From positions 1-34,270 of the forward strand of contig CAXFGY010000002.1 of assembly GCA_964002605.1 (NCBI GenBank): 34,270 nt of DNA, given 5' to 3'. The position numbers were made by a program, and so were the translations under genes. Positions within the stretch are counted from its first letter, which is position 1; each line of letters starts with the position of its first letter. Shown here in pieces: positions 1 through 34,270 of this stretch. The notes beneath the pieces were generated by a model, which ran no database searches, was not told the DNA's origin, and saw only the letters and a list, made by a program, of their open reading frames with translations. This DNA comes from an uncultured Candidatus Marinamargulisbacteria bacterium. GTDB taxonomy: Bacteria > Margulisbacteria > Marinamargulisbacteria > GCA-2716485 > CAXFGY01.

Positions 1-130
1 TATCTGATTTTGGACAAGAAGATAATTCAAGAGAATATAGATTTACTGAAAATAAATAAAAAAAGAATATAATAAGAGAAAATCTCAAAATAAAATTAAA
101 CCTCAACTTAATTAAACTTAGTGTATTCAT
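1..130 (-). CDS. 5' part of a probable exported or membrane protein; runs off the window edge
   Basis: Not in the ORF track. ATG at 130 is preceded by SD GAGGAG. The frame is open to base 1: MNTLSLIKLRFNFILRFSLIIFFFYLFSVNLYSLELSSCPKSD, a basic N-region followed by a hydrophobic stretch (signal-peptide-like). Confidence 0.6.
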   Translation of the reverse strand, partial: MNTLSLIKLRFNFILRFSLIIFFFYLFSVNLYSLELSSCPKSD

Positions 131-310
131 AAACTCCTCAAAAAAAATGATTTTATCTTTATATGAACTACCAAATTTATATCGTCGAAAAATAATAAAA
201 ACTTGCAAAAAAAATAAATAAAAAAATAAACTTTTATATACACTTCAAATCAATTGCAACACAACTATTTAGTTGAGAATCAAATAAATTAACGCTAATA
301 TGGTATCAAA

Positions 311-1267
311 ATGACACTCACAAATAATAAAGAAGACTATTACAATCAAATTAAACAACTATTAACAAAACATGAATTTACTGTAAACCCTTATCGAAAA
401 ATTCAATATGGTCTTCAATTTCTAGTATTTAAAGAAACTGAATCAATATTATTACGAATTTATGAAAGTAAAAAAGGAATAACTGTCGACTTCTCTCAAA
501 CAAAAAATAGTCCTTTAAGCAAGACTATTTCAAAAATCATCACAAAACTTTCTCACCCGCCAAAAGTCGCAGACCCCATTTCAAGTTTATTTAAAAAAAA
601 ATCAACCTTATCAACAACTACAAGTGACCCTGATGAATTAATTGGTATTGACGAATCAGGAAAAGGCGATTATTTTGGCCCACTAGTCATTGCTGGTGTA
701 TATATAAATCCAATAATTACAGAAATCCTATCCCCTCTTGGTATTCAAGACTCCAAGTCATTATCTGAACTACGAATTAAAACACTTGCTAAAACCATTC
801 AAAAAAATACAAAACACATTATTATATCAATCGGGAATGAAAGTTATAATGAAATATATGAGTCAATGAATAATTTAAACCACATCCTAGCTTGGGGACA
901 TGCTAAAGTTATCGAAGATACACTAAAACAAGTTGCGTGTAAAAATGCACTTTCTGATCAATTTGGCGATGTATCTCTTATTGAAAACGCGTTAATCGCC
1001 AAAGGTATTGAAATCAATTTATTTCAACGCCATCGAGCAGAAAACAACATCGCAGTCGCAGCTGCAAGTATTTTAGCAAGAAATAAATTTATCACTGAAG
1101 TACAGCGTTACGAAAAAAAATTTAATATAAAACTTCCAAAAGGCTGCTCAGATAAAACAATACAAGCCGCTATTCAATTTTGCCATAAACACGGACACGA
1201 TCAACTTAAAAAAATAGCAAAACTTCATTTTAAACTTACAGATCAAATCGAACAGTCCCTTAGTTAG
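311..1267 (+). CDS. rnhC: Ribonuclease HIII
   Basis: IGIDESGKGDYFGPLV, QDSK, SDQF and AVAAASILAR motifs of type 2 RNase H, plus an N-terminal extension (TBP-like domain) typical of HIII. Confidence 0.9.
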   Translation: MTLTNNKEDYYNQIKQLLTKHEFTVNPYRKIQYGLQFLVFKETESILLRIYESKKGITVDFSQTKNSPLSKTISKIITKLSHPPKVADPISSLFKKKSTLSTTTSDPDELIGIDESGKGDYFGPLVIAGVYINPIITEILSPLGIQDSKSLSELRIKTLAKTIQKNTKHIIISIGNESYNEIYESMNNLNHILAWGHAKVIEDTLKQVACKNALSDQFGDVSLIENALIAKGIEINLFQRHRAENNIAVAAASILARNKFITEVQRYEKKFNIKLPKGCSDKTIQAAIQFCHKHGHDQLKKIAKLHFKLTDQIEQSLS

Positions 1268-3092
1268 AAACTTGTGTAAACGCAATTAAAGAGTCAATGG
1301 TTTTGGAGTCAAATTTACCAATATCATCACAATAAACATCTCCATAATCCAACTGTTTCCCAATATCAACAAGAATAAGTCGATTTGGAGACAGTAATGT
1401 TTTAAGCTGATCATATTCTAAAAAAACCAAATCACTAATTGAAGTAATAAAAACCATCCCTGCGTCACAAAAAGAATATCCAATTTCAGATAATTTTAAG
1501 ATCATTTCTTGTCGAACTTCACGCTGAGAAATCGATTGATTAAACTCAATAGTTGAATTTAAATATTGAAAAGCATATCGATAAACATTAATATTTTTTT
1601 CAAACAAAAAACACTCTAACTGCTTTGCATACTCAGAAAAACGAACTTTAGCAGACCCTGTCAAAACAATAAAACAAGGTAAATGTCCATAACTATAATG
1701 CCGTTGCTGAGATGAAACTAAACTTGTAACACGATACTTTTCTCGATTTTCAACATAACGATCAACCCATCGACGATGATCCAAAGATTTTTGAATTAAA
1801 CCCATACCAACTGTATTATTAGTATATCGATCAATAACAATAAAACTACCTAAATGACTATTAATATCATAAGGAAGAAAAGCAATATCTTGACTAATTT
1901 CAAGCTTACATACTCCAATTTGATTTAAAGACAATGATAGTGCATCAATACTTTTTGCAGTATTAATATCAATTTGATAGTCTGGAACACCAAACGTTGC
2001 AGATACCAAATTAGAGCGAAATTTAATCCAATAACTGCGTCCTGGAATCAAAGATTCTTCTGACATCCATAATAATTGACTTTCAAAACAATGAGAAACC
2101 TGAACTAATGATCCATCACTAACAATCATATCCCCTCTTGATACATCAACATCATCAACAAAAGTAAGTGTGACAGATTGTCCCTCTGTTGCTAGTAACA
2201 ATTCTCCATCAAAAGTAACAATAGATGACACTTTAGTTTGAGTTCCAACTGGTAAAATTTTGACAGAATCCCCTACACTAACAACACCACTAGTAATCTG
2301 CCCTGAAAACCCTCTGAAATCCAAATGAGGTCGATTAACCCACTGAACCGGCATACTAAATTCCGTAAATTTATTAAAAGTACTATCTTCAAAAGAAACA
2401 GATTCTAAAAAATGAATTAAGGAATCACCCTGATACCATGACATCCGATCACTTAAACTCACAATATTATCACCATGAATAGCAGATACAGGAATGGCCA
2501 CAAACTCCTTTATACCCATCGTTTTAGCATAACGATAATATTCATCACAAATCATATTATAAACAGCTTCATCATAATTCACTAAATCCATTTTATTAAT
2601 CGCCAACACAATCTTTTTTACACCTAACATTTGAACAATTAAAGAATGACGTTTAGTTTGAGTTAAAATGCCTTTACGCGCATCAATCATCAAAATAGCA
2701 AGATCAGCTGTAGAAGCCCCAGTCGCCATGTTACGAGTATACTGTTCATGACCAGGCGTATCTGCAACAATAAACTTACGCTTGTCTGTTGAAAAATAAC
2801 GATACGCAACATCAATCGTAATACCTTGCTCACGTTCAGCAGCTAATCCATCAACTAACAAGGCAAAATCAATATTTTCACCCCGAGTACCTACTTTTTT
2901 AGAATCTTTCACCAAGGCGTCCAATTGATCTTCATAAATCATCTTAGATTCATATAACAATCTCCCAATTAAAGTAGATTTACCATCATCAACAGAACCG
3001 CATGTTATAAATCGTAATAAACTTTTAGATTCTAAATTTTTCAAATAAGAATCAATGTCCGTTTTTATTAACTGTGATTGATTTAACATCAA
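1260..3092 (-). CDS. cysN: Sulfate adenylyltransferase GTPase subunit with a degenerate C-terminal APS-kinase-like domain (CysN/CysNC)
   Basis: [44 protein letters not shown] and NKMD motifs; overlaps cysD by 4 nt. Confidence 0.95.
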
Positions 3093-4003
3093 AAGTACCC
3101 CTCTTTCTTTTTCTGTTCCATCGAAGCACTCCCATCGTAATCAATAACTCGACCCTGACGTTCTGATGTTTTAGTTAATAACATCTCCTGAATAATAAGT
3201 CCCAAAGTCTTTGCTTCGGATTCAATCGCTCCCGTCAATGGGTAACACCCTAAGGTTCGAAACCTGACCATTTTCTCCTCAATCACTTCACCTTTTCTTA
3301 AAACCATTCGTTCATCATCAACCATAATCCACGTGCCATCACGATAAACAACAGGTCTCTTTTTAGAAAAATACAACGGAACAATTGGAATGTTTTCCAA
3401 ATAAATATACTGCCAAACATCTAACTCCGTCCAATTAGATAACGGAAAAATGCGAACGGACTCCCCTTTATGTTTTTTAGCATTATACAATGACCATAAT
3501 TCTGGTCGCTGATTCTTGGGATCCCAAGAATGCCGTTCCGTTCTAAATGAAAATACCCGCTCTTTTGCACGTGATTTTTCTTCATCCCGTCGCGCTCCTC
3601 CAAATGCAGCATCAAACTGATATTTGTCTAAAGCCTGACGTAAAGCTTGTGTCTTCATTACATCGGTATGAACAGCAGAGCCATGCGAAAATGGCCCAAT
3701 CCCTTGCTTAACACCATTTGTATTAATATGTATAATTAAATCTAAGTCCAATTGCGTTGCTTGTTGATCCCTAAACTCAATCATTTCTTTAAATTTCCAG
3801 GTCGTATCAATATGCATAATAGGAAAAGGCAATGGCGTTGGATAAAAAGCTTTTCGTGCAATGTGAAGCAGAACTGCTGAATCCTTACCGATAGAATACA
3901 ACATTACTGGATTATCTGTTTCTGCTACAGCTTCACGCAAAATATGGATACTATCTGATTCTAATTGTTGCAAATGAGTTAAGTGTTGCTTTATACTACT
4001 CAT
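3089..4003 (-). CDS. cysD: Sulfate adenylyltransferase subunit 2
   Basis: YSIGKDS PP-loop, [26 protein letters not shown] and C-terminal KKEGYF. Confidence 0.97.
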
Positions 4004-4079
4004 AATAGTGAATTATTTTACTATAAAAAAAGAAAAATAACTATCTAAAAACCACACTAAATCAAACTCAATTAATACA

Positions 4080-5009
4080 ATGAAAAAACTAACTCTAAGT
4101 TCAATTGTTTACACAAATAAACATCAAACTAATATGGGAATAAAAACGTCAATAAAAAAAAAATATTCAAAACTCATAATTATTAATTTATTTATTCTAA
4201 CATCTTTTTTAAATCACAACATATATAGTATATCAGAAATTCTCATTCCAAAAAAATCAAAATCAACTATCAATGCAAATAAAAATTATCTCATTAATCC
4301 GCCAAGTATCTTGTCCCCACATATGAAAAATTATTTCATTTTAGGAACAGATTCTAATCGATATGGAAATCAAGCAAAATTTCAAGTAAGCGTAAAATTA
4401 AAATTAATCCCACAAACCTTTTATAATAGTAATCTTTATTTTTCATGGTCACAACGGACATTTTTAGACTACTTAATTACAAGCAATAAAAAATACACTT
4501 ACGACTCTGTCATTATGCCTGAAATTTTTATTCGAAAATATTTAATAAAGCATCCATTCATTAAATATGTAGGGATTGGCATTAAACATGGTTCTAATGG
4601 ACGCGGAGAAAGCTGGGGAGATCGTATTATGCTACATAGTAAAATGTATTTTTTAACTCACTTTTCATTGTTAACTGAAATATGGGGTAAAAGCTTAACA
4701 ATGAACCCAAATAAACCAACAGATGATTACTTTGGAAATGGAAAATTAATTTTAACTGGATATCATAAATACTTTAACTTATCTGCCAAAACATATTTTG
4801 GAATAACAAAAAAAATACCTCTATCAGCTGAAATAACATTAGATTTCCCTCTACATCAATCCCTTTGTTTATCACTACAATACTGGAATGGCTATGCCGA
4901 AACATTTTATACAGATAGAGACGTAAGTCCATATATAGAGCATTTTAGAAAAAGAACAAAACGCTTTAGAATTGGAATGGCAATTCCGCTTAATTTAAAT
5001 GAAAACTAA
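4080..5009 (+). CDS. pldA: Outer-membrane phospholipase A (OMPLA family); true start may be the second Met near 4133
   Basis: KFQVSVK, LYFSWSQ, PEIF, catalytic HxSNG (KHGSNGRG), YFGNG and QYWNGYAE motifs; hydrophobic signal-like stretch near the N-terminus. Confidence 0.75.
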   Translation: MKKLTLSSIVYTNKHQTNMGIKTSIKKKYSKLIIINLFILTSFLNHNIYSISEILIPKKSKSTINANKNYLINPPSILSPHMKNYFILGTDSNRYGNQAKFQVSVKLKLIPQTFYNSNLYFSWSQRTFLDYLITSNKKYTYDSVIMPEIFIRKYLIKHPFIKYVGIGIKHGSNGRGESWGDRIMLHSKMYFLTHFSLLTEIWGKSLTMNPNKPTDDYFGNGKLILTGYHKYFNLSAKTYFGITKKIPLSAEITLDFPLHQSLCLSLQYWNGYAETFYTDRDVSPYIEHFRKRTKRFRIGMAIPLNLNEN

Positions 5010-5312
5010 CTTATATTGATAGTTTATTCTTGAAATAATTAATCAACAAAAGCTATATTTACAAAAAGATACACTAATAATTTATTAACATTAATTACTA
5101 AAAAAATAATTTCACTACCATAAAAGCTCTGTCGCGAAATGCCTAATCTTCACAATTTTCACCTTCGTTATGATGCGCTGCACCACTTCCTCAGGGGATA
5201 AATTGCAAATCTTATGCCTTTGGCAACATCACATTCAATCGATTTTTTCTGTTTTGGGACAATCACATAAAGTCAAAATGAACCGAAAATTACAAATTCA
5301 AAACAAAAATCA

Positions 5313-5504
5313 CTATAGCAATAAAAAAATAGGAACCCCCACAATTAAAAAAACAGCAATTAAATAGACTAATTTATAAAAACTCAAAAAATAAAAAAAT
5401 GATCTTTTTTGAACCTGAATAGTATATTGAATACGAAACCATAACCGATCTGAAAAAAAATTATTATACTCTTGATTTAAAAAATTTTTAATAGACTTTG
5501 TCAT
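5313..5504 (-). CDS. Small membrane-anchored protein, possible anti-sigma factor
   Basis: Starts 19 nt after the ECF sigma gene; 63 aa with a C-terminal hydrophobic helix (LVYLIAVFLIVGVPIFLLL). Confidence 0.45.
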   Translation of the reverse strand: MTKSIKNFLNQEYNNFFSDRLWFRIQYTIQVQKRSFFYFLSFYKLVYLIAVFLIVGVPIFLLL

Positions 5505-5523
5505 TCGATTTAACTCAAATAAA

Positions 5524-6081
5524 TTAAGATACCTTTGTAAAAAGCTCAGTATTTACACAATTAATTCTATACTTAACTAAACTCAAGTTTATTTTTAAAA
5601 TATCAGCAATTTCATGGTAACTTTGTCCTTCAAACTCTCTTAATATCAAACAAATTCGAAACTCTGGCTTAATACATAAAAAAGTTTCATAAAACGTTTT
5701 TGTGTTATCTTCATATTCTATTTTATTAACATCAGAATTAAAAACCGAATTGTTATAAAAAAGAAAATCAATAAATTTACGAAATAAATTTTTCTTTCTA
5801 TTAAGATGCTTCAAAATATCATTAACAGCAATTTGATATGCCCAAATCGTAAATTTAATAGACTCATTAAAATAGCACGCATTATTATATAATTTAACAA
5901 AAATATCATGAGTTAAATCCTCAGTTTCTTGTTGAGAATTTATCATTTTATATGCAACATTAAAAATAAAAGATGATATCTCCTGATATATCAACTCAAA
6001 GGCCCATAATTCACCTTTACGAAATGAATTGATTATTTTATAGTCAATTATAATCTGTTTTTTTTTCATCGTCATGATCAT
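5524..6081 (-). CDS. ECF-family RNA polymerase sigma factor
   Basis: AFELIY...FNVAYKM...EDLTHDIFVKLY...FTIWAYQIAVN (region 2) and LILREFEGQSYHEIADILKINLSLVKYRI (region 4). Confidence 0.85.
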   Translation of the reverse strand: MIMTMKKKQIIIDYKIINSFRKGELWAFELIYQEISSFIFNVAYKMINSQQETEDLTHDIFVKLYNNACYFNESIKFTIWAYQIAVNDILKHLNRKKNLFRKFIDFLFYNNSVFNSDVNKIEYEDNTKTFYETFLCIKPEFRICLILREFEGQSYHEIADILKINLSLVKYRINCVNTELFTKVS

Positions 6082-6201
6082 TTTGTGTTATTTAATACTA
6101 CAAACCAATTAATAACTTATATTTAACTAACAACCCGTTATTACCCTAATTTAAAAGGGATTAAACATCTTAAATTAACAAATTAAAAAGAAAATAAATA
6201 A

Positions 6202-6918
6202 TTATTCAGAAGAATGTAGCCCACATTCTTTTTGATCAGCAGATTCCCACCACCATCGTCCAGCACGTGCATCTTCACCTGATTTTACCGCCCGAGTACA
6301 CGGTTCACAACCAATACTCGGATACCCTCGATCATGAAGCACATTGTAAGGAATATTATACTTCTTAATATAAGCTAACACGTCTTGATTACTCCAATTA
6401 GCCAATGGATTAATTTTAATTTTTTGATTCGCATCATCCCATTCGATAATATCTAACATATTACGAGTAATCGACTGATCCTGACGCTGTCCTGTAATCC
6501 ATGCATCTGCAGTAGCTAATACTTTTTGTAACGGCAACACTTTTCGAATATGACAACATTCTTTTCGATTTTCAATACTATCATAAAACGAAAAATTTCC
6601 TTTTTTTGCAACCAAAGACTCCACCTGGGCTTGATCCGGATAAAGCACTTCATAGATAAATTTATATTTTTCCTGAGTCTGTGAAATCAAAGCCAGTGTC
6701 TCTTGATGAAGTCGCCCCGTTTCTAATACAAAGATACGGCAAGATTGTGATACTTTTTGAGTATATTCTAATGCCATATGAGTAATCACCTGGTCTTCGA
6801 GACTCAAACTAGACGCAATGACAATACGATCTCTAAATAATTTTAAAACATACTGAATGATATCTTGAGAAGTAAAGCCTACTAATTCATCTCTTAATTG
6901 TTGGTATTGAATATTCAT
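6202..6918 (-). CDS. cysH: Adenylyl-sulfate (APS) reductase, [4Fe-4S] type, copy A
   Basis: ECCHIRKV and SIGCEPCT (CC...CxxC cluster ligands), RAGRWWWE and catalytic ECGLH. Confidence 0.93.
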   Translation of the reverse strand: MNIQYQQLRDELVGFTSQDIIQYVLKLFRDRIVIASSLSLEDQVITHMALEYTQKVSQSCRIFVLETGRLHQETLALISQTQEKYKFIYEVLYPDQAQVESLVAKKGNFSFYDSIENRKECCHIRKVLPLQKVLATADAWITGQRQDQSITRNMLDIIEWDDANQKIKINPLANWSNQDVLAYIKKYNIPYNVLHDRGYPSIGCEPCTRAVKSGEDARAGRWWWESADQKECGLHSSE

Positions 6919-6941
6919 TATAATATATAAACTATAAATTA

Positions 6942-9284
6942 CTATATCTTCTCAATTAACACGGTCCAATATCCATCACTAGACTGAACTTGATTAACTA
7001 TTTTATGGCCTTCTAACTTCACAGAATTCGGCACATTATTAATCGGAGCACCATCATCTAACAAAATTTCAAGCTGTTGACCAGATTGCATCGTTTCAAG
7101 CACTAACTTAGTTTTAACAAAATTCATTGGACAAGCAACACCACGATAATCTTTATTAATCTTTACAAGTTCTGATATCTGATCATTAGCAGAATCATTC
7201 TCTTGACCCTTAATTCTAAACTTTAAAGAATCATCCATACTTTTGTAAAGCGCTTCCATATCAGCCGCTAATGCAATAATATCTGCTTGTAAATCAATTA
7301 ACTCATCATTTTTACCTGACTTAGCCAACATTACAATTTTTTTATACCGTTTATCTACTAAACCGGCTTCAATAAAATGCTTCATAAATAATTCCATCGC
7401 TTGATCTTCAGTCTTAGAATCTAAACCTCGAGTCACTAATAACATCCGTGACGCATGAAACACAATTTGATATAAATCATCTTTTAACGATGATGTTTCT
7501 TCTATACCTTTAACACGTTTATCAATTTCTTTTCGATCAACATTAATCATATCAAACATCCCAGCAGAACATTCTGCACTACCCATATCCTCTAACGATA
7601 ACCGTTTTTTAGCTCCAAAGTCTGTATAATATTTTTCATTCTCCTCATAACTAGGAACTTCCTTATATTTCTCACACAATGTTTTAATAACATCATTACC
7701 TTTATCTTCTAAAAAATCATGATAATTTTCATAGTCTTCTTTTTCAGCAATATATACACTCAAAAACTCCGTGACAAATGACGGAATATCATGTGCTGCA
7801 ACATCACCCAATCGCTCTGCATATTGAGTTTCTCCATGTCCCACTTTGGCGCCTGCCATAACATTATATGACGGATACATATTGCCACTATTTCGACCAA
7901 TTTTTCCAAAAAAACCCAAATCAGCCACGTGATGCATCCCACACGTATTTGGACAACCTGACATATGAAGCTTAAAGTCTGGAATTGCATCTAAATTTAA
8001 CTGCTTACTAACCAACTCTTCTCGAATCGCATCCGATAACCCACGCGGTAAACAAATACCCAACTTACACGTTTGTGCCCCTGTACAGTTAATCATTTTG
8101 CCCACCATTGCTGGTGTATGAATTAACGTATCTTCTAAACTATTTAACACATTATATAAGTTCCCAATATACTTTTCAGGAATATTACGTAACCAAACAT
8201 TTTGTCCCCGATCACATCGAATCGTATTTTCTCCCATCTGATCTAAAAAATCACAAAGCTTATACGCATCTGGGGATTTTAAATCACCTAAACGTAACAT
8301 AAGTAATACAGATGATAACCCATCTTGCTTTTGAGCATAAACATAACGCGATTTCCATTGTTCAAAAACATCCCCATGAACCGCTTCAACAGGAATATTA
8401 GGGTCTACACATTCATTTTTAAGTTCAGGTAATTCTAAATTTAATGACTCATCATATTTAATTTTGTCATATTCTTCTTCAAATAAACTAATAAATTCAT
8501 CTCTTTGCAATTTCTTCCATAAAAATTTAATCCGATTCGAATATTTACTACGACGATTTCCATGTTTATCAAACATAATTTTTAATGCTTTTGTTACATG
8601 ATACACTTGCGTATCTGGAATAAATTCCAATAATAAATTACCCACCATAGGCTTAGCACCCATTCCTCCTGCACAATATACCTTAAACCCTTTTTGACCT
8701 GCTTTTAGCGTCGCAACAAAACCCAAACATGTTGCCATTGTATACGCTGTGTCCTGATCATTATGCGAAAAATTAATTTTAAACTTTCGAGGTAAATTCC
8801 ATGAATCATCCTCAGAAATTAACCGTGTCGTCAATGCCATCGCATAAGGATCCACATCAAATAATCCATCCGGATCAATTCCTGAATTAGGAGACGTTAA
8901 AATGTTACGAATCGTATTACCCCCTCCTCCACGTGAACTTAATCCCACTTCATTTAATCCTCGAATTGCTTTCATCACATCTTCAATCAATAAATCATGA
9001 ATTTGTACTTCTTGACGGGTTGTAAAATGAACTTCATTACTCCCATAAGCTGCGCCTAATTCTGCAACTTTACGCAATTGACGAGGCGTAATTCCACCTG
9101 CCGCACAACGAATTCGTAACATATAGGTTTCTTCTTGACGTTGTTCATACAAACCATGCGCAACCCGAATTCCTTTAAACTTCACGGGATGAATATCACC
9201 TGCTACAAAACGAGCAATATCTTTTTCAAACTGATCTTGCTCGGCAAGTAACTTAGCTGGATTATCATAAAAATTAAAACTCAT
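6942..9284 (-). CDS. sir: Ferredoxin-type sulfite reductase with HEPN-like and C-terminal TusA/SirA domains, copy A (780 aa)
   Basis: HFTTRQ, LPRKFK, CTGAQTCKLG and SGCPNTCG (siroheme/4Fe-4S ligands); C-terminal DYRGVACPMNFVKTKL TusA motif. Confidence 0.9.
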   Translation of the reverse strand: MSFNFYDNPAKLLAEQDQFEKDIARFVAGDIHPVKFKGIRVAHGLYEQRQEETYMLRIRCAAGGITPRQLRKVAELGAAYGSNEVHFTTRQEVQIHDLLIEDVMKAIRGLNEVGLSSRGGGGNTIRNILTSPNSGIDPDGLFDVDPYAMALTTRLISEDDSWNLPRKFKINFSHNDQDTAYTMATCLGFVATLKAGQKGFKVYCAGGMGAKPMVGNLLLEFIPDTQVYHVTKALKIMFDKHGNRRSKYSNRIKFLWKKLQRDEFISLFEEEYDKIKYDESLNLELPELKNECVDPNIPVEAVHGDVFEQWKSRYVYAQKQDGLSSVLLMLRLGDLKSPDAYKLCDFLDQMGENTIRCDRGQNVWLRNIPEKYIGNLYNVLNSLEDTLIHTPAMVGKMINCTGAQTCKLGICLPRGLSDAIREELVSKQLNLDAIPDFKLHMSGCPNTCGMHHVADLGFFGKIGRNSGNMYPSYNVMAGAKVGHGETQYAERLGDVAAHDIPSFVTEFLSVYIAEKEDYENYHDFLEDKGNDVIKTLCEKYKEVPSYEENEKYYTDFGAKKRLSLEDMGSAECSAGMFDMINVDRKEIDKRVKGIEETSSLKDDLYQIVFHASRMLLVTRGLDSKTEDQAMELFMKHFIEAGLVDKRYKKIVMLAKSGKNDELIDLQADIIALAADMEALYKSMDDSLKFRIKGQENDSANDQISELVKINKDYRGVACPMNFVKTKLVLETMQSGQQLEILLDDGAPINNVPNSVKLEGHKIVNQVQSSDGYWTVLIEKI
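6949..9251. repeat. Direct repeat copy 1 (2303 bp), matching 11205-13507
   Basis: Offset is 4256 bp. Both boundaries were read base by base. The translations are identical over the span, including the spurious ORFs in other frames. Confidence 0.95.
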
Positions 9285-9311
9285 ATTTACTCTTGATGTA
9301 AAAATAAAATT

Positions 9312-9324
9312 AAAAACTAATATA
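9312..9324 (-). promoter_or_regulatory. 13-mer TATATTAGTTTTT (minus strand) upstream of sir copy A; candidate promoter or operator
   Basis: The same 13-mer occurs at 17682-17694, at almost the same distance from the start codon (28 vs 27 nt). Confidence 0.3.
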
Positions 9325-9440
9325 TATTTTTATACCCTAAAAAACATAAATTTAAACAAATTAAAATAAAAACTAATGTAACGACTAACTATAAATGATC
9401 ATAAATCTGAAAATAAATTAAATATTAAAAATACAAAAAA

Positions 9441-10157
9441 TTATTTTAATTGATGTAAACCACACTCTTTTTTATCAGCAGATTCCCACCACCATCGTCC
9501 CGCTCGAGCATTTTCTCCTGGTTTAATAGCACGAGTACAAGGATCACATCCAATACTAGGATACCCACGATCATGCAAAACATTATAAGGAATTTGATTA
9601 CTTTTAATATACTCCCAAACCTGTTCTATAGTCCAGTGAACCAGTGGATTAAACTTTATCTTTTTATTTTCTTCATCCCATTCAATCGTTTTTAAATTTG
9701 AACGTGTAATCGATTGAGTTTGACGTTGTCCCGTAACCCAAGCATCTGCTGTATATAATATCCGTTTTAATGGTTCTACTTTTCGAATATAACAACACAA
9801 CTTACGATTTTCAATACTTTCATAAAAAGAAAATTTGCCTTTTTTAGAAATAAAAGAATCAACAGCAGTAACATTAGGATACATGATTTCATAAGTCATC
9901 TGATATTTTTGCTGCATTTTTTCAATAACATCAATCGTTTCTTTATGAAGACAACCTGTTTCTAAAACAAAAATACGACAATGTTGAGATAATGATTGAG
10001 AAAATTGTAATGCCATGTGCGTAATCACTTGGTCTTCCAAACCCAAACTAGATGCAAAAACAACACGCTTTCCGAAAGTTGTAATTACTTTTGCTACAAC
10101 ATCTTGCGCAGTAGAATGAGTAAATTCAAATTTTAATTTTTCATATAGATACTTCAT
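9441..10157 (-). CDS. cysH: Adenylyl-sulfate (APS) reductase, [4Fe-4S] type, copy B
   Basis: LCCYIRKV, SIGCDPCT, RAGRWWWE and ECGLH; colinear 238-aa paralogue of 6202-6918. Confidence 0.93.
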   Translation of the reverse strand: MKYLYEKLKFEFTHSTAQDVVAKVITTFGKRVVFASSLGLEDQVITHMALQFSQSLSQHCRIFVLETGCLHKETIDVIEKMQQKYQMTYEIMYPNVTAVDSFISKKGKFSFYESIENRKLCCYIRKVEPLKRILYTADAWVTGQRQTQSITRSNLKTIEWDEENKKIKFNPLVHWTIEQVWEYIKSNQIPYNVLHDRGYPSIGCDPCTRAIKPGENARAGRWWWESADKKECGLHQLK

Positions 10158-10194
10158 ACTTCTATTCCAAAAAACACATTAAAATTTTTAACTA

Positions 10195-10434
10195 TTATAT
10201 CTGATAATCTAATGGTTTATGCCGTCCTATTTTCAAATGCTCCCATAATCGTTCATGAAAATAATACAAAATAAATTTACTAAAAAACTCAACAAACCCA
10301 ATTGAAAAAGCCCAACTTAATTCACCTGTAATAATATAAGCAATCAACATAGTGGTAAATGTAGCTGTTATACGCCATGAGAACGTTTTAAGCAAACTAC
10401 GCCAATACTTATCACGAGTCTCTATGTTAGACAT
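10195..10434 (-). CDS. DUF2061-family small membrane protein
   Basis: RSLLKTFSWRITAT...AYIITG...K..LYYFHERLW signature; this family is often found in cys clusters. Confidence 0.85.
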   Translation of the reverse strand: MSNIETRDKYWRSLLKTFSWRITATFTTMLIAYIITGELSWAFSIGFVEFFSKFILYYFHERLWEHLKIGRHKPLDYQI

Positions 10435-13400
10435 AAGATACTCCAGAAGATCTCTGTAATTGTTTATTAAATTCTAATTTTAATTTGGAAAAAATTGTAC
10501 CCTCCACTAAATAATTCTCCAAATCCGAATGATCAACAGAAAGCAATGATATTCTTTTTTCTAAAAAAGGCACATCAACACTAATAGATTTACTTTGAAA
10601 CGTAGATTTAAGTAAACTAATTCTATCATTAATTTTTATTTGATCTCCACAACCACCTAAAATAATTGTATGATCTTTATCCGAATAAACACCTAAAGAA
10701 CATCCAAGTTGATCCAGTGAAACTGATTTTAAAGAAAAAGAATGTTTGTCAAACCAATAATCTGCACCAGTTAGAATCGCAATATCTTCTAAAAATTCAT
10801 TATTATTACAATAATAATCCGGACATTTAATTACCAAAATCTTCATCTTATTTGCTAACTGTCTAACTACAAGCTTTGATAATATATCTTCATTAATATC
10901 CAATGTAATAATGACTAAAGGTTTAGATTCAAAGGAAACTTGATCTAAAATAGGTAAAAAATCATCAAATTGAGTAACTTTTTTATCTAAAATTAAAATA
11001 TAAGGGTCATCAAATTGTACATTCATACTCGATTTATTAGTAACCATCGATGACGAAAGATAACCAGAATCAATTTTTATATTTTTTATAGAATTAACTT
11101 CTATTTTTTTTTGTTTTCCAGAATCACTATCTTGATCAATAATTACAGACTGAGAACAATCTGCTTTTTGTCCTATTTTATTATCATTAAATTTATAACC
11201 CCCTTTCTCAATTAACACGGTCCAATATCCATCACTAGACTGAACTTGATTAACTATTTTATGGCCTTCTAACTTCACAGAATTCGGCACATTATTAATC
11301 GGAGCACCATCATCTAACAAAATTTCAAGCTGTTGACCAGATTGCATCGTTTCAAGCACTAACTTAGTTTTAACAAAATTCATTGGACAAGCAACACCAC
11401 GATAATCTTTATTAATCTTTACAAGTTCTGATATCTGATCATTAGCAGAATCATTCTCTTGACCCTTAATTCTAAACTTTAAAGAATCATCCATACTTTT
11501 GTAAAGCGCTTCCATATCAGCCGCTAATGCAATAATATCTGCTTGTAAATCAATTAACTCATCATTTTTACCTGACTTAGCCAACATTACAATTTTTTTA
11601 TACCGTTTATCTACTAAACCGGCTTCAATAAAATGCTTCATAAATAATTCCATCGCTTGATCTTCAGTCTTAGAATCTAAACCTCGAGTCACTAATAACA
11701 TCCGTGACGCATGAAACACAATTTGATATAAATCATCTTTTAACGATGATGTTTCTTCTATACCTTTAACACGTTTATCAATTTCTTTTCGATCAACATT
11801 AATCATATCAAACATCCCAGCAGAACATTCTGCACTACCCATATCCTCTAACGATAACCGTTTTTTAGCTCCAAAGTCTGTATAATATTTTTCATTCTCC
11901 TCATAACTAGGAACTTCCTTATATTTCTCACACAATGTTTTAATAACATCATTACCTTTATCTTCTAAAAAATCATGATAATTTTCATAGTCTTCTTTTT
12001 CAGCAATATATACACTCAAAAACTCCGTGACAAATGACGGAATATCATGTGCTGCAACATCACCCAATCGCTCTGCATATTGAGTTTCTCCATGTCCCAC
12101 TTTGGCGCCTGCCATAACATTATATGACGGATACATATTGCCACTATTTCGACCAATTTTTCCAAAAAAACCCAAATCAGCCACGTGATGCATCCCACAC
12201 GTATTTGGACAACCTGACATATGAAGCTTAAAGTCTGGAATTGCATCTAAATTTAACTGCTTACTAACCAACTCTTCTCGAATCGCATCCGATAACCCAC
12301 GCGGTAAACAAATACCCAACTTACACGTTTGTGCCCCTGTACAGTTAATCATTTTGCCCACCATTGCTGGTGTATGAATTAACGTATCTTCTAAACTATT
12401 TAACACATTATATAAGTTCCCAATATACTTTTCAGGAATATTACGTAACCAAACATTTTGTCCCCGATCACATCGAATCGTATTTTCTCCCATCTGATCT
12501 AAAAAATCACAAAGCTTATACGCATCTGGGGATTTTAAATCACCTAAACGTAACATAAGTAATACAGATGATAACCCATCTTGCTTTTGAGCATAAACAT
12601 AACGCGATTTCCATTGTTCAAAAACATCCCCATGAACCGCTTCAACAGGAATATTAGGGTCTACACATTCATTTTTAAGTTCAGGTAATTCTAAATTTAA
12701 TGACTCATCATATTTAATTTTGTCATATTCTTCTTCAAATAAACTAATAAATTCATCTCTTTGCAATTTCTTCCATAAAAATTTAATCCGATTCGAATAT
12801 TTACTACGACGATTTCCATGTTTATCAAACATAATTTTTAATGCTTTTGTTACATGATACACTTGCGTATCTGGAATAAATTCCAATAATAAATTACCCA
12901 CCATAGGCTTAGCACCCATTCCTCCTGCACAATATACCTTAAACCCTTTTTGACCTGCTTTTAGCGTCGCAACAAAACCCAAACATGTTGCCATTGTATA
13001 CGCTGTGTCCTGATCATTATGCGAAAAATTAATTTTAAACTTTCGAGGTAAATTCCATGAATCATCCTCAGAAATTAACCGTGTCGTCAATGCCATCGCA
13101 TAAGGATCCACATCAAATAATCCATCCGGATCAATTCCTGAATTAGGAGACGTTAAAATGTTACGAATCGTATTACCCCCTCCTCCACGTGAACTTAATC
13201 CCACTTCATTTAATCCTCGAATTGCTTTCATCACATCTTCAATCAATAAATCATGAATTTGTACTTCTTGACGGGTTGTAAAATGAACTTCATTACTCCC
13301 ATAAGCTGCGCCTAATTCTGCAACTTTACGCAATTGACGAGGCGTAATTCCACCTGCCGCACAACGAATTCGTAACATATAGGTTTCTTCTTGACGTTGT

Positions 13401-13540
13401 TCATACAAACCATGCGCAACCCGAATTCCTTTAAACTTCACGGGATGAATATCACCTGCTACAAAACGAGCAATATCTTTTTCAAACTGATCTTGCTCGG
13501 CAAGTAATGTATTTGAATTTTCATAAAATCTAACACTCAT
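10427..13540 (-). CDS. sir: Sulfite reductase-HEPN-TusA fused to a C-terminal GroEL apical-domain homologue, copy B (1037 aa)
   Basis: Residues 12-779 are identical to copy A. The ~258-aa tail aligns by eye with the GroEL apical domain (DSGYLSS, PYILILDKKV, KPLVII, LEDIAILTG, LDQLG, KDHTIILGG, LEKRISLL). Confidence 0.88.
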   Translation of the reverse strand: MSVRFYENSNTLLAEQDQFEKDIARFVAGDIHPVKFKGIRVAHGLYEQRQEETYMLRIRCAAGGITPRQLRKVAELGAAYGSNEVHFTTRQEVQIHDLLIEDVMKAIRGLNEVGLSSRGGGGNTIRNILTSPNSGIDPDGLFDVDPYAMALTTRLISEDDSWNLPRKFKINFSHNDQDTAYTMATCLGFVATLKAGQKGFKVYCAGGMGAKPMVGNLLLEFIPDTQVYHVTKALKIMFDKHGNRRSKYSNRIKFLWKKLQRDEFISLFEEEYDKIKYDESLNLELPELKNECVDPNIPVEAVHGDVFEQWKSRYVYAQKQDGLSSVLLMLRLGDLKSPDAYKLCDFLDQMGENTIRCDRGQNVWLRNIPEKYIGNLYNVLNSLEDTLIHTPAMVGKMINCTGAQTCKLGICLPRGLSDAIREELVSKQLNLDAIPDFKLHMSGCPNTCGMHHVADLGFFGKIGRNSGNMYPSYNVMAGAKVGHGETQYAERLGDVAAHDIPSFVTEFLSVYIAEKEDYENYHDFLEDKGNDVIKTLCEKYKEVPSYEENEKYYTDFGAKKRLSLEDMGSAECSAGMFDMINVDRKEIDKRVKGIEETSSLKDDLYQIVFHASRMLLVTRGLDSKTEDQAMELFMKHFIEAGLVDKRYKKIVMLAKSGKNDELIDLQADIIALAADMEALYKSMDDSLKFRIKGQENDSANDQISELVKINKDYRGVACPMNFVKTKLVLETMQSGQQLEILLDDGAPINNVPNSVKLEGHKIVNQVQSSDGYWTVLIEKGGYKFNDNKIGQKADCSQSVIIDQDSDSGKQKKIEVNSIKNIKIDSGYLSSSMVTNKSSMNVQFDDPYILILDKKVTQFDDFLPILDQVSFESKPLVIITLDINEDILSKLVVRQLANKMKILVIKCPDYYCNNNEFLEDIAILTGADYWFDKHSFSLKSVSLDQLGCSLGVYSDKDHTIILGGCGDQIKINDRISLLKSTFQSKSISVDVPFLEKRISLLSVDHSDLENYLVEGTIFSKLKLEFNKQLQRSSGVSYV
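11205..13507. repeat. Direct repeat copy 2 (2303 bp), matching 6949-9251
   Basis: See copy 1; identity breaks at 11204/6948 and at 13508/9252. Confidence 0.95.
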
Positions 13541-13558
13541 CGTTCTATCATTCTCTCC

Positions 13559-14002
13559 TCATTGAATTTTTAATGTTACTGTTGCAATTTCAACTTCATT
13601 ATCATTCGGTTTCACCACGTTAAATCCATTGATTTCAGGTTGATCACCTTTTAAACTTAAAATAATATATACTGGATTTGGATCATTAAATAAACGAATG
13701 TCTTCTTCTGAAAGCCGTGCCGGCGTCTCTGGATGACTATGATATACAGATAACAGTTCTAATCCATTTTGACGCGCTTGTTTAACGACTTGAAATTGCT
13801 CTTTAGGATCAAAACTAAAATGATCTGAACGTGCATCTACATTCGTCATGGGGTAAAATTTAGAAATCTCTCCTGCAATGCCTGCTAAATAACCACAAGC
13901 CTCATTAGGCAATTCAGATTGAGCATGACTAACAAGTTCATCATAAATATCTTGAGGAATAATTAATTGTCGTAATTGTTCTTTCACATCTTGTTTTACC
14001 AT
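13559..14002 (-). CDS. JAB/MPN+ (M67) metallopeptidase, HcyD/Mec-like sulfur-carrier processing protease
   Basis: PNEACGYL and YHSHPETPARLSEED, an intact JAMM motif E...HxH-x7-S-x2-D. Confidence 0.9.
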   Translation of the reverse strand: MVKQDVKEQLRQLIIPQDIYDELVSHAQSELPNEACGYLAGIAGEISKFYPMTNVDARSDHFSFDPKEQFQVVKQARQNGLELLSVYHSHPETPARLSEEDIRLFNDPNPVYIILSLKGDQPEINGFNVVKPNDNEVEIATVTLKIQ

Positions 14003-14003
14003 A

Positions 14004-14819
14004 TCACCCTTCCTTTGAGATATTTAAATCACATACAACCTGTTCTCCATCTAACAATTCAGTAATTGTAGGATTATCTCCGCAAACAGGACAATTTTCA
14101 CGTCTTTTAACTGATACCGTACGGTATTTCATACCCAATGCGTCAAACATTAACAATCGATTTTCTAATAAATCGCCAATTCCTAAAAAATATTTTAATG
14201 CTTCTGCCGCTTGAATCGTCCCTAACATACCTGCCACTGCACCCAAAACACCCGCTTGTGAACATGTTGGAACTAAATCAGCAGGAGGCGGTCCATTAAA
14301 AATACACCGATAACATGCATTACCAGGCGTATAAGTAAACGTCTGACCCTCAAACCGTAAAATACCCCCATGAGAATACGGTTTTTTTGCCATCACACAT
14401 GCATCATTAATCAAAAATTTAGTCGAAAAATTATCCGTACCATCAATAATAAAATCATATTCTGTAATTAACTGATTCGCATTGGATGCCATAAATAACT
14501 CTTTATATACACTAACCTTCACATCTGGATTAATCGCATTAATTTTTTCTTGAGCTGAAACCACTTTTTCACGACCAATATCAGGTGTAAAATGAATAAC
14601 TTGACGTTGTAAATTAGTAATATCTACTACATCAGCATCGACTAATCCAATATGTCCCACTCCTGCAGCTCCTAAATACAACGCAATCGGAGCACCTAAA
14701 CCCCCAGCACCAATAATCAAAACACGACTATTTAGTAATTTTTCTTGTCCCTCTCCACCCACATTTTGCAATAAAATATGACGACTATATCGTTCAATTT
14801 GTTCCTCTGTTAAGTTCAT
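14004..14819 (-). CDS. ThiF/MoeB-family sulfur-carrier adenylyltransferase (HcyF-like)
   Basis: RYSRH, GAGGLG, NLQRQ, DGTDNF, CYRC and CPVC Zn motifs. Confidence 0.92.
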   Translation of the reverse strand: MNLTEEQIERYSRHILLQNVGGEGQEKLLNSRVLIIGAGGLGAPIALYLGAAGVGHIGLVDADVVDITNLQRQVIHFTPDIGREKVVSAQEKINAINPDVKVSVYKELFMASNANQLITEYDFIIDGTDNFSTKFLINDACVMAKKPYSHGGILRFEGQTFTYTPGNACYRCIFNGPPPADLVPTCSQAGVLGAVAGMLGTIQAAEALKYFLGIGDLLENRLLMFDALGMKYRTVSVKRRENCPVCGDNPTITELLDGEQVVCDLNISKEG

Positions 14820-16069
14820 TTTAAATACTCCAAAGCTTGTTTAAAATCAGCAATAATATCATCTTCATGTTCTAATCCAATAGATAAACGAATTAAATCA
14901 GGATATACTCCAGCCTCTTCTTTTTGTTTATCTGTTAAATTACGATAAATTGTTTCTCCCGGATGAATTGCCAATGTCCGTGCATCTCCCAAATTCACCG
15001 AGTTATCAATTAACTTAAGTTGATTAATAAATAAATATGCATTTTCTTTGGATCCCAATCGAATGGTTAACATCCCACCACATCCCTTAGGAAATTGAGT
15101 ACTAACAAGATCCGCTTGTAAATGATCTAATAAACCTGGATAAGTCACCCTAACAACTTTCGAATGTGATTTAAAAAATTGCGCCACTTTCAATGCTGTT
15201 TGACAATGGCGATCCATACGAATCGCTAATGTTTCAAGCGCTGCAATCGTTAAAAAAGCATTCAAAGGCGTCATCGCACAACCCGAATTTGCACGTACTT
15301 TTTTAACAGCAGCAATAAACGCATTTTTACCAAACTTTTTCATCTCCAACAACGCTTTAGAACAATGGTCAGACCAACTAAAAACACCCAAGTCTGTAAT
15401 TACGCCTCCTACTGCAGAGTTACCGCCACATAAATATTTAGTTGTTGCATTAATCACAACATGTGCCCCTAACGATTTAATATCACATAAATAAGAAGGA
15501 ACAAATGTAGTATCCACTACTAAAGGAATATTTACTTTAGCCGCAATACTCGAAACAGCTCTAATATCAACAACATCTAATTTAGGATTGCCAATTACTT
15601 CAACAAATATCAACCGTGTATTCTCTTGAATCGCTGCTTCATACGCTTCAAAATCAACTGTGTCTACAAATGTCGTTTCAATACCACTATTTTTAATCAA
15701 GCCATTAATTAAATAATATGTCGATCCAAATAAGCTTTTTGATACTACAATATGGTCCCCTGAACTTGCCAAAGCAAAAATCATACTTGTAATCGCAGCC
15801 ATACCCGAAGACACAGCAACTGTCCCCAAACCATTATGAAGCACATTAATCCGTGACTCTAAGTCAGCAACAGTTGGATTTGCGACCCGAGAATAATAAA
15901 ACCCATATTCATGACCTTTGAATATATTTTCTAAACCCTCTGCTGTTTCAGATCGATACGCAGTCGATTGATGAATCGGGGGTTTAGTCGCACCTGTTTC
16001 AGAATCAGGTGTAATCCCTGCATGAATCGCTTGCGTCTCAAATTTCCAATTAGAAGTATAATCGGTCAT
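14816..16069 (-). CDS. metY: O-acetylhomoserine sulfhydrylase (PLP-dependent, Cys/Met metabolism family)
   Basis: FETQAIHAG, YSRVANPT, SSGMAAI, ATTKYLCG (PLP Lys), NLGDARTLAIHP and RLSIGLE. Confidence 0.85.
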   Translation of the reverse strand: MTDYTSNWKFETQAIHAGITPDSETGATKPPIHQSTAYRSETAEGLENIFKGHEYGFYYSRVANPTVADLESRINVLHNGLGTVAVSSGMAAITSMIFALASSGDHIVVSKSLFGSTYYLINGLIKNSGIETTFVDTVDFEAYEAAIQENTRLIFVEVIGNPKLDVVDIRAVSSIAAKVNIPLVVDTTFVPSYLCDIKSLGAHVVINATTKYLCGGNSAVGGVITDLGVFSWSDHCSKALLEMKKFGKNAFIAAVKKVRANSGCAMTPLNAFLTIAALETLAIRMDRHCQTALKVAQFFKSHSKVVRVTYPGLLDHLQADLVSTQFPKGCGGMLTIRLGSKENAYLFINQLKLIDNSVNLGDARTLAIHPGETIYRNLTDKQKEEAGVYPDLIRLSIGLEHEDDIIADFKQALEYLK

Positions 16070-16077
16070 CTAATCAC

Positions 16078-16287
16078 CTAATGTCCCCCACCCATAAAAT
16101 ATAAAAACTCAACTTCATCGCCCTCTTTAACCAATGTCGTCTCAAAATTTTCACGATCAACCATATCACCATTATATTCAACAGAAACCATTTCTGGCAT
16201 TTTTACTGCTTTATGAACCAGCAAGTCAGAAATAGTAATCGTATCTTTATCAATTGTTTCATTTTCACCATTAATCTTAATATTCAT
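16078..16287 (-). CDS. ThiS-family sulfur carrier with a C-terminal extension (HcyS-like)
   Basis: MNIKING...VSVEYNG...GDEVEFLYFMGGGH; the diglycine is masked by a terminal residue; SD AGGAG upstream. Confidence 0.9.
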   Translation of the reverse strand: MNIKINGENETIDKDTITISDLLVHKAVKMPEMVSVEYNGDMVDRENFETTLVKEGDEVEFLYFMGGGH

Positions 16288-16304
16288 TCTTAAACACTCC
16301 TTAA

Positions 16305-17252
16305 TTAATCCTCATCATTATACAATACTGTACTCAAATATCGCTCACCAGTATCACACAAGATTGTCACAATCGTTTTACCTTTATTTTCAGGTCGCTT
16401 AGCAACCTCTAAAGCCACATAAACATTAGCCCCCGCCGATATTCCCACAAATAAACCTTCTTCCTTAGCTAATCGTCGTGCCATCGCAATGGCATCCTCA
16501 TTAGACACTTGAATAACTTCATCAACCACACTTCGATCTAAATTTTTTGGTACAAAACCCGCCCCAATCCCTTGAATCATATGTGGCCCTGGTTCTCCCC
16601 CAGACAAAACAGGCGACGCTACAGGCTCAACAGCTACACTAGTAAACGCTGGTTTTCGTTCTTTTAGTAAACTTGCAACACCAGTAATCGTACCACCAGT
16701 ACCAACACCTGCCACAAGAATATCAATCGCACCATCTGTATCATCCCAAATTTCTTCTGCAGTCGTCTCACGATGCTTTTGTGGATTGGCTTGATTATTA
16801 AATTGCTGCGGCATAAATGAATTGGGCATTTCTTTTAACAATTCTTCCGCACGAGCAATGGCACCACTCATTCCCAAATGAGCCGGTGTTAACTCTAATT
16901 TTGCACCCATTGCTTTTAATAGTTTGCGACGTTCCAAACTCATCGACTCTGGCATTGTCAAAATAACATCATAACCTTTTACTGCAGCAACAAATGCAAT
17001 TCCGATCCCCGTATTACCGCTTGTTGGCTCAATAACCGTTGAACCAGGAATCAAAACCCCTTCTGACTCAGCAGTCTCAATCATAGCTAAAGCTGCGCGA
17101 TCTTTAACAGACGAACTTGGATTCATAAATTCACATTTACCCAAAACATTTGCACTACTTTTATTAACTCGATTTAAAGTCACTAATGGCGTATTACCAA
17201 TTAATTCTAATGCACTTTGGGCAATTCTATTTTTATTTTTTTTAAATGGCAT
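16305..17252 (-). CDS. cysK: Cysteine synthase A
   Basis: [41 protein letters not shown] and DTGERYLST. Confidence 0.95.
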
Positions 17253-17655
17253 AATTAATCACTTTCTCCTCTTTTTGTTTTTTAACAACTAACTCTGATA
17301 ATGAAACCAATAAAACGTCTTGTAAACATACTTCAACTGATTTCCACCATTGATTTAAAATATTACCACCACAATAACCTAATGATAATGACAATGGTCC
17401 ATCAATAACTGTAATAATATCAATTATAGCAATAGAATCACTAGTTTTTGCTAAACAATACCCCCCTTTAGAACCACGCTGGCTCAAAATTAAACCTGCC
17501 TGGCGTAAATCAGATAAAATATGTTCTAAAAATTTAATTGGGATTTGACACTGATTCGATAATAATTTTGCCTGAACAGGCTTGTTCTTAACTGACAATG
17601 CCAATTCAACCATAGTTGCTAATGCATATTTAGCTTTATTACTAATAGTAAACAA
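17242..17655 (-). CDS. Rrf2-family transcriptional regulator, CymR-like (no 3-Cys cluster motif)
   Basis: [32 protein letters not shown] and DIITVIDG; TTG start with SD AAAGGAG; overlaps cysK. Confidence 0.88.
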
Positions 17656-17681
17656 TTTAAGAACTCCTTTTACATAATCAA

Positions 17682-17694
17682 AAAAACTAATATA
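17682..17694 (-). promoter_or_regulatory. 13-mer TATATTAGTTTTT upstream of the Rrf2 operon; candidate promoter or operator
   Basis: Identical to 9312-9324; adjacent to the inverted repeat ATAAAAT-N5-ATTTTAT (17692-17710). Confidence 0.3.
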
Positions 17695-17779
17695 AAATAA
17701 TAAATTTTATTTCATACATAATATATCAAAATTATAGGAAATGTAAAGAATAAAAAAATAATCATGCTATAGTAATATA

Positions 17780-18379
17780 ATGAATATTATAATCTCACAA
17801 AAACATATTGATAAAATGATCCAACAAGGAATAGCGAACAACCCCTTTCCTTCTGGTGGATTTTTAGGAGGATCCATAAAACAAAAAGAAAAAATTATAT
17901 TCGGAATTTATCCGATTAAAAAAATTATACCTGAACAAGCAAATATAGGATTTTGTTACACAAGTATTGACTTTCAAAATGCTCAAAACTTTTTTTTTAT
18001 AAACAATATTACTTTTTTAGGTTCATATAATATAACTTATAAACAAAAAACTACCCAATTAGTAAACCGACAAAAAATAGGTTATGGTTGTCAAGAAATT
18101 ATTAGTATTGATCTTTCAAATTGTAAGTCACCAAAAATAACTGCCCATCAAAAAACGAATGGCATAAAAAAAGAATTAAAACTCATTATAGTAACAGAGA
18201 GTGAAATTAAAGATTACAATAATAGCAACGAAACCCTATCAGATAATAAAACTCTTAAAAACACCCCAAATGAAACCACTTTAACAAGTCAAATTGAAAA
18301 TTTAAAAAATAATAAAAAAATACACTACATTAAAAACAAGTCTCTAAGAAAAAACTCATCATTTGATGTACAATTATAA
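17780..18379 (+). CDS. Degenerate JAB/MPN-like protein lacking catalytic residues
   Basis: IIISQKHIDKMIQQGIANNPFPSGGFLGG...IFGIYPI parallels LIIPQDIYDELVSHAQSELPNEACGYLAG...ISKFYPM of 13559-14002; FLGSYNIT replaces LLSVYHSH. Confidence 0.55.
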   Translation: MNIIISQKHIDKMIQQGIANNPFPSGGFLGGSIKQKEKIIFGIYPIKKIIPEQANIGFCYTSIDFQNAQNFFFINNITFLGSYNITYKQKTTQLVNRQKIGYGCQEIISIDLSNCKSPKITAHQKTNGIKKELKLIIVTESEIKDYNNSNETLSDNKTLKNTPNETTLTSQIENLKNNKKIHYIKNKSLRKNSSFDVQL

Positions 18380-18528
18380 AATTTAAAATAATAAAAACAC
18401 TATAAAAAACAGCAAAAAAACATTTTTTACCAATAAGTACAGACCATAAAAAATATCAAAAAATTTCAATGTTTATCAAATCACGCATTTGCACATTATA
18501 GCGTTATTAAAACTAAAAGGAGCCCATA

Positions 18529-18750
18529 ATGACAACAAAAAAAATAATACTAACAACAGGAGAGGAAATAGATCGCACCTCAATCCCAAAATGCCAAAAA
18601 TGTACCGTTGCATGCCAAAAATGCACCTTCTCATTTATTAATAAAAAATCAAATCAAAAATACAATACAACAATCCATACTCTACAAACAATAACAATAC
18701 AGACACCAAAAAGTACTATTGTAAAAAACAAACAAAATGATACAATATAA
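18529..18750 (+). CDS. Small hypothetical protein with a CQKCT tandem repeat (2 x CxxC)
   Basis: SD AAAGGAG 6 nt before the ATG; KCQKCTVACQKCT. Confidence 0.45.
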   Translation: MTTKKIILTTGEEIDRTSIPKCQKCTVACQKCTFSFINKKSNQKYNTTIHTLQTITIQTPKSTIVKNKQNDTI

Positions 18751-18784
18751 ATACTGAGACTCAGTATCAAAAAAGGAGTGAAAA

Positions 18785-18955
18785 ATGATTAGATTACAAG
18801 AAAAAATTGATTTTAAAACGATGCTAGCATTAGCTTTAACTGAGTCAGAACAAAATAAATTAGAAAAAAACAATATTAAATTAGAAAAAAATCAAAAAAG
18901 AAAAAAATTTAACCAACTATTTAATAACATCTACATTAGAGTAACAAATTACTAA
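18785..18955 (+). CDS. Small hypothetical protein (56 aa), not in the ORF track
   Basis: SD AAGGAG upstream; MIRLQEKIDFKTMLALALTESEQNKLEKNNIKLEKNQKRKKFNQLFNNIYIRVTNY. Confidence 0.45.
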   Translation: MIRLQEKIDFKTMLALALTESEQNKLEKNNIKLEKNQKRKKFNQLFNNIYIRVTNY

Positions 18956-19053
18956 TAAAAAATTTAGATTCTTTTCACTCGAAACATATTATTAATTATA
19001 AACAAATCATTAAACTAAATATGTATAATTTATGAACATATTGATAAAAAAAA

Positions 19054-19070
19054 GTTGGCATATTTAATGA
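19054..19070 (+). promoter_or_regulatory. Sigma54-like -24/-12 element (TTGGCAT-N5-ATGA)
   Basis: GG-N10-G spacing about 36 nt upstream of the ATG at 19106; its first 12 nt are identical to the element at 25157-25173. The -12 half deviates from TTGC. Confidence 0.35.
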
Positions 19071-19105
19071 TATTAGTTTAATAAAAATAATTAATGAGGT
19101 GAACA

Positions 19106-19252
19106 ATGCAAAATCAAAATATATTAAACTCAGACAAAATTAATCATTTATTTAAATTATTATTTTCTAATCAATACTCAGGTGCCAGTAAAGCTCACAA
19201 CATCAATGTTCAATTTTCAGATGATATTATGCTACCTATGAGTTTAAATTAA
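19106..19252 (+). CDS. Small hypothetical protein (48 aa), not in the ORF track
   Basis: SD GAGGTG 4 nt before the ATG; MQNQNILNSDKINHLFKLLFSNQYSGASKAHNINVQFSDDIMLPMSLN; its stop overlaps the crcB stop. Confidence 0.5.
   Translation: MQNQNILNSDKINHLFKLLFSNQYSGASKAHNINVQFSDDIMLPMSLN

Positions 19253-34270: not shown

Follow-up and report, generated by a model that had tools for sequence, protein, structure and literature searches.

A GroEL-type apical domain on one of two sulfite reductase copies in a Candidatus Marinamargulisbacteria genome

Two sulfite reductase genes in a sulfur assimilation operon

The window, which is the whole stretch of DNA analysed here, is 34,270 nucleotides long (contig CAXFGY010000002.1, positions 1 to 34,270) and contains a sulfur-carrier type assimilation cluster with Rrf2, PALP, Cys_Met_Meta_PP, ThiF, Prok-JAB, Sir-TusA, DUF2061, PAPS reductase, CysD and CysN genes; presumably this resembles the thiocarboxylate-type methionine pathway. 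The Sir-TusA gene is present twice, as sir-A and sir-B, and the sir-B frame continues past the TusA domain into a GroEL-like tail, taken here as window 10427-11206 (K779 plus 258 residues). The features of the region are as follows.

6202..6918, minus strand: PAPS reductase 1, 62% amino acid identity to PAPS reductase 2
6942..9284, minus strand: sir-A, Sir plus TusA without the tail (ORF of 780 aa)
6949..9251, strand not assigned: perfect 2303-nt repeat, copy A
9441..10157, minus strand: PAPS reductase 2, from its ORF and a domain search
10195..10434, minus strand: DUF2061 gene, a small membrane protein, with its ATG overlapping the stop of the tail by 8 nt
10427..13540, minus strand: sir-B, sulfite reductase plus TusA plus a probably GroEL-derived tail (ORF of 1037 aa, the same ORF being present in metagenome contig L014)
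10427-10429, minus strand: sir-B stop codon
10430..10540, minus strand: C-terminal helices (tail residues 223-259), degenerated from segment 2 of the GroEL intermediate domain (alignment to the organism's own GroEL; pLDDT 52-69)
10541..11086, minus strand: GroEL-type apical domain, tail residues 41-222, equivalent to E. coli GroEL 191-372 (gapless alignments, pLDDT, superposition)
11087..11203, minus strand: linker (tail residues 2-40), degenerated from segment 1 of the GroEL intermediate domain (alignment to own GroEL; pLDDT 32-54)
11204..11407, minus strand: TusA domain, residues 712-779 (Pfam PF01206, E 4e-20), the final portion common to sir-A
11205..13507, strand not assigned: perfect 2303-nt repeat, copy B, ending one base short of the point where sir-B and sir-A diverge
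11861..13540, minus strand: Sir catalytic part of sir-B, residues 1-~560, with NIR_SIR_ferr and NIR_SIR domains and C-x5-C and C-x3-C cysteine clusters

Both Sir proteins contain NIR_SIR, NIR_SIR_ferr and TusA domains in Pfam, with TusA ending at residue 779. A perfect repeat of 2303 nt (6949-9251 = 11205-13507) runs through both genes, which differ solely in the first ~11 codons and in everything past K779. An earlier note on this DNA, made from the sequence alone, had likewise described two isoforms distinguished by the tail alone. The two copies are 100% identical, a figure to which repeat collapse by the assembler could contribute. In sir-B the NIR_SIR half-domains are each matched in two stretches (PF01077, E 1.2e-39; PF03460, E 4.5e-25) and TusA scores 71.8 bits (cut-off 28.6). 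The translation contains the clusters CTGAQTC (C-x5-C) and CPNTC (C-x3-C), which we take to be the cysteines of the 4Fe-4S/siroheme centre. Among NCBIfam models the NirA family scores 217 bits, ferredoxin-nitrite reductase 196 and sir 85, all below the cut-offs of 523-732 bits; the enzyme is assigned to sulfite rather than nitrite because the operon also encodes PAPS reductase, CysD and CysN and because of the homologue names given by their sources. Residues 1-779 have 3720 homologues at E<=1e-3, including P0242 (92% identical, 780 aa), and the closest named reductases of this ~780-aa type are from Candidatus Marinamargulisbacteria and have the same operon context. By these matches, this part of sir-B is an ordinary Sir-TusA family member.

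The fusion junction is present in two further assemblies. A Logan contig (run X1, record 3) matches window 10237-13507 with 0 differences and contains the junction at 11204|11205, flanked by 968 and 2303 letters. L014, which is 5052 nt long, has the same letters as the window over 10304-14937. All 34 differences in L014 fall within 9886-10303, and it is therefore another haplotype as well as another assembly. An assembler artefact is therefore not the source of the fusion. The earlier note had proposed confirming that reads span the junction; here both contigs bridge it. The depths given for run X1 (10.4 for the contig with tail and repeat, and 4.87 and 6.61 for two entries) are per-contig figures and do not represent copy number. 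For runs X2, X4 and X6 the listed pieces fall within the repeat and DUF2061 (100% identity for X4, and also for X2 record 8, which corresponds to 10088-10345), with none over tail positions 10476-11063, although with patchy coverage at depths of 2-5 this is no sign of absence. Two pieces, X2 record 9 and X6 record 28, stop at or close to 11205 and may come from related strains in which Sir ends as in sir-A. A scan of 9200-11500 gave 19 promoter-like sites (14.1 +/- 3.7 in shuffles) and a single weak terminator-like hairpin at 11164-11145; these counts are not above chance, so there is no case for a separate tail transcript.

Homology, predicted fold and constraint of the tail

The tail is homologous to GroEL residues ~153-405. 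A phmmer search of the PDB gave 64 distinct sequences at E<=10, of which all of the best 60 are Cpn60-type; the best match has E 6.8e-34 and aligns tail 29-222 with chain residues 177-370 without gaps, and the E. coli GroEL chains reach E 2.6e-26 (tail 23-222 = 175-372). NCBIfam GroEL models match at E 1e-44 to 1e-41, in tail 27-223 and profile 176-372 only, with scores of 117-153 bits that lie below the whole-protein cut-offs of 352-1041 bits. Pfam reports no family on the tail at E<=0.1, PF00118 included, and this reflects the insensitivity of that broad model rather than a lack of homology. The region claimed in the earlier note, 10538-11145, is correctly placed and corresponds to tail residues ~21-223.

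The homology begins five residues past the junction, where the tail reads NDNKIGQ and the organism's own GroEL reads NDSEIGQ, and tail residues 2-40 can be aligned from there onward with two small gaps. Identity to own GroEL is 75/183 in the apical part, 9/33 in the first flank and 4/28 in the second. By its alignment the captured piece comprises the apical domain with intermediate-domain sequence on both sides, a part of that domain before it and the second intermediate segment after it, so that the earlier description of it as covering almost exactly the apical domain holds for the apical part and leaves out the two degenerate flanks. The equatorial ATPase and ring-forming domain is absent, as had been proposed; own GroEL residues 1-152 and everything past ~405 have no counterpart, with Sir-TusA lying upstream and a stop codon and DUF2061 downstream. 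The PDB phmmer and NCBIfam matches and the AF2/Foldseek comparison all agree on this identification.

An AF2 model of the tail has a mean pLDDT of 80.6, with residues 41-220 mostly at 86-97, and gives 316 Foldseek matches in the PDB at E<=0.001. It superimposes on the isolated apical domains 1la1, 1kid, 3osx and 10yy with an rmsd of 1.3-1.5 A over 182-184 columns (target TM 0.91-0.94), and a comparison of predicted structure with GroEL, suggested previously as a means of refutation, thus falls on the side of homology. The model was built on a GroEL alignment and the fold match is therefore partly circular; on this model the apical part of the tail is predicted to have the GroEL apical fold. 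Sequence identity to the solved apical domains is only 28-33%. In the ESM Atlas with PF00118 clusters set aside, the best cluster scores 0.90 (248 aa, 58 members, unnamed), and is followed by two viral clusters at 0.86.

Eight apical GroEL residues are named as substrate-binding in PMC3268035, and these together with V264 make up the nine residues of our groove test. Seven of the nine are kept in the tail (Y199, S201, L234, L237, L259, V263 and V264), and the two changes are Y203>S and F204>M, the latter also found in the organism's own GroEL. V264 is presumably a substrate-binding residue too. Retention of seven compares with 4.3 expected from column conservation, which is marginal (P 0.055). 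Outside these nine residues, the near-invariant GroEL columns G192>N, N265>R (next to the groove) and G282>Y are altered and the loop past P279 is rewritten. A complex prediction for tail 37-225 with own GroES, run without controls, scored 0.00 and counts neither for nor against binding.

In neutral simulations of decay to 41% or 36% identity, none of 1000 replicates remained stop-free in any of four settings, the mean being 11-13 stops, and the apical alignment is gapless. Of the 19 GroEL columns with at least 90% conservation the tail retains 16, and it retains 27/59 at 70-90%, 15/46 at 50-70% and 15/59 below 50% (Fisher p 8.5e-5). Neutral decay is rejected under these simulations, and the divergence pattern indicates retention under selection. 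The tail is in frame, stop-free and strongly diverged, as first described, and the simulations and conserved columns argue in favour of the retention that was proposed with it. Codon periodicity is also kept (GC1/2/3 of 0.377/0.273/0.131), and the GC3 of 0.131 is the lowest of the genes measured, with a FYMINK-rich composition as under relaxed constraint. Since the fusion is known from one population, no dN/dS comparison can be made and lasting conservation between species is not evident, and with a tail-less sir-A present the tail is dispensable in principle.

Origin and distribution

The best match to the tail is the organism's own GroEL, with 143.2 bits and 41% identity, as compared with at most 134.2 bits in 34 relatives. 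This groEL is on another contig (C62), adjoining groES, and encodes a full chaperonin, and it shares lineage-specific residues with the tail, one example being M at position 204. A search of 1.84 billion protein representatives gave single-stretch matches of at most 126 bits and nothing closer than ~40% identity. In a free tree the branch to the tail has 4.2 (4.23) changes per column versus 0.13 for own GroEL, about 30 times longer and too long to place, and the tail falls in no supported (starred) set. Forcing the tail to be sister to own GroEL improves on the free quick tree by 13.6 lnL units (p-AU 0.68). Derivation from the lineage's own groEL is the most likely origin on these comparisons.

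Gene order is JAB-Sir(~780 aa)-DUF2061 in five of six fetched relatives, where Sir ends 1-3 codons past the point at which sir-B continues. Eleven relatives have one full-length Sir (frames of 773-801 aa), and two copies together with a 1043-aa frame are found only in the genome of the window. The earlier note had suggested a search for the same architecture, or the same module on other proteins, and the outcome is mixed. The fused form was not found among 40 relatives searched, none of them from the same family, nor among the 120 best Sir homologues listed, which are 651-862 aa long. The two longest of these, P0246 and P0247 (861 and 862 aa), are extended by a second TusA and not by GroEL, and another homologue, P0350, has an extra ThiS domain. 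A scan of the genome contigs with the tail gave 36 pattern matches, none confirmed. The fusion is known from one population only.

The module itself does occur elsewhere. Three TIR_2-TPR proteins (P0097, P0100 and P0113) each contain two or three GroEL modules that lack the equatorial domain. These match residues 155-403, 158-411, 157-363 and 160-400 of a relative's GroEL, which is the cut-out also found in the Sir-B tail (~153-405). These proteins are unrelated to Sir-B and carry their modules in tandem rather than on a metabolic enzyme. The tail scores 58-80 bits against them and 143 bits against own GroEL, and would therefore be an independent capture. An equatorial-less GroEL module is not, as judged from these alignments, unique to Sir-B. 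Three long GroEL matches considered as further fusions (P0001, P0002 and P0006) contain internal repeated blocks and are most likely assembly duplications.

The preferred account of the locus is that an internal groEL fragment, codons ~153-405, entered the operon between sir and DUF2061, the next gene downstream, and replaced the sir stop codon. Both intermediate-domain flanks would then have decayed into the linker and the tail end, with the apical domain retained as a folded domain and most of the hydrophobic helix H/I groove intact. The PAPS reductase paralogues are separated by a dS of ~1.06, and nothing ties the insertion to that duplication.

Possible roles of the fused domain

We take sir-B to encode one genuine polypeptide consisting of a ferredoxin-type assimilatory sulfite reductase, TusA, a flexible linker of ~40 residues, a GroEL-derived apical domain and a short helical end. 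The reading that we prefer, with a probability of roughly one half, is that the tail is a retained, ATP-independent peptide-binding module on one Sir isoform. The isolated apical domain of GroEL is active independently of ATP, and a module that has neither rings nor ATP hydrolysis would act like the minichaperone studied in vitro. The minichaperone (E. coli GroEL 191-376; PDB 1kid, 1la1) has the same fold as the tail (rmsd 1.4 A over 183-184 columns, target TM 0.91), similarly lacks the equatorial ATPase and ring, and shares seven of the nine groove residues tested, a marginal excess over expectation. It is a laboratory fragment, whereas the Sir-B tail is a natural gene product, known from sequence, that is covalently attached to an enzyme and has degenerate intermediate flanks.

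PMC6803692 describes engineered GrAD fusions, in which a GroEL apical domain is linked to a target protein for solubility. The domain is joined through a linker, as in Sir-B; the carriers are man-made and combine a thermophile's domain with arbitrary targets, whereas the Sir-B fusion is natural and at the C-terminus of Sir-TusA. In the literature found, there are no natural apical-domain fusions and nothing on Sir-TusA, and the earlier statement that no Sir-GroEL fusion has been described stands within that search. The main text of a Marinamargulisbacteria paper (PMC6349859) contains neither GroEL nor chaperon, and its supplements might list the gene. No literature on the TIR-TPR GroEL modules was found, and chaperonin, Hsp60, Cpn60 and apical are absent from PMC7159879.

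If the tail is a retained binding module, it would bind exposed hydrophobic or extended peptide segments independently of ATP and would be held at high local concentration beside Sir-TusA. The client would be, by a slight preference, Sir-B itself, through its own folding or cofactor-free intermediates (a cis holdase); docking of another sulfur-relay protein of the operon or of a mobile-loop-type peptide is nearly as probable. The earlier note had proposed roles of both kinds, in folding or cofactor loading and in docking of partners.

Among the alternatives, a rather doubtful one that nevertheless accounts for several features is that the tail is a tolerated passenger, in which the fusion is translated and has no binding role. 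The frame would stay open so that ribosomes reach the DUF2061 start (translational coupling, polarity avoidance), and the fold would be kept because a misfolded appendage would harm Sir-B. The 8-nt overlap of the DUF2061 ATG with the tail stop and the GGAG upstream of that ATG fit this, as do the single known population, the redundant sir-A, the lowest GC3 and very long branch, the marginal groove retention, and the alteration of Y203, N265 and G192. However, a passenger kept for solubility alone should shed exposed hydrophobics, and L234, L237, L259, V263 and V264 are all retained. The decay is also domain-specific, with the flanks gone and the apical domain kept, and a simple loss of the 770 inserted nt would bring back the ancestral order of Sir and DUF2061 found in relatives, a reversion that is not seen in either haplotype. 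Even if the tail is a passenger, the locus is a clean recent domain capture in a conserved operon, with gene conversion between paralogues.

Distinctly unlikely as a separate explanation is a specific docking module in place of a holdase, with the groove retuned (N265>R, Y203>S and the rewritten 280-286 loop) for one partner that is brought to Sir-TusA, such as a mobile-loop-like segment belonging to GroES or to a sulfur-relay protein of the operon (ThiF-type E1, JAB peptidase, O-acetylhomoserine sulfhydrylase or ferredoxin). The changes cluster beside the groove, the surrounding operon is of the sulfur-carrier type, and the TIR-TPR modules with the same boundaries suggest use as recognition domains, but the groove residues that are retained are the generic substrate-binding ones, and nothing in the present data separates docking from holdase activity. 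Very improbable is an artefact or two separate genes (chimerism arising in assembly or amplification, or an error in the length of the G5 run, with Sir-B stopping at the junction and the GroEL piece being a separate gene or dead fragment): the G5 run lies exactly at the junction, where one G more or fewer gives a stop within 2-12 codons, the draft source genome is fragmented (174 contigs) and 77% complete, and a perfect 2.3-kb repeat is hard to assemble, but the junction is the same letter for letter in both further assemblies, in-frame ATG, GTG and TTG codons are absent from the tail up to residue 54, which is inside the apical domain, so that the whole domain can be made only as a fusion, and a dead fragment does not stay open in the neutral simulations (0/1000).

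Returning to the retained binding module, a broader proposal that we put forward tentatively is that Sir-B carries a naturally evolved, selectively maintained intramolecular minichaperone, an intermediate plus apical unit cut from the organism's own GroEL and joined to a siroheme/Fe-S enzyme as a holdase or docking arm; taken with the TIR-TPR cases, the equatorial-less unit would be a portable domain repeatedly recruited by bacteria for binding peptides or unfolded proteins. The TIR-TPR proteins with the same unit suggest a wider, undescribed use of equatorial-less GroEL as a recognition domain. Sir-A and Sir-B, identical but for the tail, would provide a simple two-isoform system for seeing what a tethered, ATP-free chaperone domain does for an enzyme rich in cofactors when the genome is small and streamlined. 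If the tail acts as a minichaperone, evolution would have reached the same solution as the laboratory minichaperones and solubility carriers.

A GroEL-derived tail on one of two sulfite reductases

The window is an entire contig (GC ~31%) from a fragmented draft assembly of 1.36 Mb (174 contigs, 77% complete), and carries two sulfite reductase genes, one of which encodes a real in-frame protein of Sir, TusA, linker and GroEL apical domain.

6942..9284, minus strand: sir-A, 780 aa, with NIR_SIR, NIR_SIR_ferr and C-terminal TusA domains (Pfam)
10427..13540, minus strand: sir-B, 1037 aa, with NIR_SIR, NIR_SIR_ferr and TusA domains, then the tail
10541-11086, minus strand: apical domain (tail residues 41-222)

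TusA ends at residue 779 in both proteins (Pfam). The genes differ in their first ~11 codons and share a perfect 2303-nt repeat (6949-9251, identical to 11205-13507), which sir-A leaves with K-I-stop and sir-B with 258 further residues. We number the tail from K779 as residue 1; from residue 42, the E. coli GroEL number is the tail number plus 150 (1kid and 4aaq rows).

The tail matches no Pfam family at E≤0.1. A phmmer search of PDB sequences yields 64 hits at E≤10, and all 60 of those shown are of Cpn60 type; the best (E 6.8e-34) aligns tail 29-222 with chain residues 177-370 without gaps, and E. coli GroEL chains align over 175-372 with tail 23-222 (E 2.6e-26). NCBIfam GroEL models match tail 27-223 (E 1e-44 to 1e-41) over profile positions 176-372 only, with scores far under their whole-protein cut-offs; given this shortfall and the missing equatorial domain, the tail does not count as a GroEL. 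The alignment with the canonical GroEL of the same genome (own GroEL) begins 5 residues past the junction (NDNKIGQ in the tail, NDSEIGQ in GroEL), with two small gaps within the first 35 residues and none beyond. The captured piece is therefore GroEL ~153-405. It comprises the apical domain flanked by part of the intermediate domain and by the second intermediate segment, and lacks only the equatorial ATPase/ring domain. The earlier note had placed the apical domain correctly and was right about the missing equatorial part, but the piece is larger than the almost exact apical domain it described.

An AlphaFold2 model of the tail built from a 55-row alignment has a mean pLDDT of 80.6 and a pTM of 0.78. 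Residues 41-220 are mostly at 86-97 and residues 223-259 are helical at 52-69; residues 1-36 fall below 55 and so read as a linker in this model. Foldseek finds 316 PDB matches at E≤0.001, and crystals of isolated apical domains (1la1, 1kid, 3osx, 10yy) superimpose at an rmsd of 1.3-1.5 Å over 182-184 columns (target TM 0.91-0.94). The predicted structure therefore agrees with GroEL as the earlier note anticipated, although, because the model leaned on GroEL sequences, the superposition indicates compatibility with the apical fold and not independent proof.

The donor is most likely the lineage's own groEL. Own GroEL, encoded beside groES on contig C62, is the best match of all (143.2 bits, 41% identity), compared with at most 134.2 bits and 31-42% identity in the 34 matching relatives; six genomes out of 41 (completeness 55-85%) gave no match. 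An exhaustive comparison with 1.84 billion representatives returned 6553 matches at E≤1e-3, with no identity above 40% among the 150 best, and the top rows score high owing to two matched stretches. A free tree leaves the tail unplaced because its branch is too long (4.23 versus 0.13 for own GroEL); with the tail constrained as sister to own GroEL the log-likelihood is 13.6 higher (p-AU 0.68). The genome's only canonical groEL (locus L001, C62 1-1200) breaks off at the contig end after residue 400, and its C-terminal part is unassembled.

Constraint on the apical domain

Within the captured fragment, the apical domain alone is preserved non-neutrally. When substitutions alone were used to decay the own groEL segment in silico, down to 41% or 36% identity and under four settings, the frame stayed open in 0 of 1000 decays in each setting (mean 11-13 stops); this rejects neutral decay and bears out the earlier proposal that the stop-free frame reflects retention. 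The apical alignment has no indel, and tail GC is periodic by codon position (0.377/0.273/0.131), with the lowest GC3 among the genes measured. Retention tracks GroEL's own constraint, the tail keeping 16/19 columns that are at least 90% conserved, 27/59 at 70-90%, 15/46 at 50-70% and 15/59 below 50%; p is 8.5e-5 when identity to own GroEL is put to a Fisher test. That identity is 75/183 in the apical domain, and 9/33 and 4/28 in the two intermediate-domain remnants. Near-invariant GroEL columns are altered at G192>N, N265>R and G282>Y, and the loop after P279 is rewritten.

V264 is presumably a substrate-binding residue, and we count it as a ninth. The other eight, apical residues named in a review (PMC3268035), are Y199, S201, Y203, F204, L234, L237, L259 and V263. 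Seven of these nine are kept in the tail, with F204 changed to M, as in own GroEL, and Y203 to S; column conservation predicts 4.3 (P 0.055), and the excess is suggestive only.

We propose that the tail would bind peptides without ATP, as a module tethered to one of the two Sir isoforms; its client may be a partner protein or non-native states of Sir-B itself. As modelled, it corresponds structurally to the laboratory 'minichaperone', and engineered fusion carriers built on apical domains exist as well (PMC6803692). The main rival, which we regard as possible but rather unlikely, is that the cell tolerates the tail as a passenger: translational coupling to DUF2061, with its ATG overlapping the stop of the tail, would keep the frame open, and the fold would be kept only to spare Sir-B harm.

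The junction and its operon

One sequencing run (X1) contains 0.96 of the sampled words from 10100-11500. Its 3271-nt Logan contig record 3 equals 10237-13507 with zero differences and crosses the junction (11204/11205) with 968 and 2303 letters on either side, and its record 1 joins the sir-A 5′ end to sequence upstream of PAPS reductase 2, so both entries into the repeat exist in X1. A metagenome-contig scan with the tail returned one locus, L014 (5052 nt), which encodes ThiF, JAB, the same 1037-aa ORF and DUF2061 as well as the beginning of PAPS reductase 2. It is identical over 10304-14937 (4634 nt) and all 34 differences, which affect DUF2061 and PAPS reductase 2, lie within 9886-10303 (L014 4635-5029; 418 nt). 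L014 is thus another assembly and, at the differing end, another haplotype; either the point of change is a boundary of recombination between strains or the contig is a chimera of strains. The junction, whose spanning the earlier note made decisive, is crossed by both record 3 and L014. That the fusion is an artefact or a split gene is highly improbable: one G more or fewer in the G5 run at the junction would stop Sir-B within 2-12 codons, but three of three assemblies have five G, and within the tail no in-frame ATG, GTG or TTG occurs upstream of residue 54, a position that lies in the apical domain. A weak terminator-like hairpin (11145-11164, minus strand) inside the linker-coding part, 40-60 nt past the TusA end, may be chance (1 versus 0.4 ± 0.8 in shuffles).

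The fusion arose when a GroEL fragment lacking the equatorial domain was captured within a conserved operon for sulfate assimilation. The closest Sir homologues are named Candidatus Marinamargulisbacteria (e.g. representative P0242, 780 aa, 92% identical). Sir-A finds a match in 16 of 21 genomes (20 relatives and its own); eleven relatives have one full-length Sir (open frames of 773-801 aa), and the window's genome alone carries a second copy and a frame of 1043 aa. In one relative (G008) the Sir gene lies in four pieces on contigs C21 and C36, which could mean a broken gene or faulty assembly. Six relatives' loci keep the order Rrf2, PALP enzyme, O-acetylhomoserine sulfhydrylase-type enzyme, ThiF, JAB, Sir, DUF2061, PAPS reductase, CysD, CysN, with DUF2061 immediately after Sir in five, and the relatives' Sir stops 1-3 codons past the point where sir-B runs on. 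The syntenic unit is therefore sir-B, DUF2061 and PAPS reductase 2, with a ~770-nt GroEL fragment inserted exactly between Sir and DUF2061.

The second unit is sir-A with PAPS reductase 1. The two PAPS reductases are 62% identical (dS ~1.06, dN 0.26), so the duplication is old, with the sir interiors homogenised afterwards. The repeat flanks (sir 5′ ends and adjacent PAPS reductases) have 73-74% nucleotide identity versus 100% inside, so the interiors are homogenised whether or not assemblers collapsed repeats; the identity fits gene conversion between old paralogues, and may partly reflect collapse of near-identical repeats. Genes for an ECF-type sigma factor (5524-6081, minus strand) and a phospholipase A1-like protein (4080-5009, plus strand) lie between PAPS reductase 1 and cysD; since PAPS reductase and cysD adjoin in relatives, the two intervening genes (4080-6081) look like an insertion. 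Elsewhere, a 1227-aa ORF (21431-25114, minus strand) has very low GC3 (0.146), in a stretch with strongly negative AT skew.

Related architectures

A literature search found no work joining sulfite reductase, GroEL and apical domain, in line with the earlier note, which knew of no such fusion. The Sir, TusA and Cpn60 combination is absent from the best 120 Sir homologues, none longer than 862 aa. Equatorial-less GroEL modules on other proteins were found. Among Sir homologues, P0246 and P0247 (861-862 aa) add a second TusA domain to Sir-TusA and P0350 (860 aa) a ThiS-family domain, and additions of sulfur-relay modules seem to cluster at the C-terminus of Sir. In the representative search, P0097, P0100 and P0113 (831-1106 aa) have N-terminal TIR_2 and TPR domains, then two or three GroEL-like modules matching a relative's GroEL ~155-405 with no equatorial domain, the same cut-out as the tail; no description of such proteins was found in the literature searched. 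They suggest that the intermediate-plus-apical unit serves as a recognition domain in defence-like proteins. P0099 and P0161 join a caspase (Peptidase_C14) domain to one or two nearly complete GroELs.

Given the shared cut-out, the equatorial-less unit is a recurrent natural module, and finding it on a metabolic enzyme is new within the reach of our searches. The fusion, known from one population and with a putative function, is genuinely unusual and testable.
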